Of a stretch of 64,000 bases of DNA, positions 1-64,000 are shown in pieces (position 1 is the first letter of the stretch; each line of letters begins with the position of its first letter). Source of the DNA: a virus. The notes beneath the pieces were generated by a model, which worked only from the letters and a program-made list of their open reading frames with translations, was not told the origin of the DNA and ran no database searches. The stretch is taken from positions 32,001 through 96,000 of IMG/VR virus record IMGVR_UViG_3300028197_001695. One strand, 5' to 3'. A program made the position numbers and the translations under genes.

Positions 1-461
1 CCATTCTCTATGCCTTCTGCCCAACTAGAACCGCTAGCCCAAGGTATTTGAGATACGCTAAAAATCTCACCTTTTGATGCGGCATTTAAAATAGATATCC
101 TAAATCTACCATTAGATATAGCCCTGACTGTAACAGAGAGTTTTTGTTTTAAAATATTTTCAATCCCTTGGGTGGGGTTATCACCACTATCGAAACCAAT
201 GAATGCAAAAAGGTTCCCGTAACCACCCAGAGTGCCAGAGCTATTTGAAGCATTTGCGCCAGCTTGAACTTCTTTTGTAACAGGGTGATTGTAAAAATCT
301 CTAACCAACTCTCGCTGCGCTTTTTCAATGATAGGAAGAACATAACTTCTTACTTCTCTCCCAGTAACCTTGCCATTTCGACCACCAGTTACCTCATTTA
401 AAAGAGCGGCTTTATTTATAGTTACTTTAAACTTAGTTGCTGATATGAATGCTTTGGACAT
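1..461 (-). CDS. Virion morphogenesis protein (possible tail-completion/neck protein), cut by left window edge
   Basis: Not in the ORF track. Open frame from ATG at 461 (TAATG overlap with upstream stop) to the edge: MSKAFISATKFKVTINKAALL...GNLFAFIGF...IPWASGSSWAEGIE. Function inferred from position after neck genes. Confidence 0.6.
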   Translation of the reverse strand, partial: MSKAFISATKFKVTINKAALLNEVTGGRNGKVTGREVRSYVLPIIEKAQRELVRDFYNHPVTKEVQAGANASNSSGTLGGYGNLFAFIGFDSGDNPTQGIENILKQKLSVTVRAISNGRFRISILNAASKGEIFSVSQIPWASGSSWAEGIEN

Positions 462-910
462 TAGTTTTCTCGTTTAAGGAATACAGTATAGTATTGAGTC
501 GAGAATGGTCCCACATTTTTAGCATCAGTATCTACAGAGAATAAAACATCATCAATTTCAATCCTACTAGAATCTTTTACCTTATCGTAACCATCTGAAT
601 CAACTTTGATTCTCACCTTCCCATGAGAAGCAGTTAAATTAAATTGCGCTCCACCATCTACTAAAGACTCACCCTGATTTGGTGCGTAGCTGACCCTAGC
701 TTGCACCGTGTGCTTCACTAGCGTAGTTTGTGAACTCAACCTAGAGTCGTCCTTAGTTCGACCGTACAGTGGATTGTAGTTTAAATTAGAGGGTCTTGTG
801 GCGACCTTCTTTTCAATATAAACATAAATATCTCTAGCGAAGGTATCATGAACTTCACTTAAAGCACTTTGGATTGCCGCTTTTTGAGCTGATGTAATTA
901 ATGAAGCCAT
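461..910 (-). CDS. Putative head-closure/neck protein
   Basis: 149 aa, coupled to neighbours, downstream of capsid and adaptor; size and beta-rich pattern fit head-closure proteins. Positional inference. Confidence 0.5.
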   Translation of the reverse strand: MASLITSAQKAAIQSALSEVHDTFARDIYVYIEKKVATRPSNLNYNPLYGRTKDDSRLSSQTTLVKHTVQARVSYAPNQGESLVDGGAQFNLTASHGKVRIKVDSDGYDKVKDSSRIEIDDVLFSVDTDAKNVGPFSTQYYTVFLKREN

Positions 911-1431
911 TAAAAGGATCTGTAGGAACTTGTTGGTTGATAGGAGTCAATACTGTCAATGGGGGTGACCCCGTCTCGACCGAAGACTTGAAGTGGAGAA
1001 GACTTGTATTGATTGTATTTGCCAACTAAGTCATTCAAGCGATCAGTAGCATCCACCTTCAAATCTCTAAAGGTTTTAGCAACAGAGTTTTTGTTTTGCC
1101 TTTGGATAGTTGTATCTCCCTCTTTTAAAGTAATCCAATCCGTATCTCCTCCATAAGTAAATCCGCGCAGAGAGTCTCTAGCTGCCTTCTCGTAGTAGTG
1201 GATCTCATAAAGGGTTGAGAAAATATTTTCTTCAATTGGCAATAAACCAGAACTAGTGTCAATCTCTATAGCTCCAGTATCATTAACATAAAATTCTTCA
1301 TTGGTAAGTCCATTAAGCTCACCAATATTAACCTCAAGCCAACCAGAAACATAAGACACAGGAAATCTCTGCCTATCTTCTGAAAACTCGTAATTTACTA
1401 TTTTTGTTGCTAGTGAGCCAAGATCGTTCAT
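910..1431 (-). CDS. Putative head-tail adaptor
   Basis: 173 aa, helical, after capsid module; SIKEGD-like segment (TLKEGDTTIQR) typical of adaptor proteins. Confidence 0.5.
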   Translation of the reverse strand: MNDLGSLATKIVNYEFSEDRQRFPVSYVSGWLEVNIGELNGLTNEEFYVNDTGAIEIDTSSGLLPIEENIFSTLYEIHYYEKAARDSLRGFTYGGDTDWITLKEGDTTIQRQNKNSVAKTFRDLKVDATDRLNDLVGKYNQYKSSPLQVFGRDGVTPIDSIDSYQPTSSYRSF

Positions 1432-1468
1432 TAAATAATCTTACAGCAAAACTAGCCTTTAGGGAACT

Positions 1469-1852
1469 CTACAGCTCAAACAGCTTCTTTACTTCATCGT
1501 AATTTTCAGCCTTTGGATCAATAGCAGGTTCTGCTTGCCCAGCCACTGTTACGTTATTTTGTTGAACGTAAATATCAAATGACTTAAGTAAATTCTTTTT
1601 TAATACTGACGGAGTGTCGATAGAGGAAGCTGGCAAACCAACCCTCTGAGCAAGAGTTGTCATTTCTCCTACAGACATGCTGCCAAGGTTGCTAGCGAAA
1701 ACATCCTTGTTATTCGTACCATATGGATTAACATCCTTAATACCCAAAAGATCTTCTAGTTCTTTTGTTTTTCGAATCTTATCTTCTCGCTCAGAACGTT
1801 CTTTACCATCAATAACATTGAACTCTTCTAAAAATTCCTTCTTATTAGCCAT
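1469..1852 (-). CDS. Hypothetical late protein
   Basis: 127 aa between capsid and adaptor; own GTGTAA motif at 1869-1874. Confidence 0.6.
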   Translation of the reverse strand: MANKKEFLEEFNVIDGKERSEREDKIRKTKELEDLLGIKDVNPYGTNNKDVFASNLGSMSVGEMTTLAQRVGLPASSIDTPSVLKKNLLKSFDIYVQQNNVTVAGQAEPAIDPKAENYDEVKKLFEL

Positions 1853-1884
1853 ATCTTATCATAATAGATTACACTAAAAAAATC

Positions 1885-1917
1885 AAAAAAAAAGAGTCGC
1901 CCCGTAGGGCGACCCTT
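1885..1917 (-). terminator. Intrinsic terminator after major capsid gene
   Basis: Minus strand: GGGTCGCCC-TACG-GGGCGACTC followed by a T-tract. Confidence 0.8.
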
Positions 1918-1935
1918 AAATTTAGGAAACCTCGA

Positions 1936-3039
1936 TTAGAGGATGATTCCACAAAGAGCACGGTCGTCAATACAGACGCGACCCTCTTCGACTTTACCGT
2001 AGTAACCAATCTTGTTCTGACGGACGGAGAACTGGTCATCAACGAGAACGTTGAGTTCACCAGTAGAACCTTCATCAAGAACGACAGGACGGAGAAGAGC
2101 GTCACGAGAACGATCAACACCGATAAGGATCTGTTCAGAAGCTTCAGTGAAGCTCACGCCACCCTTAACCGCATCAAAGATCTTATTGAAACGCTGTCCA
2201 CTACCCAACTCAAGAACCTCAATGATATTAATACCATAGAAGCTTGGAAGTCCTGCACCACTGTAAAGCTGAGAACGAAGTTCTTCAGGAGCAGCAATGC
2301 TAGTCTTAAGAGCTGAAGACATAGGAGCAGCAGCAGTGTTAATTGGGTTGTATGCCATAGCACGGATATCTGCGATAACTTCAGGAGAAACTAAAAGATC
2401 AGTAACTCCAGCTTTGCTACCACCAACAGGAGTACCACCAACAAAAGAGCTGTTGATACGCTTAGAGGTTGTAATAAGCTGATTCAAGTCATCAAGGACA
2501 AGGCTAGTGCCAGCAGCAGCGATGATATGATCACCAGCAGCAGCAGTTAAGCTATCTCCAGCAACAAGAGCGGAAGCGAGCACGTTAAATGCGGTGCGCT
2601 CCTGCTTAAGCATAACTTCCTGAGCCATACGAGTGAAGGTTTTGGAGACAACGTCAACGCGAGCCTTCTTAGCATACTTACGGTCGAAAGCGAGTGCGCT
2701 ATCAAGAGTGTAAGTGCTAAACTTCAGCTCGTTATGAGCAGGAAAGACTTGGTTGTAAGGAAGTCCACCAGCAACTTGCTGGGAGTAAACCTGAACATAA
2801 TCTTCATCAGTTACATCGTGGAAGAGATCGAGAGGAAGGGAAGGATTATCATCAGCCTGATAAGTCAGAGTGGTGAAAAGATTTCCAACGGTCACAGCGT
2901 TGTTGATAACTTCAGTGACCACAGGTCCGAGAAGTTCTGCAACAGCGGCCTGAGCCTCGTAAGCCTCCTCACGATTATTCGAACCCATTGCGCGAACAAG
3001 GGCTAACTGATCTTCAGTTTTTTTAATAGTAATTTTCAT
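1936..3039 (-). CDS. Major capsid protein
   Basis: 367 aa after portal, protease and decoration genes; followed by a strong terminator; biased codon use (CTT/CTC, ATC) suggests high expression; C-terminal GYYGKVEEGRVCID typical of HK97-fold capsids. Confidence 0.8.
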   Translation of the reverse strand: MKITIKKTEDQLALVRAMGSNNREEAYEAQAAVAELLGPVVTEVINNAVTVGNLFTTLTYQADDNPSLPLDLFHDVTDEDYVQVYSQQVAGGLPYNQVFPAHNELKFSTYTLDSALAFDRKYAKKARVDVVSKTFTRMAQEVMLKQERTAFNVLASALVAGDSLTAAAGDHIIAAAGTSLVLDDLNQLITTSKRINSSFVGGTPVGGSKAGVTDLLVSPEVIADIRAMAYNPINTAAAPMSSALKTSIAAPEELRSQLYSGAGLPSFYGINIIEVLELGSGQRFNKIFDAVKGGVSFTEASEQILIGVDRSRDALLRPVVLDEGSTGELNVLVDDQFSVRQNKIGYYGKVEEGRVCIDDRALCGIIL

Positions 3040-3054
3040 AATCTGTGAGTAAAA

Positions 3055-3633
3055 TTAGAAGTTAATGCTGACAATTGCGTATTCTCCTGCGTGGGTATCA
3101 CCAGCAGCACGAGTTCCAGTAGCAAGGACTTTACCGACAACAGTGTCAGCGGCAACAGCAGTAGCAAGCGTACCACCAGCACGAACTCCAAGCTCCGTAT
3201 TAGGAGCAGGAACAAGTGAGCCAGAGAAAGCTCCTTCCATAAAGGTAAATACACCCTTAGTAGCTACAGGAACAGATTCTCCAGAGAGAACGCACTGAAG
3301 CTCTTCTTTTTTCTGAGGGTAAAAGCGAAGCTTTTCTCCATTCTCATCAGTTTCGCGAACGTCACGGACGATAATCCCGAGGGAAGCATCTCCAGAACCA
3401 GCAGCACCAATTTTAAGAGGGTTAACAGAAAGAGGGGAATAAGCATTTCCTTGAGTAGTAAGGAACGCAGATCCACCGTCTACGAGATCTACAAGATCAT
3501 CGTCAAGATTAGCAGCAGAAACCTTTACGATGGTTCCAGCTGCCTTATCGGTCCCATCGAACGCAAACATGTTGATAACATCGTTATCATCATATTGACG
3601 GAAGGGCAATAGTTTAGTAATTTCACTAGCCAT
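3055..3633 (-). CDS. Head decoration/cement protein
   Basis: 192 aa, Gly/Ala/Val-rich beta protein between protease and capsid genes. Confidence 0.65.
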   Translation of the reverse strand: MASEITKLLPFRQYDDNDVINMFAFDGTDKAAGTIVKVSAANLDDDLVDLVDGGSAFLTTQGNAYSPLSVNPLKIGAAGSGDASLGIIVRDVRETDENGEKLRFYPQKKEELQCVLSGESVPVATKGVFTFMEGAFSGSLVPAPNTELGVRAGGTLATAVAADTVVGKVLATGTRAAGDTHAGEYAIVSINF

Positions 3634-3659
3634 AATATTATATTAGTTAGAATTTTTTT

Positions 3660-5183
3660 TTAGTTTGTAACTTCTACAGAGAAGTTCTCCTTAAGTTTTT
3701 CAACCAAAGAAATTTGTTCACAGGCTTCAGCGTTATTGTTAGGCATAGAAGGAGCTTCCACCTCTTCAACTTCTAACTCATCTTCGCTAGCCTTAACTTC
3801 TTCCTGCTGCTCAGGAGCCTCCTCCGCCATCTTGGAGGCAATAGCCTCTTCGATTTTAGCTTTGACTACCTCTTCTTGAGCTGCAATAGACTCTTTGGTC
3901 TTGCTTGCAAAAAGAATAGAAAGTTTTCCTTTGAAGGTGTCGAAAGCCTCATCAGAAGCTTCAACAACCTTCAACTCATCTACGACCAACTTAAGCTCTG
4001 CTTCAGTAAGTTCGTATGTGGAGTCAATAAAGTTCATCCGAGAGTTAAATAACTCAACAGCAGCTTGAGCTTCCATCTCAGATTTGAGAGCGGAGAGTTC
4101 TGTCTGAACAGCATCAAAAGAGGCTTTCATTTCAGTCAGATCTGCTTCTACCTTCTCACGAGCTTCGGCTTCAAGTTGAACTTTAGATTTCCAGTTTTCG
4201 GAATGCTCATTCAGGGCATCACGCATAATCTCGCCAACAGAGCTGGCTTGATCGTCCTTCTTGACTACTGAAGCTACGCTTTCGGCAACTTGTGTCATTA
4301 GTGTTTCGAATTGTTCTTTATCCATATCAAAAATATCGAATTTGTTATCTGTTACAGTGGTTTTTCCTTTTAGGGAATTTTTAATAATAATATTATCTTG
4401 TTTTGCTAAAGAATTATCAACAGACTTTTCATTTTTTTGTTGTTCTGATGTATAAACTCCTTTAACCCTAGCTGCGGGTTTATATGTTAATGCGGCTCCT
4501 AAAGGATAAGTTTCACCATGTATCAGTCGATGAACTGGTGTGCCATCTTCATCTATACCTTTACCGCCAAAGCCTTTTACATATTGCTTAAGCTCCTCCT
4601 TCTTTGAACCTTCGGCAACTTCACACTCATCCAATCTATCCGATCCATAGACGACTTTATAGTTCTTAAATGCAAGCTCCCAGCTAGTAGCAATACTCTG
4701 ATATTCTTCATTCTCTTCTTTCGCGGCTGTTTCAATAGCTTCCGCTAACTCTGGAAAAATATTTTTATAAATTAAACCAGCAGCGTTAATATAAAATGGC
4801 TCCTCTTTGTTAACATATGATTCAATAGCATTATCTTTAAAATCATACTCCTCCATAGAGAAAGAAGCATTGATCATGTGGCCTACGATCTTATGCTTCT
4901 TGTGTTCAATGTTAATTGGCTTATTGATAAATCTTTTTACGGCTGCTACTGCTGTTTTAGAATCTATGCCATCACCGTTTTTGTTAAATTCGTTGACGAG
5001 GGCCAAGTTAAATACTACGGGCAATACATCTACATTCGCGGATGGGTCAAAGTCGTCAGGCAGTAAAGATTTAGCAGCTTCTGCAATAGATCCTTCTGAT
5101 ACTCCAAACTTTTCGTAATCAGCTTCTTTGAGAGCCTTGATGTTGCAATCAAAGCTACTTACCTCAAAATCTTTTAAATCCAT
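3660..5183 (-). CDS. Prohead protease with C-terminal scaffold
   Basis: N-terminal NKNGDGI...PINIEH...IVGH...TSWE motifs of phage maturation proteases; C-terminal acidic coiled coil; lies between portal and capsid. Confidence 0.75.
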   Translation of the reverse strand: MDLKDFEVSSFDCNIKALKEADYEKFGVSEGSIAEAAKSLLPDDFDPSANVDVLPVVFNLALVNEFNKNGDGIDSKTAVAAVKRFINKPINIEHKKHKIVGHMINASFSMEEYDFKDNAIESYVNKEEPFYINAAGLIYKNIFPELAEAIETAAKEENEEYQSIATSWELAFKNYKVVYGSDRLDECEVAEGSKKEELKQYVKGFGGKGIDEDGTPVHRLIHGETYPLGAALTYKPAARVKGVYTSEQQKNEKSVDNSLAKQDNIIIKNSLKGKTTVTDNKFDIFDMDKEQFETLMTQVAESVASVVKKDDQASSVGEIMRDALNEHSENWKSKVQLEAEAREKVEADLTEMKASFDAVQTELSALKSEMEAQAAVELFNSRMNFIDSTYELTEAELKLVVDELKVVEASDEAFDTFKGKLSILFASKTKESIAAQEEVVKAKIEEAIASKMAEEAPEQQEEVKASEDELEVEEVEAPSMPNNNAEACEQISLVEKLKENFSVEVTN

Positions 5184-5197
5184 AAAATGATATACAC

Positions 5198-7159
5198 TTA
5201 AATTTTAGTTGAGTGATATAAAATCGCAGAAGACATGTCATCGAGTTGATGTTTAGATCCTACATCTAGCACATCTGGAGAAACATTTAGTTCAGAAAGA
5301 TTATCTAAATTTTCCACAATGCTAGATAAAGTCTCGTCCCATTCACCTATCGGCTTAGAGACAATGATTGACTCACAAGCCTGAGAAACTAAATCTTTCC
5401 GCTCCTCGTCGAGTTCTTCTAAACCAAACTTAAGGGCAAAGTCGCGATAAGCTCTAAACTCAAATTCGCTAACCATTTGGGTGGCTTCAACAATATGTTT
5501 CTTTGAAAAGCTTGAGTTGGAAACTCCTATTGGGCGACCACCAGAAGGAGCTACAGGAGCAGCTTCGGGTTTAGCTTCTGGGGCAGATTCTTCTTCATTT
5601 TGGAAAAGGTTAATGCTATTTACTAGAGGCATGTAATAACCATCTTCCCTCTGCTCTTTAAACTTATCTTGAGCTGAAATTAATTCTTCTGCTTTGGGGA
5701 ATATTCCATTATGGACAACACTCATACCTTGTTCTGGCGTAAGAACTCCAAGTTCCATCATGCGAGTAGCAAGCTTGGTCATGTCAGAATTATCAAGAGT
5801 ATCTGTTTTAACAAACTTAACTTCTGGCCAAGAACGCATACCCGCAGCTTTGCAAATACGGCGTACCTCTGGCTGTAGGAAATCTTTAATAAATTGGCTA
5901 CGAGACTCTTCAAGACGCTGAATGAATATCTTCATCTTAAGTTGTCCATCTGCATATTTGTTATCTCCAAGGAGAACATTCTGAAGCCCTTCTTGAATGT
6001 CGCGGTTTAAAATTTCATATTTTTCCGGTCCAATTACTTTGCGAAGATCAGGAATAACAAAGTCAGCTTTTGTGGTATAATCAGATACAAGAACTCGCCC
6101 AACGCTTTGATTCTTGAAAATGTTTTGCATTGCAGCCAATGCTTTATGATTAACCCCACCCTTGTCTGGCTCTGCGCCCATCGTAACTAACAAAACAACA
6201 TTCTCAATAGAACGAGAAATGGCTTGGTCAATTTTTTTAAGTTCTAGTTTTTTATTGATGTCATCAAGGACAGAAAAAGCATATGGAACAGAAAGTGGCT
6301 CATAGTCCTGCTTCTTAGCAAACACAACATGTAATAGATCCGAAGATAATTTAATATAAAGACGCTCAGTAGTAGTGGCAGTATTATTTTGTATTCTTAC
6401 CTGAACATCTTCTGGCAAAGAGTTATACATCTCAATCTCATGGTCAGTTTTAGGGTCTTTAAGCCTAGAGATCTCATAAGGAGTAAGAACTTTAAAGTAT
6501 TGGAAGTCGTTAAAAGAAATAGAACCCTTTGTCGCAATATCAGTTGGGTTCATGATCAGATACTTGATTGGAATAGGCACACTCTTAGTCGCTCCATAAG
6601 TTTCCAAGATCCTTCCTGTATCAGCAGTTTTAATCTTACCGTCTAAACGATACATGAAGACGTTACCTGAGCGGTAGTATTCGCGGAAATATTGTGACTT
6701 AATATCGTGGATTTTAATTCTTTTAAACCAAGCGTTCACGAAGTTCCTAGCTTTTGCAGAACCCCCTTCTAAAAACAAATCAGAATCAGCGAAGTCAGAG
6801 AGCATGTCAATGGTACTTCTAAATGCTGGAACATTAAAGTAAGCCTTCTGACATAATTGAATAGCGTCACGGACATCCACAGAGTCACGAGAGTAATCAA
6901 ACGGAAGAAGTCCATCGTCGATATTTTTAAATCTATTTTTTGTATAGCTTTGAGAAATACTATTGGTTCTTGAACCTGAACGTTTTGTTGGCTCAGAAAG
7001 GCGAGAAGCAGTAGTTTCGTATAGAGACTCTCCGACTAACTCTGGAGAGAACTCCTCTGCTAAAGACTGATTAGTAATGTCTTCTAAATTGTGATTGAGG
7101 ACGGTGCTTTTAAACTTATTCCAATATTCAGACCGTTTTGTATACTTACGCTTTGCCAT
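5198..7159 (-). CDS. Portal protein
   Basis: 653 aa directly after TerL; AIQLCQKAYFNVPAFRSTIDM and VFAKKQDYEPLSVP segments resemble large-phage portals. Confidence 0.75.
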   Translation of the reverse strand: MAKRKYTKRSEYWNKFKSTVLNHNLEDITNQSLAEEFSPELVGESLYETTASRLSEPTKRSGSRTNSISQSYTKNRFKNIDDGLLPFDYSRDSVDVRDAIQLCQKAYFNVPAFRSTIDMLSDFADSDLFLEGGSAKARNFVNAWFKRIKIHDIKSQYFREYYRSGNVFMYRLDGKIKTADTGRILETYGATKSVPIPIKYLIMNPTDIATKGSISFNDFQYFKVLTPYEISRLKDPKTDHEIEMYNSLPEDVQVRIQNNTATTTERLYIKLSSDLLHVVFAKKQDYEPLSVPYAFSVLDDINKKLELKKIDQAISRSIENVVLLVTMGAEPDKGGVNHKALAAMQNIFKNQSVGRVLVSDYTTKADFVIPDLRKVIGPEKYEILNRDIQEGLQNVLLGDNKYADGQLKMKIFIQRLEESRSQFIKDFLQPEVRRICKAAGMRSWPEVKFVKTDTLDNSDMTKLATRMMELGVLTPEQGMSVVHNGIFPKAEELISAQDKFKEQREDGYYMPLVNSINLFQNEEESAPEAKPEAAPVAPSGGRPIGVSNSSFSKKHIVEATQMVSEFEFRAYRDFALKFGLEELDEERKDLVSQACESIIVSKPIGEWDETLSSIVENLDNLSELNVSPDVLDVGSKHQLDDMSSAILYHSTKI

Positions 7160-7170
7160 GCTAACAATTG

Positions 7171-7176
7171 TTACAC
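7171..7176 (-). promoter_or_regulatory. GTGTAA putative late promoter (representative copy)
   Basis: GTGTAW also lies shortly upstream of start codons at 1869, 5192, 12819, 20525, 29513, 31434, 32376, 33200, 35323, 39064, 56810, 58728, 60871, 61209, 61230, 63857. Confidence 0.7.
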
Positions 7177-7205
7177 TAAAGTTATAAAAGTTACTTTATA
7201 ACTTT

Positions 7206-9110
7206 TCAAATAGTAAACGGTATAAATGTAGCGGTAGGTTTTTTCTCAGGTTTAATATGCAGAGAGTCGAAATAAACTTTGGCGAACCAATTCCCCAGAA
7301 TCAAAGCAGAATAAGAGTCTTTACGTGCTCTATTCGGTCCTTTTTGTCTTCGGATGTTTTGGGGTAGGTTAAATGACTGCGAACCTTGGGGGTTTGTAGT
7401 AACCTCAATGTTAGCACATTCTGACTTTGTAAGTTCAATGTTACTTTTTTGTTGATCAAGAAGGTCGATCATTTTTGCTCCTCTAGAAGTGGCTGTAATT
7501 TTATTATCCCACTTTATTTCATCAATAGGTAAATTCTTTTTCCTTTGCTGGTCGAAGTGATCGTCCACCGCTCTGGAAGCAAACAGTATTCTTTTATGAT
7601 CTATAGCTGCTTGTAACATCTCATTACCACTTCGAATCCAGTTAACTGTAGGTTTTCTTAAGATGCAGTATTTTCTTTCTTTCTGATTATATTGGTTCTT
7701 AAAACTAAGTATATCGTTATGCCATTGATCAGGTTTTTCCAAGTCTACTTCTATAACACCGATATCAACCTTCGCTGTTTTAAACAATTGGCTCTCATTA
7801 CAAGAATTGATGAATTGGACTCCTCCGTTATAGTCACCACATATCCCAACGATGTTAAAAGATTCTATAAGGTACAAGAAATACTTCATATGGTCTTTTA
7901 AGGACACTCCAGCCAAAGCGTAGCTATGGACAAGGCAAACCTTCTGTTCGTCCCTCAGAACCTTAAATACGTGCATAGCGAAGTGGTCAGCACTTGTGTT
8001 GCCAGCCCAGTTAGGGTCAAAAGCAAGCAAGTAGTCATCGCTTGGGTTCCCTACAACTTCAACAGCAGGAAATTCTCCATCAGCAATAGTGCAAGCTGCC
8101 ATCTTAGATAATCTAAAGTAACCGTCACTCTCGTCTACAAATTGAGCACCAAACTCTCGTTTGAACTGCATTTCGGACATAGTTTCTTTCGCTTGTTTGA
8201 GTAGGTTTTGATCGTACAATCTAGTAGGAGCACAATCATAACTTAATTGCATTATTAATCTATAAGCATCATCAGCAGCTTGCTCTTCATCATCATCATC
8301 ATCATGTCTATTTAAATCAAATTCTCCAAGAATAAGCCCCTCATACTTCTTGTAGAGCTTAAACATATACTCAAATTTGAAGGATGGAGATGAAAGTATT
8401 ATAAGTTTGTTATTGGGCCATACATACCTCTCATTCTCTTTCAGCTCGCCTTTGTCGATTAGGCGGGATTCTAGTTTATGTAGTTCCTCCCTTTCAATTG
8501 GATTTTCCACCACGCCAAGGAATGGAATAATAACTTCATTAAATATCTTTTCTGGTATTGTTAAGAACTCATCCAACACTATCCTATTAAATCGAAATCC
8601 ACGTAATCGTTCTCCGTTAGCTAACGGAAGGGCTATCGCGCGGCTATTACCAATTCTGAGGGTCCACTGGTCAGTTCCTTTCGTGATTTTCACCCCGCAT
8701 TCTTTTACAAGCTTTGCCTCTGGCTTGCTAAGGATGTCTTCCATCTTCTGGAAGATTTGTTTTGATTGCCTAAAGCTACCTGCAATAACACCAATATTAG
8801 CATTGGGATTCAGTAGACATTCAAGTAGTACATAAATAGCTGTAGAGAAAGTCTTCGACATACCCCGTGAGAATACGAACATCGAATAGTCCGATACCAT
8901 CATCCCCTTAATGGCCATAGCCTGAAATGGGAATAACTTTACTCCTAAAAATAACTCAGTGGTAAATGCAATATTAGCCCTTAAGAATTTATACAATAAA
9001 TACTTTGCTTCCTCGTCAGGCAAGTCGCCTTCAAGTGTTTTTAAATAATTATTAAATTCCGTAGCGGAGTAATCATTTCGATACCGCTGTTTTCCTTTCT
9101 GCCATGCCAT
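7206..9110 (-). CDS. terL: Terminase large subunit
   Basis: Q-motif (LFPFQ), Walker A variant SRGMSKT, Walker B RIVLDE, coupling motif LSSP, RNase H-like nuclease LAFDP...D and C-terminal RKDSYSA. Confidence 0.9.
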   Translation of the reverse strand: MAWQKGKQRYRNDYSATEFNNYLKTLEGDLPDEEAKYLLYKFLRANIAFTTELFLGVKLFPFQAMAIKGMMVSDYSMFVFSRGMSKTFSTAIYVLLECLLNPNANIGVIAGSFRQSKQIFQKMEDILSKPEAKLVKECGVKITKGTDQWTLRIGNSRAIALPLANGERLRGFRFNRIVLDEFLTIPEKIFNEVIIPFLGVVENPIEREELHKLESRLIDKGELKENERYVWPNNKLIILSSPSFKFEYMFKLYKKYEGLILGEFDLNRHDDDDDEEQAADDAYRLIMQLSYDCAPTRLYDQNLLKQAKETMSEMQFKREFGAQFVDESDGYFRLSKMAACTIADGEFPAVEVVGNPSDDYLLAFDPNWAGNTSADHFAMHVFKVLRDEQKVCLVHSYALAGVSLKDHMKYFLYLIESFNIVGICGDYNGGVQFINSCNESQLFKTAKVDIGVIEVDLEKPDQWHNDILSFKNQYNQKERKYCILRKPTVNWIRSGNEMLQAAIDHKRILFASRAVDDHFDQQRKKNLPIDEIKWDNKITATSRGAKMIDLLDQQKSNIELTKSECANIEVTTNPQGSQSFNLPQNIRRQKGPNRARKDSYSALILGNWFAKVYFDSLHIKPEKKPTATFIPFTI

Positions 9111-10026
9111 GAACTTTTTTTTCTAAATGATATTGAACGTCAACGTGCCAAAGACTCTGCCCGTGATATAGTATTTTAGGTATAATCTTCTTCGCCCCCG
9201 CTCTTGAGTAAGCAAAAACAAACTGTATGTTTTCTGGGTAGTCTATCATAAGACTACGGACGTTGTGCCACAAGTAACCTAAGTTCGATTTAAACTTCGA
9301 TACTTTGTTGTCTTCTTCGATTTTCCCAATAGATGACTCGACAACAATGAACATGTAAGAATTAAACTTGACACAACGATCCATTTCACGCCTGAATCTT
9401 TCAATATCTTTTCCGAAAGTTTGTCTAAAATCATCTTGAGCTTTTCTATCTACAAAGGTTTTTGAATAATATTCTCCTGCTGCGGTGTAATCACCGAAGT
9501 CTAACTTGTTCTTCATACTATTATCGAAGTTAAGAGGCTTTTGTTCTCTAGTATCGACAAATATTTGCATATCTTTATTTTCTTGCTCCCAGAAGTTCTT
9601 GGGTAAATTTTTGGTGAACCAAGATTTTATGCCCAAGTCCTCAGAGAACTCAGAGTAAGATGTCCACATTTTTCGATAGTAATCGATGTTAGGCATTTGA
9701 GCCAACATATAGTATAAATCTGGTGGGGTAAACTTAACATCTTTCTTCTCAAACCTTTCGCGGATATATTTGATTAAGTAATTTTTTGCTTTGATAGGAG
9801 AAGTCGTTTTCAGCCAAGATAAATAATTATCTACATTGTTAAAATCTTCTGAGAAGTATTGGTCATAGTTTTTGAACTGTAACAATTCTTTTGTGTAAAG
9901 ATCTCTTTTGGCATAATGCTCCACATAATACTCCCCAATAGAAGTACTATGCGCTTTAAGATGGGCATGGAAGCTTCTGCGATTATCAAAAGGCTTCCCA
10001 CACACTCTGCAAACAAATTCACTCAT
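9073..10026 (-). CDS. C2H2 zinc finger plus ERCC4/XPF-family nuclease
   Basis: N-terminal CxxC-x12-HxxxH; C-terminal IFVDTREQKP...GDY...VDRKAQDDF...ERF matches the ERCC4 motif GDxnERKxxxD with E to D. Confidence 0.75.
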   Translation of the reverse strand: MSEFVCRVCGKPFDNRRSFHAHLKAHSTSIGEYYVEHYAKRDLYTKELLQFKNYDQYFSEDFNNVDNYLSWLKTTSPIKAKNYLIKYIRERFEKKDVKFTPPDLYYMLAQMPNIDYYRKMWTSYSEFSEDLGIKSWFTKNLPKNFWEQENKDMQIFVDTREQKPLNFDNSMKNKLDFGDYTAAGEYYSKTFVDRKAQDDFRQTFGKDIERFRREMDRCVKFNSYMFIVVESSIGKIEEDNKVSKFKSNLGYLWHNVRSLMIDYPENIQFVFAYSRAGAKKIIPKILYHGQSLWHVDVQYHLEKKVHGMAERKTAVSK

Positions 10027-11081
10027 AATAATTCTTTTTTGGATATCCCCAAGATTCTTGCTTTATAATCGTCCATACTTTCCAATCTGTCAGCTTCTTC
10101 TTCAATTAATTTGTTTTGAAGTTCGGCCATCATGATCATACGGTCTCTTTCTTCTCGTTCTTGGAATGCTTCAACTAAAGCGAAGATAGAACCATTCTCC
10201 TCGCCCTTAGATTTCAATCTCGCAGTTCTAGATCCGTTCAAGTCTTTCGTCAGGGATTCAATGCGCTTCTCGCACTGGTTAAGCTCTTCACTGGTAGCCT
10301 TGATAATCTCCGTCAGACGCATTGTGATGTCCCTTTCGTTGTCTTGGTCGTCCAGTAGTGCATTAAGCTTGTCAATACGCATCTGGATGTGTTTCTGGCG
10401 CACGTAGTTAGCACATACAGTCACATATAGATTCAATTCGTCGTTAGTGAGGTCAGGCTTATCCCAAACAGCACGAACGAACTCGCTTTCGAATAAGTTT
10501 CTGTCAGCTAGAGTCGCATACTGATTAATAAAATGATTGAAGCGAGGGCTTTTAAAATAAAGAATTAATTGCTCTACTAGTTTCTTTTGTTTTGTTTGGA
10601 GGTTTAGTTCCTCTAGACGAGTGCCGCAGAAGTTGTTGATCTTGACAATCGCTCTGTTTATAGATTTAGGTGGAGTCCATTTCTCTTTTGTAACAATTTC
10701 ATTATCGTCTACAATCTCTGGTCTGTAAGTTCTTAAGAAATCAACAATAACCCTATGCTTCATACTCAGGGGCTGAACATCACGATCCTTGAAGGTGAGT
10801 CGAGCAATCTCTAATGCATTCATCCCAACCTCAATATTGTCAGTCATCAAGAACTCTTTTTGTTCTTTGTCCAAATGAATCTGCTCTACTTTCGGGGCAA
10901 GGGATGTTTTTGCTTTTTTATCTTGTTCAGCTAAGAACTTCCTAACTGCACGACCCTGTTTCGATCTCCCATCAATATCTTCGTCATTAAATATCTTTCG
11001 GGTTATATACATTAAGTCAGGGTTCTTTTTAAACAGTTTTAAAATCTGCTCTTTCTGCTCTTCTGTTAAATCGTATATCAT
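10023..11081 (-). CDS. Hypothetical coiled-coil protein, candidate terminase small subunit
   Basis: 352 aa with possible HTH segments and a long C-terminal coiled coil, two genes upstream of TerL. Function is positional inference. Confidence 0.45.
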   Translation of the reverse strand: MIYDLTEEQKEQILKLFKKNPDLMYITRKIFNDEDIDGRSKQGRAVRKFLAEQDKKAKTSLAPKVEQIHLDKEQKEFLMTDNIEVGMNALEIARLTFKDRDVQPLSMKHRVIVDFLRTYRPEIVDDNEIVTKEKWTPPKSINRAIVKINNFCGTRLEELNLQTKQKKLVEQLILYFKSPRFNHFINQYATLADRNLFESEFVRAVWDKPDLTNDELNLYVTVCANYVRQKHIQMRIDKLNALLDDQDNERDITMRLTEIIKATSEELNQCEKRIESLTKDLNGSRTARLKSKGEENGSIFALVEAFQEREERDRMIMMAELQNKLIEEEADRLESMDDYKARILGISKKELL

Positions 11082-11755
11082 TATATATCTTCCTCTTTTA
11101 CTAGCTTAGCTGCTATATTATAAAACTTCTTCTTCAGGTTATTTATTTGTTTGTATCTAGGTGTCTTTCTTTTACTTGTATCTCTCTTGAACCCAAACTT
11201 ATTAGCAACCTCTACTTCATCTACATGATCTATAAACAAAAGCTTGTATATCTCTTTATGCTTTTCGTTTAACTGACCCATAACCAAAAGATGTATCTTC
11301 ATCGATTTCTTATCATAATCTAATTCATCTTCGTTTATCCTGTCTTTAACAGAGATTAAAGAATCTAAAGAGACTGGCATCTTTAAATTAAATGCATTTT
11401 GTTTTTTGCTTTTCCATTTCATGAAGTCATCACACTCTTCATCCTGCTCTTTACTCTTAGTAAAACCACACTCATCACCTCCTAAATAAAAAGAACACCG
11501 CAAACATGGTTTAGCAAAGTTCCCATAATGATTCCTTATCAGATTTTTTATCTGATTACTAATCAACATAGAAGCCCAAGGCTTAAACGCTCTCTTCTGG
11601 TCCCACAAATGCCACTTTTTATAGATATGGATACGGATTATTTGAGACACATCGTCATAATCCAACCAAGCTATGGAATTAAGCTGCCACTTAGCCCTAT
11701 ATCTACTTAAAAGTTCTTCAATTTCTTGGACAAGGTCTTCGTAACTTTTATCCAT
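11081..11755 (-). CDS. Phage RNA polymerase sigma factor (sigma70/ECF-like) with Cys-rich insert
   Basis: Region-2-like LDYDDVSQIIRIHIYKKWHLWD...FKPWASMLISNQIKNLIR; region-4-like LNEKHKEIYKLLFID...EVANKFG. Start moved to ATG 11755, which overlaps the upstream stop. Confidence 0.75.
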   Translation of the reverse strand: MDKSYEDLVQEIEELLSRYRAKWQLNSIAWLDYDDVSQIIRIHIYKKWHLWDQKRAFKPWASMLISNQIKNLIRNHYGNFAKPCLRCSFYLGGDECGFTKSKEQDEECDDFMKWKSKKQNAFNLKMPVSLDSLISVKDRINEDELDYDKKSMKIHLLVMGQLNEKHKEIYKLLFIDHVDEVEVANKFGFKRDTSKRKTPRYKQINNLKKKFYNIAAKLVKEEDI

Positions 11756-12122
11756 CAATATCTTGGACTCTTGATGAAGCGCAATCTGCTTGACTTTGTT
11801 TGAGCATATCCTCTCCATTAGGTAGATTTGATGCTCGTCTAGAAGTCTTATCTCTATTAGCGTCTTCAGGAGTCGCAGACTTCCAAAGATCAGTTAAGGT
11901 TGTTTGTTGCGAGTTAGCCTCTGCGATAATATCATTCTTCATTTTGTTCAAATCAAAGGAGCGAGGACTTTCTTCCTCACGTTCAATTTCAGCAACAGCT
12001 TCTTCGCGAGCTGGCGCAGGAGCAGCCGATCCAATCGTCGTACCACACGACGAACAAAACTTGGGTTTAGTCACCTCGTACACGTTTTTGTGGCCGCAGG
12101 AAGAACAGAAAACTTTATTCAT
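11748..12122 (-). CDS. Zinc-ribbon protein
   Basis: N-terminal FCSSCG...KFCSSCG. Confidence 0.7.
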   Translation of the reverse strand: MNKVFCSSCGHKNVYEVTKPKFCSSCGTTIGSAAPAPAREEAVAEIEREEESPRSFDLNKMKNDIIAEANSQQTTLTDLWKSATPEDANRDKTSRRASNLPNGEDMLKQSQADCASSRVQDIDG

Positions 12123-12130
12123 ATCAAATT

Positions 12131-12805
12131 TTATTGATTTTGGGCTAATAATTCAATTTTTTCTACAAGATAACTGATAATTTTATCTCTTATCACATCT
12201 TCTTTCCCAAATTCTACACTATACACCCCTTTTTTGGAACTCTGCTCGTCTTCAAACAAAGACTTAAGCCTATCAAAACCACTATTCCTAATATCACTCT
12301 GCAAACTATCCCCACACACAAACAACTTACTGCCACGACCTATCCTTGTAAGCACTGTAGTCAATTCTCTCACACTCATATTCTGAGCCTCATCCACAAT
12401 AACCACTTTCTCCCTCCAAGTACATCCGCGCAAAAAGTTTATCGGTTCCGCTTCTAGTACCTTTTTATTTTTTAATTGCTCTTTCTCTGGCTTATTTAAT
12501 AACTCATCAATCTTATCTAAAAGCGGAGCCATATATGGCCCAAACTTATCATCGATGTCTCCTTTCAGAAAACCTATCCCCCTATCCGCACTCTCCACAA
12601 CACTACGCAAATACAATATTTTTAAGTTTTTGTCATTATTATACAAATCTAACGCAGAATAAACAGAAAGAAATGTCTTAGCTGTCCCCGCTGGACCCCC
12701 AACAAACACAATCCTTGTTTTATCATCAGTCATGATGTCATAGAATTCCTTTTGTTTCTTTGTCAATTCAATATGACCCAACAATAAGCTATTATCTTTT
12801 GCCAT
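12131..12805 (-). CDS. phoH: PhoH-family ATPase
   Basis: GPAGTAKT Walker A, IGFLKGD, EPINFLRG, IVDEAQN, LTRIG, GDSLQSD motifs. Confidence 0.95.
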   Translation of the reverse strand: MAKDNSLLLGHIELTKKQKEFYDIMTDDKTRIVFVGGPAGTAKTFLSVYSALDLYNNDKNLKILYLRSVVESADRGIGFLKGDIDDKFGPYMAPLLDKIDELLNKPEKEQLKNKKVLEAEPINFLRGCTWREKVVIVDEAQNMSVRELTTVLTRIGRGSKLFVCGDSLQSDIRNSGFDRLKSLFEDEQSSKKGVYSVEFGKEDVIRDKIISYLVEKIELLAQNQ

Positions 12806-13029
12806 TTGTTTTTATCTATTACACACCAAAGCATGTAGTTTCATATTATTATATGGCGCATCCTCCATTAGTTATAAAAAAACTTTACTTATAGTGTTCA
12901 CCACCCCCCCGCTGTGTGTGTGTCAAGCACAAAAGTAAAAACTTTCAGAAAACCCCTCCCCTTTGCAAAAATGTCAGGTAATACAAAAAAAAGCTTTTAA
13001 TTGTCAGGCATCTGTGTTATACTATGCCC

Positions 13030-13281
13030 ATGAAAGAAATTACCTCAATCACCACCAAGTCAGTCCAAGATCTAGAAATCAGTGATGATATGCATGACAC
13101 GGTTGAAATGGGATATATGGAAGCAGATAAGTGTTTCTACTACTGCGAATTCTCTCACAAAGGAAAGTCTTACGAGGGAGTCATTGAAGCAGTTAGGGTT
13201 TGGGACGAAGGTTCTGAATGCGCTTTCGTAGAATGGGAAGGCGATACCATTAATAACGTCGAAGAAATCGCTTGCGCTTAA
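13030..13281 (+). CDS. Early hypothetical protein (paralog of next gene)
   Basis: Start set at the ATG 6 nt after TATACT; shares the F-x-(H/Y)-x-GK-x-Y-x-G-x-I motif with 13307-13510. Confidence 0.7.
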   Translation: MKEITSITTKSVQDLEISDDMHDTVEMGYMEADKCFYYCEFSHKGKSYEGVIEAVRVWDEGSECAFVEWEGDTINNVEEIACA

Positions 13282-13306
13282 TTCTTTTTTCTAGTATACT
13301 ATGCTC

Positions 13307-13510
13307 ATGACAAAGATCACCTATGGCGAAGTTAAAGACTCAATAGAGTTTGGAGAAGTAGTTGAGCAAGATGGTTGCTGGGCTACTCACTTGGTAGCTT
13401 TCACCTATGAGGGTAAAGAATATACTGGTGCTATACAGTCAGACCCAGAACTGAACGGCAAAATCTATGATGACGAGGCTATCGAATACCCTGAAATTAA
13501 TTCAAAATAA
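13307..13510 (+). CDS. Early hypothetical protein
   Basis: ATG 6 nt after TATACT; acidic 67 aa. Confidence 0.7.
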   Translation: MTKITYGEVKDSIEFGEVVEQDGCWATHLVAFTYEGKEYTGAIQSDPELNGKIYDDEAIEYPEINSK

Positions 13511-13558
13511 TAGCAAAGAAAGCTTGCACCACTCAGAAAAATAAAGTAAACTCCTCAC

Positions 13559-13885
13559 ATGACCGCGACACAAGAAGCACTAGCAGCAATGGCCAAAGCA
13601 GAGCAAGGCATGAATAGCATGATCGATGACATCGTTAAATCTTCAGAAACTTTCACGCAGGATTGCAAGGAGCAGAAGGAGAAACTTTCTGACGCTCCAG
13701 CCTTTGAGCAAGCGCAAGAGAGAGCGCATGAAAACTTTGAGAACTTCATGCAGGAGAGACAAGCAGGGAGAGACTTGGATTACGTAGTGTCGGAAGCCAT
13801 CTGGCTCCTTCAGAAGACTGACCCTTTCCTAGCCAAGCACCTAAACAAAGCTCTAGGAAAATACAGAAATAATCGCGTAAAGTAA
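13559..13885 (+). CDS. Early hypothetical coiled-coil protein
   Basis: 108 aa, own leaderless promoter. Confidence 0.75.
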   Translation: MTATQEALAAMAKAEQGMNSMIDDIVKSSETFTQDCKEQKEKLSDAPAFEQAQERAHENFENFMQERQAGRDLDYVVSEAIWLLQKTDPFLAKHLNKALGKYRNNRVK

Positions 13886-13933
13886 CAAATAAAGCTTGTA
13901 GCCAACCCAAAAATAAAGTAAAATACTCTCGTT

Positions 13934-14278
13934 ATGAAAAACACCACTACCACTACCACTACCCGCTTCGATCACGCCCTCTATGGCCTTGGAGAACAAG
14001 CATTAAAGCGCAAGCTTACCAATCGCGTTGTGACTTACCTCAATGAAGGCGAGTCTACAGTTAAGGCTGACGGGGAGCGTCAGTTAGTAATCCAAAAAGA
14101 TTTTGTGGATGGCTTTGCCAAAGGTACGGGTCGTCGCTACATCCAAGGATATGTTGCAGACCTCGACGATGGGGGTAAGATCAAGCCCCGCACCCTGCAC
14201 GTTGCAGGGATCAGCGAAGTGAAAGGTCGCTTGGCCACCGCTTGGGCCTTGGCCATGTCAGTCTATAAGAAAATCTAG
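13934..14278 (+). CDS. Early hypothetical protein
   Basis: 114 aa, own promoter, followed by a terminator. Confidence 0.75.
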   Translation: MKNTTTTTTTRFDHALYGLGEQALKRKLTNRVVTYLNEGESTVKADGERQLVIQKDFVDGFAKGTGRRYIQGYVADLDDGGKIKPRTLHVAGISEVKGRLATAWALAMSVYKKI

Positions 14279-14299
14279 TTTCTGTGTGTGTGTTATTGG

Positions 14300-14336
14300 C
14301 CCGTCAGTCTCTGCGGAGGCTGGCGGGTTTTCTTTT
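14300..14336 (+). terminator. Intrinsic terminator
   Basis: CCCGTCAGTCTC-TGCG-GAGGCTGGCGGG then TTTTCTTTT. Confidence 0.8.
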
Positions 14337-14446
14337 GCGGCTGGTCCCTTAGGATGAGGGTGTCACCTCATCTTAAAATAAAAAATAAAAGTGTCAAGCG
14401 TTTTACCTAAAAAAAAGTGAAATAAAATAATTAAAAAAAAGCCTCC

Positions 14447-14521
14447 TAAGTCGTTGAGTCTCAAGGAGTTAGGACGACGCGCCCCGCCCCCGCCCGTAAC
14501 TCGTTGAATACAAGTGAGTTA
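14447..14521. repeat. 75-bp tripartite element, copy 1
   Basis: TAAGTCGTTG-AGTCT-CAAGGAGTTA / 25-bp GC spacer / TAACTCGTTG-AATAC-AAGTGAGTTA. Confidence 0.9.
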
Positions 14522-14662
14522 CAAAGGTTTTTTCTATACCATAATCGCGAGGCAATGCAAGCATTAAAACAAAAAAATAAACCTGTCTGACAACTTAAAA
14601 AAAAATCATTTAATATGCAAAAAGAGCTTTTAATACACTCTAATCTGTGCTAAAATACACGC

Positions 14663-14938
14663 ATGACAACGAACAAAGAACACCAGTCAGCAAACTACAA
14701 TAGCAGCGTAACTTGGGATGATGGCCGCACAGTTAAATTCAACGAATACTTTGAGGTCGAGGGCTTCACCAAAGTCCTTTCTGTTTCTCCTTCTGAATAC
14801 TCTATAGAAGAAAACCTTAAGCAGCGCAAGGCTTTAGGCGGTGGCAATTCTTATGGCTACCGTTACAAGTCTATGCAGAGAGAAGAGTGGTATGTAGACT
14901 TCGAGGCAAAAGCTTTCTGGTCTTCTGACAACTGCTAA
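14663..14938 (+). CDS. Early hypothetical protein
   Basis: 91 aa, leaderless promoter. Confidence 0.75.
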   Translation: MTTNKEHQSANYNSSVTWDDGRTVKFNEYFEVEGFTKVLSVSPSEYSIEENLKQRKALGGGNSYGYRYKSMQREEWYVDFEAKAFWSSDNC

Positions 14939-14993
14939 AAAAAAAGAATAAAAAACCCTTGCACAGAATTAAAAAATAAACTATACTTCCCAC

Positions 14994-15185
14994 ATGACCA
15001 AGACAAACACCACCGAACGAACCGACCTAGCGAGATTCTTCAAAGAGCGCAACGCAGCAAGCGATATGCGTTTAGAGATCTCCTATCTCACTGGCCTTGC
15101 AAAATACGATAACCCTGAGATCTCAGAGAGACTTGAGAAGATTCTCGAAAAACATGACCAAGAGAGAGAACAGAACTGGCTTTAA
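14994..15185 (+). CDS. Early hypothetical protein
   Basis: 63 aa, leaderless promoter. Confidence 0.7.
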   Translation: MTKTNTTERTDLARFFKERNAASDMRLEISYLTGLAKYDNPEISERLEKILEKHDQEREQNWL

Positions 15186-15218
15186 TTCACCCGCACCCAA
15201 ACACTAACAAAAAAAATT

Positions 15219-15554
15219 ATGAATCACCGTTTAAACTACCTAAAAAACTTCGTTTCCATCGTAATGGTCACTCATCTTGCTGTGCTCGCCATCTTCGGCT
15301 TGTTGGCATACTTCGTTGGCTTACCTCAAGCCATTGACAACATAGGAGGATGGTATGAAACAAAAGCGAATGGAGAGGTATACTATCATGCGTATAACTT
15401 CCTTCACTTCATGGCTCTCACTTACCTCCCTGCTATGGTGCTGGCTCCTTGCATCACTGTAATCGACTGGATCAATGACGCACCCGCAAGACGCAAGCTC
15501 AAGCGCACACCTAACACAATCACAGGAAAAGAATTAGTTGACATAAAACTCTAA
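15219..15554 (+). CDS. Early membrane protein
   Basis: 111 aa with two hydrophobic segments. Confidence 0.7.
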   Translation: MNHRLNYLKNFVSIVMVTHLAVLAIFGLLAYFVGLPQAIDNIGGWYETKANGEVYYHAYNFLHFMALTYLPAMVLAPCITVIDWINDAPARRKLKRTPNTITGKELVDIKL

Positions 15555-15596
15555 AATAATCTTTGCAATAAACTCAAAATACACTATACTAACATC

Positions 15597-15950
15597 ATGA
15601 CCGTTAAGAAACCAGCATTCATCTACTCCGTAATTGTTAAAGCCCTCAAAGACTGTCGCTTGAGAGAAGATCACGCCAAATTAGAAGATCCATCAATTGA
15701 CAACTACACTGAAGCTGTAATCATTGATATGTGCAGGGCAGCAGTTGATAATAATCGCGACATCCGTGACTTTCGCGCAGTGTGCGAGGAAACACTAAAG
15801 GTGATCCTCCGCTTGCGTAGAGATTCAATACCAATGATCGGACCGACTTGTCATAATAATCTCGTCAAGGAAGGTCTCATGATCGAAAGCGATGATCTTG
15901 AGTCGCGCCCCAAGGAGATGCTTGGCGCAGCATTCACTAAAAATAATTAA
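15597..15950 (+). CDS. Early hypothetical protein
   Basis: 117 aa, leaderless promoter. Confidence 0.75.
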   Translation: MTVKKPAFIYSVIVKALKDCRLREDHAKLEDPSIDNYTEAVIIDMCRAAVDNNRDIRDFRAVCEETLKVILRLRRDSIPMIGPTCHNNLVKEGLMIESDDLESRPKEMLGAAFTKNN

Positions 15951-16004
15951 AAAAACATTTAAAAAGGGCTTGCATCTAATTCTTTTCTGGAGTATACTAT
16001 CGGC

Positions 16005-16238
16005 ATGGCAACAATAACAGCAGACCAGTTAGCACTATTCGGATATGAAGCGGCCCTCAGAGGAGATGAGAGCGCGACTTGTCCAACCTCTTACCTTGGG
16101 TATGTAATCCCAGACGTATTCCCCGACGGGGAATCAGCTCAGGCAGTTTGGCGGGTAGCCTACCGTGATGGCGTAGAGTGTCGCGCAACCTACGAGGTAG
16201 AAGGCAGACAAGACGCAGCGCGAGACTGGCAAGACTAG
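16005..16238 (+). CDS. Early protein, weakly ribosome-modulation-factor-like
   Basis: GYEAALRG...CP...W...AYRDG resembles the RMF pattern GYxAGxxG...CPY...W..GW. Confidence 0.45.
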   Translation: MATITADQLALFGYEAALRGDESATCPTSYLGYVIPDVFPDGESAQAVWRVAYRDGVECRATYEVEGRQDAARDWQD

Positions 16239-16258
16239 CCGCTTCCCGCACTCCCCGC

Positions 16259-16286
16259 AAGGCTCCCGAAAGGGAGCTTTTTTTTT
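16259..16286 (+). terminator. Intrinsic terminator
   Basis: GCTCCC-GAAA-GGGAGC plus T9. Confidence 0.9.
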
Positions 16287-16345
16287 GCTTTTGTGCCTTT
16301 TTTAGCTTTACATCCCGAAAAAATCATTTTTAAATAAAAACGTTG

Positions 16346-16464
16346 TAACTCGTTGAGTATCAAGGGGTTAGGGGCCGCGCCCCCGCCGCGCCCCGTAAGT
16401 CGTTGTTAATCAGTGACTTAGAGCGTTTTTGATGAACTTTAACTCATTGAGTACCAGTGGCTTA
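16346..16464. repeat. 75-bp tripartite element, copy 2, with a third palindrome
   Basis: TAACTCGTTG-AGTAT-CAAGGGGTTA (16346) / 25-bp all-GC spacer / TAAGTCGTTG-TTAAT-CAGTGACTTA (16396); extra site TAACTCATTG-AGTAC-CAGTGGCTTA at 16440-16464. Confidence 0.9.
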
Positions 16465-16470
16465 TCTCTT

Positions 16471-16498
16471 ATAGATCTGGGCCTATAGATCTGGGCCT
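16471..16498 (+). repeat. Perfect 14-bp tandem repeat
   Basis: ATAGATCTGGGCCT x2, followed by degenerate TATTTGG-type copies. Confidence 0.85.
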
Positions 16499-16725
16499 AT
16501 ATATTTGGCTTATTTGCTTTTAACCTTAGTGACCTTAGTGCATTATTTGCTTAAATATCTGGCGATGTTTGTCAAGTTTATTTGCAAAAATATTTGGCAT
16601 TGTTGGCCCAAAAAAAAATCACTTTAAACGCAAAAAAGGTATTGCGCTTCATAAAAAAATACTTTAGACTCTCACCAGTTCAGAGGCAGTTCTCTGACAA
16701 TAACCAACTAGAAACTACTACTACC

Positions 16726-17523
16726 ATGAAAAACCTAATCTACTCATCCAATAAAGTCAGCTATGATCAACTCAAAGAAGTTGAAAAGCCTGAGCCTATG
16801 GGTTCGCGTCACTTCCCAATCGACCATCACGAGTTGGTCGATATCGCGAAGCGCGAATTACGAGGCGCAGGTTTTGAGGTCGTGCAAGAGGAGCACGGAC
16901 TTTCCGAGAAAGGTATGAATTGCTTTTCTGGTTTTGCTATCCGCAAGGAAGACATTGAGAACAAAGACCGCGAGCTTGTCTTCGGTCTTCGGAACTCTCA
17001 CAATCAAAAGTTCGCTAGTTCTGTGGCGGTTGGCTCTTCGATGCTTGTTTGCGAGAATCTTTGCTTCTCTTCTGACATTACCCTGTCACGCAAGCACACC
17101 CGCAACATTTTTCAGGATCTCCCTCTCGTTATGGGTGAGGCGATTGGGTCTATTCAAAAGACTTGGAAAAATGAAGGTAAGCGCATCGAGACTTACAAAA
17201 ATACCCAAGCTGATGAGATCGAGGTAATCAATCAGCTAATCAAAGCTGGCTTGATCAAGCCCACCAAGATTGAAAAATTCTTGGATCTTGTTCAGAATGG
17301 CGGGGTCGATGTCAACGGCACAAAGGGAGCCTTCCACGAACATCGCGGAACACTCTGGAACATCTTCAACGCTGTTACAGAATCCTACAAGGATTTGACT
17401 GCTAACAATGTCATGCACCTCCCACGCATGACAATGCAGACTCAAAGTATTCTTGACAGGGTCGCAAGCCCCTCTTTAATTACTGCGGAAGATAAAAATT
17501 CAGCCCTAGTGCTTTCTGCTTAA
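16726..17523 (+). CDS. DUF932-family (phage/plasmid-like) protein
   Basis: GLRNSHNQKFASSVAVG...LVCEN...RKHT motif. The TTG start at 16582 lies upstream of the promoter, so ATG 16726 is preferred. Confidence 0.75.
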   Translation: MKNLIYSSNKVSYDQLKEVEKPEPMGSRHFPIDHHELVDIAKRELRGAGFEVVQEEHGLSEKGMNCFSGFAIRKEDIENKDRELVFGLRNSHNQKFASSVAVGSSMLVCENLCFSSDITLSRKHTRNIFQDLPLVMGEAIGSIQKTWKNEGKRIETYKNTQADEIEVINQLIKAGLIKPTKIEKFLDLVQNGGVDVNGTKGAFHEHRGTLWNIFNAVTESYKDLTANNVMHLPRMTMQTQSILDRVASPSLITAEDKNSALVLSA

Positions 17524-17540
17524 ATTTCCTTGACATAGCA

Positions 17541-17580
17541 AGCCCCGTCCCCTCTGCATGGGGGGCGGGGTTTTTCTTTT
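17541..17580 (+). terminator. Intrinsic terminator
   Basis: GCCCCGTCCCC...GGGGGCGGGG plus T-tract. Confidence 0.8.
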
Positions 17581-17602
17581 GTCAATAATAAAAAAAACGC
17601 TC

Positions 17603-17677
17603 TAAGTCGTTGAGTATCAATGAGTTAGGGGCCAGCCCCCCGCCGCGCCCCGTAACTCCTTATCAATCAGTGACTTA
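17603..17677. repeat. 75-bp tripartite element, copy 3
   Basis: TAAGTCGTTG-AGTAT-CAATGAGTTA / 25-bp GC spacer / TAACTCCTTA-TCAAT-CAGTGACTTA. Confidence 0.9.
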
Positions 17678-17789
17678 CGACGATTGTTTCCATATCACAA
17701 AAAACTAAGAGTGCAAGCGCAAATTAAAATAATAAAAAACATTAAAAAAGCCTTGTCTCGCATAAAAATCCTGTCACAATACTTTCGTT

Positions 17790-18140
17790 ATGGGATTAGA
17801 TCAAAATGCATATAGACAGGACTCCAACGGGGAAGATGTAGAACTCGCCACTTGGAGAAAGCACAACGCCTTGCAAGGCTGGATGGAAAAACTCTGGACT
17901 CTCAAAACGGGAAAGCCAGCAAATGAATTGAATTGTGAGGTCATGCAATTGACTGCGGAGGATTTAGAAAGTCTGTGGGCAGTGGTTAAAGCTGACGATT
18001 TGCCAGTAACGCAAGGTTTCTTTTTCGGTGCTGATAGCAGTCAGGATGAAACAAGGAAAGAAAAGGATCTTCGGTTTGTTGATGATGCTCTAAAGGCCAT
18101 TGATGATGGGGAAAAAGTTTTTTATTCTTGCTGGTGGTAA
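17790..18140 (+). CDS. Conserved phage early protein
   Basis: MGLDQ...WRKHNALQGWM...LPVTQGFFFG...FYSCWW; a pattern I recognise from aquatic phages. Confidence 0.75.
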   Translation: MGLDQNAYRQDSNGEDVELATWRKHNALQGWMEKLWTLKTGKPANELNCEVMQLTAEDLESLWAVVKADDLPVTQGFFFGADSSQDETRKEKDLRFVDDALKAIDDGEKVFYSCWW

Positions 18141-18164
18141 ATCTTTACCCAATAATTAAACACT

Positions 18165-18869
18165 ATGAAATTACTTAATCAAGGCAATGCCAAAACACTC
18201 AAGGGAGAAAAGGTTGGATTCCGCACGTTCGGTCTCCACCTTTCCCCTGCTACTAAATCAGGATACAACGTCTGCCAATGGGCAAGCGCGGGATGTCGTG
18301 CCGCTTGTTTAGATACAGCGGGGCGCGGTTGTATGTCCAACGTGCAAAATTCTAGAATCGCTAAAACTCAAAGGTTCTTCAAAGATAACTTTGGCTTCAT
18401 GTCGGATCTTCGAATTGAAATCGGTAAGGCTATCAAAAGCGCGGCAAGAAAAAGTCTTACTCCTTGTTTTCGTCTTAACCTTACAAGCGATATCCCTTGG
18501 GAGAATATGAAAAAGGGCGGTAAGACAAGTGTGATTGAAGAGTTCCCAAATGTGAATTTCTACGATTACACTAAAGGGTTTTATAGAATGAGGGCTTGGC
18601 TTGATGGCAAAATGCCTGACAACTACCATCTTACCTTTTCTCGCAGTGAGGAGACTAGTGATAACAAAATGAAAACAATCCTTGAGTTAGGAGGCAACGT
18701 CGCCGTTGTCTTCCGTGGTTCACTTCCTAAAACTTATCTTGGCTTTCCCGTCGTCGATGGTGACGAGAATGATCTGCGCTTCAAAGATAAAAAGGGCGTG
18801 ATCGTTGGATTGGTCGAGAAAGGTCTTGCAAAGAAAGACGAAACAGGTTTTGTTGTGGAGCCAAAATGA
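18165..18869 (+). CDS. Gene product 88 (GP88)-family protein
   Basis: LHLSPA...NVCQWASAGCRAACLDTAGRG, FRLNLTSDIPW, FYDYTK, YHLTFSRSE, VDGDENDLRF. Confidence 0.7.
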   Translation: MKLLNQGNAKTLKGEKVGFRTFGLHLSPATKSGYNVCQWASAGCRAACLDTAGRGCMSNVQNSRIAKTQRFFKDNFGFMSDLRIEIGKAIKSAARKSLTPCFRLNLTSDIPWENMKKGGKTSVIEEFPNVNFYDYTKGFYRMRAWLDGKMPDNYHLTFSRSEETSDNKMKTILELGGNVAVVFRGSLPKTYLGFPVVDGDENDLRFKDKKGVIVGLVEKGLAKKDETGFVVEPK

Positions 18870-18940
18870 TCAAAGGAGAATTAGAAACAGCGATAGTGCT
18901 TATAATGACGATTCTCGCCCTAATATTCAAAAAAAGATAA
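18866..18940 (+). CDS. 24-aa membrane peptide (not in ORF track)
   Basis: ATGA overlap with upstream stop; MIKGELETAIVLIMTILALIFKKR; the next gene starts 1 nt after its stop. Confidence 0.5.
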   Translation: MIKGELETAIVLIMTILALIFKKR

Positions 18941-18941
18941 A

Positions 18942-19163
18942 ATGCAGCAAAAAAACATTACTTACAGTGGAATGCCCGACAAGGCATATCGGGAAATCGT
19001 AAAGCAAGCGACAGGCTCAGGCCATTGCAACGTTTACCCAAAGAGGTTATCAAACCAAGTAAGCGAAGCTTGCGATGATTTCTTTAAGTCGAGGAATATA
19101 AAATATGGTTCCTCTTGGTTTCATAAACAAGCAGATAGGAAACAAGAACAAGCAAAAAGATGA
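18942..19163 (+). CDS. Hypothetical protein
   Basis: 73 aa in a tightly packed operon. Confidence 0.6.
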   Translation: MQQKNITYSGMPDKAYREIVKQATGSGHCNVYPKRLSNQVSEACDDFFKSRNIKYGSSWFHKQADRKQEQAKR

Positions 19164-19402
19164 ACCAAACACCAACAGTTAAATTGACAGGAGTATTCCC
19201 TAAAACATTTAGAGCAACTAAGTGTGAGACGGGGAGAGCAGATTGCAACTTTGAATATACTGACGAAAAGAAACAAGTTTTCTTTGAAGTGTGCTTACAT
19301 GGAGCGGTTTCACTGCATGAACATTTCACAGAGCTAGGTTATACAGAATTGGCCCCAAAATTAGAATTCCCAACTTGGCATCCTAACTACAAAAAAAGCT
19401 AA
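19160..19402 (+). CDS. Hypothetical protein
   Basis: 80 aa, ATGA overlap. Confidence 0.6.
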   Translation: MNQTPTVKLTGVFPKTFRATKCETGRADCNFEYTDEKKQVFFEVCLHGAVSLHEHFTELGYTELAPKLEFPTWHPNYKKS

Positions 19403-19406
19403 AACT

Positions 19407-19589
19407 ATGACAATAGAGGTAGAAAGAAAAGAAGTTTACGGTAATACCCTAACTTATGTAAAAAAAGAATCTGTCAGGAATTCTATAAAGAAACTAACAG
19501 GAAGAAAAACTTTAACTCACTATGACATTGAGGCTCTAAAAGAGTTGGGCTTTATCTTAGTCATTGAACAAGTAACAGAAAGAATTTAA
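19407..19589 (+). CDS. Hypothetical protein
   Basis: 60 aa; VYGNTLTY...LTGRKTLT...IEALKELG is a small-phage-protein pattern. Confidence 0.65.
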   Translation: MTIEVERKEVYGNTLTYVKKESVRNSIKKLTGRKTLTHYDIEALKELGFILVIEQVTERI

Positions 19590-19592
19590 ATT

Positions 19593-19883
19593 ATGATTAA
19601 AGAACACACAATGCCGTGCATCCACATGAATGGATCGGGCGAAGATAGTCTACGCAGACAATACAATGAATTGTTTTGCGCTGTAAGCGACGCTCAAGTC
19701 AAACTCCTTTATGATACAGACTTCCATGAGAGAGATTACTACCCTCTTGGGGATGAAGCTTGGGATAAAGCTTATCAAGAAAGAGAAGAAGTGAAGGAAG
19801 CCATGAACAAGGTTTACCAGTATGTCAAGCAGCATATGCACTTTCTCGACTATGGAAAGGAGCCGTTGCCAGATGAAAGTTAA
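19593..19883 (+). CDS. Hypothetical protein
   Basis: 96 aa; PCIHMNGS...FHERDYYP. Confidence 0.7.
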   Translation: MIKEHTMPCIHMNGSGEDSLRRQYNELFCAVSDAQVKLLYDTDFHERDYYPLGDEAWDKAYQEREEVKEAMNKVYQYVKQHMHFLDYGKEPLPDES

Positions 19884-19895
19884 ATAAAATGCTCC

Positions 19896-19970
19896 TAACT
19901 CGTTGACTATCAGCGAGTTAGAGGGCCGCGCCCCGCCGCGCCTCCTAAGTCCTTACTAATCAGTGGGTTA
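19896..19970. repeat. 75-bp tripartite element, copy 4
   Basis: TAACTCGTTG-ACTAT-CAGCGAGTTA / 25-bp GC spacer / TAAGTCCTTA-CTAAT-CAGTGGGTTA. Confidence 0.9.
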
Positions 19971-20149
19971 CAGTGCTTTTTTTCAATCCCTTTCACTTGC
20001 TGATAATTAGTTAGTTGTGTAATCGGGTTTTGTTTATTTGTTGCTCACCAAAAAAACGGGCATCTGAGGCTTGCTTTTATTTGCTTATATTTGGAATAAA
20101 ATTCGACATCTTTGCTTGCTTTATTACTATACACTACTATAATGAACAC

Positions 20150-20266
20150 ATGAGAGATCGAGAACGCGCTTTCTTTGAGAATGTAGTATTTACCTGCTTA
20201 GTTTTATTAAGTTGTATTATTTCAACCTTCGGGGTTTACAAATTTTTTGGTTTATTTGTTAACTGA
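20150..20266 (+). CDS. 38-aa membrane peptide, leaderless
   Basis: TTGCTT-16-TATAAT-6-ATG; one hydrophobic helix; followed by a hairpin at 20287-20324. Confidence 0.65.
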   Translation: MRDRERAFFENVVFTCLVLLSCIISTFGVYKFFGLFVN

Positions 20267-20419
20267 TCTTGCTGACATAACATAATACCCGTCCTCCTTT
20301 TTTTGGTTTCTAAGGGGGGCGGGTTCTTTATTTGGCACTTATTTAGCCCAAAATCCTACAACCTTGGGGCTTATTATTTAGAATAATATTTGGCAAACTT
20401 GCCTCTTCTAGCAGTTAGC

Positions 20420-20515
20420 TCATGTATGACCACAGCCAATTAAACAAAGAATAATCAGTATTCCACTACAAGCTACTAGCCCCAAAAGTACCAATTTATT
20501 TATTTTATGTTGCAT
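20420..20515 (-). CDS. 31-aa hydrophobic, possibly lipidated peptide (not in ORF track)
   Basis: MQHKINKLVLLGLVACSGILIILCLIGCGHT; ATG 9 nt after a GTGTAA motif. Confidence 0.5.
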   Translation of the reverse strand: MQHKINKLVLLGLVACSGILIILCLIGCGHT

Positions 20516-20542
20516 GCAATAATATTACACAGTAAGCGGGGC

Positions 20543-20731
20543 TTATTTGTTTTTATTCTTTTTTGCCTGTAGCTTCTTTATCTTACTATAGAATTTTCCT
20601 TTATTTGAGTTATCAACCATGCAGTCTCCAAAGGGTTGCTTATTATTTAATCCAAATATTTCTCTTAGCCTCTCTGTTTGTGCCTCATCTAGATTTACAT
20701 CGAATTTATTTTGTTCGCTATCTTCTTGCAT
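20543..20731 (-). CDS. Hypothetical protein
   Basis: 62 aa; TATAAT 5 nt before the ATG. Confidence 0.55.
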   Translation of the reverse strand: MQEDSEQNKFDVNLDEAQTERLREIFGLNNKQPFGDCMVDNSNKGKFYSKIKKLQAKKNKNK

Positions 20732-20780
20732 ATAGTATTATATAAAAAGCAGCAGGGCGGGGCTATTGTTATTTGAAAAA

Positions 20781-20831
20781 ATATTTGGTAACCTTCTGCA
20801 ACCTTTGGTAACCTTTTGCAACCTTTTGGTA
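20781..20831 (+). repeat. 10/20-bp periodic tandem repeat
   Basis: atatttggta-accttctgca-acctttggta-accttttgca-accttttggt-a. Confidence 0.85.
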
Positions 20832-20837
20832 TCGCGC

Positions 20838-20865
20838 TTGACATTACTAGCTTATTTGCTATGAT
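20838..20865 (+). promoter_or_regulatory. Near-consensus sigma70 promoter with no convincing downstream gene
   Basis: TTGACA-16-TATGAT, pointing into T-rich non-coding DNA. Confidence 0.55.
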
Positions 20866-21317
20866 GTAACCAAATTGTGCTTGGTTTGGGGCCAGCTTTT
20901 ATTTGCTTTTATTTGCTTAAAGTTACAGAAACGGGCTTTTATTTGGTTTTTTTTAGAAAAATAGGTGTTTGCTTTGTGTCTGACTAGGGTAAAATATTAC
21001 TTATTATAAAAAAATATTACAAGCGGGGCTAGTTTTATAAAATTTTGTTTGCTCAGAGGCCATTTGGGTTGCTTTTGTTTGTTTTTGTTGGCTATTCGGG
21101 GGCAAAATATACCAAGCTTACCATTATTTATTATTTAGAGCAACAGCCACTATCCTATTATCCATTCCTATATCCATTAATATCTGGTATAACCCTTATT
21201 TTATCTTGTTTTCTTATTGTATTTGTATTATGTATTACTCTATGTATTACCTTGTGGTATACTGTATAAAAAGGAATAAAAACTAAGGTATAAATAAAAA
21301 GAATAAATTATTATAAT

Positions 21318-21962
21318 TTATTGTAAATTATACTTATCTACCCAACCTAGTCTCTCTATTCTATCTTCAAGATATTGTTTGGCCCAGACTAACATCTCTG
21401 GGGAAGGAGCATGTTCATCGTTGTGGGAATGTCTGAATTCTTGGTCTTTGAGTCTGGGATCTGTTTCTGCTGCTATACGGACTGCTACAGCTTTATCTTT
21501 GTCAGATTTATTGAAATGACCAAGGTTAAGAAGCTTGCTATTATGTTTAATACCCGACTTATACTTCTTTTCTGTTTTGCACCAATAAACCCCAATTACC
21601 CCGCTAGTATTATCTTTTCGTTTCTTAGCATTATCTTGGTTTTGTTTATAGGTAGCTAGCCTAAGATTCCAAATCTTATTGTTTGCTGCATCCCCATCTA
21701 TATGATCAACAAACTTTTCTTCTGGATCTATCCCCTTACATAAAAAGTAGACTACTCTATTCACACAATATTTTTTACCATTAAACTCAACTCTAAAGTA
21801 TCCTGTTTCTAAGAGAGTGCCAGCTTCTTTGCCTTTTACAAAGTTGTTCCCCCTATTACACCTCCAAACAAGCCCAGTTTTTGATTCTTCACTGTAAGCA
21901 ACATAATCTCCTATGTCTTTGGGGATTGGTGTGCATTTTTTTCTTGATGTTCCCGTTCTCAT
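21318..21962 (-). CDS. HNH homing endonuclease with AP2-like domain
   Basis: VDHIDGDAANNKIWNLRLAT...N, then NTSGVIGVYW...KYKSGIKHNSKLLNLGHF. Confidence 0.85.
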   Translation of the reverse strand: MRTGTSRKKCTPIPKDIGDYVAYSEESKTGLVWRCNRGNNFVKGKEAGTLLETGYFRVEFNGKKYCVNRVVYFLCKGIDPEEKFVDHIDGDAANNKIWNLRLATYKQNQDNAKKRKDNTSGVIGVYWCKTEKKYKSGIKHNSKLLNLGHFNKSDKDKAVAVRIAAETDPRLKDQEFRHSHNDEHAPSPEMLVWAKQYLEDRIERLGWVDKYNLQ

Positions 21963-22381
21963 ATTTTTTTAAGGTATTTAATAGCACTGTAAAGCAATTC
22001 AACATTATCTTTGAAATTACCTATGCTTCTATTGCAGTTGTGACACAGCCAACCACGAAATTCTTTTGTTTTATGATCGTGATCACAAACCCAAGGCCCA
22101 AGTCTTAATCCACCTTTTCCTTTGACTTCTTCTCCTGTCCCACTGCAAATTGGGCAAGTATGATCTTCTGGAGGGGGAGGAGTGGATATCCGAAGATCTC
22201 TCCTTTCTTTCCCTAACCTTTTTTCACACTCTTTGCATTCAGTTCTTCTATAAGCCCCTCTATCACGGAACCTGAACGAGTCTACAGGTCTATGTTTGCC
22301 ACATTTTTCGCAGAATTTTGTTTCTACATCTGGCTTAACAGAATAAAAACTACGGAAAAACTCCAATTGATCAGAACTCAT
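21959..22381 (-). CDS. Endonuclease VII-family nuclease with N-terminal zinc finger
   Basis: CPIC...VCDHDHKT...RGWLCHNCN..IG.FKDN..LL..AI.YL. Confidence 0.85.
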   Translation of the reverse strand: MSSDQLEFFRSFYSVKPDVETKFCEKCGKHRPVDSFRFRDRGAYRRTECKECEKRLGKERRDLRISTPPPPEDHTCPICSGTGEEVKGKGGLRLGPWVCDHDHKTKEFRGWLCHNCNRSIGNFKDNVELLYSAIKYLKKI

Positions 22382-22390
22382 TGCATTATT

Positions 22391-22747
22391 CTATATCTTC
22401 ACCCAGTTCTTATCAAGAGACAATTTAAATGAACCTAAGTGTTTTTGGCCCCATTCTTCTGGTTTAATCATAGATAATACATTCTTACCCCGAATCTCAT
22501 ATAAATAATAAGTTTCTCCTACTATTGGCTCGAAATTAAATTCTGCTTCATATATTATCCTATCCCAGTTGTATTGATCTATTACTCTATCATACTCTTC
22601 TTTTAGCTGTATCAGCTTCTGCTGAGTGTCTCTCTCTATACTAGAAATCCCCTGCGACTTGAATGAAGTAAGGTCATTCTTGATTATCGGAGGAGATAAA
22701 GTAGAGACTGGATATGATAGAAAAGCTGAACCAGTTACATCGTTCAT
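22391..22747 (-). CDS. DUF2452-like protein
   Basis: YP...SP.I...F+, IYEAEFNFEPIVGETYYLYE, LSMIKPEEW. Confidence 0.7.
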   Translation of the reverse strand: MNDVTGSAFLSYPVSTLSPPIIKNDLTSFKSQGISSIERDTQQKLIQLKEEYDRVIDQYNWDRIIYEAEFNFEPIVGETYYLYEIRGKNVLSMIKPEEWGQKHLGSFKLSLDKNWVKI

Positions 22748-22757
22748 TCCTTATTAA

Positions 22758-23588
22758 TTATTTTAATTTACAAAAACATCTTGATAGACCTTCTTCAATT
22801 GACACCAAGGGCTTAAAACCTAAATCTTTTTTTGTCTCAGTTATATCTGCCAAAGAGTGCCTTACATCCCCTTCTCTCTTCGGAGAGTTCTCCCATTTAA
22901 CATTATGCCTTTGATTTATAAAATCTCTTATGTAATTCATTGAGACCGATTCTCCAGAGCCTACATCATAAACCTTACCCCCAAACCAATCTTCTGATTC
23001 CATAGCGCAAATATTTGCTAAAACAATATCTTCAACATGAACAAGGTCACGAGTTTGCTCCCCATCTCCATCCATACGCAAAGGCTTTCCTTCTTGTATC
23101 ATTTCCATCCATGCACCAATCGCTGTTGAATAAGATCCACTATAGCTTTGGTCTTCAGAGTAAGCGTTAAAGTAACGAAGACAAACTGTATCTAAACCAT
23201 ATAATTGAGAAAATAACTTACATTCCATTTCTGAAACTAACTTATGTAGTCCATAAGGAGAACAAGAAACACCATCTCTATTGCCATTTGCAGCACTTGA
23301 AGAACTAAAAATAACACGCTTTACATCATGATTTGTCGCCCACTCCAAAAGTGTCGAAGTCACAAGAACATTTTGTTTCATTGTGTAAGACGGATTACGA
23401 ACAGAAAACTCAACTCTTGGCTCAGCAGCAAGGTGGAAGACATAATCAAAATCTTCATCAGGTAAGCAATGAAGGACATCTTCATTATCTTTTTTGTCTA
23501 TACCTCGCACATCATGACCCAAAGATTTTAATTTATGAAATATGTGACCTCCAATATACCCTTTATGACCAGTTACTAATATCTTCAT
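22758..23588 (-). CDS. NAD-dependent nucleotide-sugar epimerase/dehydratase
   Basis: TGHKGYIG, SSS, YGLHK (YxxxK), LRYFNAY, GDGEQTRD, REGDVRHS. Confidence 0.9.
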   Translation of the reverse strand: MKILVTGHKGYIGGHIFHKLKSLGHDVRGIDKKDNEDVLHCLPDEDFDYVFHLAAEPRVEFSVRNPSYTMKQNVLVTSTLLEWATNHDVKRVIFSSSSAANGNRDGVSCSPYGLHKLVSEMECKLFSQLYGLDTVCLRYFNAYSEDQSYSGSYSTAIGAWMEMIQEGKPLRMDGDGEQTRDLVHVEDIVLANICAMESEDWFGGKVYDVGSGESVSMNYIRDFINQRHNVKWENSPKREGDVRHSLADITETKKDLGFKPLVSIEEGLSRCFCKLK

Positions 23589-23612
23589 GATTACTCTAAT
23601 AAATATAAAAAT

Positions 23613-24212
23613 TTAAATCGGCCAAGAAAATCCTTTTTCTACATCAATCTTAACTCCAAAAACCCTAGATCTCCATAATACCGATCCAACCTGTGCATCT
23701 TCAAAAATACAATAATCCTCTTTAAGTCCATGATTTGCTACAATAGAAGCCGCTCTTTTGGATAAAAAATACGCTCCTCCCATACAATAGATTACTCTTG
23801 GGACAAAAAACTTCACGTCATTTAATTCTTCACTTTCACATTTCCCGAAATGCCAATCAGAACTGTAATCACCTCGAACTAAGAGGCCAGAATAATCATT
23901 TTTTGAAGCGTCTTTAACAATTTTGTCGAAACCATCTAAGAAAACTACATCGTCATCTGTTTTCAGGAGTAAGTCGAAATCTTTATTTTCAACCGCCCAC
24001 TTTACAGCCATCATGCTTTTTACACTTAGACTTTCATAATTATCTGGGCAAGGCAAATAAACTACTTTCCCTTTAACCAAAGGAGAGGACAATGAAGGAT
24101 CACCAATGAAATACATGTGGTCTCCAAGCCTAGAAGTATCTTGAGACAACATTTTGTGCCTATACTTCTCACAAGATAAAATTATTGTAAATAATCGGTC
24201 CTTTGGTTCCAT
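23613..24212 (-). CDS. GT31-family (beta-1,3-galactosyltransferase-like) glycosyltransferase
   Basis: LLKTDDDV, YCMGGAYFLS, EDAQVG. Confidence 0.8.
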   Translation of the reverse strand: MEPKDRLFTIILSCEKYRHKMLSQDTSRLGDHMYFIGDPSLSSPLVKGKVVYLPCPDNYESLSVKSMMAVKWAVENKDFDLLLKTDDDVVFLDGFDKIVKDASKNDYSGLLVRGDYSSDWHFGKCESEELNDVKFFVPRVIYCMGGAYFLSKRAASIVANHGLKEDYCIFEDAQVGSVLWRSRVFGVKIDVEKGFSWPI

Positions 24213-24214
24213 TA

Positions 24215-25477
24215 TTAAAATTTAAGCTTAATCGCTCTGGAAGTCCCTGCTAGCCCAAGGAAAACTTCTTTGCCTTTAACTGTAGCGCAAGTAGAGTAAC
24301 CAGTTCCAAGACTCATTATCCCAGAACCCTCTTTTGCTGTTGGCCAACCATCCATAAACTGATACTCATAGTCTTCCCATTGGATCTCCTGAGTGAGAGG
24401 ATTAACCCTAAAACATTTAGTATCTCCCCAGAATGCGCTGTAAAGCCAACCATCAGGGGCGAGGTAACCGTGGAAGTTTTTATTTTTATTGGCTACCTTC
24501 AAGTATCCTTCTGGCAAGTCTATCTCTTCATAACTATCATCAGCACAATTAATAATTAAAATCTTTTTGCCCGTCCTTGGTAAACAAAATACCTTATTAA
24601 CACTCTTGACATATGTAGCCCCAACATACTTAACACTAAATCCAGAAACCCCAGATTTAATAGGATCACCTTCTAACAAGAAAGAATTACCATTCTTATC
24701 TATCTTGAGAATTTTGCTTCCTAAAGCTGGTGGCATATAAATGTTTCCATCTGGATCTGCTGCTGCTCCCCACACATGACTAAAGAATCCTATTTGTGGA
24801 GGAGTGAATGAACCAATCTCACCCGTTTTAGTATCCAAGGTATAAATTTTTAATGTCTTTGTATAAGATGGCATATAAATAATACCATTTGCTCCCTCTG
24901 CTCCAGATCTAACTTGAGGACAAGAGCTAAATTTCTTTTCTAAAGTAATCTCTCCCGTTGACCTTTTTAACTTAGCTATAGAAGTCGAATACGCTGGTAA
25001 AAAATAAGTATAGCCATCAGAAGCTTCTACATTACCTATAAAGCCATGACTACCTTGAAGGTTTCTCTTAATAGAATCAGTAAGAGTATCTGTCTCAATA
25101 TACATATCGGACTTATAGCCTAACGAATGGATAACCCCGCTGTCATCCATCGCCATCGTGCGAGTCTTTGTCAGATTACCTCTGATCTCGCCTTTTAAAT
25201 ATTCCAGCTTTGGCCAAGATGTTTTTGATGAATCTAAAAAAAAACCTTCCGCACTCGACTCCGCACTCGACTCCGCACTCGACTCCGCACTCGACTCCGC
25301 ACTCGACTCCGCACTGGTTTCCCAAGGTGGTTCAGAACTTGATTCAGCACTAGAAACTTCCGCCTCAGCACTAGAAATAAGCTCAGAGCTTGATAAGTGA
25401 TTTTTTAATTGTTTTAATTGATCCACTGAAGTCTCTAATGAGTCAATTACTGAGGAGATTTGGTCTGAAGTTTTCAT
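24215..25477 (-). CDS. Beta-propeller-like protein with Ser-rich (SAES)n linker
   Basis: Repeating G-x-I-Y-x-x-P blades (DGYTYFLP, NGIIYMP, DGNIYMPP, DGWLYS); start set to ATG 25477 behind TTGACA-17-TAGAAT. Confidence 0.65.
   Translation of the reverse strand: MKTSDQISSVIDSLETSVDQLKQLKNHLSSSELISSAEAEVSSAESSSEPPWETSAESSAESSAESSAESSAESSAEGFFLDSSKTSWPKLEYLKGEIRGNLTKTRTMAMDDSGVIHSLGYKSDMYIETDTLTDSIKRNLQGSHGFIGNVEASDGYTYFLPAYSTSIAKLKRSTGEITLEKKFSSCPQVRSGAEGANGIIYMPSYTKTLKIYTLDTKTGEIGSFTPPQIGFFSHVWGAAADPDGNIYMPPALGSKILKIDKNGNSFLLEGDPIKSGVSGFSVKYVGATYVKSVNKVFCLPRTGKKILIINCADDSYEEIDLPEGYLKVANKNKNFHGYLAPDGWLYSAFWGDTKCFRVNPLTQEIQWEDYEYQFMDGWPTAKEGSGIMSLGTGYSTCATVKGKEVFLGLAGTSRAIKLKF
25249..25315. repeat. 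Perfect in-frame 12-bp tandem repeat
   Basis: CCGCACTCGACT x5 plus CCGCACT; encodes SAES repeats on the minus strand. Confidence 0.95.
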
Positions 25478-25524
25478 GCTAACATATTCTAACAAAAGTT
25501 CGTGCAATTGTCAAGTTAATTCGT

Positions 25525-25600
25525 TGGTGCGCCCGACCGGACTTGAACCGATAACCAAGGGTTTATGAGACCCCTGCTCTAACCATTGAGCTACAGGCGC
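25525..25600 (-). tRNA. tRNA with CAT anticodon, probably Ile2 (lysidine) rather than Met
   Basis: 76-nt cloverleaf GCGCCTG...CTCATAA...GGTTCAAGTCC...CGGGCGCACCA with encoded CCA; C4-G69/C5-G68 acceptor pairs and D-loop resemble Ile2. Confidence 0.9.
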
Positions 25601-25622
25601 ATTATCATTCTGTCTAGTGATT

Positions 25623-26246
25623 TTATTCACCAAATTTATAATTAAAATGTTTTATATCATCTCGATACACTTTCGAGATAATATCCCTAGTCTCATCATC
25701 ATAATACTCTGTGTAATGCCTATGATTACTTTTATTGACATGAGGCAAGTCTTGCTTGGGTATTCCAATATCCTTGCAAATAAAATTAAAATCTTCCTGC
25801 AAACTTTCTATTTTACCCACAAAATCCATTTTTAATTCACCCTTGACGCTTAAAAAACTGTATTGTGTTTTTAAATGAGGCATTTCAACATCAGGTTTTT
25901 GAGTTTGATAGAAGTATGTTTGAGGTTCTGAAACTTTAATTAAAAAATCCTTAAAGCTCATGTCATTGTCCTGTATCTTCCGACAAGCGTCCTTGTCCCA
26001 AAAATAGTGTTGATGATCAGGTCTCATCTGTTCCCAATAAGTATAAACGCTTAGCATACGAGACCAAGGATTTCTCACTATGGAATAGTACTTATAAGAA
26101 TTAGAATTAAAAATATAATTATGATAATTCTCCAAGGTTGCATGGGAGTTGCCCCGCCAACAATTAAAATTGTTACATTTTGTGATTGATGAACCTCCAC
26201 ATTTTGGGATATGTACAAACACAAATTTTTTAGTTTTGTTGATCAT
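25623..26246 (-). CDS. Sulfotransferase (Sulfotransfer_2-like)
   Basis: PAPS motifs HIPKCGGSSI and IVRNPWSRMLSVY; FVGKIESL..DF. Confidence 0.85.
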   Translation of the reverse strand: MINKTKKFVFVHIPKCGGSSITKCNNFNCWRGNSHATLENYHNYIFNSNSYKYYSIVRNPWSRMLSVYTYWEQMRPDHQHYFWDKDACRKIQDNDMSFKDFLIKVSEPQTYFYQTQKPDVEMPHLKTQYSFLSVKGELKMDFVGKIESLQEDFNFICKDIGIPKQDLPHVNKSNHRHYTEYYDDETRDIISKVYRDDIKHFNYKFGE

Positions 26247-26269
26247 GTTTCTATTCCGAAAATAAAAAA

Positions 26270-26368
26270 TTAAAATGTATCAAAAATATCTTCCAATAAA
26301 CCAAGGCGATACATCATGAATAATATTACGCCAATAAATATTGCTAAAACAAGTTCGCTTTTGTTCAT
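26270..26368 (-). CDS. 32-aa membrane peptide (not in ORF track)
   Basis: ATGA overlap; MNKSELVLAIFIGVILFMMYRLGLLEDIFDTF. Confidence 0.55.
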   Translation of the reverse strand: MNKSELVLAIFIGVILFMMYRLGLLEDIFDTF

Positions 26369-26607
26369 GACTCTCTTACCCTAACTACTTCTTTCTTGAC
26401 ATTCTTAAAGTCTTTGTCGTATCTATCTGACCAGTGAGGGTCTTTAGCTTGTAGAACCTGTTCATATTCCTTGTCGATAAGTTGATTCTGGACCTGCCTC
26501 TCTATCCAGCTTGGAGGATTCAGAATTTGATTTAAATCAAGATCTGATTCTTCGCCAAACATGGACTTCTTGAGCTTATGCAAGAGTAATTCAAATTTAT
26601 TTTTCAT
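26365..26607 (-). CDS. Hypothetical protein
   Basis: 80 aa in a packed operon. Confidence 0.6.
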   Translation of the reverse strand: MKNKFELLLHKLKKSMFGEESDLDLNQILNPPSWIERQVQNQLIDKEYEQVLQAKDPHWSDRYDKDFKNVKKEVVRVRES

Positions 26608-26608
26608 T

Positions 26609-26772
26609 TTACCAATGTCTAATTGTATTTGCGATAATGAAACCGCAAGTTGTAATATGGATTAACCACCAAAAAGTTCTAATGACTGCTGCAATATCTG
26701 CTTCTGTACCATCATCTGAGATTTTTTGGCCCATTGTCCTAGCCCATATTCTCCAAATTTTTTTTTATTCAT
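26609..26772 (-). pseudogene. Small membrane protein gene interrupted by a frameshift in an A9 run
   Basis: ATG AAT A9 TTT GG...; one extra A gives MNKKKIWRIWARTMGQKISDD...IRTFWWLIHITTCGFIIANTIRHW. The span is 164 nt, 1 nt short of a multiple of 3. Confidence 0.55.
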
Positions 26773-26784
26773 AACTTACCCAAA

Positions 26785-26988
26785 TTAATAACCTTCAATA
26801 ATATTATTAATTGTTTCAACTACTTCATTATGATGAGCGATAGTCTCTACTTTCTTTTCGATTTCTACACCCAGATCAGGATGTTCTCCGATAGCTACTT
26901 GATGATTCAAATAGGTTTCCAGATCTGCTCTGGCGATATCTCCAAGAGCTTCGTGTTTTTTCTTAATTGCTTTTAAATGTGCATTCAT
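26785..26988 (-). CDS. Conserved phage hypothetical protein
   Basis: 67 aa; A.ADLETYL...VAIGEHPD. Confidence 0.65.
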   Translation of the reverse strand: MNAHLKAIKKKHEALGDIARADLETYLNHQVAIGEHPDLGVEIEKKVETIAHHNEVVETINNIIEGY

Positions 26989-27010
26989 ATTATTTTTTTA
27001 ATAGTTTTAA

Positions 27011-27093
27011 TAGCTCTGGAGGGGATCGAACCCTCACGATCTAGGATCAACGGATTTTAAATCCGCAGCGTCTACCAATTCCGCCACAGAGCC
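27011..27093 (-). tRNA. tRNA-Leu(TAA)
   Basis: GGCTCTG...GGAATTGGTAGAC...GCGGA-TTTAAAA-TCCGT, long variable arm, GGGTTCGATCCC; CCA not encoded. Confidence 0.92.
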
Positions 27094-27098
27094 TAAAT

Positions 27099-27518
27099 TT
27101 ACTTAGCTGATACTACAATATATTCGTGATTGTCTTTATAGCTGTGAGCATAGTCGATGCAATCCTTGAAGTCTCCATGATAATCAATGAAAGAAGCATC
27201 GACCACAAAGAACTTGCCATCTGGGAGAGGATAATTCTCTGCACCTTTCGCTAAGTGAGTCGAAGAGATCCTCCAACCAGATCCATCTTTCTTGACTAAG
27301 CTCTTAAATCGTTTCATCTCAGAAGGGTGATCATCTTCTTCGAAGTGACTGAGCATCTTCTCAAGCTGGAACTTAGTGAGAGAAACACAAGCCTCAATTT
27401 TTTCTGGATGAACAATCTCCTTTTCGATCTTGGTTTGAATTATCGGATCTTTAAAGCAATGCCAAGTTGCCAAAGCCCAAAGAGGAATTGATGTAGCTAG
27501 GAATAATTTCGTTCTCAT
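27099..27518 (-). CDS. Hypothetical membrane-anchored protein
   Basis: 139 aa with an N-terminal hydrophobic segment. Confidence 0.65.
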   Translation of the reverse strand: MRTKLFLATSIPLWALATWHCFKDPIIQTKIEKEIVHPEKIEACVSLTKFQLEKMLSHFEEDDHPSEMKRFKSLVKKDGSGWRISSTHLAKGAENYPLPDGKFFVVDASFIDYHGDFKDCIDYAHSYKDNHEYIVVSAK

Positions 27519-27727
27519 TTTCTTTTTTCAGTAATTTCATTCGGGAATACTTCTGCCTCTGACCCATCTCGGAACATAGCTAATACTTTCCCTTTACATT
27601 GAATAGCATTTTGCTTCGCCATCTCCAAGCAATTAATGGAGGGATTCACTTTCTCAAGGTCAGTTGAATACCCGCCCATCCAATCGCCCTTACGACTGTA
27701 AACATTATATGTTTTGACTTCAGACAT
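27515..27727 (-). CDS. Hypothetical protein
   Basis: 70 aa, coupled to both neighbours. Confidence 0.6.
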   Translation of the reverse strand: MSEVKTYNVYSRKGDWMGGYSTDLEKVNPSINCLEMAKQNAIQCKGKVLAMFRDGSEAEVFPNEITEKRK

Positions 27728-27945
27728 TATGCTTCTAGCTTGATGTCAATCTTCGACGCTTCCTCTGTGGGAGTTTCGCTGCTGGTAACTACTGCACTAG
27801 GAGCAGAGTCGATAACAATATCAAGCTTCTCCAACCACACCCTAGAGACAGGGATTGATTGTCTCCGACCGAATAGGTCATTAAGTTGCTCAAGAGTAAG
27901 ATTCACGAATGATGTGCCACCTTTGGGTCTTCCACGTTTTGCCAT
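27727..27945 (-). CDS. Small protein with AT-hook-like N-terminus
   Basis: MAKRGRPKG. Confidence 0.6.
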   Translation of the reverse strand: MAKRGRPKGGTSFVNLTLEQLNDLFGRRQSIPVSRVWLEKLDIVIDSAPSAVVTSSETPTEEASKIDIKLEA

Positions 27946-27980
27946 TGTATTAGTTTGTTAGTTTTTTTTGTTGGTTGAAA

Positions 27981-28178
27981 TTAGTATCCGCATTTTGAAA
28001 CAACTGCGGAAGCTTCTCTGGAAAGAACCTCAAGAGTATCGTCATAGTCAATTGCCTCTACCTCTTTGAGAGCTTTCTCCAAGCCACCAATGAGTTCCCA
28101 AAGGTCATCCGCTTTGATCTTGTCGCCGTTGACTGTGATGTCGATCTTAGAAAAGTCGAAGTCTTGTTCGTTGTTCAT
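27981..28178 (-). CDS. Hypothetical protein, leaderless
   Basis: TTGACC-16-TATTAT-6-ATG (promoter 28185-28212). Confidence 0.7.
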   Translation of the reverse strand: MNNEQDFDFSKIDITVNGDKIKADDLWELIGGLEKALKEVEAIDYDDTLEVLSREASAVVSKCGY

Positions 28179-28223
28179 GCCGCTATAATACTGCTTTTTG
28201 GATTAAGGTCAAGTTTTTTTTCA

Positions 28224-29156
28224 TTAAATTGTTTGAGCAAGTGCCATACCTTCTCTAGTGAGTTTTCTCTTGACATCTATTTCCATGAGGTTCTTCCTAA
28301 CTAAGATCTGCTCGTAGTCTCTCTGAATAGCTTGCTTCTGGTAACCAGTGACAGAGCAGAGTCCATTGAGCGTCATCGCTCCCCTATCCCTCAGAGTCTT
28401 CACGATCTGAATCTCAGAGTTTGATAAGCCCATCGGATTAACCCCCATAGCCTTACAGAACTCAGACCAGAGGGTCTTAGTGAAGACTTTCATCTTAGTG
28501 GCGGAAGCATACGTCTGAACGTCCTGAGCCTTGACTACAGCGTCTCTCGGATTGCCCCTCAATACAGAAACGATCTCTGTCTTCGCATTAGGGTCGATCT
28601 GCACCTCCCCTTCTAGATTAGACTCAAAGATTTTGTAAAGCTCTTCACCAGAGTAATCTTCAAAAGAAATATCTCTAAGTCTATCTCTAAGTGGCTCGCA
28701 AAGCTTTTCTTGATTTGTTGTCGCCATGCAAAGTGAAAGCTTCGAAAAGTCAAAGGTGAATGTCCCCTCCTCTGTAGTAACAGTTCGAACTGGATTTTTA
28801 TCCACGTTCAGTGCTGTCAAGAAAATCTCTTGTAAGTCTTTGGGAATATTGTGTCCCTCATCAATAAAAAGAAAGGCACTATGCTCAACCCACAATGGGT
28901 AAACCTGCTCAAAGAACGCACGAGCGTTTCTGATTGTCTTGCCGTTAATCTCAAGCATTGGAGGACGAGTGCCATCTGGACGCTGAAGAGCTTCGCGGAA
29001 CTTACGAGCAAAGAAAGTTTTGCCTCCACCCTTCTGGGTAGTGAGGTTGATAAACGGCAAACGGTTTGTCTCCTTGTAAGAGTCAATGAACACACTCAAA
29101 GTGCGCTTGACTGATTCTTGTCCAATGGCTTCTTCGAATACCTTGTTGATTTCCAT
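28224..29156 (-). CDS. ruvB: RuvB-like Holliday-junction branch-migration AAA+ ATPase
   Basis: IGQESVK, KGGGKT, FLFIDEGH, ATT, PLRDR, RGNPRDA, C-terminal winged helix GLSNSEIQI...RKLTREG; promoter TTGACT-16-TATTCT-6-ATG. Confidence 0.85.
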   Translation of the reverse strand: MEINKVFEEAIGQESVKRTLSVFIDSYKETNRLPFINLTTQKGGGKTFFARKFREALQRPDGTRPPMLEINGKTIRNARAFFEQVYPLWVEHSAFLFIDEGHNIPKDLQEIFLTALNVDKNPVRTVTTEEGTFTFDFSKLSLCMATTNQEKLCEPLRDRLRDISFEDYSGEELYKIFESNLEGEVQIDPNAKTEIVSVLRGNPRDAVVKAQDVQTYASATKMKVFTKTLWSEFCKAMGVNPMGLSNSEIQIVKTLRDRGAMTLNGLCSVTGYQKQAIQRDYEQILVRKNLMEIDVKRKLTREGMALAQTI

Positions 29157-29209
29157 GTCCGAAGAATATCACCATTCTCAGACGAGTCAACCCCTTTCTG
29201 ATTAAAAAA

Positions 29210-29503
29210 TCACTTTTTTCTCAAATCTTTGTGCTTCAATACCCAAGGAATTACTAAATTTTCTACACATCGGACATAAGCTTCTTCATCATTATTCTCC
29301 ATGAAGGCTATCCCTGTCATCTCAAAAATTATGTGGGTGACTTCGTGAACAAGCGTCCACCAGTGCTGCTCTGGATCTTTGAGGCATTTTTTATTCAATT
29401 TAATTAGCTTATCATCCATGAAGCATTCACCCCAATCCTCCATTTCCTCATAAACAATTTTTATTTTTACATTTAAAACCTCAACAAAAGAAAGCCTCTT
29501 CAT
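29210..29503 (-). CDS. Small HEXXH metallopeptidase-like protein
   Basis: TLVHEVTHIIF; GTGTAA motif upstream. Confidence 0.6.
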   Translation of the reverse strand: MKRLSFVEVLNVKIKIVYEEMEDWGECFMDDKLIKLNKKCLKDPEQHWWTLVHEVTHIIFEMTGIAFMENNDEEAYVRCVENLVIPWVLKHKDLRKK

Positions 29504-29545
29504 CTTAAATAATTACACTTTGATCTTGACTAAGAACGAAAAACA

Positions 29546-29779
29546 TTGAAAATATTATTGATGACCTCACAAGAAAAATTACAAGCATTAGATAAAGCTA
29601 AGATAGAAATGGGCAGATTAAAAAAAGCTCAAGCTAATCTCTACGCAGAAACCAAAGAAAAATTAGAATTAACTGACAAGTATGATCGTAGTCTTTGGGA
29701 CTTTCTCGTGATTGGACTGCAATTTGCTAGAGGTGAGATTGAGGTAGCCTTACACACAAATGAGGGAAAAGATGCTTGA
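29546..29779 (+). CDS. Hypothetical protein
   Basis: 77 aa; true start may be ATG 29557. Confidence 0.6.
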   Translation: MKILLMTSQEKLQALDKAKIEMGRLKKAQANLYAETKEKLELTDKYDRSLWDFLVIGLQFARGEIEVALHTNEGKDA

Positions 29780-29812
29780 CTTCAATTTTTAAGCGTTTAA
29801 ATTAGCCCAGAC

Positions 29813-30310
29813 ATGAATATATTCTGCTTAGACAAAGACCCCGAAATTGCTGCTCGTCAGCATTGCGACAAACACTGTGTCAAGATGATTCTTGAATGTA
29901 GCCAACTTCTCTGCACGACATTTTGGATGCAGGATCTTGAAGCACCATATAAGAAGACTCACTACAACCATCCCTCTGCGATCTGGGCTAGAGAGTCTCG
30001 TGGTAACTTTGAGTGGCTCGTTCAGCATACAGCATCTTTACTTAACGAATATACTAGAAGGTATGGTAAACGTCATAAAAGCACAGATACTTTGATTTGG
30101 ATTCTGGAGAACAAACATCGCTTACACTTCGACAAGCAAGAGCAGACAGAATTTGCTGTAGCTATTGCTCAAGACCAAAGGTGTAGAGAGCTTCCGAACT
30201 TTGAGACACTTTCTGTTGTCGAAAAGTATCGAGAGTATTATAATCACGATAAGTCTTATATGGCAAAATGGCAACACAGTGAAACTCCGAAGTGGTATAC
30301 TGTAAAATAA
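29813..30310 (+). CDS. Pyrimidine-dimer DNA glycosylase (endonuclease V-related) family protein
   Basis: MNIFCLD.DP..AA..HCDKHCVKMILECSQLL, YKKTHYNHPSAIWARES..NFEWL. Confidence 0.7.
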   Translation: MNIFCLDKDPEIAARQHCDKHCVKMILECSQLLCTTFWMQDLEAPYKKTHYNHPSAIWARESRGNFEWLVQHTASLLNEYTRRYGKRHKSTDTLIWILENKHRLHFDKQEQTEFAVAIAQDQRCRELPNFETLSVVEKYREYYNHDKSYMAKWQHSETPKWYTVK

Positions 30311-30322
30311 AAAATATTTTAA

Positions 30323-30814
30323 TTGATAATGATTAACGAAGAAATAAAAGATCTGGGGGAGCAAAGACAAAACGCTCACCCTAATGGAACACCGAGGTAT
30401 TATGATGACCCAAACATCGAAGATACGATTGGAGTAAGAGGAGAAGCTGCTTTCGCCAAAAGATACGATTTAAATATCGACAAAAGAATTCTCCCAGAGG
30501 GAGATGACCACATTGATTTTATTGTAGAAATAAATAATCAAAAAGTATCTATTGACATTAAGACTGCTCAAAAAGCCTACAATCTTCTAATTAAAGAATG
30601 GGAAATCGATAAATGCTCAGACATCCTCGTCTTAGCTGAATATACAAATGGGAAAATTAATTTCCTTGGGTGGGAGACTAAAGAAATTATGAAACTCATG
30701 CCTAAGAAAGTTTTTTCTAGACTTAATATAAAAAACTATTATAGAAATAGAAACGATTTAAGACCAATGTCTCAACTAGATAAACTAATCCCAACCCCAT
30801 CATTTTTAATATGA
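30323..30814 (+). CDS. Putative PD-(D/E)XK nuclease-fold protein
   Basis: GVRGE.AF...DF.V....SIDIKT. Confidence 0.5.
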   Translation: MIMINEEIKDLGEQRQNAHPNGTPRYYDDPNIEDTIGVRGEAAFAKRYDLNIDKRILPEGDDHIDFIVEINNQKVSIDIKTAQKAYNLLIKEWEIDKCSDILVLAEYTNGKINFLGWETKEIMKLMPKKVFSRLNIKNYYRNRNDLRPMSQLDKLIPTPSFLI

Positions 30815-31056
30815 GAGAAAAATTTGAGAACTGTTTAATAATAATTGGATCAATTGTAATAGGAATACCTCTTGGTATTATAGTCGGTTTGGTTTGTTGG
30901 TTTAAATTCCCATTCCAAATATATTGGGCAGCAAGAGCGAACTTATCTTTACAAAGAATCGAGCGAGCAAAAGAAGGAATAAAAAAACACGAAACTGTAG
31001 ATATCTGGGAGAACCACATGAAGAAAATGGAAGAAAAAAAATCTTATGACAACTGA
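30811..31056 (+). CDS. Membrane protein
   Basis: 81 aa with an N-terminal TM helix. Confidence 0.65.
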   Translation: MREKFENCLIIIGSIVIGIPLGIIVGLVCWFKFPFQIYWAARANLSLQRIERAKEGIKKHETVDIWENHMKKMEEKKSYDN

Positions 31057-31378
31057 AGAACTATTAGAACTACATAAAGATACCTGCGATACTTGCAGGG
31101 ATATTATGAGGCGGAAAAATAACGATTATACTGGTGGAGAAAAATCCACTGATCCTTTCGCCAATTTTAACGCTGCGTCTGTGCTTGGCATTGATCCAGT
31201 ACAAGGCTTACTACTTAGAGTAATCGATAAAATTCAAAGAATTAGGTCTTTTACAAACGATAAAGAATTAAAGGTAGCAAATGAAAGTGTTGAAGATGCT
31301 TGTGATGATATCGTAAATTACGCGATATTAGCCAAGGCAATGCTTATGGAGCAAAGAAGCTGCCCAGAAATTAAGTAA
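31046..31378 (+). CDS. DUF1599-like (nucleotide-modification-associated) protein
   Basis: RRKNNDY...DPFANF...LLRVIDKIQRI...ESVEDACDDIVNYAIL. Confidence 0.7.
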   Translation: MTTEELLELHKDTCDTCRDIMRRKNNDYTGGEKSTDPFANFNAASVLGIDPVQGLLLRVIDKIQRIRSFTNDKELKVANESVEDACDDIVNYAILAKAMLMEQRSCPEIK

Positions 31379-31404
31379 AAACGATTAAAAATTCACCCCT
31401 CATC

Positions 31405-31433
31405 AACCTACTCCTACGGGAGTGGGTTTTTTT
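31405..31433 (+). terminator. Intrinsic terminator
   Basis: CCTACTCC-TACG-GGAGTGGG plus T7. Confidence 0.8.
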
Positions 31434-31447
31434 GTGTAACATAAGGT

Positions 31448-32320
31448 ATGCCTTCTGTAACGAGAGTCCACTCCCATGAGAGTCAAATATATATTGATAA
31501 TACTTTGATAAAAGGAGTTCAATCTTTTAGCTACGACAATCCAAAAAATGTTCAAGAGCTAAGGCGACTTGGGTCTTACAAACAAGAAGATTATATTTTA
31601 ACAGCAGATCAACCTATTGATACTTCTATAGATTTTATAGTTAATGATCATGTTCTAGACAAGGATGGGAACTACTTGAAGTTTTTGAGTTCAGATGAGT
31701 CTAGTATAAAACTAAAAGATGCTACTGCTGAAACCACTTTCAATAAAGCAAATCTCACAAACTTTTCATTGGATTTTACCGTCGGAGAATTCGCTATAGG
31801 CAAATATGGATATCAGTGTGATTCCTTGTCTGTAGATTCGTCAGAGTCATATGAAGATGCAGATATAGATTCTTCTAAAATAAATATTTTCCGCCCACAA
31901 GATATAACTCTTACCACAAGCCTAGCTGAAGGAATAAATTCTACAGACTATCCCATTCAATCTGCTTCCATTTCCGTAGGTATAGAGAGAAGACCCACAA
32001 TCAGAGTCGGAGAACGAGGAGCGAAAAGAAGATACCCTGTATTACCAGCACAAGGATCTTTAAATATATCTATTCTTAAAAATAAAGTTGAAGAGACTTT
32101 AGATTTATCAAGCTTAGTCGCTAAAAAAGGAAACTTTACTTTTGTAATATCAGAGACTGCTTTGGGTTCTGCTTCTACAAATCCAAATTTAAATATAAAA
32201 GTTCACAATTGTTTCTTAAATTCTGTAAGCCATTCTCATTCTTTAGACGATAATGCACTATTGGAATTTTCTTATACATTTCCGATTTCAAACGATGCCA
32301 TCGAATATTATTTTTCGTAA
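31448..32320 (+). CDS. Tail-tube-like protein
   Basis: IKGVQSFSY...ELRRLG...; second half IQSASISVGIERRP..RVG; GTGTAA late motif upstream. Confidence 0.5.
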   Translation: MPSVTRVHSHESQIYIDNTLIKGVQSFSYDNPKNVQELRRLGSYKQEDYILTADQPIDTSIDFIVNDHVLDKDGNYLKFLSSDESSIKLKDATAETTFNKANLTNFSLDFTVGEFAIGKYGYQCDSLSVDSSESYEDADIDSSKINIFRPQDITLTTSLAEGINSTDYPIQSASISVGIERRPTIRVGERGAKRRYPVLPAQGSLNISILKNKVEETLDLSSLVAKKGNFTFVISETALGSASTNPNLNIKVHNCFLNSVSHSHSLDDNALLEFSYTFPISNDAIEYYFS

Positions 32321-32389
32321 GCCAATTCGCCCCCTCCTTATTTGGCAAAATCCTGTTTAAACTTGGGACTTTTTAGTGTAAAATATAAT

Positions 32390-32917
32390 ATGCCATTGCC
32401 AACGCCCAATAATGGAGAAAAAAAATCTAAATTTGTCAGCCGCTGCATCATAGATCTTTCAGACAAAAAAGAATTTAAGGATGACAAACAAAGATCCGCT
32501 GTTTGTTATTCTCAATTTGAGAAAGCTGAAAGCAAAGCTTCTGTGATTATTAGCGACCCGCTAAATGAAGAGGACTGTATCTTATTTTTTTCCAAAGCAT
32601 CTCCTGATGTAAAAAAACATTACTTCAAAACAAAAGAAGAAGCGATGAAGGATGCTGAAAAGATGGGACTCAAAGGTATCCACCCTCACGAAACAAAAGA
32701 TGGCAAGACTTTATATATGGCTGGACCAGATCATGAAACATTTATGAAGCGTCATGACGAGATCCTAAAAGAAAAAGAGAAATCTGATAGTAGTCTCTGG
32801 GAGAATATAAGAAAGAAAAAAGAAAGAATCAAGAGGGGTTCTGGAGAGAAGATGAAGAAAAAGGGTGATAAAGGAGCACCAACATCTGATCAAATAGAAA
32901 AAGCGAAAGGGAAATAA
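32390..32917 (+). CDS. Basic multi-motif late protein
   Basis: Start moved to ATG 32390 (8 nt after GTGTAA). MPLP.P...SRC...QRSAVCYSQF; YFKTKEEA...GIH.H...YM; LWENIRKK...GSGEKM..KG.KGAP. Confidence 0.65.
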   Translation: MPLPTPNNGEKKSKFVSRCIIDLSDKKEFKDDKQRSAVCYSQFEKAESKASVIISDPLNEEDCILFFSKASPDVKKHYFKTKEEAMKDAEKMGLKGIHPHETKDGKTLYMAGPDHETFMKRHDEILKEKEKSDSSLWENIRKKKERIKRGSGEKMKKKGDKGAPTSDQIEKAKGK

Positions 32918-32938
32918 TCTAGCGTCTTTAATTGACAA

Positions 32939-33190
32939 CTAGAAAGACTGCTTTCTTAAGGTCTTAAAGATATCATAAAGGCACTGATCCTTTTTAGTAG
33001 CTTCTCTAACCTTATTCTTTAATTCAAAAGAATGTGAGGTATGGGCTATCTCTCTTTTAATGACCCAACCATCTTCAATAAAATAATCTGTATCCCATTT
33101 AAATATCTCTGAAATATAATCCAAAGCAATCAAATGTCTCTGAGCTTCTGAGATCTCAATCTCTACTGTTTGCTTACCTGTTATTTTCAT
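32939..33190 (-). CDS. Hypothetical protein
   Basis: 83 aa, GTGTAA upstream. Confidence 0.65.
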   Translation of the reverse strand: MKITGKQTVEIEISEAQRHLIALDYISEIFKWDTDYFIEDGWVIKREIAHTSHSFELKNKVREATKKDQCLYDIFKTLRKQSF

Positions 33191-33213
33191 GAACTTTTAT
33201 TACACTATTTATT

Positions 33214-33477
33214 TTAAAATTCAAAAAATGATTCTTCAATTCCACCCATAATATTGTCCTCGTTTACTGGACATTCGCTCAGAATATCACATAACATTTC
33301 ATTTTCCTCTTCTGTAGGTTGTTCGGAGTCATTAAGTATCTTCTGAAATCTTTCTATAGAACCAAAGTTATCAATAATATCTCCGTCCTCCAACTCATAA
33401 GTGCGAACTTGCTGAAGTGAGCGAAGTTCAATCTTTTTTATTTCCATAATCTTTAAATTAAGGAGAGGGTTACTCAA
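33214..33477 (-). CDS. Hypothetical acidic protein
   Basis: 87 aa. Confidence 0.6.
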   Translation of the reverse strand: MSNPLLNLKIMEIKKIELRSLQQVRTYELEDGDIIDNFGSIERFQKILNDSEQPTEEENEMLCDILSECPVNEDNIMGGIEESFFEF

Positions 33478-33904
33478 GAATTATTTCACCAGAGAAGACT
33501 TTTTTCCCTAGCTCATTCCCTCCCTCTATCCTATTACCATTTGATAAAAAAGCTCTAAATCTGCGGAACTTCTTTCCGTTTTCCCAGATAAGAGACATTT
33601 GTTTCTCTCCGTTCGGATACCAACTGTCGAAAGGACCGTGGAGCTTACCTTTGTAAACCCCAGCCTTTGCCATCATCGCTCCATTGATGTAGTATCTTAC
33701 AGAAGTGCCAGAGAATTTATCCTTTTCTGCCATATTAATAGAAGTATAAAAAGTATTTGTATCTATGTCAATAAATAACTCCTCCGCTTTTACTGTTGGG
33801 CCTTCTGGATAATCTGCACCTCTATTGACATACGCCTCTACTCCATATTTAAATAATAGAGATAGAATTAAACAGGCGAATGATATTTTTAATAATTTGT
33901 TCAT
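33470..33904 (-). CDS. Membrane-anchored MORN-variant repeat protein
   Basis: N-terminal TM; YKGKLHGPFDSWYPNGEKQ...WENGK. Confidence 0.65.
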   Translation of the reverse strand: MNKLLKISFACLILSLLFKYGVEAYVNRGADYPEGPTVKAEELFIDIDTNTFYTSINMAEKDKFSGTSVRYYINGAMMAKAGVYKGKLHGPFDSWYPNGEKQMSLIWENGKKFRRFRAFLSNGNRIEGGNELGKKVFSGEIILE

Positions 33905-33907
33905 ACT

Positions 33908-34525
33908 TTAATAACCCCAACTATTTAAGGTGTGCTGAAAAGGATTATCCTTTATACCCTTAACCAAGTCAAGCATTTTCTCTGCTATTTCTTTAATTTC
34001 TTTTTGAGCGTGTTCACTTTTGCGTAATTTAATAAAGTTTGCAAAGCTACGCATGTTAAATTGTACATCGGCTTGAATGCGACTATTATAGGTCTTAAAG
34101 AAACGTGCAGATTCTTTTGCTCGTTTGCGACCCAACTCTGGTTCAAGATCAGCAAGACATTTATGGTAAAGTCTATTACCGTCTTCAGTATATTGTTTCA
34201 ATTGTTGTTGCCAGAAATCTGGCCAATCATCAGGGATAAAAGTTTTATCCTCTTTCAATTCTTTGTATCGCGCCGATTCTGCATTAAGCGAAGATAATCT
34301 ATGCTTAAGTAAATGAATATGACTGGCAATATCACAATCAACAAGAAAATGAATGCTACCTTTTTCAAAGGGTGTTTCATGTCCGTGGCTCCAAAGCATG
34401 TTGATGAGCTTCGGAATTCTCTCTCTTTTCTTTTCATCTAGGTCTCTCGAAGTCGATGTCCAAGCACTACAAGCAATAACTTCATCACTACCATAGTGTC
34501 CTAATAATTCTACTGTATTTTCCAT
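33908..34525 (-). CDS. thyX: Flavin-dependent thymidylate synthase
   Basis: GHETPFE, HLLKHR.SS.NAESARY (RHRx7SxR variant), NMRSF..F..LR...HAQKEI. Confidence 0.92.
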   Translation of the reverse strand: MENTVELLGHYGSDEVIACSAWTSTSRDLDEKKRERIPKLINMLWSHGHETPFEKGSIHFLVDCDIASHIHLLKHRLSSLNAESARYKELKEDKTFIPDDWPDFWQQQLKQYTEDGNRLYHKCLADLEPELGRKRAKESARFFKTYNSRIQADVQFNMRSFANFIKLRKSEHAQKEIKEIAEKMLDLVKGIKDNPFQHTLNSWGY

Positions 34526-34535
34526 TTTTTTTCAA

Positions 34536-35306
34536 TTAAAAAGTCGAAGGATCTGCCATCACAAAAGTAGAAGGCACGATCTTCCTGACAAAGAGATACC
34601 CATTTTTACGATAAGTGTCAACCATTCCTTCACTAATTTTCTTAAAAGCTCTTGGATTCCTGTCTGCATTGCCAGTCGGATCTTTCCTTATACTCCAATC
34701 AGAATAAGTTGTAGCTTGCCCCATGTCAAAATCCATCCCCAGCTCTTTAGCTATCGCCCAAAAATAAAACTCATCAGCGAAAATAACCTTATTCTTCACA
34801 AAATACTTAGACCAATGATCAAAAGTTTCTACAAACTTAATGACATCTTCTCTACGACAAGCAAAAAATTGACAAACTGCGTTATACTTATCGAACTTGT
34901 AATCTTTGACTCCCTCCTTTAAAACTTTCTGACTTTTTACTTTCGTGTGAAAGCTAAAGTGTTTCGCAAAAGTCATTTTTTTATACCTTTTTTTAATCAG
35001 ATTTACTGTAGAGTCTAAATCATACAAAGGAAAATGAGAATCGCTAATCAAAGTAAAGTATTCGTTTGATTCATCTTCCAAAGCTGCTTTCATTAATTCT
35101 ATAGTAGCTTCAACTAATGAGAAGTGACCCCAAGCTGTTGGGACAGTATTTTCTATATGATAGTCAGAGAAAAGACTTGGGGCATCAAACTTCGGATGTA
35201 AATACAAATTAAATGTATCTTTACTACCACCGTCGATAAATTTTTTCCAAATATTATTTTGGGTAAATGAATTTATAGTTAGATTTAAGAAAGCGACTTT
35301 TCCCAT
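34536..35306 (-). CDS. GT14 / core-2-I-branching-type glycosyltransferase
   Basis: AFLNLT, YLHPK, TAWGHFSLVEA..LM..AL.D..NEYF.LISDS.FPL, ADEFYF, TYSDW. Confidence 0.8.
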   Translation of the reverse strand: MGKVAFLNLTINSFTQNNIWKKFIDGGSKDTFNLYLHPKFDAPSLFSDYHIENTVPTAWGHFSLVEATIELMKAALEDESNEYFTLISDSHFPLYDLDSTVNLIKKRYKKMTFAKHFSFHTKVKSQKVLKEGVKDYKFDKYNAVCQFFACRREDVIKFVETFDHWSKYFVKNKVIFADEFYFWAIAKELGMDFDMGQATTYSDWSIRKDPTGNADRNPRAFKKISEGMVDTYRKNGYLFVRKIVPSTFVMADPSTF

Positions 35307-35353
35307 TTATTTAATGATTCTAGTGTATTATAATTATATAACTCAATTATACT

Positions 35354-35710
35354 ATGGATAATTTCGGAAATCCCTTACAAAGTCAGGCTAGCATCAATGA
35401 TGCTGGAGAAATGGAAGTCACCATCGCTAAGAAGTATTCTCAAGCAGAGGCTGGAGTTTACAAGTCTTACATGAGCATGTGCGCGATGGAAGATAAAACA
35501 TTTACAGATACTGCTGGGATGGGAGACAAAGAGACTTATAGTGCTTGTGCAGTACAATATGGTAAAATGCGAGCTATGATGATGGACGATAGCAAGGGAG
35601 AACTTACCGAAAAGCAAAAGAAGCTTCCTCCTGCACTCCGGAATAAAATCATCGAAAAGATGAAAAAAGAGGGAAAGAACAAGGAAGAAGAGAAAGAAGA
35701 AAAAGAATAA
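35354..35710 (+). CDS. Hypothetical late protein
   Basis: 118 aa; GTGTAT upstream; C-terminal LTEKQKKLPPALR motif. Confidence 0.7.
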   Translation: MDNFGNPLQSQASINDAGEMEVTIAKKYSQAEAGVYKSYMSMCAMEDKTFTDTAGMGDKETYSACAVQYGKMRAMMMDDSKGELTEKQKKLPPALRNKIIEKMKKEGKNKEEEKEEKE

Positions 35711-35745
35711 TTGATTTTTATATATTTTTTCTATAAAATCTTTTA

Positions 35746-36045
35746 GTGAAAACGATTGTTAAAAAGAAATTAGAAATCGAAACCAAAAGGCATGATTTCG
35801 ATAACGAATTTGCTTACATCGAAACGTGGCATAATACTCAACTAAAAGATTGTTTTTTCGCAGAAAAACAATTCCTCTGGCCTGATGGGAGCCTGAAGGC
35901 TGGAGGTAAAAAATATTTTTTAGGTAGAAACCCAGACTGGCCCGAAAAAGAAATTCAATGTATTAACTACAATAATTTCAATCACTTTGATCATCTTTAC
36001 CATTTGGGAGAAAATGGAGAGGTCATAAACATTCTTCATATATGA
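35746..36045 (+). CDS. Hypothetical protein
   Basis: 99 aa, GTG start. Confidence 0.55.
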   Translation: MKTIVKKKLEIETKRHDFDNEFAYIETWHNTQLKDCFFAEKQFLWPDGSLKAGGKKYFLGRNPDWPEKEIQCINYNNFNHFDHLYHLGENGEVINILHI

Positions 36046-36713
36046 GCGACACATTCCATATACTGTCTACTCCACCAGACAGTCCAGCATTTGACTTTCA
36101 GGCTACGCCTTTTATGCCCAAAATAGAGTTTACTGGCCTCAGCTCCGATGCACAGAAACAATATGAAGTAAAATTTAATAAAGCTTTTATTTTTGATTAT
36201 GCTTCGGCGGGTAAAAGGATTGAAGTTACTGGATTAACACAGGAGATTGATGATGGTTCAGAATCTTTTAGCCTAAAAATTGAATTCAATCATCAAGATG
36301 GAGCAATTTTAAACGCAGGAATTGAGAAGGGCGCAGGAGGTAGCTCCACATTTGAAAACCTTACAGCTCAAAGCGATATAGTCGGAGAAGAAACGTTCCC
36401 AATCGACCCAGCCGAATATCGTTTAGAATTAGCTGAATTTAGTGCTGGGAACCTTTCACAATTATACATAAGAGAAAACATCCACTTACATCTCAGGGGT
36501 CATTACCAAAAGTTTGACGAATTTCAAACTTCAGAAAACGCGGTTGGAGTCGGTCATGGGGTTATGGACCCGCTTAATTCTAGCTTTGCTAATGGCAATA
36601 TCCAATATAGAGCAATAGCGGAAGACCCAAGAGAAAATAATGACTTAGAAATACGAACAGATGGAAATAATATTTACTTCTTCGTTGAGGGAGAATCCTC
36701 CGGATCTTCTTAA
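36042..36713 (+). CDS. Hypothetical protein
   Basis: 223 aa, acidic, beta-rich. Confidence 0.65.
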   Translation: MSDTFHILSTPPDSPAFDFQATPFMPKIEFTGLSSDAQKQYEVKFNKAFIFDYASAGKRIEVTGLTQEIDDGSESFSLKIEFNHQDGAILNAGIEKGAGGSSTFENLTAQSDIVGEETFPIDPAEYRLELAEFSAGNLSQLYIRENIHLHLRGHYQKFDEFQTSENAVGVGHGVMDPLNSSFANGNIQYRAIAEDPRENNDLEIRTDGNNIYFFVEGESSGSS

Positions 36714-37018
36714 AAATAAAGTTCATCAAAGAACCTATTTCCATTGTAAGCTTTGTCATCAATCCAAAAGTCATATGCTGGTTTATCTGTCCTTAACTCA
36801 GTATATTTGACTCCCCACTCTTCAAGCTGCTTTTTTGTAAACTCTAACCAATCTTTCCCCGAGTTCGCTCCTCTTGCAGTCCAATAGGTAATTCTATTAC
36901 CACCATCAAATAAGCTATTAAAATACTCAATACGAGTTCTCATAGGTCGAGCTAATTCATATTTGCCCCGACTATCTGTACAAATAGTCCCATCAATGTC
37001 TACAATAAAAGTTCTCAT
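36710..37018 (-). CDS. Small HAD-family phosphatase
   Basis: VDIDGTI, YWTARG, KP..D.WIDDK. Confidence 0.8.
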   Translation of the reverse strand: MRTFIVDIDGTICTDSRGKYELARPMRTRIEYFNSLFDGGNRITYWTARGANSGKDWLEFTKKQLEEWGVKYTELRTDKPAYDFWIDDKAYNGNRFFDELYF

Positions 37019-37491
37019 AATTTTTTAATTTTTCCAATAATTTTTGTCGCACTTATATCTTCAGAAAAAGGAATGAAACGCACCTCTGTTTGACCACAGG
37101 ATGCCTTCTCAGCAGGGTTTAGGGTTGCAACGCTATAGTCTCCACCTTTATACCAACGAGAGGGCTTAAAGTGTCTTAGGTAGCCAGAAACCGTTGGTTC
37201 ATTAAACACAAAAACATAATCAACACACTCATTACAAGCCACAAGAAAGGCTCTCTGTTCTTGACTAATAATGGGTCTTTCTTGGCCTTTATTCTCCCTA
37301 ACACTTTCATCTCCATTCACGCCAACAACTAAACTGTAATCACAAGGTAAATCTTCCTTGATTGATTTTAGAAGGTCTGCGTGACCTGCATGAAATAAGT
37401 CAAAGCAACCGTTTGTAAAAGCCATCTTTTCCATCCCCATCGAGAAGCGGTGCATGATCGTAGATGTATCAACTATTTTAGGGTGATTCAT
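37015..37491 (-). CDS. rfaE2: Heptose-1-phosphate adenylyltransferase (RfaE/HldE domain II)
   Basis: AFTNGCFDLFHAGH, VVGVNGDESV...KG..RPI, KGGDY, ISATKII. Confidence 0.85.
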   Translation of the reverse strand: MNHPKIVDTSTIMHRFSMGMEKMAFTNGCFDLFHAGHADLLKSIKEDLPCDYSLVVGVNGDESVRENKGQERPIISQEQRAFLVACNECVDYVFVFNEPTVSGYLRHFKPSRWYKGGDYSVATLNPAEKASCGQTEVRFIPFSEDISATKIIGKIKKL

Positions 37492-38234
37492 ATTGTTGCT
37501 GTCCCAGCTTTACTGACAACAATGCTACAGCAAGTCTGAGCGTAGTCAATAGCTGAATCCATGTCTTGATTAAATAAATAATTAGTCGCGAAAGCAGTAA
37601 GGAAAGTATCTCCAGCACCACTCACATCCCTTACTTGAGCCACAGATTTTAAAGGGTATTTCTTTCCCCTGAACCTACACCCGTTACTCCCTAAAGTAAC
37701 AATGAGGTTTTCCATCCCTATACCTTTAAATCCATTCTCCTTATATTCCTTTTCGTTAATTTTGATAAAATCAAACGAATTGGCCCATTTAGGGTTATAT
37801 TTCTTTTTTGTATCTAAGAAAGACAATTGAGAGTTATCTGCAATATATTTTAAATCTCTGTCTGTCAGGTATCCCTTGTTATAATCAGAAACTATTACAG
37901 CGTCATAAGACCACACGCTTGCTTCGCGCAACTTTAATTTATTAATCTCTTCATACTCATCTGAATCAACCCGCAAAAACATTTGATTAGAATTGGAGTC
38001 AATGTATCTAACCTTCGCTCCAGTGCTTTGATTGCTTTTAATATCTACTTCTGCTTTTTCGCCTAAATTGTTAAGGCAAGCAAGAACATTTCTATGGACG
38101 TTTGAAGCCATACCCATGAAAGTAACTGAGTTCTCCTGCTTGAAAACAGGAACTGGAGCTTCTGGGCATAATCTATCAGCAGACCCATAAGTAAAAATAT
38201 CTAAGCAGGACTCTCCGATAATTAATATTTTCAT
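37488..38234 (-). CDS. rfaE1: Heptose-7-phosphate kinase (RfaE/HldE domain I, PfkB family)
   Basis: IIGESCLD...G...RLCPEAPVPV, SDYNKGYL, KINEKE, DVSGAGDTF. Confidence 0.88.
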   Translation of the reverse strand: MKILIIGESCLDIFTYGSADRLCPEAPVPVFKQENSVTFMGMASNVHRNVLACLNNLGEKAEVDIKSNQSTGAKVRYIDSNSNQMFLRVDSDEYEEINKLKLREASVWSYDAVIVSDYNKGYLTDRDLKYIADNSQLSFLDTKKKYNPKWANSFDFIKINEKEYKENGFKGIGMENLIVTLGSNGCRFRGKKYPLKSVAQVRDVSGAGDTFLTAFATNYLFNQDMDSAIDYAQTCCSIVVSKAGTATI

Positions 38235-38605
38235 TTTTGTGAATCTCCTTTTTGGATTCTATAAGAATCATATTCAAAATGTTGAGTGCTAACTTCAAAA
38301 ACTTTAGAATCCTCTAGAGCTATAAGCTTGTGAGGAATACATGGTCGCAAATGAACAGTGTCCCCCTCATTTAATTCAACAACCTTGTCTCCTGCATCAC
38401 TCAAGTCATAATACTTCAAAAGCAATGCTCCTTCTATAACAGCCCAAGTTTCCTCTTTCTTGATATGATAATGCATAGAAAATTCAGCCCCCTTGTTGAA
38501 CTTCAAAATCTTACCACAATACAAGTCATTATTTGTGATCCAAACTTCTTCCCCCCATCCTTTAGGGTGTTTTTGGACTTTTGAAAATACAGGCTCTAAC
38601 TTCAT
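38231..38605 (-). CDS. Cupin (sugar isomerase-like)
   Basis: PKGWGEE.W.T...YCGK.L...SMHYH..KEET; PHKL.ALE...FEVST. Confidence 0.75.
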   Translation of the reverse strand: MKLEPVFSKVQKHPKGWGEEVWITNNDLYCGKILKFNKGAEFSMHYHIKKEETWAVIEGALLLKYYDLSDAGDKVVELNEGDTVHLRPCIPHKLIALEDSKVFEVSTQHFEYDSYRIQKGDSQK

Positions 38606-38650
38606 TGACTAATTTTAGCTAGAATACATGAAAATTCAAGAGCTAATAAT

Positions 38651-38679
38651 AAAAAAACCGTCCTTGCGGGACGGTTTTT
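38651..38679. terminator. Bidirectional intrinsic terminator
   Basis: A7-CCGTCC-TTGC-GGGACGG-T5. Confidence 0.75.
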
Positions 38680-38697
38680 AAATGATTTAAATTTGTT

Positions 38698-38811
38698 TTA
38701 TTTTTCTTTTCGCTCTTCTTCAGCTTTTCTCTTTTCTTTAGCTTCGACTTGATGAGCGATAGCAAAGTAACAGAAAAAAGATGTAATAGCGGATATAAGA
38801 ATTAACTTCAT
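38698..38811 (-). CDS. 37-aa membrane peptide (not in ORF track)
   Basis: MKLILISAITSFFCYFAIAHQVEAKEKRKAEEERKEK. Confidence 0.55.
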   Translation of the reverse strand: MKLILISAITSFFCYFAIAHQVEAKEKRKAEEERKEK

Positions 38812-38843
38812 TGCTTAATTACTAAAATTAAGACATGACGCTC

Positions 38844-39038
38844 TTATTTTTTATCTCCCTTGTCTTTCGCTTTACCAATATTGACACTAAGGAAGTCAAC
38901 GAGCTTGTATGCTTTAGCAAGGATAGTTCCTTCTTTGGGGGTGGGAGTTAAAGCTGCGAATGCGCTAGCAGCTGCGATAACAGCACAAGCCCAATTAAAC
39001 CACGCTTGACCTTCGACGAATTGAATAAGTGTTTCCAT
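38844..39038 (-). CDS. Small holin-like membrane protein
   Basis: 64 aa, one TM, TPTPK motif, basic tail; GTGTAA upstream. Confidence 0.55.
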   Translation of the reverse strand: METLIQFVEGQAWFNWACAVIAAASAFAALTPTPKEGTILAKAYKLVDFLSVNIGKAKDKGDKK

Positions 39039-39088
39039 AGCAATATTTTGTTTCTACAGCTTATTACACTAAACGAAAAAACAGGGAA

Positions 39089-39217
39089 TTATCTGCCCTG
39101 CCCTCTATAGGGCTTTTTGTAGTTTTTGGAGCTTTTAATCTTAGAAGTCTTGCTTTTAGCATGTATGCCTTTACGTCTAATCTTCTTTTTTGCTTCGTAA
39201 GTATTTAATTTTTTCAT
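39089..39217 (-). CDS. 42-aa highly basic peptide (not in ORF track)
   Basis: TAATG overlap; MKKLNTYEAKKKIRRKGIHAKSKTSKIKSSKNYKKPYRGQGR. Confidence 0.7.
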   Translation of the reverse strand: MKKLNTYEAKKKIRRKGIHAKSKTSKIKSSKNYKKPYRGQGR

Positions 39218-39636
39218 TACTGATCCTTTACAAATTGTCCATCTACCATCTTGCCAGTACGACTCTTAATTACATCATAAGCTACCCTTAAACATTCTGT
39301 TGTATCAAAGCCAACCATTTTAGCCAGCAAAACAATAGTGACCAGCATATCCCCAATCCCGTCCTTGACTTCTGAGAGAATATCCTCTTCGTTTGAGGTT
39401 GGCATCCCAAGGTCTTCCATGAGATCTCGCTGATAACTAAAATCATTTAACTTTTCTAAAGCTTCTCTTGTTTCATCAAGCTCTTCTTGCGTTTTATCTA
39501 GTTGGCGTAGTGGGGTAGAGGATTCTAAAATCCCTTTGTTTCCTCCCCACTCAATCACTAATTTACTTAGTTCTTCGTATTTCATAGATTCTTCTCTCTC
39601 CAGCATTTTGTTGAATGCGTTTTCAAAAGGTCTCAT
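39217..39636 (-). CDS. MazG-like nucleotide pyrophosphohydrolase
   Basis: QLDKTQEELDE...VKDGIGDMLVT...ECL..AYDVIKSRTGKMVDGQFVK. Confidence 0.8.
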   Translation of the reverse strand: MRPFENAFNKMLEREESMKYEELSKLVIEWGGNKGILESSTPLRQLDKTQEELDETREALEKLNDFSYQRDLMEDLGMPTSNEEDILSEVKDGIGDMLVTIVLLAKMVGFDTTECLRVAYDVIKSRTGKMVDGQFVKDQ

Positions 39637-39929
39637 AGATTTACCATTTTAGGAGCAATCTCCTCAATTTCCTCACACAATCTTAAAATTTCAGAGGTCT
39701 GCATATTGAGTGCCTTTGTTTTTAATTTAAACATTTCATTGTAGAAACGTTGATAATCCTCTAATTGATAGATATACTCTTGACCAGCAATCTTAAGGAT
39801 AAAGTCTCCATATGTTTCATATAACATTGGGTCAATGCATTTTTCAATTGGATCATAGGAAGCATTCCCTACAACGTAATCAAAAATGTCGTGACGATCC
39901 ACATTAATATTCATTATTTCTTGACTCAT
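39633..39929 (-). CDS. Hypothetical protein
   Basis: 98 aa. Confidence 0.6.
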   Translation of the reverse strand: MSQEIMNINVDRHDIFDYVVGNASYDPIEKCIDPMLYETYGDFILKIAGQEYIYQLEDYQRFYNEMFKLKTKALNMQTSEILRLCEEIEEIAPKMVNL

Positions 39930-39992
39930 AATCGTAATAGCGAGTCCACCGATAGATAAGAGGTGAACCCGCTTTTTTCTATAAACTGGATT

Positions 39993-40625
39993 TTAAAGCT
40001 CTTTAATCCGATTGATAACCATTTGATAAGTCTCGTCTGAAGGATCGTTCTTTCTATTAGGCGCAATCATTTTATGCGTTAAAATATTTTCAATCCCAAA
40101 ATCAAATTTGTCCATAAGGTATTTGCATTTCTTAGCAGCGGAATCGATTTCAGCCGCACTGGGTGTTCGTTTGTTAGTGTCTCCATAGAAAGAGATCCCG
40201 ACACTATGAGCATTTAAACCGCTCACCCCTTTCCAAGAAGATCTCCCTGCATGCCAAGCTCTTTTTTTATCATAGACGAACTGTGTGCGAGATCCATCAG
40301 CCGCAATAAGATAGTGATAACTAACCTTTGATTCAGCCTTCAAAATCCATGAACGAGTCCCATCATGACTTCCGCTGCTATGATGCAAAATCACATACTC
40401 CGGTTTAATCGTCCCAGACTGGTTTGGAGAAGCTTTGTAAACTTCAGGATAATCATCTTTAAGTTCTTCTACTGGTGGCTCTGGCTTTTCTGGTTCACCT
40501 TTTTCATCGTGAACCAACTGCTCCCAAATCATTTTCCATGTAGCAGGTCCATCAATTCCGTCAGCGGTCAAGCCAAGCTTGCCTTGAACTTCTTTGACAA
40601 TTTGAGTTTTAGCAGAAAAGCGCAT
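39993..40625 (-). CDS. Endolysin: peptidoglycan-binding domain plus Amidase_2 N-acetylmuramoyl-L-alanine amidase
   Basis: VQGKLGLTADGIDGPATW; VILHHS, VSYHYLI, AWHAGRS, N..SVGI, ILTH..IAP.RK.DP. Confidence 0.9.
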   Translation of the reverse strand: MRFSAKTQIVKEVQGKLGLTADGIDGPATWKMIWEQLVHDEKGEPEKPEPPVEELKDDYPEVYKASPNQSGTIKPEYVILHHSSGSHDGTRSWILKAESKVSYHYLIAADGSRTQFVYDKKRAWHAGRSSWKGVSGLNAHSVGISFYGDTNKRTPSAAEIDSAAKKCKYLMDKFDFGIENILTHKMIAPNRKNDPSDETYQMVINRIKEL

Positions 40626-40627
40626 CT

Positions 40628-40828
40628 TTATTCGCCTTCAGGTAGAACTTCGGCTTCAGCCTCTGGTTGGGGCAACTGAGATTTTGCTTGCTCTTGGATT
40701 TTGGTAGCAAGGAAAGAACCTGCTTCAGCGATCTGAAGTCCTTGAGCTTTTACAGCGACATCAATAATCTGGAGAAGAGCATTTGCCTCGTTTTCTTGTA
40801 AGGTGATTTTAATTTCATTCATATGCAC
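40628..40828 (-). CDS. Hypothetical protein
   Basis: About 64-66 aa; LLQIIDVAVKAQGL. Confidence 0.65.
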   Translation of the reverse strand: MHMNEIKITLQENEANALLQIIDVAVKAQGLQIAEAGSFLATKIQEQAKSQLPQPEAEAEVLPEGE

Positions 40829-40863
40829 CTGATTATCGACACAGCGAAGAATAATTCAACAAA

Positions 40864-41850
40864 TTAACATCTAAATTTCAAAAAAACATGCTTAACCGCC
40901 ATCCACATGTCCAGATATTTATACTTAGCTAATCTACCCAGAAACACAGTATCCTTTTCTTCTCTAGCTAATCCATCATATCTTAAATACATCTCTTGGC
41001 CTTCTCCCCAAGGGATAGGATAGAATGGAATATCTCCTTCCTCCATACTTTTCGGGTATTCTCGGGTAATTATAGTCTCTCCTGAGTGATTGGAACTAAA
41101 ATAAGAATGATCATACTGTCTAGTCCATTTATTTTTCTTACTGCATTCGTTGTAAACAAGTGTGTCTTGCTTATCCATTGTTGAGTAATGCTCTAGCTTT
41201 AAAGACCTGTAAGGCAATTGCCCAAAACAATAATTAAAATACTGATCTATCCTACCTGTATAAATAACTTTATCGTAATCCTCCCCCCTCCATTCTTCCT
41301 GCCCCGCATTTAAAACAACTTCTATCCCATCTAACATTTTTTCGAACATTTTTGTGTATCCTTCTTTTGGTACACACTGATATTTTTGGCCTTCAAACCA
41401 AGTTGGACTTTCTGAGTTCTTGGTCTTTGGGATTCTGTTCGTGATTGTTTTAGGAATCTTCCTGAAATCTACTCCCCATTGTTTCTCACTGTAGTCTTTA
41501 AAAATGTATTTTTTAATCTCTTCTTGAGAGAGTGTCCTGCCTATAGCTGCCTCACAACCTTTGTCGTGGTATGGTAGAGGAATATCCCCGATCTGGGTTT
41601 TGCCAATTGGCTTATACTTCAGATCAATCCACTCTGTGTACCGTGATAGAAACTCAAAAACTTCTTCATCATCCGTATGGAAAATATGTGGGCCATACTT
41701 GTGGAAGTGAAGACCTTCAATGTCAACATCATAACAGTTACCCCCAATGTGATTACGGGATTCAAAAATTTTAACTTCATGGCCTTTATCTTTAAGTAAA
41801 CGAGCAGAAGTTATCCCACTCAAACCACAACCAACAATAGCAAACTTCAT
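40864..41850 (-). CDS. glf: UDP-galactopyranose mutase
   Basis: VGCGLSG, RNHIGGNCYD, HKYGPHIFHT, KQWG, YQCVPKEGYT, LPYRSL, FLGRLAKYKYLDM. Confidence 0.93.
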   Translation of the reverse strand: MKFAIVGCGLSGITSARLLKDKGHEVKIFESRNHIGGNCYDVDIEGLHFHKYGPHIFHTDDEEVFEFLSRYTEWIDLKYKPIGKTQIGDIPLPYHDKGCEAAIGRTLSQEEIKKYIFKDYSEKQWGVDFRKIPKTITNRIPKTKNSESPTWFEGQKYQCVPKEGYTKMFEKMLDGIEVVLNAGQEEWRGEDYDKVIYTGRIDQYFNYCFGQLPYRSLKLEHYSTMDKQDTLVYNECSKKNKWTRQYDHSYFSSNHSGETIITREYPKSMEEGDIPFYPIPWGEGQEMYLRYDGLAREEKDTVFLGRLAKYKYLDMWMAVKHVFLKFRC

Positions 41851-42632
41851 ATGTTAAAATGTAATCTCATGCTCTTGCTAATTTCTTGAGAGTACTTCAA
41901 ATTAGCTTTACCTGAGACTTGTTCATTATGAGAGCAGTTATATATGGCTGCTCTAAAATCAATATTCCCACCTTCATATCCTTTGTAATTAAAATATCTC
42001 CAAGAAAACGCATGAGATCCTATGACTTTTATTAAATAATATTTTTGTGTAGATCTAATTATACTACTCTGGGATGAACTTAGATTGATGTTTCTAAAAT
42101 CGATTTCTTTTTTGAGCATACTTGCTTTAGTTATATTACATGTCCCGCATTTTCTATTAAAATCATTAATATACTTCAACGTATCATCAATACCCATCCT
42201 GATACCCTTATCGATTCTCAAAAAATCTTTATTCGAATTATGAATAGTTCTAACTAGATCTCTATGTACGAAGTCATCCGCATCAACAAACATAACATAA
42301 TTATCATTGTTAACCTCACTTAAAGCTAAAATATACTTAGTGCCTTTATCTAATCTAGCTTGGTATATCCCATTTTCGACACTTACTTGAGTGCCTATCT
42401 GCCAATTATTTGAAGGCGTAGGAGGCAACCAATTTACTTCTATAAACTTTACATTTTTAATCTTTTTGTTTTCTGTAAAGGTGTTTAATGTTTTATTCGA
42501 AACTACTATTACTTCAAACCTATCATCAAGCTGACCACAAACCGAACCCAAAGTCTTTTCTAATAAATCCCAAGTATCATTATATGAATGACAGTTCTCG
42601 TAATGTTTAACAGCTATAATAAAAGTAACCAT
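41847..42632 (-). CDS. GT-A fold (GT2-like) glycosyltransferase
   Basis: MFVDADDFV DxD motif; L..TL.SVCGQ...F.VIVV. Confidence 0.7.
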   Translation of the reverse strand: MVTFIIAVKHYENCHSYNDTWDLLEKTLGSVCGQLDDRFEVIVVSNKTLNTFTENKKIKNVKFIEVNWLPPTPSNNWQIGTQVSVENGIYQARLDKGTKYILALSEVNNDNYVMFVDADDFVHRDLVRTIHNSNKDFLRIDKGIRMGIDDTLKYINDFNRKCGTCNITKASMLKKEIDFRNINLSSSQSSIIRSTQKYYLIKVIGSHAFSWRYFNYKGYEGGNIDFRAAIYNCSHNEQVSGKANLKYSQEISKSMRLHFNI

Positions 42633-43186
42633 TATTCCCCAAATTTATAACCAAAATATTCGATGTCTTTTGCATATTTTTCTGCAACAATTTGTTTTGT
42701 TTCTTCATCGTAGTATTCGGTGTAATGCTTATGTTTTGTTTTGTTTACGTGAGGAAGTTTTTGTTGCGGAACTCTAATTTTGTCGCAAATAGTATTAAAG
42801 TCTTCCTGAAGATTTTCAAACCTACCAATAAAATCGACTAAGCATTCGTCACCTTCAAATAACCAATTATGCTGTAATTTATGTTTCGCAGGAAATGGAT
42901 TTAATAAAAAATCCAAGAAGCTCAAGCCTTTAGCACTTTCTATATATCCATGTTGAGTATTATCTTTAACTCTAAAGAAATACTGAGACAGTAATTTATC
43001 CCAAGGATTACGTATAATAGAGAATTTGAAATAAGTATTAAATGCCTTAGGCTCATACTTTTTGTACCACCAAGCCCGGTGATGCTTCTGCGGAGGATTC
43101 TCAGCGTTCACTAGAAGCTTAGTAATACTAGTACCACCAGTTTTGTTTATGTGTATAAAGATAAACTTATTTTTGCGACACATCAT
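42632..43186 (-). CDS. Sulfotransferase (Sulfotransfer_2-like)
   Basis: HINKTGGTSI; IIRNPWDKLLSQY. Confidence 0.85.
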   Translation of the reverse strand: MMCRKNKFIFIHINKTGGTSITKLLVNAENPPQKHHRAWWYKKYEPKAFNTYFKFSIIRNPWDKLLSQYFFRVKDNTQHGYIESAKGLSFLDFLLNPFPAKHKLQHNWLFEGDECLVDFIGRFENLQEDFNTICDKIRVPQQKLPHVNKTKHKHYTEYYDEETKQIVAEKYAKDIEYFGYKFGE

Positions 43187-43189
43187 AAT

Positions 43190-43783
43190 TTATTCTCCAA
43201 ATCTATATTTAAATGTATCTATATCTTCTTCAAAGCTTCTCGCAATAATCTTAATTGATTGATCATCATAGTACTCAGTGTAATGAGCGTGTTTGGTTTT
43301 GTTCACATGAGGAAGTTTTACTTTAGAATAATCAATTTGATCACATATTAAATCGAAATCATTTTGAAAATTTTCAAACCTGCCCACAAAATCTGTTTTA
43401 ATTGATCCATTTACAGTGATAAATTCCAATTGAGGATAAAAGAACACCCACTGCTGCCAAACCTCTTTTGCCAATAAAAAATCCTTGAATTCTGGATATT
43501 CTTTTTTAATCACTAATGTCTTGAGTCTATCATAAAAAGGTATCCCCCCTCTTTTAAGATATTCATAAGCACTTACAAACTTATCCCAAGGATTCCTAAC
43601 AAACGCAAATTTAAATAAATCCTCTACCGCTAATTTAGGGCAATAGTCATTAGATTTAAAACCTAATTTAGATATTCCATAGTGGTCATGTGTTGTGATA
43701 TTGAAAACCTTTTTAATAGATCTCCCTCCACATTTTGGGATATGAACAAAGACGAATTTATTTTTATGATCTACAAAAGGCAT
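43190..43783 (-). CDS. Sulfotransferase (Sulfotransfer_2-like)
   Basis: HIPKCGGRSI; FVRNPWDKFVSAY. Confidence 0.85.
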   Translation of the reverse strand: MPFVDHKNKFVFVHIPKCGGRSIKKVFNITTHDHYGISKLGFKSNDYCPKLAVEDLFKFAFVRNPWDKFVSAYEYLKRGGIPFYDRLKTLVIKKEYPEFKDFLLAKEVWQQWVFFYPQLEFITVNGSIKTDFVGRFENFQNDFDLICDQIDYSKVKLPHVNKTKHAHYTEYYDDQSIKIIARSFEEDIDTFKYRFGE

Positions 43784-44513
43784 TTTCTAAAGATTGATAA
43801 GGGCATTCTTGTTCATTAAAGTCATTCCAGATATATCGCATATCTTTGATATGCACAGTGATAAGATCTTCCTTCACATTAATTGACTTTTGATTTTTTT
43901 TCATTGTGTCATGATTAAAAGAATACATTGTTTCGGGGTTAACAATATATATTTTATCATTTTCTTTATTAGCCGCTTTCAGTTTTTTATTTAAACGATA
44001 ACACATGTGCGACAATGCTATGTCAGAATGGCTTTGAAAACTTCTATCTTCTTTCCATCCATTTTCTATTACAAATTTCTGGATCAATTTAAAAGTTTTA
44101 TTGTTCATTAAAATACCAGCCCCTCCGAATATACCGACACTATCTTTATAAAGCTGAGAGCAATATATTCTTAAATTATCTTCGGGTAATTTACTTATAA
44201 ATGAATTTAAATTCTCAGTGTGTATAAAAGTATCATCGTCACAAATTATGTGCCAATCAGCATCACACCAATCTTGCTTAAATACTGATTCTATTTTTTC
44301 GATACAAGAATGGTAGTCATCAAGATCACAAACCTTTATTACTGGAAGTTCGTCAATTAGTTCAAAGCCTCCAAGAAGATAGAAATTATCTCCACAGTCT
44401 TTAATCCTTTTTATGACTGTATTATACAATGGTTTAGTCCTCTTCTCGTGAAGAGGTTTGCATACCATAAAATAATAATTAATCACCTTCGACTTCTTCT
44501 GCATTTTCTTCAA
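43764..44513 (-). CDS. Fringe-like GT31 glycosyltransferase
   Basis: DWHIICDDDTFI..ENL, GGAGILM, SDIALS, LITVH. Confidence 0.75.
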   Translation of the reverse strand: MKKMQKKSKVINYYFMVCKPLHEKRTKPLYNTVIKRIKDCGDNFYLLGGFELIDELPVIKVCDLDDYHSCIEKIESVFKQDWCDADWHIICDDDTFIHTENLNSFISKLPEDNLRIYCSQLYKDSVGIFGGAGILMNNKTFKLIQKFVIENGWKEDRSFQSHSDIALSHMCYRLNKKLKAANKENDKIYIVNPETMYSFNHDTMKKNQKSINVKEDLITVHIKDMRYIWNDFNEQECPYQSLENAFCRS

Positions 44514-44823
44514 CAGGGGCCATTTCTAATATTCCTTCTTTATAGTATGATTCAATAGCTGGTATCGCATCAAATACAGATTGCATCGCAGCAGCTGCTT
44601 CTGGAACGTTAGCTATAATTTCCCAAAAGTCTAAGTCCAGTCGTTCTGAATTTTCAAGATTTGGGTCTTCATCAGAATCTGAATCAAATGCAGTAAGATT
44701 CAAGCTCATATAACCATCTGAGGCATTAGGAGCATTAACGATGAGTTCTGATAACCATGTATGCGGAAGAGATTTCTCTCCTTGCGCTGGTATCACTAAT
44801 GGGGTTTCTTTTTTAATTGGCAT
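44479..44823 (-). CDS. Hypothetical protein, possible fibre assembly factor
   Basis: 114 aa directly after the 1507-aa fibre gene; positional inference. Confidence 0.5.
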   Translation of the reverse strand: MPIKKETPLVIPAQGEKSLPHTWLSELIVNAPNASDGYMSLNLTAFDSDSDEDPNLENSERLDLDFWEIIANVPEAAAAMQSVFDAIPAIESYYKEGILEMAPVEENAEEVEGD

Positions 44824-44854
44824 ATCTTTATTTTTGTTTTATTGAAATTATTTA

Positions 44855-47800
44855 TTAACCTGCTCTCCAAGAATAACCGTCAGAGTATACTGGGACTACA
44901 TAACTACCATTTGTACTTACAACAGATCCGTGAGAAGTCGCTAAAGGATAGAAGCTGTAAGCAAACGCTCTTTGACCTGCTGGAGAAGCAGATGGGAGCT
45001 GGCTTGCGTTGTATACTGTCTGGTGAATAGTCCCGCTCACATCAAGAGCAGTACTTGGGCTAGTGACACCGATTCCTAATTTAGTGTTAGTGAAGTAGCT
45101 CTTGTCCTTTCCCACAACTAATACTTTATTTCCGCCAGCCGCAGTAGTGCTGCCGTAATTGAACATGGCAACAAGTTGATTAGTACTTGAGTTTGCAGAC
45201 TGAACATAAAGCACCGCATTGGCATTGCTGTTTCGAGTGAGTAAATTATAATCAGTATTGCTGGTGTCAGTTCTAAAGAAGTTAGCAGTAGCACTCCCTG
45301 TGACATCAATACCAGAAGTATTAACCCTAAATCTTTCTGATCCGTTTACTACCGATCTAAAGTAAGAGTTGTTTGACCATTGGACATAATCATTACTATC
45401 GTAACCAATGTAGCTAATACTATCTCTGAGGTCAGTCTCTAATTGGAATTGAGTCCCGCTAAGATCTAGACCTCTACCTGCTGAGTATGTTGTATTGGTA
45501 TCAGTATTTGTATCCGTCCAAGGGACATTGACATACATCTTTTCAGATGTAACTTCGACAGGGTAGTTCTTACCACTTTCACTATACCCAATCTTGAAAC
45601 CACCTCTAGTAGAAGAAGATCCAGCAGGTAGCGAATAGTTGTTCGCACCACTGGCAACATTAATAAATGATCTCACCGCTGCGGCAGTTCCGTGGCGAAT
45701 ATAACCATCGTTACCCGTTTCAACACAAATTTGAGTAACACCACTGGAAACAGTGTTCGGTGTAGTGTTAAAGTAGTTAGCAAAAATATAACCAGAACTG
45801 TGTCGTTTAACGATGGTGTTATTACTAGCACTAGAAGAAATAGTATCTGTTATACTAAATGTAGTCCCTGATAATGATAATCCAGTTCCAGCCGAATAGG
45901 TTGTATTGGTATCGGTGTTAGTATCTACCCAAGGTACGTTAACAAACATCTTCTCAGAAGAATCAAGTTCAACAGGATAATTCTTACCGCTTTCGGCAAA
46001 CCCAATCTTAACTCCACCCCGTGTCGAACTAGAAGAAAGTGGTAGTGAATAAGCAGAAGGAATCGTAGGTTTATTAGTTAGATTATTATAACTAATATTG
46101 ATGTTTGATGAACCATCAAAACTCGTTCCAGCAATCGTTCTCCCGGTTGCTAATTGTGTTGCTGTAGATGCGTTTCCTGTTAAAGCTCCCGTCACATTCC
46201 CATGAAATCTCCCATCATTAGCAATATAAGATACATCACTTGAATTTCTTCTAAACTGTACAATTCTATTTGATGATGAATCAGAAACTATATACCATCT
46301 GTTTGAGTGGTATTGTATTTTACCAGCACCTCCCGGATTACCTGTCCAGTTTGAAGAGGCTGAAGATAAAATCGAAGAGTTGGTTATGTTAATTGCTCCC
46401 TGACCAAAAGTAAAGTTGATAGCACCTGAAACAGTATCATTCGCATTGCTCCTTAAGAATGATGATGAATCAATGCCATCAAGTAGATTAGAATCTGCTG
46501 CTTTACCTGATGTTGTTAAGTAACCAGCACCGTTGGTGAGTTGGTTGTTATTGGTTATGTAGTTAGCATTTGTAGCTCCAGTGTAACCAAGATTAGCGAG
46601 TGTGAGTGTGCGCGTAGAGTGTGATTGGATCACACCATCTGTCATATTCAACTGATCTACAACCGTAGCACCAGACGTATTGATGTCAGAATCGGTTCCG
46701 ATGATCGTGTTACCGCTTGAAGTAACATAACCAGCACCGTTGGAAAGCTGGTTGTTGTTGGTAGGAATCGTGGGCTTATTAGTTAGGTTATTGTAACTAA
46801 TATTAATGTTAGCCGATCCATTGAAACTCGTTCCAGCAATCGTCCTTGCAGTCGTAAGTGTGTCCGCATTTGGATGGTAGTTGTCATTGAACATCCGATA
46901 CTGGGTCTGAAGTCCATCACCGTATATTTTTCCAGTAGTGGCAATCCCCCCATTCTCAATATTATCAAGATCTATCTTGCCCTGCTCACTAGCTCCAGAC
47001 CAGTTACTTATCAGACTCGGAGCAGAAGAGTCTGCTAACCAGTCTACTAATTCCCACCCGCTGTTTTGTGCGTTACCCCCTACAATAGCGACATTGACTC
47101 CATTCGTGCTACTATCAATATAAACTTGGATAGCTGCCCCATCATAAGTGCCGTTTTCTTTAATCCTTACATACCTAAATACATGTGTGCCATAACTTGA
47201 ATTACCAAGAACTGTTATGCTGTTTGAATCATTCTGTCCGTAGTGATGTGCTGCATTAAAAATTACCGATTGATGTCTACTACTTGCGGTATCCCAAATT
47301 TGAAATTCTCCAAAAGCCCTATCCCCAGTGTTTTGAGCAATGGTATACCAACCAACAGGCAAGTTCCCTGCTGATTGAGCGTTGATATAACCTCTCTTAA
47401 AGAAGGTCTGCACTTCACTCTCCGTATAGTAACGACTATCTAAATTAGTGCTGCCGAGCGAAGTGATATGCCCATAAGTATCAAGAGTAACATCTTGAAT
47501 TACCGTACCACTACTATTGTTTACCGATCCTTGGGATGAAGTATCATTGTGAGTAAATGTAGTTCCTGATAAAAATAAACCAGCTCCAGCAGAGTAAGTT
47601 GTGTTCGTAGTAACATAACCAGCACCGTTGGTAAGCTGGTTGTTATTGGTAATGTAGTTAGCATTTGTAGCTCCGGTGTAACCAAGATTCGCAAGAGTTA
47701 AGTTACGAGTAGAGTGTGATGTTATCACACCGTCTGTCATCACTAACTGGTCTAAAACCGCTGCACCAGATGTGTTAATATCAGAATCGGTTCCGATAAT

Positions 47801-49378
47801 GGTATTACCACTTGAGGTTACATAACCAGCAGAAGCGTGGTTACCCCAACCAAAAGCGGTCTCCGCAGAAGTCCCTTGGTTTGCCGTAGCGAAAGCTGAA
47901 GCGTGATTACCATCAAGTAGATCAGCATCTAAACCTGTGCCAGTGCCATCAACAGTTTTAATTGCTGTTAGTATTTCAGCGGCTGTCTGGTCGTTGGTGT
48001 AACCGTTAGGGTTGCTCGCAGCGTAGGCTCCAATGTCACTAAGAACTTGAGAACCAGTTCTATATTTAATCACCCCAGAGTCTGATACTAAAAACTTGTC
48101 TAGGTCGCTTGTTGCGTTAGAAATTGTATTCAATGTAAGTCCTGTAGACTGTAAAGTAGCAGCTAAATTCGCATTTACTGAACCTGCGTAAAACTTGATT
48201 GAGTTTCTCCCATAGATACTCATTCTGTCGTTATCACCAAAACTATCCCAATTACCTTCAGTTATACCAAGTGGAGCAGAAGTAGTAGTATCTCCAAAGT
48301 GTAATTCACCTCCTTGACACATTCTAATTCTTTTTATAGCACCTGTGCTATATGTTCCTATTTCTGTTGTATTAGAACTGTTTCCAGCAATATTGCCATT
48401 GACTTTGAATGTTCCTGCTATCTCTAAGTTACCAGTTGTAGCATTCAAAGACATTTTTGATGTGGCAGTTGCTCCACCACCGCCAGAGCCACCAGTTTCC
48501 CAGTTCCAACCATAAGTTGCTACACCTTCCATCCTTGAACGCAATGCCCAACTTGTGACTCCAGCTAATCCCGTTGGGGCTGTTAAGTTCCCATTTGGTC
48601 CGCAACCTGTGACCCCTGCCGCAGCCATGTAATCTTGCCAGTTGTAGTATGATTCATTATACCAAGTGATTCCAGTTCTTGCCGTTGATGCCCTCAATAA
48701 AGACAATCCAAAGGCTTTAATCGAAGCCGTGCCATCTCTTTTTACAATACTATTATCTACAGCACCTTCTTCTGCGTTGTAGCCATCAAGTAGATTAGAA
48801 TCTGCTGCTTTTTCTGATGAACCCAACTTACCATTTAATGCAGACTGCAAACCATCAACATTAGAGATAACGTGATTATGTGAATCGTCAGCAACCGTAA
48901 CTGAAATTGATGTTGTTCCTGATCCACTTACATCACCGCTTAATGTGATAGTTTGGTTCCCAGTTAAAAATGAAGTGCTATTAAATGCATTTGAACCAAG
49001 CTCTCTTGTACCAACAACATTGCTTCCATTAACAACCAGCGCAGTAGCTTCTGAACTTTGATTGGATAAACCAGTTAATGTTAAATTAGGAGCAGAGAAT
49101 CTCTGGTTAGATGTCCAAGAATCTGTCGAGTTGATCCAGTTAATCGTCTTATCACTGGCTCCTTTCAAGGTAATACCACCACCATCTGCCGTGCTATCAC
49201 TAGGAGATGATACATCACCAATGATTATATTCTTATCCTCAACTAATAGGTTAGCTGTATCAATAGTCGTAGTAGTACCATTGATATTCAGGTTGCCTCC
49301 TATAGTAACATCTCCATTACTTTCGTAAGTATTAGAGGTGTGTGTTAGTTGTCTTTTTGATGAAGTTACTGTTGCCAT
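44855..49378 (-). CDS. Long tail fibre
   Basis: 1507 aa, Gly/Ser/Thr/Asn-rich; ADSNLLDG repeats, duplicated modules, C-terminal VPVYSDG..W tip motif. Confidence 0.85.
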   Translation of the reverse strand: MATVTSSKRQLTHTSNTYESNGDVTIGGNLNINGTTTTIDTANLLVEDKNIIIGDVSSPSDSTADGGGITLKGASDKTINWINSTDSWTSNQRFSAPNLTLTGLSNQSSEATALVVNGSNVVGTRELGSNAFNSTSFLTGNQTITLSGDVSGSGTTSISVTVADDSHNHVISNVDGLQSALNGKLGSSEKAADSNLLDGYNAEEGAVDNSIVKRDGTASIKAFGLSLLRASTARTGITWYNESYYNWQDYMAAAGVTGCGPNGNLTAPTGLAGVTSWALRSRMEGVATYGWNWETGGSGGGGATATSKMSLNATTGNLEIAGTFKVNGNIAGNSSNTTEIGTYSTGAIKRIRMCQGGELHFGDTTTSAPLGITEGNWDSFGDNDRMSIYGRNSIKFYAGSVNANLAATLQSTGLTLNTISNATSDLDKFLVSDSGVIKYRTGSQVLSDIGAYAASNPNGYTNDQTAAEILTAIKTVDGTGTGLDADLLDGNHASAFATANQGTSAETAFGWGNHASAGYVTSSGNTIIGTDSDINTSGAAVLDQLVMTDGVITSHSTRNLTLANLGYTGATNANYITNNNQLTNGAGYVTTNTTYSAGAGLFLSGTTFTHNDTSSQGSVNNSSGTVIQDVTLDTYGHITSLGSTNLDSRYYTESEVQTFFKRGYINAQSAGNLPVGWYTIAQNTGDRAFGEFQIWDTASSRHQSVIFNAAHHYGQNDSNSITVLGNSSYGTHVFRYVRIKENGTYDGAAIQVYIDSSTNGVNVAIVGGNAQNSGWELVDWLADSSAPSLISNWSGASEQGKIDLDNIENGGIATTGKIYGDGLQTQYRMFNDNYHPNADTLTTARTIAGTSFNGSANINISYNNLTNKPTIPTNNNQLSNGAGYVTSSGNTIIGTDSDINTSGATVVDQLNMTDGVIQSHSTRTLTLANLGYTGATNANYITNNNQLTNGAGYLTTSGKAADSNLLDGIDSSSFLRSNANDTVSGAINFTFGQGAINITNSSILSSASSNWTGNPGGAGKIQYHSNRWYIVSDSSSNRIVQFRRNSSDVSYIANDGRFHGNVTGALTGNASTATQLATGRTIAGTSFDGSSNINISYNNLTNKPTIPSAYSLPLSSSSTRGGVKIGFAESGKNYPVELDSSEKMFVNVPWVDTNTDTNTTYSAGTGLSLSGTTFSITDTISSSASNNTIVKRHSSGYIFANYFNTTPNTVSSGVTQICVETGNDGYIRHGTAAAVRSFINVASGANNYSLPAGSSSTRGGFKIGYSESGKNYPVEVTSEKMYVNVPWTDTNTDTNTTYSAGRGLDLSGTQFQLETDLRDSISYIGYDSNDYVQWSNNSYFRSVVNGSERFRVNTSGIDVTGSATANFFRTDTSNTDYNLLTRNSNANAVLYVQSANSSTNQLVAMFNYGSTTAAGGNKVLVVGKDKSYFTNTKLGIGVTSPSTALDVSGTIHQTVYNASQLPSASPAGQRAFAYSFYPLATSHGSVVSTNGSYVVPVYSDGYSWRAG

Positions 49379-49382
49379 GATA

Positions 49383-51131
49383 TTAGTGTCTTAGCCTTTT
49401 TCTATTTATCTTAAATTTAATGTTGGAGTCTTTTGCTACTGCGTGGAGTGAACCATAAAAAATCTTAAGAGGACCATCTCCTCCATTACCACTATAATAA
49501 GGTACTTTGTCTGGTTGTCCATTAGCAGAAAATTTAACCCTTAATTGTGTCCCGCTTGTAGAGAAGACGTGAGTGTCGGTAGAATCTTTATCGTATGTTT
49601 CCCAAGTGCTTCCATTATTATTAGATACATATATTGTTAATGTTGTTGAACTAGGGATACCAAAACTAATTCCTTGTGGCAACGAAACGTGATCAATATT
49701 AGCACTGTTCGCCAAAGTGAATGTTCCAAATACAACTTCCCAACTTCCTTTTAATTCAAATGGCTTTGCGCTTTCAGGCCATATGTGAAATTGGTGACCA
49801 TCTGCTCCCCCGTAACCCATTTTAACCCAATGCTTAGTTCCATTAGCGGATTCCATTAGAACAGCTGGACAACCATAGTCTATGTATAATGATCGACCTC
49901 TCCCGTTAGATGTATCTTCTGTGACTGAAGAATAATCATCAATAGCTACAGGAACATTATTATCCGTGTCGATCCAACCGCCAACATCACACCTACCTCT
50001 ATCTGGATGTATCGAAACAAAATTAGGATATGATGGAATCTTATCCATAGGAACGCCACTTGTTTTTTGATACTTTGTGCCTAATCGATTTAAAGGGTTT
50101 GTTGAAAAATAAGTAATTGAGGGGATATTCGCATGGATCGTAGGAGCAGAACCAGTAAAACATGGAGTAATGTCAATATCATTAAACCTATTGCTGTGAC
50201 CTATCCACATTCTATTCGGCGCATTAGCAGGATCTGGTATATACATACCCATATCATGCGACCCAGTTCCTTGACCAGCATCACCCAAATCGCACCACAG
50301 TAATTCTGGCGAAGATGTACTAGCATCAAGCACCACAATAAAACTCCCGTTATAATAAGCAAAATAGTACACTCTATCGTTCACTTCATCGTAACATAGT
50401 GTGTACCTATAACCATCACGATCAATATTTGCACTACCACTATATAAATCAGCAGTGCCAGAACTATTCCCCAAAACTTCTTCAACCCCAGTATTAAGAT
50501 TACGACGAAGTGCTCTTCTGTAATGACGAGCGTCATACTCTCCTACATAAATCCACTCACCTGCTGCTACCAACCCACTGGTGTAGTATAACCCAGAACT
50601 AGAAATATTTAAATCGCTGCTTCCTGCACCGCCAATAAATCTTTGAGGGTTAGAGTGCGTTGGTCTTGCATCTTTAACGAATGTAGTCCCACCATTAGTG
50701 CATCCACTATAATCAAATGTAGTATATCCGTCCACATTATATGTCATCACTACACCCAACTTATTTGTGGTATCAATCGCGACACTTTGAAGATGGTTGT
50801 ATGTGCTACTAGAATCTCTGTATAAAAAATTAGCATCATAAAATAAACGTGTCATTGACCCATCATTATTCAAACGCCTTACTGCAAATCCATCACCCCA
50901 ACCAACAGTAAATAAAAGATCCCCATCAATTTCGTATCCATTAGGAAATCCGATAACTCTATCTCCTCCATCGTAATCACCCGACCCACTACGCACAGTA
51001 GCATTTGATATACCTCCTTTATATTGAGGAAATATAGCAAAGTTTCCGTTACTACCAGAGTCAGTAATGATAGCTCCGCTATGAGATATAATATTAGATC
51101 TCGTAATATTACCTTTTGTCAGTTTACTCAT
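49383..51131 (-). CDS. Putative receptor-binding/beta-propeller virion protein
   Basis: 582 aa between fibre genes, aromatic beta-rich. Confidence 0.5.
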   Translation of the reverse strand: MSKLTKGNITRSNIISHSGAIITDSGSNGNFAIFPQYKGGISNATVRSGSGDYDGGDRVIGFPNGYEIDGDLLFTVGWGDGFAVRRLNNDGSMTRLFYDANFLYRDSSSTYNHLQSVAIDTTNKLGVVMTYNVDGYTTFDYSGCTNGGTTFVKDARPTHSNPQRFIGGAGSSDLNISSSGLYYTSGLVAAGEWIYVGEYDARHYRRALRRNLNTGVEEVLGNSSGTADLYSGSANIDRDGYRYTLCYDEVNDRVYYFAYYNGSFIVVLDASTSSPELLWCDLGDAGQGTGSHDMGMYIPDPANAPNRMWIGHSNRFNDIDITPCFTGSAPTIHANIPSITYFSTNPLNRLGTKYQKTSGVPMDKIPSYPNFVSIHPDRGRCDVGGWIDTDNNVPVAIDDYSSVTEDTSNGRGRSLYIDYGCPAVLMESANGTKHWVKMGYGGADGHQFHIWPESAKPFELKGSWEVVFGTFTLANSANIDHVSLPQGISFGIPSSTTLTIYVSNNNGSTWETYDKDSTDTHVFSTSGTQLRVKFSANGQPDKVPYYSGNGGDGPLKIFYGSLHAVAKDSNIKFKINRKRLRH

Positions 51132-51282
51132 CAGTCAATTCTTCCACTTTTTGTTCGGCTATTTCTTTAGCTTTTGTTAATAGACGAATAAGTACGTCGT
51201 CTTCATCTCTCTCAATTTCTAGATTTAAATCTTCTATTCTTTGATCTAAGACCCACTGCCAGTATTCCAAATCGTCTTCCAT
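51124..51282 (-). CDS. 52-aa acidic helical protein (not in ORF track)
   Basis: Fills the gap between fibre genes: MEDDLEYWQWVLDQRIEDLNLEIERDEDDVLIRLLTKAKEIAEQKVEELTDE. Confidence 0.6.
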   Translation of the reverse strand: MEDDLEYWQWVLDQRIEDLNLEIERDEDDVLIRLLTKAKEIAEQKVEELTDE

Positions 51283-51283
51283 C

Positions 51284-54200
51284 TTATGCTATAGTTGTTT
51301 CTACCCAAAATTGGTGGAAGTTGCTATTATTAGTTCCGCTAATCTGATACATATAGTTTGTATTCATTCCAGAATAAATTAAAGATGCTGAACTCCTACT
51401 TAAGCTGCCTTGTGTTGCATGCTCGTGTTTATAAACATTATATGCTGTAACAAATCTTGCATTAGCACTTGGTGGATTCCATTGTACATAGTATGCATTG
51501 TTAAGGTTTACTACACTCATTGTCGTAGGTTCAGCAGAAGAAACTGCATAAGCAATACTCGCTGTAGTAGCACTTGATAGAATACCATATTTCATTGCAT
51601 ATACACGATATGCTTGTGTACCTGTTTCATCAAATGCATTATCAATAATGCTCATTGAAGCAGCAAAGTCATCAGGTGGTACAATAGAAATCAAACCATA
51701 ATCACTTCCATCAATTGAACTATAAACAAGATAAGCATCAATATTTGAAGTAGTAGATGCTGCAAACGTAACCTCTACTGTATTCCCGACAATCGCTGCT
51801 GATGCGCTTGCTGGTGCGTTAGGTGCAGAGATGCCAAGATTCGCCGCAGTTAGTGTCCTTGTAGCAACTGTGCCATTAGCATCTGTAACATGACCCAAAC
51901 TGTTAGTTGTAACATTGAAATCAAGATCAGAGATAACCGTTGCTCCTGTAAGCGCACCAGTATCAATATTAATATCATCGCCAGCATGTGTTGGGTGAGT
52001 ATAAACTGTATTCGTATCTGTTGGAGTAGCCCAAGTAAATGTACCATCACCATCACTTCGCAAGAACTGAGATGTGCTTCCATTCCCACTAACACTAAGT
52101 TCACTTGCTCTAACGGCGTTAGCTGCAATCTCACTGGCTCCAACTGCGTCAGTCGCAATTTCACTTGATCCAACTGAATTAGCTGCGAGAGCTGTTGCGA
52201 TACTAACATTGGCAGAACCGTTAAAGTTAACGTTCCCCGTAACATCTCCAGATAATGCGATGTTTCTTGTGGTAGTAAGTATATCCGCATTCGGGTGATA
52301 ACCATCATGGAAAATTGAATAACCATCTATTTGATGAGATGGGTTTGATGAAAAACCGGAAACACTTGAGACAGAAGCAGGAGCGATCATTTGCATCGCA
52401 TTAGTCGTATCACTAGTAGCTAATCGTCCTGTAAAGTAATGCCCAGATGTTTCGTAATACGCATCTGGGTTTGTGATTTTTAATGCGATGAAAGAATTTG
52501 AACTGTAGGTAAGAGTAACTAACTCATAACTAGGAGAACTACCTCCTGCTGTACCAATTGAACGACAAGTTCCTGCGGGGTTTGTTCCAGTACCTGCTGA
52601 AACAACTATATCTACTGAGCAAGCGTGTCTTAATCCGCTTGTCCTGTCCATAGTGACAGTACCATTGACATCATTATATGGTGCATTTCGGCATAACAAT
52701 AAGTATGCAGTAGTAGAATTACTAACGCCTTCATCAACTGTAACGTCAAACCTCTTAAATACAACATGGTCCTGCTGCAATGCAATATGAGAGCTTGCAC
52801 CAGAGAAGGTTAATGTCCCAGCCATTGTATCATTAGCATCACTTCTTAAGAATTGTGTGCTATCATAACCATCTAACGTACCAGCATTACCTCCATTAGC
52901 AGATGTAATATACCCTTGAGATTTAACATAAGCGGTTGTCGCTATCTTAGTGCTGTTTTCGTTAGAACTCTGTGTGGTTGCTGTAGGATTTCCTGTGAGA
53001 GCAGCGTTCGTAAACATCGTAGCCTTGCTCTCGTTTGTAACACTACCTAGGCCAACGTGAGCTTTAGTCACACCACCAACGGTCCCCGTAAATGTAGGAC
53101 TAGTGAACATCGTAGCCTTACTCTCATTAGTGACATTGCCTAAACCAACATCACCTTTTACTAAACTTACGACACCGCTCTTACCCGCCACTGAAGTGAC
53201 TAAATTGGTATCATCAAGAAGATCTCCAAGATCTAATGTAAACGTAGTCGAATCGTCCCTTGTAAATGTAACAATGCCATTACCACTATTTAAAGAACCA
53301 GAAGCTATAGATCTAGAATCTTCATCTAAGTAAGCCGCTAAAGAAATACTATTGGCTGTACCACTTTCATTTGTATAAACCAAAGAGCCAGAAGTTAATG
53401 CTAAACTCGTTACTGTTTCTGAACTTACGTAAGTGGTACTATCTACACTACCATCAGCTTTGAGAAATTGTGATGAAGTCCCTCCTGATTTTATAAGTGA
53501 TGTCGCAGTAACTGAACCTGCAAAGGTTGCGTTTTGTGAAGTGTCTAGATGTAATGCTCTAACACCACCTGACCACAAGTTTGTGTCTTGAGTATTGTAT
53601 ATATTAAATGATTGAGCTGCCCCACCTGTTTGCGTTCTAGTCGAGCTATTCCTCCATATTTCTGCATTACCTGTGTCATTAACCCATTTTCTAGAAACAT
53701 AAGCGGCACTTCCTGCGTTAGAGTTTGTTTGAGTATTAAAACCTCCACTGTTAACGTTAGTATCAAAAGTAGCAGCACCGTTTATATCTAAACTAGTAGC
53801 AGTAACTGAACCTGCAAAAGTTGCATTACCAGAACTGTTTATAGTTAATCTATCAGCTCCATTTGTACCTAGTAAAATTGATTGATTTGATGGTTTTATT
53901 TTTATCCAACTATAATTACCCGCTCCCGATGCTCTAGCTTGGAATCTCATGTCTGATAACACATCTGTGATACCAACTCTTTCCATGTAAAAACCATTAC
54001 TATCATCGTTTGAATAAATAAAACTATTTCCAGTTGTAGCCCATTTAAAACTTCCATTAACCGTTACATCACCTGCAAAAGTTGATGCTCCTGTTCCTGA
54101 GCATTGTATAACTCCTCCAACAGAGACTATCCCCGTGTTGGGGTTTAATGCGAGATTCGTTCCAGAAGGGGTCAATATTTGACCTCCACCAACAGTTACA

Positions 54201-56788
54201 TTACCTGAAGCAACTGTATCACCAGTAGAACTAATAGTTAAAGCAGTACCGTCTACTGAGTTAATAAACTGGAATCCGTTACCTGTTAATCCAGTAGTGG
54301 CTTTCCATGTTCCACCATAGTTTCTAAATTCACCACCACTACTTGAATAAAGATTTAAAAAAGAAACTATTCCAGTATTATTAAATTGTGCTCTAAGCGT
54401 ACCTCCAGTCGTGACACCTAACGCATCAGCACCAATTCTATAAATTCCAGTATCTGTATCGCCAGCAAATGTTAAGGAAGGTGAAGCAGCGGAACCAACA
54501 GGAATCGAAACTCTCTCGCTAAACGTCCAAGCATCCGTAGAATTAACCCAGTTGATTGTTTTATCAGTCGCACCTTTGAGTGTGATACCACCACCGTCAG
54601 CAGTCGCGTCAGTCGGTGTTGCAACAGTTCCTAACTCAATGTTTTTATCATCAACCTGAACTGTCGTACTGTTAATCGTTGACGTTGTGCCATTGACTGT
54701 GAGGTTTCCACCTATAACTAAATCGCCTGTAGCATCTACCCTGCCATCATTTCTGATACTAAATAAACTAGCAGAAGCGGAATCTCTGGCGACAAAAGCG
54801 TTAGCCGTTGTGTCAGCGGTAGAACCTTTTAGTTCTAATTTAGCACTTGGACTAGTTGTTCCTATACCAACTTCACCAGAAGAAGTAATACGCATTCTTT
54901 CATCAACACCTGCATTATTAGAAAACCTCCAATCATTTCGACATTCAAGTTCTGCTTCTCCCGTACTATCTTTAAATCTTACAGTTACAGCGGTATCAGT
55001 TGATTCAAATATAGTGTTAGCGTTTGATGTCCCAGAATTTACGTGAAGTTTTCTATCTGGACTCGTTGTTCCTATACCAACGTCACCAGAAGAGTCAAAC
55101 ACCACCTGATTTGCTGCTGTACCTGTGGCTGCTGGTCTAAAATATAATTTTCCTCCAGAAGAGTTGATCCAATATTTATTAGCATTGTTTTCAGTAAATC
55201 TTATATATTGACCTTTACCAGAATGACTATCAATGTATAATGAAGAATGATTATCTGTTGATTCTATTCTCGCTCCAGAATCACCACTGAATAAAACATG
55301 TAGAGGTTGACTTGGATTAGTTGTCCCTATACCAACGTTACCTCCTGCTTCTACAGTCATTTTCGTGGACTGTGCTGCGCCTGTTGCGCCTGTATCAATT
55401 CTTAAATCACCACCATCAATACTTCTTAAAACGGCAACTCCATTACTTCCCGTATTTCTTTGTAAAGCGATAAAAGGCTCCACGTTGGCTGAAGTCCTTA
55501 CTATTATACCATCTGAACCCGAGGATTGCACATGGAGTCTGGCAGCTGGACTAGTTGTTCCTATACCTACATTACCAGAAGAATTGATGCGAACTGACTC
55601 AGAACCATTTGTCAAGAAAGCGTGGGTGCTAGCATCTTGAGAGACTAGTAACCATTGTTTATCATCTGTTCCTATGTACAGACTTTTATCATTATCTGTT
55701 GTAGGTCTGATATACGAAAACCCTCTAGACATATAAAGCCCATAACCATTGATTTCAGTATAAGTGTTGTCATTATGATAAAAACGACTTGATGTATCAG
55801 TTGTCCCGTCTCCCACCTGAAAGTTTACAGAAGGACTAGTTGTTCCTATACCAACGTTACCGTCAGCAGCGATAAGCATTGCTTGGGCGTTGTTACCAGC
55901 TAAGAATCTAATTTTACCTGATGCTGTGGTAGTCGCTATATCAAAAGTATTAGTTGTAGTAAAACCTAAATACCCTGCTCTAGAAGTGTTGTTGCTTGCA
56001 TAGTATTGTTGGTAAGCTCTAATATCATTTGCATTCGTAGTAGCAGTATCTGTGAATCTTAAGCATTCATCATTGGATGTCGCTACGTTTAATATAGCTG
56101 CTGGATTAGTTGTTCCTATACCAACGTTGCCGTTAGTATGAATTCTCATCCTTTCAGCATAAGAACCCCCACCCATAAACTTAACTGGACCTCCGCCTGA
56201 CCAGCCGAATTCTAATTGATTACCACTATTGACTCTTGCAATTGTTCTTATATTTGAACTATTATCTTTAGAACGTAATTCAATACCATTATTAAGAAGT
56301 ATATGTCCTGTCATATTACCACCTGCCAGTGGTAGTTTAGTATTGTCAGTTGATGAGGATAAACCTGTTAGGTTACTACCATCACCATGAAAGGCAGTAG
56401 CAGTTACAGCACCTGCGAAAGTTGCCGCTTCGCTACTACCATTACCAAGTCGTAATATTTCTGAACCTAAATGTACAAACTGAAAACCATCTCCTACTGA
56501 GCTGTGATCTCGAAATCTTCCAACAAGACCGTTACCATCTATTCTTAGGCGTTCATTGAATACATCAATCTCTCTAATGTATAGCGTCCTAAAATCTTTA
56601 GAATTCGTGGTTCCCAAGTCTACTTCGTTATCCGCATCTGGTATTATGTGATTTCCGACAGTCAATCCGTTAAATGTCGGAGAATGTGTGGTATTTAACT
56701 GTAAATCATCCAGAACTTCAGAAGTCTTTAAAGATTCGAAGGTGGTTTGGTTATTGGTTCCTGTTGTTCCTACGAAATACTCAGACAT
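51284..56788 (-). CDS. Giant tail fibre with GNVGIGTT repeats and C-terminal Fn3-like domains
   Basis: 1834 aa; about six G(N/D/E)VGIGTT(S/N)P units; C-terminal APASASA...VTF...YLVYSS...YRVYA and YYVQWNPP...YNVYK. Confidence 0.85.
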   Translation of the reverse strand: MSEYFVGTTGTNNQTTFESLKTSEVLDDLQLNTTHSPTFNGLTVGNHIIPDADNEVDLGTTNSKDFRTLYIREIDVFNERLRIDGNGLVGRFRDHSSVGDGFQFVHLGSEILRLGNGSSEAATFAGAVTATAFHGDGSNLTGLSSSTDNTKLPLAGGNMTGHILLNNGIELRSKDNSSNIRTIARVNSGNQLEFGWSGGGPVKFMGGGSYAERMRIHTNGNVGIGTTNPAAILNVATSNDECLRFTDTATTNANDIRAYQQYYASNNTSRAGYLGFTTTNTFDIATTTASGKIRFLAGNNAQAMLIAADGNVGIGTTSPSVNFQVGDGTTDTSSRFYHNDNTYTEINGYGLYMSRGFSYIRPTTDNDKSLYIGTDDKQWLLVSQDASTHAFLTNGSESVRINSSGNVGIGTTSPAARLHVQSSGSDGIIVRTSANVEPFIALQRNTGSNGVAVLRSIDGGDLRIDTGATGAAQSTKMTVEAGGNVGIGTTNPSQPLHVLFSGDSGARIESTDNHSSLYIDSHSGKGQYIRFTENNANKYWINSSGGKLYFRPAATGTAANQVVFDSSGDVGIGTTSPDRKLHVNSGTSNANTIFESTDTAVTVRFKDSTGEAELECRNDWRFSNNAGVDERMRITSSGEVGIGTTSPSAKLELKGSTADTTANAFVARDSASASLFSIRNDGRVDATGDLVIGGNLTVNGTTSTINSTTVQVDDKNIELGTVATPTDATADGGGITLKGATDKTINWVNSTDAWTFSERVSIPVGSAASPSLTFAGDTDTGIYRIGADALGVTTGGTLRAQFNNTGIVSFLNLYSSSGGEFRNYGGTWKATTGLTGNGFQFINSVDGTALTISSTGDTVASGNVTVGGGQILTPSGTNLALNPNTGIVSVGGVIQCSGTGASTFAGDVTVNGSFKWATTGNSFIYSNDDSNGFYMERVGITDVLSDMRFQARASGAGNYSWIKIKPSNQSILLGTNGADRLTINSSGNATFAGSVTATSLDINGAATFDTNVNSGGFNTQTNSNAGSAAYVSRKWVNDTGNAEIWRNSSTRTQTGGAAQSFNIYNTQDTNLWSGGVRALHLDTSQNATFAGSVTATSLIKSGGTSSQFLKADGSVDSTTYVSSETVTSLALTSGSLVYTNESGTANSISLAAYLDEDSRSIASGSLNSGNGIVTFTRDDSTTFTLDLGDLLDDTNLVTSVAGKSGVVSLVKGDVGLGNVTNESKATMFTSPTFTGTVGGVTKAHVGLGSVTNESKATMFTNAALTGNPTATTQSSNENSTKIATTAYVKSQGYITSANGGNAGTLDGYDSTQFLRSDANDTMAGTLTFSGASSHIALQQDHVVFKRFDVTVDEGVSNSTTAYLLLCRNAPYNDVNGTVTMDRTSGLRHACSVDIVVSAGTGTNPAGTCRSIGTAGGSSPSYELVTLTYSSNSFIALKITNPDAYYETSGHYFTGRLATSDTTNAMQMIAPASVSSVSGFSSNPSHQIDGYSIFHDGYHPNADILTTTRNIALSGDVTGNVNFNGSANVSIATALAANSVGSSEIATDAVGASEIAANAVRASELSVSGNGSTSQFLRSDGDGTFTWATPTDTNTVYTHPTHAGDDINIDTGALTGATVISDLDFNVTTNSLGHVTDANGTVATRTLTAANLGISAPNAPASASAAIVGNTVEVTFAASTTSNIDAYLVYSSIDGSDYGLISIVPPDDFAASMSIIDNAFDETGTQAYRVYAMKYGILSSATTASIAYAVSSAEPTTMSVVNLNNAYYVQWNPPSANARFVTAYNVYKHEHATQGSLSRSSASLIYSGMNTNYMYQISGTNNSNFHQFWVETTIA

Positions 56789-56834
56789 ATCAACGAATTA
56801 TACATTCTGTTACACTATTTCACCACAAATGCAG

Positions 56835-56872
56835 AAAAAAAAACCTGCCTCAACGTTAATCGAGGCAGGTTT
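56835..56872 (-). terminator. Intrinsic terminator
   Basis: AACCTGCCTC...GAGGCAGGTT plus T-tract on the minus strand. Confidence 0.8.
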
Positions 56873-56889
56873 AATATTTATTTTCTGTA

Positions 56890-58704
56890 TTAGGACGCGT
56901 CTTCGATCCAGTTATAATTAATTGTAGCAGAAGTAACTAAATTAGTTTGAGACCAAACGTTATTGATTTTTAATCCATTCCCATTCACACTTACGGATAA
57001 TTCAGAAGAACTAGCCGCAGCATTTGAACCTTGGAAAGTGTTCGTAACAAAAGATTGCAACATATTTGTACTATCTGAATCTCTACGGATTGCTCCTTGA
57101 ATTTTCCACATAGAAACATGATTTCCATTGTCAGAATCTTGGTCTGTTCTGACTGATTGAACAACACCTTCAAAAGCGACAGTCGTCTTATCATTCAAGT
57201 CCATTGCGTTTCCATTTGCCGCACCACTTGTAGTAATGCCGTAAGCACCTGTACCACGAAGTATAATGATACCACCCTTTGTTACCAAGTTTGTCTCTGC
57301 GCTATTATCAGAACCAAGTTCAATCTCATCAAGATGGCCTTGGTCTGAGGATGTGCCAAGACTTGTTGTGTTTCCAAGAGCAACTGCTCCACCTCCAGCA
57401 ATCCCGGACCCAGCAGTAATTGTAATACTACTATTGGAAAGTTTGCTGTTCGCAATCGAACCTGCTAACTGAGTATTAGTGATTGTGCCAACAAGTGCCG
57501 TTGTAGGATAATTGGTAGCATCCGAAAGATCGAAAGCTGGAGTAGCGTCTGACCCACCCAATGATAGAGCAACTCCACCGTAAGAAACAGAACTATTAAC
57601 AAACTTTGAGTTAGCAATAGACCCTGCCAACATGTCATTTTCAACAGCTCCATTTGCAATTGTCGCAGTCAGAGTCCCAGTCATATCTGCGTTAAAATCG
57701 ACATGTCCTTGTAAATCTCCACCTAACTCTATCCTAGAGTCTGCTACCCAAGATGATGCCGTAGAAGCATTACCAACAATATCAGCAGCAATGTCTATGC
57801 TATTAGTTTTCCAACGATTGTTTGTACCATCAAAAGTAAATTCAGCAATGTTCGCAGCTCCAGTTCCATCAATGATAATACCTCCACCATCAGCAGACGC
57901 TGCATTAGGCGCACCAGTACCAAGAACTAAGCTAAGATCATCAATTTGGACGCTTGTAGAATTAATGGTCGTTGTTGTGCCATCAACCTGAAGGTCTCCA
58001 GCGATAATAACCTTACCTGATGCACCAGCAGCGTCTGGATCAATCGTGATTGTAGCTGGACCTGTAATACTACCACCACCAACACGAATATCACCAACAG
58101 TAATATCATTGCTTGTAACAGCATTAACGTCAGTAACAGCATCGAAAGTAGGAACGCCTGAAACAGCTTGAAGATCGTCAATCTGATTTTCCAAATAACC
58201 AGTAGCAGTCCTTAAAGTTACAAGTTCAGCATCATTACCAGTAATATTAGTATTTAAAACACCAGTAGCAGTCCTTAAGGTTGCTAATTCAGTATCATTA
58301 GTGGCAATCCGACCATTTAAAATACCAGTGAGAACGTTAACCTCTGTTCTAGGATAATAAATAGTATCTAAATTTATAGAACTAACAGCTGTTGCAACAA
58401 CGTGACCATCTGCATCAAGGTCTACAGTGATATTATTTAGGACAGAACCACTTGCATTTGTTGTAACTTCAATGTCAGAACCCGGAGTTATATCTACGTG
58501 ATTCGTTAAAGCAGCCAAAACACCCGACATGTCGTAGATAGCATTTTGAGAGGCTCCAATATCAGTAACGCCATTTGCAATAGAGTTTTGTATTGCTGTC
58601 CCCCTTACATCTCCAGTGAAGGTTGATATATCCGTCAGGCTTCCTGTTCGAAAGTCTACCTGAGTGCCGTTAAGTTCGCCTTTATAAATTAAATTCGTCG
58701 CCAT
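56890..58704 (-). CDS. Tail fibre/spike protein
   Basis: 604 aa with a coiled-coil repeat (ELATLRTATG / ELVTLRTATG) and shared fibre modules. Confidence 0.75.
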   Translation of the reverse strand: MATNLIYKGELNGTQVDFRTGSLTDISTFTGDVRGTAIQNSIANGVTDIGASQNAIYDMSGVLAALTNHVDITPGSDIEVTTNASGSVLNNITVDLDADGHVVATAVSSINLDTIYYPRTEVNVLTGILNGRIATNDTELATLRTATGVLNTNITGNDAELVTLRTATGYLENQIDDLQAVSGVPTFDAVTDVNAVTSNDITVGDIRVGGGSITGPATITIDPDAAGASGKVIIAGDLQVDGTTTTINSTSVQIDDLSLVLGTGAPNAASADGGGIIIDGTGAANIAEFTFDGTNNRWKTNSIDIAADIVGNASTASSWVADSRIELGGDLQGHVDFNADMTGTLTATIANGAVENDMLAGSIANSKFVNSSVSYGGVALSLGGSDATPAFDLSDATNYPTTALVGTITNTQLAGSIANSKLSNSSITITAGSGIAGGGAVALGNTTSLGTSSDQGHLDEIELGSDNSAETNLVTKGGIIILRGTGAYGITTSGAANGNAMDLNDKTTVAFEGVVQSVRTDQDSDNGNHVSMWKIQGAIRRDSDSTNMLQSFVTNTFQGSNAAASSSELSVSVNGNGLKINNVWSQTNLVTSATINYNWIEDAS

Positions 58705-58754
58705 GATGAGTAACTAGTTAAATCTAGTTACACAATAAAGGGGGAATCAGAAAA

Positions 58755-59294
58755 TTAATATTTTAATTGAGTTAAGTCAATTTTACCTAGCCAGCGAATA
58801 TTTGTCTCAGATTTTCCTGTCGCAAAGAATTTTAAAGAACCATTTGAAGCACTTACTGAAAACTGAACATCTCCCACGCCTATTCCATCGTGAATAATAT
58901 GATTATGGGGTTCTCCCAATATTTCTACAGAGTTCGCACTAGATCCTCTCTTAGCACCGCCATTAACATGCATAACAGCAGTATCACCATTCTCTGCTCT
59001 TGCTATAAACTGACAACAAAAAAAGTAAGAAGTATTATCTTCTAAGACAAACCTCGCATTAGAACCATCTAAAAACAACTCAGTCTCAGAATCATCTGTA
59101 GAACTACCACGAAGTAAAAAAAAGCAGGTCTGGGCATCCCCAGCGGTAGAGAAAAAACCATTAGAAATAATAAACTGGCTCTGCTGAGAGTTAATACTCG
59201 GATTCTCAGAACCACCACCAAAAATAGCTTTTGAGACATTCTCAGAATTAAGAGTCTCTACAACTAAATTTTTTAATTTTATTTCTAGTGCCAT
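58755..59294 (-). CDS. Virion structural protein (fibre/baseplate-associated)
   Basis: 179 aa; C-terminal beta domain resembles the C-terminus of 56890-58704. Confidence 0.55.
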   Translation of the reverse strand: MALEIKLKNLVVETLNSENVSKAIFGGGSENPSINSQQSQFIISNGFFSTAGDAQTCFFLLRGSSTDDSETELFLDGSNARFVLEDNTSYFFCCQFIARAENGDTAVMHVNGGAKRGSSANSVEILGEPHNHIIHDGIGVGDVQFSVSASNGSLKFFATGKSETNIRWLGKIDLTQLKY

Positions 59295-60517
59295 TATGTA
59301 TTCGGAATTGATCTCGTTTGCAGCACGTAACCTGTACCTATATTATCTGAAAATTCTACAAAGAATCCAGTAGTAGTTATGTCTCTCACTGCTAAAAAGT
59401 AAGTTCTTTCTCCTCCACTTGGTAGCTGTAATTCACATTGAACCATTGGCGCAGAAGAAAATGCAGTGCTGAATTCTATTCCTGTCTCATCTATACCAGA
59501 AGGTAAAACTGTATCAAATCTCTGGCTAGTTTCTTGAGATTGGACCCAAGTTCTCGTAGCCACCGTCTCTCCACCCATAGTTATGTCTTCTGCTACCGCT
59601 AAATTACCTGTTGGCACATCTACCCCACTTGCAAAATCAATTGTCAACCCATGATCCGAGAAAGAAGTTTTACTTCTACCTACTTTTCCGTCAGCTAGAA
59701 CCATTGAACCTTCATGTATAGCCCTACCTCCTCTTCCAGCCATAACCGTGGAAAAAGACCCACTAGCAAAATTATTAACACCACCAACTACAATAGCATT
59801 AGAAGCATCCTGAATGTTGTTGTTCTCACCACCTAAAATTATAGAGTGATCAGGTGCTATAGTACCACTAGTGATATTACTACTTTGTCCACCAACAATA
59901 ACCGCATTAGAGGCTCCTAAGATGTCATTATCATAACCTCCATCCACTAAAGAAGCTGTAGACTGCTTAATAGAATGAGCTGTACCACCATTGATTGTGT
60001 TATATCCAAGACCACCATTTTCAATTAAGTTAGATCTACCACCAATAATAACAGAATAATCATCACCACTAATAATATTTAACTCCCCTCCTGCTATAAT
60101 ATCGTAATCACCAAAAATTTGGTTGCCACTACCAAGTATGGCAGCAGAATATAGTGAGTTTACTGCGTTGTCTCCAATGATAAGAGCTTCAGCATCAATA
60201 TAAAGCTTTCTCTCTGAACCATCAAGATCACCAGTTACAGATATGTCTTGTCCACCAGCATTAATTATATAACCAGAAGCAAAAGTTTTAACACCACTAA
60301 TGGTTTCTTCTCCTGTGATATTTACGAAGGCATCTGGGTTACCACCTATTTGATTATACTGATCTAATGTTAAGTGATAATATTCGCCTGTATCACCACC
60401 TTGAATACCCACAAGTGAATTGTGAGATGTACCACCAACACCTAAATTTAAACCTGTCGAAGAGGATATCGACAGGTCTACATTGGGAGTCTCTGTGACT
60501 GTTACATTAATGCTCAT
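59294..60517 (-). CDS. Fibre/spike protein with GGxxN beta-helix repeats
   Basis: Repeated IxGGxxNxI units; C-terminal FSTAFSSAPMV...TTTGF lectin-like domain. Confidence 0.65.
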   Translation of the reverse strand: MSINVTVTETPNVDLSISSSTGLNLGVGGTSHNSLVGIQGGDTGEYYHLTLDQYNQIGGNPDAFVNITGEETISGVKTFASGYIINAGGQDISVTGDLDGSERKLYIDAEALIIGDNAVNSLYSAAILGSGNQIFGDYDIIAGGELNIISGDDYSVIIGGRSNLIENGGLGYNTINGGTAHSIKQSTASLVDGGYDNDILGASNAVIVGGQSSNITSGTIAPDHSIILGGENNNIQDASNAIVVGGVNNFASGSFSTVMAGRGGRAIHEGSMVLADGKVGRSKTSFSDHGLTIDFASGVDVPTGNLAVAEDITMGGETVATRTWVQSQETSQRFDTVLPSGIDETGIEFSTAFSSAPMVQCELQLPSGGERTYFLAVRDITTTGFFVEFSDNIGTGYVLQTRSIPNT

Positions 60518-60861
60518 GGAAGAGGAACGGAGGTTCCGCTAATAGTTGCCATTCCATATAACAACCTGTCAACACAACCATCAGATTTGATTAAAAATAT
60601 ATCGTAAGAACTATAAGCTGGCTCCATAGCTTGAGTATCAGAACTACTCAAAGACATTTTGGCAGCACCATTAACAGCATCAGTTTCAGAATAAGTGAAA
60701 GTTGCTTGAACCGCTTGATCATAATCACGATAAATCACTCCAGTCAAATAAACCTGATCTGTCCTTAAATCATAGGCCGTATTAGAGTCATCCTTTAAAG
60801 TTAAAGGAATGTCGAGACAAGCACCCTGCTCAATAACGATATCATATTTTGTCCCAGCCAT
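60514..60861 (-). CDS. BppU-like baseplate/adaptor protein
   Basis: YDIVIEQGA.L.I.L..KD...YDL; LS...T..M...Y.YDI.L......RLLYG. Confidence 0.6.
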   Translation of the reverse strand: MAGTKYDIVIEQGACLDIPLTLKDDSNTAYDLRTDQVYLTGVIYRDYDQAVQATFTYSETDAVNGAAKMSLSSSDTQAMEPAYSSYDIFLIKSDGCVDRLLYGMATISGTSVPLP

Positions 60862-60883
60862 TGTTTTATGTTACACTAATTAT

Positions 60884-61198
60884 CTATTTTTTTAAGAATT
60901 TATCAGGATTCTTTTCAAACTTCTTCGCTAATGCAATTACCCCGTTTATTATCTCTGGAGCTACTACTCCAACAATACCGTAAGAAATAGCCTTAATAAA
61001 ATCACTTATGGGAGCATCTTGCAAAACGAACCATAGAATTCCTGATAGGATAGCCGCAGCTACAACATTCCTCAAAAAAGACTTCACTGAAACATTGCCT
61101 TTGTATGTCAGCATACGAGCAATCATGCCAGATGCACCAATTACAGGGATAACCCACCCACCATCTAAAAATTCTCTTATTAGATTTTTAAAATCCAT
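60884..61198 (-). CDS. Holin-like three-TM protein
   Basis: Start set at ATG 61198 (10 nt after GTGTAA); three hydrophobic helices and a basic C-tail. Confidence 0.6.
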   Translation of the reverse strand: MDFKNLIREFLDGGWVIPVIGASGMIARMLTYKGNVSVKSFLRNVVAAAILSGILWFVLQDAPISDFIKAISYGIVGVVAPEIINGVIALAKKFEKNPDKFLKK

Positions 61199-61208
61199 GT
61201 AAAATACA

Positions 61209-61235
61209 TTACACCAAAAAATGTTTTTTGTGTAT
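61209..61235. promoter_or_regulatory. Back-to-back GTGTAW putative late promoters
   Basis: GTGTAA on the minus strand at 61209-61214 and GTGTAT on the plus strand at 61230-61235, each about 10-11 nt from an ATG. Confidence 0.65.
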
Positions 61236-61246
61236 CTTATTTTAAG

Positions 61247-62467
61247 ATGGGTAAACATCGGAAAGACCTTACGGAAGCGAAAGCTTTTGCTGAAAAATAT
61301 TGTAATCCAGAAGATAGTAAAATCATCTCTGACTTAGACCGTCATGCAAGAGAAACAGCATGGGCTTTATTACAAAAAATTAAGCATTTAGAACAAAACT
61401 CTTGTGTTTGTGACGAGTGTGGTTCTGAAGTAGAAGACGAACCGGAAGAAGAGGTTAAAGTTGAAAAAAATAAAAACCAAGAAGTGAAGGCTGAAACCCC
61501 TGAAACTTCTACTATGGACAAGCTATCTGAAATAGCTGAAAAGAATAAAGATATTTTAGATAAAGCTGCGAAAGGCACAGCGGCTGTAGCAGCGGCTGGA
61601 GCGACAACTCAAACCGCAAGTGCAGCTACTGGGTTAACTGCTTTTGTACAAGAAACAGTTCAAAAAGTAGGGGCAATTGGAATGGCTGGCACTATGTCTA
61701 TAGGTAGTGGAGCCTACTTCCAAGCAAAAACCACCAAAGAAAAGGGGACTGAGATAGCTGTCGTAGCAGAGCAAGAACATAACGTATTTTCAAATTTAAA
61801 TGACTTTACTGAGACAACAATCGGATTCCAACCTTTTGGTGGTGTTACCGAAGCTATTGTAGAATATGCCGAAAAAGGTTATGGAGATGTTGTGGGTACG
61901 TCTGAAGAAGGCTACGAAGGAGGAGAAGGTGAAGAATCTGGTGGCGAAGAGGGAGAGGGCGAATCGTCAAATGAAGAAGCTTCTAACGAGGGAGAAGGAA
62001 ATGAAGGCGAACCTACAGAAGAAAACAATGAAGAAGGAGAAGGAGAAGGGGAAGGAAAGGCCGTTAAAGAAGAAGAATCTGTAGAAACCGAAGAGGAGAC
62101 AGAAGAAGAAAACGAAGGGGAAGAGACTGAAGAATCAGAAGAGGAATCTGAAGAAGAAGGAGAAGAGGAGGAACCCAAAGAAGAGGAGTCCGAAGAGGAA
62201 TCCGAAGAGGAATCCGAAGGGGAATCCAAAGAAGAGACCGAAGAAGAGACCGAAGAGGAGGAGTCTGAAGATGAGGGAGAAGAAGTGGAGGAAGAATCTG
62301 AAGAGGGTGAGCCTGAAGAAAAAGAGGAGACTGAAGAACAGTCGGAAGAGGGCGAAAAGAAAAAAACAGATATTGAGAATTCAGAAGAAACATTCGAACT
62401 AGAAGAAGATGATCAAGTCACTCAAGTCCCTGATGTGATTAAACTCCCTAACATGATAAGAAAATAA
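61247..62467 (+). CDS. Protein with central hydrophobic segment and very Glu-rich tail
   Basis: 406 aa; CxC-x2-C near the N-terminus; Ala/Gly/Thr-rich hydrophobic middle; about 170-aa low-complexity E/G/S tail. Confidence 0.75.
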   Translation: MGKHRKDLTEAKAFAEKYCNPEDSKIISDLDRHARETAWALLQKIKHLEQNSCVCDECGSEVEDEPEEEVKVEKNKNQEVKAETPETSTMDKLSEIAEKNKDILDKAAKGTAAVAAAGATTQTASAATGLTAFVQETVQKVGAIGMAGTMSIGSGAYFQAKTTKEKGTEIAVVAEQEHNVFSNLNDFTETTIGFQPFGGVTEAIVEYAEKGYGDVVGTSEEGYEGGEGEESGGEEGEGESSNEEASNEGEGNEGEPTEENNEEGEGEGEGKAVKEEESVETEEETEEENEGEETEESEEESEEEGEEEEPKEEESEEESEEESEGESKEETEEETEEEESEDEGEEVEEESEEGEPEEKEETEEQSEEGEKKKTDIENSEETFELEEDDQVTQVPDVIKLPNMIRK

Positions 62468-62472
62468 TTATT

Positions 62473-62664
62473 ATGGAAGATTTATTTGAAAAAATACTCG
62501 CTCCTTACATGGGGTCAATGCCTGAGTTCATTATTTCTATCTTGGGTTTGCTAGGGACTCTTTCTTATATTGTCCCTGAAAATAGTAAGCTGGGTAGGTT
62601 ATTAGGTAAGTTGACGGGGAATCTAACTAAACTTAAAAACTTTATACTAAAAAAGAAGAAATGA
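62473..62664 (+). CDS. Small membrane protein
   Basis: 63 aa, one TM, basic tail. Confidence 0.65.
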   Translation: MEDLFEKILAPYMGSMPEFIISILGLLGTLSYIVPENSKLGRLLGKLTGNLTKLKNFILKKKK

Positions 62665-63494
62665 AGCGCACACTCATAACTTTACTCTCAATTATTTCCG
62701 TAGCTAAATCTGCTATTATTACCTCTGTAGAAGGAAATGTATTCCTAATCAACCCTACAGAAAACCCTAATATCAACCCTGTAGTCAATATCCAAAGACC
62801 CATCCAGATCAGCAATGAGGAAGTTGTAGATATAACTGAAAGCGAAGATAAAAAAGAAGATTCAATTATTCCTTGGGATGCAGACGAAGAGGAAATTTAT
62901 GATTTTTATGATGCTCCTAATTGGGATTTTTCAGAATCAGACTTGAAAGAGTTAGATCGAGATTCTGCTATCACTAGCATATTGACTATAACAGATGCCT
63001 TAATACTTGAAGACAGTCCCTCTTATTCAAATATCGAGATTGGAGATGGGTTTTCAGTAACATTAAAGTCTACAGATTTTACTTTTCAAAAAAGCAATGG
63101 TTTCACTGGAGTAAATGATGATGATAATGTATATTCAGTTTTAAATATAACTGAAGGGTCTAGTATGTATGCCATGTTTACTTCAATTGGTCTAAAGGTA
63201 AATGTAGATTCAACTAGCAGTTTGACTCTACGGGGAGTTGGAGACCCAATCAATAGTCAAATAGAAAGATCTATCGTTAATTTGTCTCCAAACGCGCAGC
63301 TCACTCTAGATTCAATAGAGGAGTTTTCAGAACAGGGTGATGATATTTATTTGAATGGCGTATCGTTCTCCCAAAACCCTTCTATCTTGAAATTTAATGG
63401 AACTACTGCGACCGCTATTCCAGAAGCTTACTCAGCCCTGCTAAATGCTTTGCCTATAATTTTACTTTTAAGACGGAGGAATAGATTTAATTAA
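62661..63494 (+). CDS. Secreted protein with PEP-CTERM-like sorting signal
   Basis: N-terminal signal peptide MKRTLITLLSIISVAKS-A; C-terminal AIPEAYSALLNALPIILLLRRRNRFN (PE motif, TM helix, Arg cluster). Confidence 0.8.
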   Translation: MKRTLITLLSIISVAKSAIITSVEGNVFLINPTENPNINPVVNIQRPIQISNEEVVDITESEDKKEDSIIPWDADEEEIYDFYDAPNWDFSESDLKELDRDSAITSILTITDALILEDSPSYSNIEIGDGFSVTLKSTDFTFQKSNGFTGVNDDDNVYSVLNITEGSSMYAMFTSIGLKVNVDSTSSLTLRGVGDPINSQIERSIVNLSPNAQLTLDSIEEFSEQGDDIYLNGVSFSQNPSILKFNGTTATAIPEAYSALLNALPIILLLRRRNRFN

Positions 63495-63739
63495 TCAAAA
63501 AGTTCTCTCTCTAGTTTCCTGAAGCGAGCATCTGAATGCCAAACCTCATCTATCTGAGGGGTGTAAACCCCTTCTTCAGTCTGAATCGGTTGACCCGCCT
63601 TGAGCTTTAATGAAGACGGTTGATATATGTTCAAAGTCGTCGTTTTCGGATTTGAGACGCTTCCGCAAGAGGTCAGCCCGATCAGAGGAGTTACTATCGC
63701 CAGCAGCCCGTAATTCTTCAATTTCGTTAATGAGTTCAT
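63491..63739 (-). CDS. Lipoprotein, candidate o-spanin
   Basis: Signal peptide II with lipobox LTSC; overlaps the upstream gene by 164 nt in another frame. Confidence 0.6.
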   Translation of the reverse strand: MNSLTKLKNYGLLAIVTPLIGLTSCGSVSNPKTTTLNIYQPSSLKLKAGQPIQTEEGVYTPQIDEVWHSDARFRKLERELFD

Positions 63740-63842
63740 TTTTTATGTTTCTATGTTGATTTTTTATTTCAAAAAAAGCCAATCTATTCCTTAATTCAAG
63801 GTAAAGCTGTAGGCTCTTAGCTAGAGTTTTAATTAAAGACAT
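63576..63842 (-). CDS. Helical protein, candidate i-spanin partner
   Basis: Start set to ATG 63842 (GTGTAT at 63857-63862); amphipathic N-terminus and coiled coil. Confidence 0.5.
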   Translation of the reverse strand: MSLIKTLAKSLQLYLELRNRLAFFEIKNQHRNIKNELINEIEELRAAGDSNSSDRADLLRKRLKSENDDFEHISTVFIKAQGGSTDSD

Positions 63843-63852
63843 TATTCTTATT

Positions 63853-64000
63853 CTATATACACTCCAAAACCTGTTTCCACTCCATATCTCCAATCACAGA
63901 CGTTAACTTTGTGATATCTGCTTGAGTGAATTTTTGATATTGCCCTTTTAGTTTTTCTGGCATCGCGATCTGTTTCACTTTCGCTCCAGAGTTTTCTGCC
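63853..64000 (-). CDS. hldD: ADP-L-glycero-D-manno-heptose 6-epimerase, C-terminal part (cut by right edge)
   Basis: Not in the ORF track: ...IAMPEKLKGQYQKFTQADITKL...*, matching the RfaD/HldD C-terminal P..LKG.YQ.FTQAD...L motif. Confidence 0.8.
   Translation of the reverse strand, partial: AENSGAKVKQIAMPEKLKGQYQKFTQADITKLTSVIGDMEWKQVLECI

Follow-up and report, generated by a model that had tools for sequence, protein, structure and literature searches.

Each of the four composite elements described here is best explained as a pair of sites for a DNA-bending protein that would form a boundary between early transcription units and act secondarily as a recombination junction; we put the probability of this reading at roughly 0.45. 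Under the proposed mechanism, an element would be a three-part protein-binding module, with two 25-bp dyad-symmetric sites placed around a stiff, hard-to-melt 25-bp GC segment that carries CCCCGCC. A dimeric, minor-groove-reading, DNA-bending protein would occupy each palindrome, and two sharp bends 50 bp apart around the rigid core would set up a fixed nucleoprotein boundary. Lying where each early transcription unit ends and ahead of the promoter that follows, it could insulate or shape the adjoining strong host-type promoters. The 25-mers could double as junctions at which homologous exchange shuffles cassettes, since they are almost the same from copy to copy and across co-infecting relatives.

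Architecture and distribution of the elements

The window, meaning the whole 64,000-nucleotide stretch that was analysed (IMGVR_UViG_3300028197_001695:32001-96000), comes from an uncultured marine phage of 118 kb, in which the elements stand between early-gene cassettes. The original prediction placed four 25+25+25-bp elements at 14447, 16346, 17603 and 19896 and an extra palindrome at 16440, and the sequence was confirmed as described. In each element (E1 to E4) the palindromes P1 and P2 flank the GC spacer:

14447-14471, no strand: E1 P1 palindrome, TAAGTCGTTGA GTC TCAAGGAGTTA (pattern and weight-matrix scan)
14472-14496, no strand: E1 GC spacer, 25 bp, with CCCCGCC at 14482-14488, i.e. spacer positions 11-17
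14497-14521, no strand: E1 P2 palindrome, degenerate (pattern and weight-matrix scan)
16346-16370, no strand: E2 P1 palindrome (pattern and weight-matrix scan)
16371-16395, no strand: E2 GC spacer, with CCCCGCC at 16381-16387
16396-16420, no strand: E2 P2 palindrome (pattern and weight-matrix scan)
16440-16464, no strand: E2 third palindrome, preceded by a 19-bp AT-rich gap
17603-17627, no strand: E3 P1 palindrome (pattern and weight-matrix scan)
17628-17652, no strand: E3 GC spacer, with CCCCGCC at 17638-17644
17653-17677, no strand: E3 P2 palindrome, degenerate (weight-matrix scan; orthologous form in relatives)
19896-19920, no strand: E4 P1 palindrome, beginning 12 nt past the gene p stop codon
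19921-19945, no strand: E4 GC spacer, with CCCCGCC at 19931-19937
19946-19970, no strand: E4 P2 palindrome, degenerate (orthologous form in relatives L043, L044, L013 and L074)

P2 is a conserved degenerate form of P1, with 3-6 arm mismatches, and the triple-palindrome arrangement of E2 also occurs upstream of gene J in relatives. The predicted A-runs to the left and T-runs to the right are present at all four elements, so that the whole architecture (A-run, palindrome, GC core, palindrome, T-run; ~110 bp) is pseudo-symmetric. The window holds 10 strand matches to the palindrome pattern at up to 3 mismatches, against 0.02 expected from shuffles. A weight-matrix profile scan of the whole 118,005-bp genome returns 9 palindromes, all in E1-E4 and none elsewhere. 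The spacers are equally distinctive: their G+C is 84-100% in a genome of 37.4%, and outside them no 23-mer in the genome reaches 20 G+C.

The elements had been described as drifting in sequence at a fixed geometry. Spacing is indeed fixed in the window, but the spacers are not freely drifting GC, as positions 11-17 read CCCCGCC in each of them. Outside the spacers the genome has a single further copy of this heptamer. Across the viral set, spacers are 2.5-fold enriched in a CCCCGC(C) box, whose frequency peaks at position 11, matching the four window copies. This C-box lies on the sense strand in 68 spacers, all four window copies included, and on the antisense strand in 25. For the 25-nt spacers, which are not self-complementary, predicted folding is no more stable than in shuffles (mean z -0.2). 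G-quadruplex or i-motif formation was rejected (four G2+ runs occur in 92 spacers, compared with 110 for shuffles, and four G3+ runs in no spacer), as was a mini-CRISPR array, given that P1 and P2 differ and that the spacers are homologous GC tracts with a common box.

The pseudo-symmetric architecture and the location at transcription-unit ends could also suit a DNA enzyme of two-fold symmetry, such as DNA gyrase, for which the GC core would be a strong site and which would relieve supercoiling between heavily transcribed cassettes; BIME-2 and the strong gyrase site in phage Mu have been proposed to work in this way. We consider such a role highly improbable, because nothing in the sequence speaks for it, the C-box is asymmetric and the strongly conserved palindrome positions would be left unexplained.

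The palindrome-GC spacer-palindrome module is present in more than 120 IMG/VR loci, and we found no published description of it. The viral set contains 308 unique units, in which each lineage keeps its own spacer length; 166 units have 25 bp, and lengths of 17, 23-28 or 33 bp occur in others. Centre-to-centre spacing accordingly varies by lineage (42, 48-53 or 58 bp), and therefore no single three-dimensional geometry is conserved, which counts against the preferred reading. The module is confined to one early region, and in two relatives every site falls within one stretch of at most 7 kb.

Palindromes as double-stranded binding sites

The palindrome consensus is TAA-sTCn-TTGA-N3-TCAA-nGAs-TTA. 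A frequency matrix built from 476 unique viral palindromes gives the half-site T1 A2 A3 S4 T5 C6 n7 Y8 T9 G10 A11 t12 W13, which corresponds to the IHF consensus WATCAAnnnnTTR mirrored about its W and therefore present on both strands with the central W shared. All defined positions of its complement, YAAnnnnTTGATW, equal the matrix consensus, and the full WATCAA is found on at least one side in 70% of centres among these palindromes. The T8T9 and A17A18 steps are 9 bp apart, with T9 and A17 conserved at ~100%. IHF sites combine the WATCAA consensus with TTR 4 bp away and an A-tract; the protein reads no major-groove features, and its prolines intercalate from the minor groove at two AA steps separated by 9 bp (PMC1874591). 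The S and W degeneracy of the palindrome positions would, as expected, fit such minor-groove or shape readout.

Compared with E. coli and lambda IHF sites, the phage palindromes thus share all defined consensus positions, the spacing of the kink steps and this S/W-type degeneracy. They are unlike them in being perfectly dyad-symmetric, with the consensus on both strands, and in two features that count against an IHF-type reading. First, the phage sites keep sTCg inside the NNNN of the consensus, where canonical IHF does not need those bases. Second, ~18-25 bp separate the flanking A-run from the dyad centre, which places it about 10 bp beyond the A-tract of lambda H', itself 9-14 bp from the centre.

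The arms of the palindrome pair at close to the level expected under independence and do not covary. Watson-Crick pairs number 249 at positions 4/22 (~214 under independence, from symmetrised frequencies), 211 at 7/19 (182) and 281 at 8/18 (301), and 39% of sites have a non-complementary S:S combination at 4/22. Nor is there a sense-strand bias of G-U over A-C in the arms. Because the arms do not covary, the palindrome is a double-stranded protein site and not a hairpin. This supports the suggestion that a dimeric protein uses paired sites on double-stranded DNA, with shuffle-like spacer folding and lineage-conserved spacing pointing the same way. That the whole 75-mer folds as one hairpin holds for E2 and E3, each of which is predicted to form one long RNA hairpin, but not for E1 and E4, which form separate hairpins.

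Transcriptional context and candidate binders

Three elements had been said to follow intrinsic terminators directly, which was borne out for E1, E2 and E3 by terminators at 14298-14329, 16259-16280 and 17540-17573; the intervals listed below run 9-10 nt further. The neighbouring signals are:

14298-14339, plus strand: intrinsic terminator of the cassette upstream of E1 (terminator scan)
16259-16289, plus strand: intrinsic terminator upstream of E2 (terminator scan)
17540-17582, plus strand: intrinsic terminator upstream of E3 (terminator scan)
14533-14560, minus strand: inward-facing promoter-like site beside E1: (C)TTGCAT, 13 nt, TGG, TATAGA; 11 nt separate the hexamer from P2
17689-17716, minus strand: inward-facing promoter-like site beside E3: (C)TTGCAC, 13 nt, TGA, TATGGA; 11 nt separate the hexamer from P2

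E4 has no terminator before it, only a stop codon 12 nt upstream. A stop codon directly before an element without another terminator is also seen at gene i in relatives, an arrangement that would fit a role in termination as well. No promoter was found inside the 75-bp core; promoters lie 75-150 bp downstream of it, or outside it facing inward. In the window, the P2 centre is 154, 125 and 192 bp from the next start codon, which is the likely transcription start because the mRNAs look leaderless. These distances are not in helical register and count against a bending boundary.

One alternative places the function in RNA, with the element serving as a bidirectional terminator or 3'-end stabiliser of early mRNAs, or as a ~95-nt small RNA that starts at the inward-facing promoter and ends at the far-side U-run. 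The A-run and T-run flanks would suit this, the elements form RNA folds whose stability exceeds that of shuffles (z -3.6 to -4.6), several orthologous copies share with E4 the position 12 nt past a stop codon with no other terminator, and promoter-like sites at the fixed 11-nt offset aim into 29% of elements, E1 and E3 included, against 3% of random windows. We nevertheless judge it quite unlikely. Besides the absence of compensatory arm changes and of G-U bias, the S:S combinations and the spacers that cannot pair with themselves, the predicted folds differ among the four copies, the U-run begins 5-6 nt past the stem, E1, E2 and E3 already have canonical terminators upstream, and there is no Rfam match. 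The structure of an intrinsic (Rho-independent) terminator was specifically rejected, the stems being AT-rich palindromes with the GC part unpaired and no U-run directly after; the terminator scan flags the second palindrome of E1 and of E2, with 3 G-C pairs each.

In a second alternative, conceivable though on balance doubtful, a phage-encoded regulator that forms dimers or tetramers and lacks the HU/IHF fold would use P1, P2 and perhaps the C-box as operators to shut off or time early transcription, possibly with looping between the four elements. This fits the double-stranded character of the sites and their confinement to the early region, and relative to the inward-facing promoter-like sites the palindrome would span about +4 to +29, where operators typically lie. 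The retention of sTCg in phage sites, and not in bacterial copies, suggests a more specific reader, and the motif is essentially absent from chromosomes of a candidate host family. However, the phage yielded no candidate repressor: none of the early proteins matches a DNA-binding Pfam or PHROG family, and protein d, the most conserved neighbour, is predicted to fold as a WYL/Sm-like barrel with no HTH. The conserved blocks lie 6-7 bp apart on alternating helix faces, which would be unusual for HTH dimers, and the core motif is abundant in bacterial chromosomes.

For the preferred pair of bending-protein sites, the putative binder is most likely supplied by the cell, because searches of the phage and of five relatives gave no gene of HU/IHF fold. 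In five bacterial genomes TAA-N4-TTGA-N3-TCAA-N4-TTA, a relaxed form of the mirror motif, has 2,181, 274, 14, 6 and 5 copies (0 for the reversed control), and it occurs in 14 of 15 genomes of one Cytophagales family. Sites in the richest genome are intergenic in 77 of 80 sampled cases and depleted between convergent genes, and bacterial copies keep the IHF-defined positions while the N4 is varied and non-complementary. This abundance makes a cellular binder plausible. The two motif-richest genomes yielded no clear HU/IHF gene (PF00216 matches weak and partial or lacking, TIGR00987 none, and no PF18291 match in G053, the one of the two searched with it), so that the binder could lie outside the canonical DNABII proteins. 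Against the preferred reading, the relaxed motif is sporadic, with 0-2 copies in 60 other Bacteroidota. Element-bearing contigs occur in a MAG of a Verrucomicrobiales family, of which 40 genomes have 0-1 copies. In candidate host MAGs the HU-family matches fall below the IHF-alpha cut-off. The bacterial occurrences, together with the IHF-consensus match and the fixed CCCCGCC box, go beyond the original prediction.

Cassette exchange and comparison with known systems

Cassettes bracketed by elements are permuted, gained and lost among relatives. Junctions with an element are broken in 57 of 63 cases and those without in 58 of 84 (odds ratio 4.3, p = 0.002, the samples being non-independent), and at 79 of 115 broken junctions an element lies within 450 nt in the relative. 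L053 and L067 carry an entire promoter-ORF-element mini-cassette as an insertion between genes d and i. Such observations would also be explained if the primary role were that of a recombination module like PeSL, whose copies exchange to move, duplicate or excise early-gene cassettes; on this account CCCCGCC/GGCGGGG may be a Chi-like stimulating or cleavage site between bending sites, as in lambda attP, although Chi identity is pure speculation. The oriented C-box agrees with it, as do the elements at cassette boundaries. We hold it to be unlikely as the primary role: element-free junctions are also broken often, no target-site duplications were seen, and in hundreds of phages particular palindrome positions are under strong purifying selection, which suggests that the palindromes are bound and do more than supply homology.

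The absence of a recombinase noted for the window extends to the whole 118-kb record, in which both tyrosine (PF00589) and serine (PF00239) types are lacking, and the Y1 transposase (Y1_Tnp) is absent from the phage records. With neither enzyme present and many breakpoints free of elements, homologous exchange at the conserved 25-mers is likelier than site-specific recombination. The shuffling option is partly supported, by the permuted cassettes and the more frequently broken element junctions. A site-specific recombination site was rejected, there being no cognate enzyme and the arms lying 3 bp apart within a palindrome, with 25 bp between palindromes (a 2-8 bp crossover spacer is expected). 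The option of an injection or packaging signal found no support.

Among known systems, PeSL (promoter-early stem-loop) cassettes of the T4-type phages RB49 and phi1 consist of a sigma70-like promoter and a stem-loop terminator (Arbiol et al. 2010, PMC2839356). The likeness lies in short conserved intergenic repeats that border small cassettes in a plastic early region, where related phages show insertions, deletions and replacements. The 75-bp core differs in having two non-covarying palindromes and a GC spacer, with promoter and terminator both outside; it appears to contain neither a sigma70-type promoter nor a terminating stem-loop, judging by the lack of covariation and the offset U-run, while it does mark sites of shuffling.

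RIP/BIME-1 of enterobacteria has the order REP, IHF site, REP. Like the phage elements, it is a composite extragenic repeat of palindromic units and an IHF-type site located after operons. The phage module is inverted, with bending-type sites flanking a GC core, lacks the GTAG-type REP hairpin and RAYT, and is not chromosomal. A REP/BIME with RAYT was rejected on the missing GTAG/CGTC tag, covariation and Y1_Tnp.

Lambda attP is a core flanked by the IHF sites H2 and H', and so resembles the elements in placing a short specific core between IHF-type bending sites. Here, by contrast, there are four copies with much shorter flanks in a lytic-looking genome without integrase or arm-type sites. 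Finally, TF1 of Bacillus phage SPO1 is a phage-encoded HU-family protein that binds near early promoters. Its sites differ from the palindromic pairs with a GC spacer seen here, in a phage that, like five relatives, yielded no HU-fold gene, but they share with them the logic of bending-protein sites concentrated in a phage early region.

Early-island elements and their anatomy

Overall, sequence analysis confirmed and extended the original observation of paired-palindrome elements. Our preferred reading, at a probability of about 0.45, is that each 75-bp element is a three-part double-stranded DNA module. Two symmetric putative bending-protein sites (palindromes P1 and P2) and a CCCCGCC heptamer in the 25-bp GC spacer (C-box) would together form an architectural boundary between early transcription units and consequently, because of its conservation, a cassette-exchange junction.

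The viral record, of which the window spans bases 32001-96000, comprises 118,005 bp at 37.4% G+C, with 89% completeness and no terminal repeat detected by CheckV. No close relative was found among annotated phages through near and distant DNA matches or TerL, which has 22-26% identity to Bacillus and Staphylococcus phages. Small + strand genes form an island at 13.0-20.3 kb of the window, in which a host-type promoter (CTTGCA-N17-TATACT) heads each gene or short gene group. As the ATG lies only 6-7 nt past the -10 box, the early mRNAs are probably leaderless.

Features of the early region (window coordinates)
13271, 13523, 13895, 14958, 15562, 15969, 20115, + strand: promoters CTTGCA-N17-TATACT/TAAACT, ATG 6-7 nt past the -10 box
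22417, 25515, - strand: promoters of the same form and ATG distance
13934-14278, + strand: protein d, the most widely conserved early protein adjoining elements
14447: element E1
16346: element E2, with a third palindrome at 16440
16582-17523, + strand: gene J, DUF932 protein
17603: element E3
18165-18869, + strand: gene L, GP88 family (PF17338)
19896: element E4

With the early genes named a to q, the order is a b c d [E1] e f g h i [E2 + third palindrome] J [E3] k L m n o p [E4] q, so that the elements do cut the island into cassettes, as had been proposed. Nearly all relatives also have an element on either side of gene J. Canonical terminators precede E1, E2 and E3 in keeping with the proposed placement after terminators; E4 instead lies 12 nt past a stop codon. 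No helical register of element to next promoter was found in the window (distances of 125, 154 and 192 bp, n=3).

Inspection of the sequence at all four elements reproduced their geometry and coordinates. The palindrome pattern has 10 strand matches in the window versus 0.02 expected, a weight-matrix scan of the whole genome returns the nine 25-mers of the elements and no others, and the four spacers are the only 23-mers in the genome with at least 20 G+C. The spacers are GC-rich as described but do not drift freely: all four carry CCCCGCC on the + strand at spacer positions 11-17, a heptamer with just one further copy in the 118-kb genome. Among the matches listed for relatives, 142 of 205 spacers contain CCCCGC where 57 would be expected; it peaks at position 11, and is sense in 68 and antisense in 25. 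Compared with P1, P2 is degenerate, but in a conserved form, and individual copies have recognizable orthologues in other phages (the P2 of E4 matches loci L043, L044, L013 and L074). A CRISPR-like mini-array was ruled out, as P1 differs from P2 and the spacers are homologous with a common CCCCGCC.

Several other features adjoin the elements. Protein d has no family match; its AlphaFold model (pLDDT 78) is a WYL/Sm-like barrel with a weak fold match (Foldseek E of 0.02-0.1 to BrxR, PafBC and DriD). The resemblance, a weak one, is to regulators of defence that consist of such a barrel standing alone (BrxR, CapW, PafBC, DriD), and the protein may be an anti-defence decoy. At 14370-14397 on the - strand, a promoter-like TTGACA-16-TAAGAT is directed left into a hairpin (14348-14373) and the gene d terminator, and may drive a short antisense RNA. 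Upstream of J, 16466-16600 holds two direct copies of TATAGATCTGGGCC followed by repeated TATTTG/TTATTTGC boxes, which are also found upstream of J in relatives and fill a 33.6% G+C non-coding stretch at 20.0-21.3 kb (20060-21190). These boxes may represent iterons or another class of promoter.

Duplex recognition and likeness to IHF sites

Collecting palindromes from at least 120 IMG/VR loci and the window's genome gave 476 unique 25-mers, in which symmetric positions show no covariation. Positions 4/22 (S/S) are non-complementary in 39% of sites, and Watson-Crick pairs at 7/19 and 8/18 are about as frequent as expected from independence. The A/T flanks, being symmetric, and the ORFs, being small, gave no orientation; 154 elements were oriented by the direction of homologous early genes, and these show no preference for G-U over A-C. 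Predicted folding of the 25-nt spacers is no stronger than that of shuffles (a real GC hairpin is seen only in a 33-nt lineage variant), and minimum-energy RNA folds are mutually inconsistent among the four window copies. Taken together, these results argue that the conserved unit is a sequence read on duplex DNA and not a structure. Hairpin or RNA structure was ruled out by the absent covariation, the absent G-U bias and the inconsistent folds, and a G-quadruplex by a spacer potential below that of shuffles. Window 12.5-21.5 kb has no Rfam match. That the element is a topoisomerase site is a reading that we consider barely credible.

A promoter-like site is directed into the element from its downstream side in 44 of 151 oriented elements, versus 3% of random windows. 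It takes the form TTGACA or CTTGCA, 13 nt, TGn, then TATGGG, TATAGA or TATGGA, with the hexamer ending exactly 11 nt from the palindrome; E1 and E3 have such a site on the - strand. Transcription from it would begin some 4 nt ahead of the palindrome and run through the element to a U-run from the left A-tract. The site could be an operator-controlled promoter or a small RNA promoter. The second option would suit an element that works at the RNA level, as a terminator or small RNA, which we hold to be very unlikely given the absent covariation. The first would suit elements that are operators of a phage repressor; no DNA-binding family was found among the early proteins, and we regard this reading as unlikely.

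The bending-protein sites of the preferred reading are suggested by the palindrome itself. Its symmetrized matrix, T1 A2 A3 S4 T5 C6 n7 Y8 T9 G10 A11 t12 W13, reads YAAnnnnTTGATW on both strands with the W shared at the center; the complement of this sequence is the IHF consensus WATCAAnnnnTTR. An IHF site has a WATCAA consensus with TTR 4 bp off and two AA steps 9 bp apart, where arm prolines intercalate from the minor groove; the A-tract is optional and readout is by shape, not by major-groove contacts (PMC1874591). Similarly, the palindrome places its TT (8/9) and AA (17/18) steps 9 bp apart. Its degenerate positions are S and W, alternatives that we infer to be indistinguishable to a minor-groove reader. 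Unlike IHF sites, the phage palindromes conserve sTCg inside the consensus 'NNNN'. Relative to the A-tract of lambda H', the A-runs of the element sit roughly one helical turn farther from the center. Neither a full-text literature search on the palindrome, which gave only apparently unrelated papers, nor a search on palindromic IHF repeats of early phage regions turned up a published description.

Distribution in phages and cassette exchange

The exact palindrome pattern is present in at least 120 IMG/VR loci, on contigs reaching 85-148 kb. Judging by their sample numbers, the contigs appear to be of both marine and freshwater origin. Among the matches listed, there are 308 unique palindrome-spacer-palindrome units. 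The spacer measures 25 bp in 166 of these, and another 56 fall at 23-28 bp; 33 units have a 17-bp spacer and 21 have one of 33 bp. Lineage-specific spacer lengths among these matches (9, 17, 25, 33 and 41-43 bp) advance in steps of 8, which may be chance, with few independent lineages represented. Spacers are homologous within a genome and diverged between genomes, with GC-richness and C-box kept. In two relatives (records of 107-109 kb) all sites fall within one stretch of at most 7 kb. On some low-GC contigs the palindrome is repeated in tandem with no GC spacer between copies, so that the palindrome is the basic unit of the element.

Mapping homologues of genes a-q in the palindrome-bearing loci shows that gene order differs, with elements at the borders.

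Gene order in three IMG/VR loci ([E], element)
L043: J q [E] n o p [E] k L [E]
L072: d [E] b c [E] i
L015: a e f .. [E] d i [E]

In L053 (2574-2907) and L067, a mini-cassette of promoter, ORF and element lies between the d terminator and the i promoter, which adjoin each other in L015, L035 and L076. The small ORF of this mini-cassette has a p-like C-terminus and appears to cross P1 and the GC spacer, with its stop inside P2.

The early region is fluid everywhere, at junctions with and without an element. Comparison among relatives shows breaks more often at window junctions that hold an element (57 of 63) than at others (58 of 84; odds ratio 4.3, p = 0.002; relatives non-independent). The permuted order and the excess of breaks agree with the proposal that early cassettes are shuffled at the elements. 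The part that calls for dedicated recombination sites fared less well, as the phage has no gene for a tyrosine recombinase, serine recombinase or Y1 transposase, extending the absence reported for the window. For this reason, we would attribute the shuffling to homologous exchange between conserved 25-mers, in the manner of PeSLs (PMC2839356), in preference to site-specific recombination. That the element is primarily a recombinational module is quite unlikely; in the preferred reading, exchange follows from the conservation of the element.

The motif in bacterial chromosomes

The strict palindrome is also found in more than 120 bacterial loci, including Fibrobacter, Saprospiraceae, Microscillaceae, Lentisphaeria and Akkermansia. 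Five bacterial genomes have 149, 25, 5, 4 and 2 copies, and the reversed motif used as control has 0. Relaxed to its IHF-defined positions, the motif reaches 2,181 copies in the Microscillaceae MAG G053 (loci L241-L260), 274 in the Saprospiraceae MAG G054, and 14, 6 and 5 in Akkermansia, Lentisphaeria and Fibrobacter MAGs, with a control of 0 throughout. The G053 form, TAA-N4-TTGAT-W-ATCAA-N4-TTA, occurs about once per 3 kb and almost exclusively between genes. A 231-kb portion of the richest genome has 80 sites, of which 77 lie between genes, with depletion between convergent genes; the center is TWA and the N4 tracts are non-complementary. Such abundance in G053 and G054 is a property of the genome at large and merits separate study.

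Genes adjoining 17 sites in one genome related to G053 share no function. The Cytophagales core TGATAATCA matches the center of the E. coli Fur box; a Fur box was ruled out, with no iron regulon by the 17 sites and a variable N3 at the phage center. In Fibrobacter, the strict palindrome is kept in 12 species between the same divergent gene pair, about 150-240 nt from each gene (loci L128, L144, L153, L166, L174, L177, L186, L192, L201, L225, L233 and L237). The pair encodes a very large Ig/cadherin-repeat protein and a 136-aa protein.

Chromosomal abundance and intergenic placement suggest that something cellular reads the motif, in the manner of an architectural protein. Relaxed copies number 1-58 in 13 of 14 further Microscillaceae-family genomes. 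Occurrence of the motif is nonetheless sporadic: each of 60 other Bacteroidota has 0-2 copies, and the Verrucomicrobiales family to which MAG G001 (locus L195) belongs has 0-1 per genome in 40 genomes. Two G001 contigs, C38 and C145, carry full double-palindrome elements; they are probably binned phage contigs and possibly hint at a host. No HU/IHF-fold gene was found in the phage and five relatives (six records, one relative rated 100% complete), nor a clear one in G053 and G054, the two motif-richest genomes, both MAGs that may be incomplete. Only one of five carriers, a Rhodobacteraceae MAG, passes the IHF-alpha cut-off. With the sporadic motif, this leaves the candidate binder 'IHF-like in site logic', not demonstrably IHF.

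One hypothesis, which we offer tentatively and consider doubtful as a whole, would join the phage and chromosomal observations. TAA-N4-TTGA-W3-TCAA-N4-TTA would be the site of an unrecognized sequence-specific nucleoid-associated protein of IHF-like site logic, not necessarily a canonical HU/IHF protein. FCB/PVC bacteria would use the motif sporadically, a single genome holding as many as about 2,000 intergenic copies. Paired 'super-sites' around a CCCCGCC core would serve a large group of uncultured aquatic phages as insulating, recombinogenic boundaries between early cassettes. If true, one rigid cis-element organizes the early region in a large, diverse set of uncultured 85-150-kb aquatic phages, giving a handle on how host-takeover genes are run and reshuffled and a sequence tag to locate these early regions in metagenomes. 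The 25-mer would serve as bait for a DNA-binding protein whose sites number from hundreds into the thousands on the chromosomes of some Bacteroidota, and would be a natural case of symmetric, high-information IHF-type sites, which are not known in the E. coli paradigm. Among known kinds, the element is likened to PeSL-like boundary repeats and to IHF-site-bearing extragenic repeats.

Follow-up and report, generated by a model that had tools for sequence, protein, structure and literature searches.

We found that an uncultured tailed phage carries a gene for a putatively secreted beta-helix protein with a PEP-CTERM-derived tail (P0001; 62661..63494, plus strand), and comparison with cellular relatives gives good support to its descent from a PEP-CTERM protein of Verrucomicrobiales. 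That the gene is real, widespread and strongly selected, with an I-P-E motif under extreme constraint, is likewise well supported. On balance, and with modest confidence, we favor the reading that it is a diverged, long-resident phage copy of a Verrucomicrobiales PEP-CTERM beta-helix gene whose product would be sorted by exosortase and would remodel the surface of the infected cell. The phage belongs to an abundant uncultured marine lineage tied, through its predicted host, to Verrucomicrobiales, for which very few phages are known.

The stretch of DNA analyzed here (64,000 nucleotides, hereafter the window) corresponds to positions 32001-96000 of a linear 118-kb IMG/VR virus record, estimated to be 89% complete and with a GC content of 38%. 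Among its genes are those for a large terminase and two tRNAs, along with tail-fibre-like genes. No GenBank phage has a terminase more than 27% identical to the one encoded here, and we therefore regard the record as an uncultured tailed phage. The tail-bearing protein itself had no tblastn match among 50,697 GenBank phage records. The phage also encodes sugar machinery, namely an ADP-heptose pathway, a GT9-family transferase elsewhere in the record, sulfotransferases and other glycosyltransferases. The GT9-like ORF has no sequence relative among solved structures, so it is not assignable to TibC-like or WaaC/WaaF-like enzymes.

The tail-bearing gene is an open ORF of 277 aa with its stop codon at 63492-63494, and all of its parts lie on the plus strand. 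Its translation reads as described in the earlier note, with a signal peptide followed, at the C-terminus, by a (V/I)PE-type motif, a TM helix and an Arg cluster. The signal peptide spans residues 1-18 (62661..62714) and consists of MKR, a hydrophobic core and AKSA; it was called by sequence inspection and hydropathy only (mean KD hydropathy 1.85-2.08). Three versions occur among the phage alleles, each of signal-peptide type, and the signal peptides of cellular homologues align with the N-terminus of the phage protein (alignment A2). Next comes a linker of ~50 residues, Asn/Pro-rich and then acidic (62715..62864; alignment A2), that is specific to the phage clade: it is missing from the cellular homologues and from one short phage form (L037/P0121), and some phage alleles contain NP-repeat expansions of it. 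AlphaFold2 confidence was low in this region, with pLDDT of ~46-59 across residues 19-60 and up to ~72 at residue 68, which is consistent with a disordered linker. Residues 69-252 (62865..63416) form the predicted beta-helix (beta-solenoid) body, the part homologous to Verrucomicrobiales PEP-CTERM proteins.

The sorting-signal-like C-terminal tail (63417..63491) is composed of IPE (63417-63425), a variable residue at position 256, a hydrophobic helix of 14 residues, and RRRNR plus FN, so that the end of the protein reads TATA-IPEA-YSALLNALPIILLL-RRRNR-FN. The 14-residue hydrophobic stretch has a mean KD of 2.01, RRRNR follows it, and two residues remain to the end; AlphaFold2 places a helix at residues 258-275. 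The two most hydrophobic 13-aa windows in the entire protein are the N-terminal and the C-terminal ones. Haft et al. 2006 (PMC1569441) defined PEP-CTERM as a near-invariant Pro-Glu-Pro motif followed by 14 hydrophobic residues and a basic region of five residues, and the phage tail matches this geometry exactly, save for the second Pro, which is replaced with Ala. Thus, the hydrophobic stretch of ~14 residues, the C-terminal basic cluster of ~5 residues and the N-terminal signal peptide are all present, and the motif is I-P-E-A instead of Pro-Glu-Pro. This arrangement is not a product of chance: ~170 clusters of close homologues exist, and the same layout is kept in 29/29 alleles. The presence of an export signal and of an anchor-type C-terminal tail in this phage protein is well supported. 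During infection, the signal peptide would direct Sec export of the beta-helix protein, while the C-terminal helix and the basic cluster would hold it in the cytoplasmic membrane.

Profile models did not recognize the protein. Scans of Pfam, NCBIfam and PHROG with the 277-aa sequence gave no match; PF07589 and TIGR02595 matched neither the protein nor its isolated tail even at E<=10; and NCBIfam, which contains TIGR02595 together with models of other known C-terminal sorting signals, returned nothing for the isolated tail at the same threshold. A six-frame scan of the 118-kb record with TIGR02595 likewise produced no match at 62661-63494. The earlier note had staked its reading on a PEP-CTERM model match at relaxed thresholds, and neither PF07589 nor TIGR02595 supplied one; judged by that yardstick alone, the reading would count as refuted. 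Two chromosomal orthologues served as controls. The orthologue ending in VPEP (L003) scores above the cut-offs of both PF07589 (30 bits; cut-off 20.7) and TIGR02595 (20.8 bits; cut-off 16), while the one ending in VPEL (L002) fails both. The VPEL copy demonstrates that replacing the second Pro alone can abolish both matches, and the negative HMM result therefore says little here. TIGR02595 matches 19/39 members of the family. By the standards of the PEP-CTERM model family, the phage protein falls short on two defining points, the HMM and the P-E-P motif; considered as a PEP-CTERM homologue and likely functional analogue, it qualifies. Diverged homologous tails of this kind escape HMM-based censuses of PEP-CTERM proteins, and phage-borne exosortase cargo is therefore probably under-counted. 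Our literature searches yielded no paper on PEP-CTERM cargo in tailed phages, only a passing mention for a Dehalococcoides mobile element.

Given the absence of model matches, the assignment of the tail depends on its relatives. Close homologues, 74-87% identical, formed ~170 clusters (90% identity clustering) from marine metagenomes, including Tara; one of them (P0090) is from a MAG labelled Akkermansiaceae, where it lies on a 69-kb contig. IMG/VR adds 41 loci. Exhaustive phmmer searches yielded 61 representatives at 50% clustering; besides the two closest, 38 more representatives were obtained at 1e-49 to 1e-10, with alignments that extend to query residue 273-275. A scan of species-representative genomes revealed two chromosomal copies in Verrucomicrobiales/Verrucomicrobiota MAGs, both located between groEL and a gene for a 1300-aa CotH/LTD protein. 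The proteins encoded by these groEL-adjacent copies have 248 and 236 aa; each starts with a signal peptide, shares the body at 51-56% identity, and has a tail composed of VPEL or VPEP, a Gly/Ala/Leu helix and RRRK. Altogether, the closest Verrucomicrobiales orthologues (L002, 9941-10687; L003, 9881-10591; L049; L050), the first two of them shown to be chromosomal, are 228-248 aa long and 51-58% identical to the phage body. When genomes of the same order were sampled, 13/301 encoded the family, the best being 54-58% identical, and all that were checked end in [VI]PEP. By homology, the phage protein is a member of a ~215-260-aa family of predicted secreted proteins of Verrucomicrobiales. The nearest cellular relatives of the body, at 51-58% identity in the genome scans, agree with the verrucomicrobial affiliation proposed in the earlier note, and the host itself is predicted on this basis.

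Alignment A2, with 39 family members, runs continuously from the homologous body into the [VI]PEP-TM-RRRK end of the cellular relatives. With few exceptions, the cellular proteins terminate in [VI]PEP-S..-RRRK, to which the phage I-P-E-x is aligned exactly; the second Pro is also missing in three cellular family members, which read VPEL, VPES and VPEV. The tail is, on this alignment, a true evolutionary derivative of a canonical PEP-CTERM signal, as had been proposed.

In a maximum-likelihood tree of 49 proteins, rooted at the midpoint only, the 14 phage rows constituted one clade (100/100) with a long stem of 0.56, nested in a much more diverse cellular family beside the groEL-adjacent lineage (98/97). 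The simplest reading of the sequences would be a single, old capture of the gene from a Verrucomicrobiales host, its age being indicated by the GC content, which is 35% for the phage gene, similar to the 38% of the phage, and 46-50% for the cellular genes. Phage protein and chromosomal orthologues share the body, the order of parts and the placement of the sorting motif after the last T-x-T-A strand. Apart from GC, the orthologues differ in having a canonical VPEP-SS-G/A/L helix-RRRK tail, in lacking the 50-residue N-terminal linker, and in lacking partner genes like the two membrane proteins of the phage.

These two partners are encoded directly upstream. The first gene of the cassette (61247..62467, plus strand) codes for a protein of 406 aa that contains a hydrophobic stretch rich in Ala, Gly and Thr and ends in a Glu-rich tail of ~170 residues; only weak family matches were obtained for it. 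It is followed by a gene for a 63-aa single-TM protein (62473..62664, plus strand), the stop codon of which overlaps the start of the tail-bearing gene (ATGA). Family searches with the 63-aa protein gave no match, and its homologues, 24 clusters that all show >=65% identity, are confined to this phage lineage. Of the three cassette proteins it varies least, being 90-100% identical in all related contigs but two (L033 and L037, 66-67%). The three-gene unit described in the earlier note, with the tail-bearing gene last, kept its order in all related contigs that reach far enough (~30 syntenic). In the contig with the linker-less short form (L037), the flanking genes are 93-96% identical to those of the window and the cassette is only 52-67% identical, which indicates that the cassette has been exchanged or evolves faster than its surroundings. 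Exchange or fast evolution is the behavior of host-interaction modules.

An inverted repeat (61200..61244) with 21-nt arms that are 81% complementary lies upstream of the cassette in a divergent intergenic region of 48 nt, and it is the sole element of note there. Its half-sites, TTACAC and GTGTA(A/T), are conserved in 17 related contigs, with a spacer that varies. The "late-type motif" that the earlier note placed before the three-gene unit could not be recovered as a recurring element: the full 25-nt palindrome (<=3 mismatches) occurs only once in the window. Scans for sigma-70 promoters and terminators found fewer sites than in shuffled sequences and none framing the cassette. Small envelope proteins are encoded near the cassette, among them a TM protein listed at 124 aa (~104 aa from the likely start) and an 82-aa lipoprotein. 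We considered the lipoprotein and an overlapping 105-aa ORF on the opposite strand as a spanin pair in a lysis block; this was unsupported, with no endolysin nearby and with an epimerase-like protein, a 324-aa protein and a ClpC-like ATPase encoded by the adjacent genes.

To characterize selection on the tail, 29 distinct full-length phage alleles were codon-aligned for dN/dS. The ratio was 0.089 for the body, 0.22 for the signal peptide, 0.27 for the phage-specific linker, 0.20 for the hydrophobic helix and 0.24 for the basic end. T-x-T-A-I-P-E, with 0.005 at a dS of 0.94, is the most constrained stretch of the protein and is invariant across the 29 alleles. The position of the second Pro directly after it is hypervariable (A13 V5 I5 S4 F1 P1), so that Pro is missing in 28/29 alleles; only one allele (L033) still reads IPEP. 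The earlier note had stated that PEP drifted to PEA, which describes this allele, with its Ala, but not the clade, in which the whole position has been freed and I-P-E remains invariant. In fact, the next three residues after I-P-E are free in the phage alleles. All 29 alleles continue from IPE with 15-17 uncharged residues and then 2-4 Arg/Lys.

The phage helix, rich in Ile, Leu, Pro and Ser and poor in Gly, clearly departs in composition from the canonical Gly/Ala/Leu-rich pattern. When we built a tail HMM from 35 cellular relatives, the tail from the window scored 12.9 bits, compared with 9.2 for the best of 2000 shuffles and 6.1 for the best of 575 decoys. Most other phage alleles scored 3-7 bits, no better than shuffles, so the tail sequence alone is not usable as evidence for the phage clade.

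Based on these changes, the tail may now be a plain C-terminal membrane anchor. According to this explanation, the exosortase signal decayed after capture and the beta-helix is tethered in the periplasm to the inner membrane, where it would act alongside the two membrane proteins of the cassette, perhaps in an envelope- or lysis-related role. The failure of every PEP-CTERM and sorting-signal HMM, the loss of the second Pro, the changed composition of the helix, the coupling of the gene to the phage-specific 63-aa TM protein and the presence of the TM protein and the lipoprotein nearby are all in line with it. We judge this explanation possible but doubtful, as it does not account for the invariance of I-P-E at a dS of 0.94, at a site outside both the fold and the helix and with the next three residues free. 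The position of the motif follows from the cellular relatives, in which the last strand (T-x-T-A) and [VI]PEP are spaced by 0-4 residues of variable linker, which puts the motif outside the body fold. That such a motif is nevertheless invariant in the phage clade argues for a partner by which it is recognized.

An exosortase of the host is the most likely such partner; it would recognize the invariant T-A-I-P-E motif. No exosortase was found in the phage record. In both genomes with the closest chromosomal copies (G001 and G002), an exosortase was detected by TIGR02602 (136.6 and 134.5 bits against a cut-off of 105.55), as expected from the earlier note, which had assumed a host exosortase; these are genomes of the nearest cellular relatives, and the phage's own host is a prediction. 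In G001, the exosortase gene is followed by an EpsI-like gene, and G002 has a same-sized ORF in the same place; one of the two genomes holds a second, XrtQ-like enzyme. TIGR02595 has 22 and 26 matches in these genomes, mostly in ORFs of 210-290 aa. That the closest cellular lineages have exosortase systems is well supported. Compared with the known PEP-CTERM/exosortase (EpsH, XrtA) system, the phage protein has in common the signal peptide, the tripartite tail geometry, homology to model-passing proteins, and closest cellular lineages that encode exosortase, with the EpsI-like neighbor shown for one. It differs in its motif, which is not P-E-P but (T-A-)I-P-E-x, open at the fourth position, in its Gly-poor helix, in a tail that the models do not recognize, and in being encoded by a phage without its own exosortase. 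We rate the chance that the host exosortase still reads the tail as about even.

Recognition without processing would turn the same tail into an exosortase decoy, in which IPE docks on the host enzyme, is not resolved without the second Pro, and blocks the sorting of host PEP-CTERM proteins. An invariant I-P-E next to a released Pro position, uniform across the clade, would suit such a decoy, and in candidate hosts with 22-26 PEP-CTERM proteins a block would have a large effect. Nevertheless, we regard it as improbable: the cellular VPEL, VPES and VPEV tails suggest that a missing second Pro is tolerated in ordinary substrates, the one IPEP allele persists in the phage clade, and the body, with its strong conservation (dN/dS 0.089), seems to have a function of its own.

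Under sorting by a host exosortase, the beta-helix with its phage-specific N-terminal linker would be passed on to the cell surface or to the exopolysaccharide layer, and the surface of the infected cell would be altered, for example by receptor masking, exclusion of other phages or changed aggregation. It would be made together with the two phage-specific membrane proteins from one conserved cassette. Cleavage by exosortase, a final location on the cell surface or in the slime layer, and a role in surface remodeling are steps that we infer from the motif, the relatives and the predicted host. The 29 alleles amount to a natural mutational scan of an exosortase signal, with I-P-E frozen and the second Pro free, and this record bears on what exosortases recognize; in the literature, we found no experimental rule for exosortase substrate requirements.

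To obtain a structural view of the body, we modeled the protein with AlphaFold2 from the family alignment. The model had a mean pLDDT of 84.6, with block means of 88 at residues 71-80 and 93-99 at residues 81-250. Foldseek of the model against the PDB gave nothing below E 1e-3, and the family profile found nothing significant among PDB sequences. An exhaustive VIA-align search retrieved right-handed beta-helices, led by TibA (Z 10.1), an adhesin C-domain (9.5) and Pet (8.9) and followed by the yeast adhesin Awp1 (Z 8.7), Ag43 (7.9), and tailspikes and pectate lyases (Z 6-8). According to the model, the body is a short beta-solenoid of adhesin-passenger type. Since the fold scores are near the generic beta-helix level, no function follows from them. 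The autotransporter adhesin passengers TibA (4q1q), Ag43 (7koh) and Pet (4om9) share with the model a right-handed beta-helix of similar cross-section, superposing with Z of 10.1, 7.9 and 8.9 and rmsd of 2.7-4.0 over 119-143 residues, where Z of 8-10 is near the generic background; they are surface-exposed proteins of diderm bacteria. In contrast to the phage protein, which ends in a single TM helix and has no beta-barrel translocator, they use another route of anchoring and export, and the identity of 7-17% represents no sequence similarity.

The same beta-helix could belong to a small fibre or spike protein of the virion, encoded beside the tail-fibre block. The opposite-strand neighbors of the cassette are indeed structural or fibre-like, and Z values of 7-8 were obtained to phage tailspikes. 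However, these matches are generic for the fold, the protein carries a signal peptide and a C-terminal TM/basic tail, and its gene lies on the opposite strand in a cassette of its own. In addition, its relatives are cellular PEP-CTERM proteins and not phage fibres, and PHROG gave no match. Thus, we consider a place in the virion highly improbable.

Another known protein compared was PepA, the flocculation-associated protein of Zoogloea (NF033554), also a small secreted PEP-CTERM protein. Weak full-length matches to NF033554 were found in 18/39 family members (best 7.7e-07), and the L003 orthologue scored 24.6 bits over profile positions 52-259 of 261. The phage protein itself had no match to the model, and its cellular relatives reach at most ~25 bits against a cut-off of 80; with all scores so far under the cut-off, this is a resemblance of type and not membership.

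A more extended version of exosortase sorting places the cassette in a phage program that rebuilds the glycocalyx, the beta-helix being sent out by exosortase through a tag adapted by the phage, of which (T-A-)I-P-E alone would count, to serve as a scaffold to be decorated by the phage's sugar machinery. The best structural match, TibA, is a heptosylated adhesin. We offer this version tentatively and consider it unlikely; if true, it would provide natural-variation evidence that exosortase recognition can dispense with the second Pro.

The fixed cassette with two phage-only membrane proteins is a candidate module for envelope remodeling or superinfection exclusion. To our knowledge, nothing of this kind is known in this diderm phylum. 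What is specific here is the combination of a non-canonical, HMM-invisible tag with a mutational record, a nameable donor lineage that leads to a host prediction, and a fixed three-gene cassette.

RNA-type libraries provided a weak hint of expression, no stronger because contigs cannot exclude DNA carry-over. Most of the cover fell on low-complexity Glu-rich repeats and is uninformative, and the uncovered parts prove nothing. Contigs identical to 62789-63145 occur in one marine metatranscriptome library, and the site where the 63-aa gene meets the tail-bearing gene has 85-95% relatives in two other RNA-type libraries.

The three-gene cassette of the phage (window 61247-63494) has its counterpart at 3650-5410 of a related phage contig, L037 (IMGVR_UViG_3300031851_005931). 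When the two were compared, the flanks were 93-96% identical, whereas the cassette itself reached only 52-67%, and the beta-helix protein of L037 was a short form, 227 aa in length, that lacks the 50-residue linker. Such divergence in an otherwise near-identical phage points to exchange or fast evolution of the cassette. The linker, encoded at window 62715-62864, contains NP-x-x-NP repeats whose number differs among alleles through expansion or contraction; extra NPTE or NPVV units in the phage alleles P0061 and P0104 are examples.

Upstream of the cassette, the 48-nt region separating it from the divergent TM-protein gene contains an inverted repeat (window 61200-61244) with arms of 21 nt that are 81% complementary. 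Across 17 related phage contigs its half-sites, TTACAC ... GTGTA(A/T), are kept and the spacer differs, a pattern that makes the repeat look like an operator. The most likely start of the TM-protein ORF is an internal Met at about 61198, rather than 61258.

Among cellular genomes, both Verrucomicrobiales MAG loci (L002 and L003) carry the PEP-CTERM orthologue between groEL and a gene whose secreted product of 1300 aa combines Lamin-tail domains with a CotH kinase domain (L002 10765-14673; L003 10669-14574), and this neighbourhood is conserved between the two. An RNA-library contig aligned with the window over the conserved DFYD..NWDFS stretch only, the match breaking at 62899 and 62932. Since the contig's sequence beyond both ends apparently codes for this protein in its cellular type, the same marine sample may contain the host-type gene.

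Convergent with the beta-helix gene, an 82-aa protein with a lipoprotein signal (L-T-S-C lipobox) is encoded at window 63491-63739 (-), and a 105-aa ORF overlaps it in a different frame at 63576-63893 (-). The pair resembles Rz/Rz1; however, no endolysin or holin adjoins it, so that the lipoprotein, a small one, may rather be a further factor in the envelope or in exclusion.

Elsewhere in the phage record, beyond the limits of the window, an ORF of 369 aa (G000:C1:13373-14482, equivalent to 1261-2370 of the stretch L055) matched Glyco_transf_9, the heptosyltransferase family, at 32.4 bits (cut-off 22). An epimerase-like gene lies just past the window's right end (L054 454-1254, -). With these two genes and those of the ADP-heptose pathway, the phage may be equipped for the synthesis of heptose as well as for its transfer.
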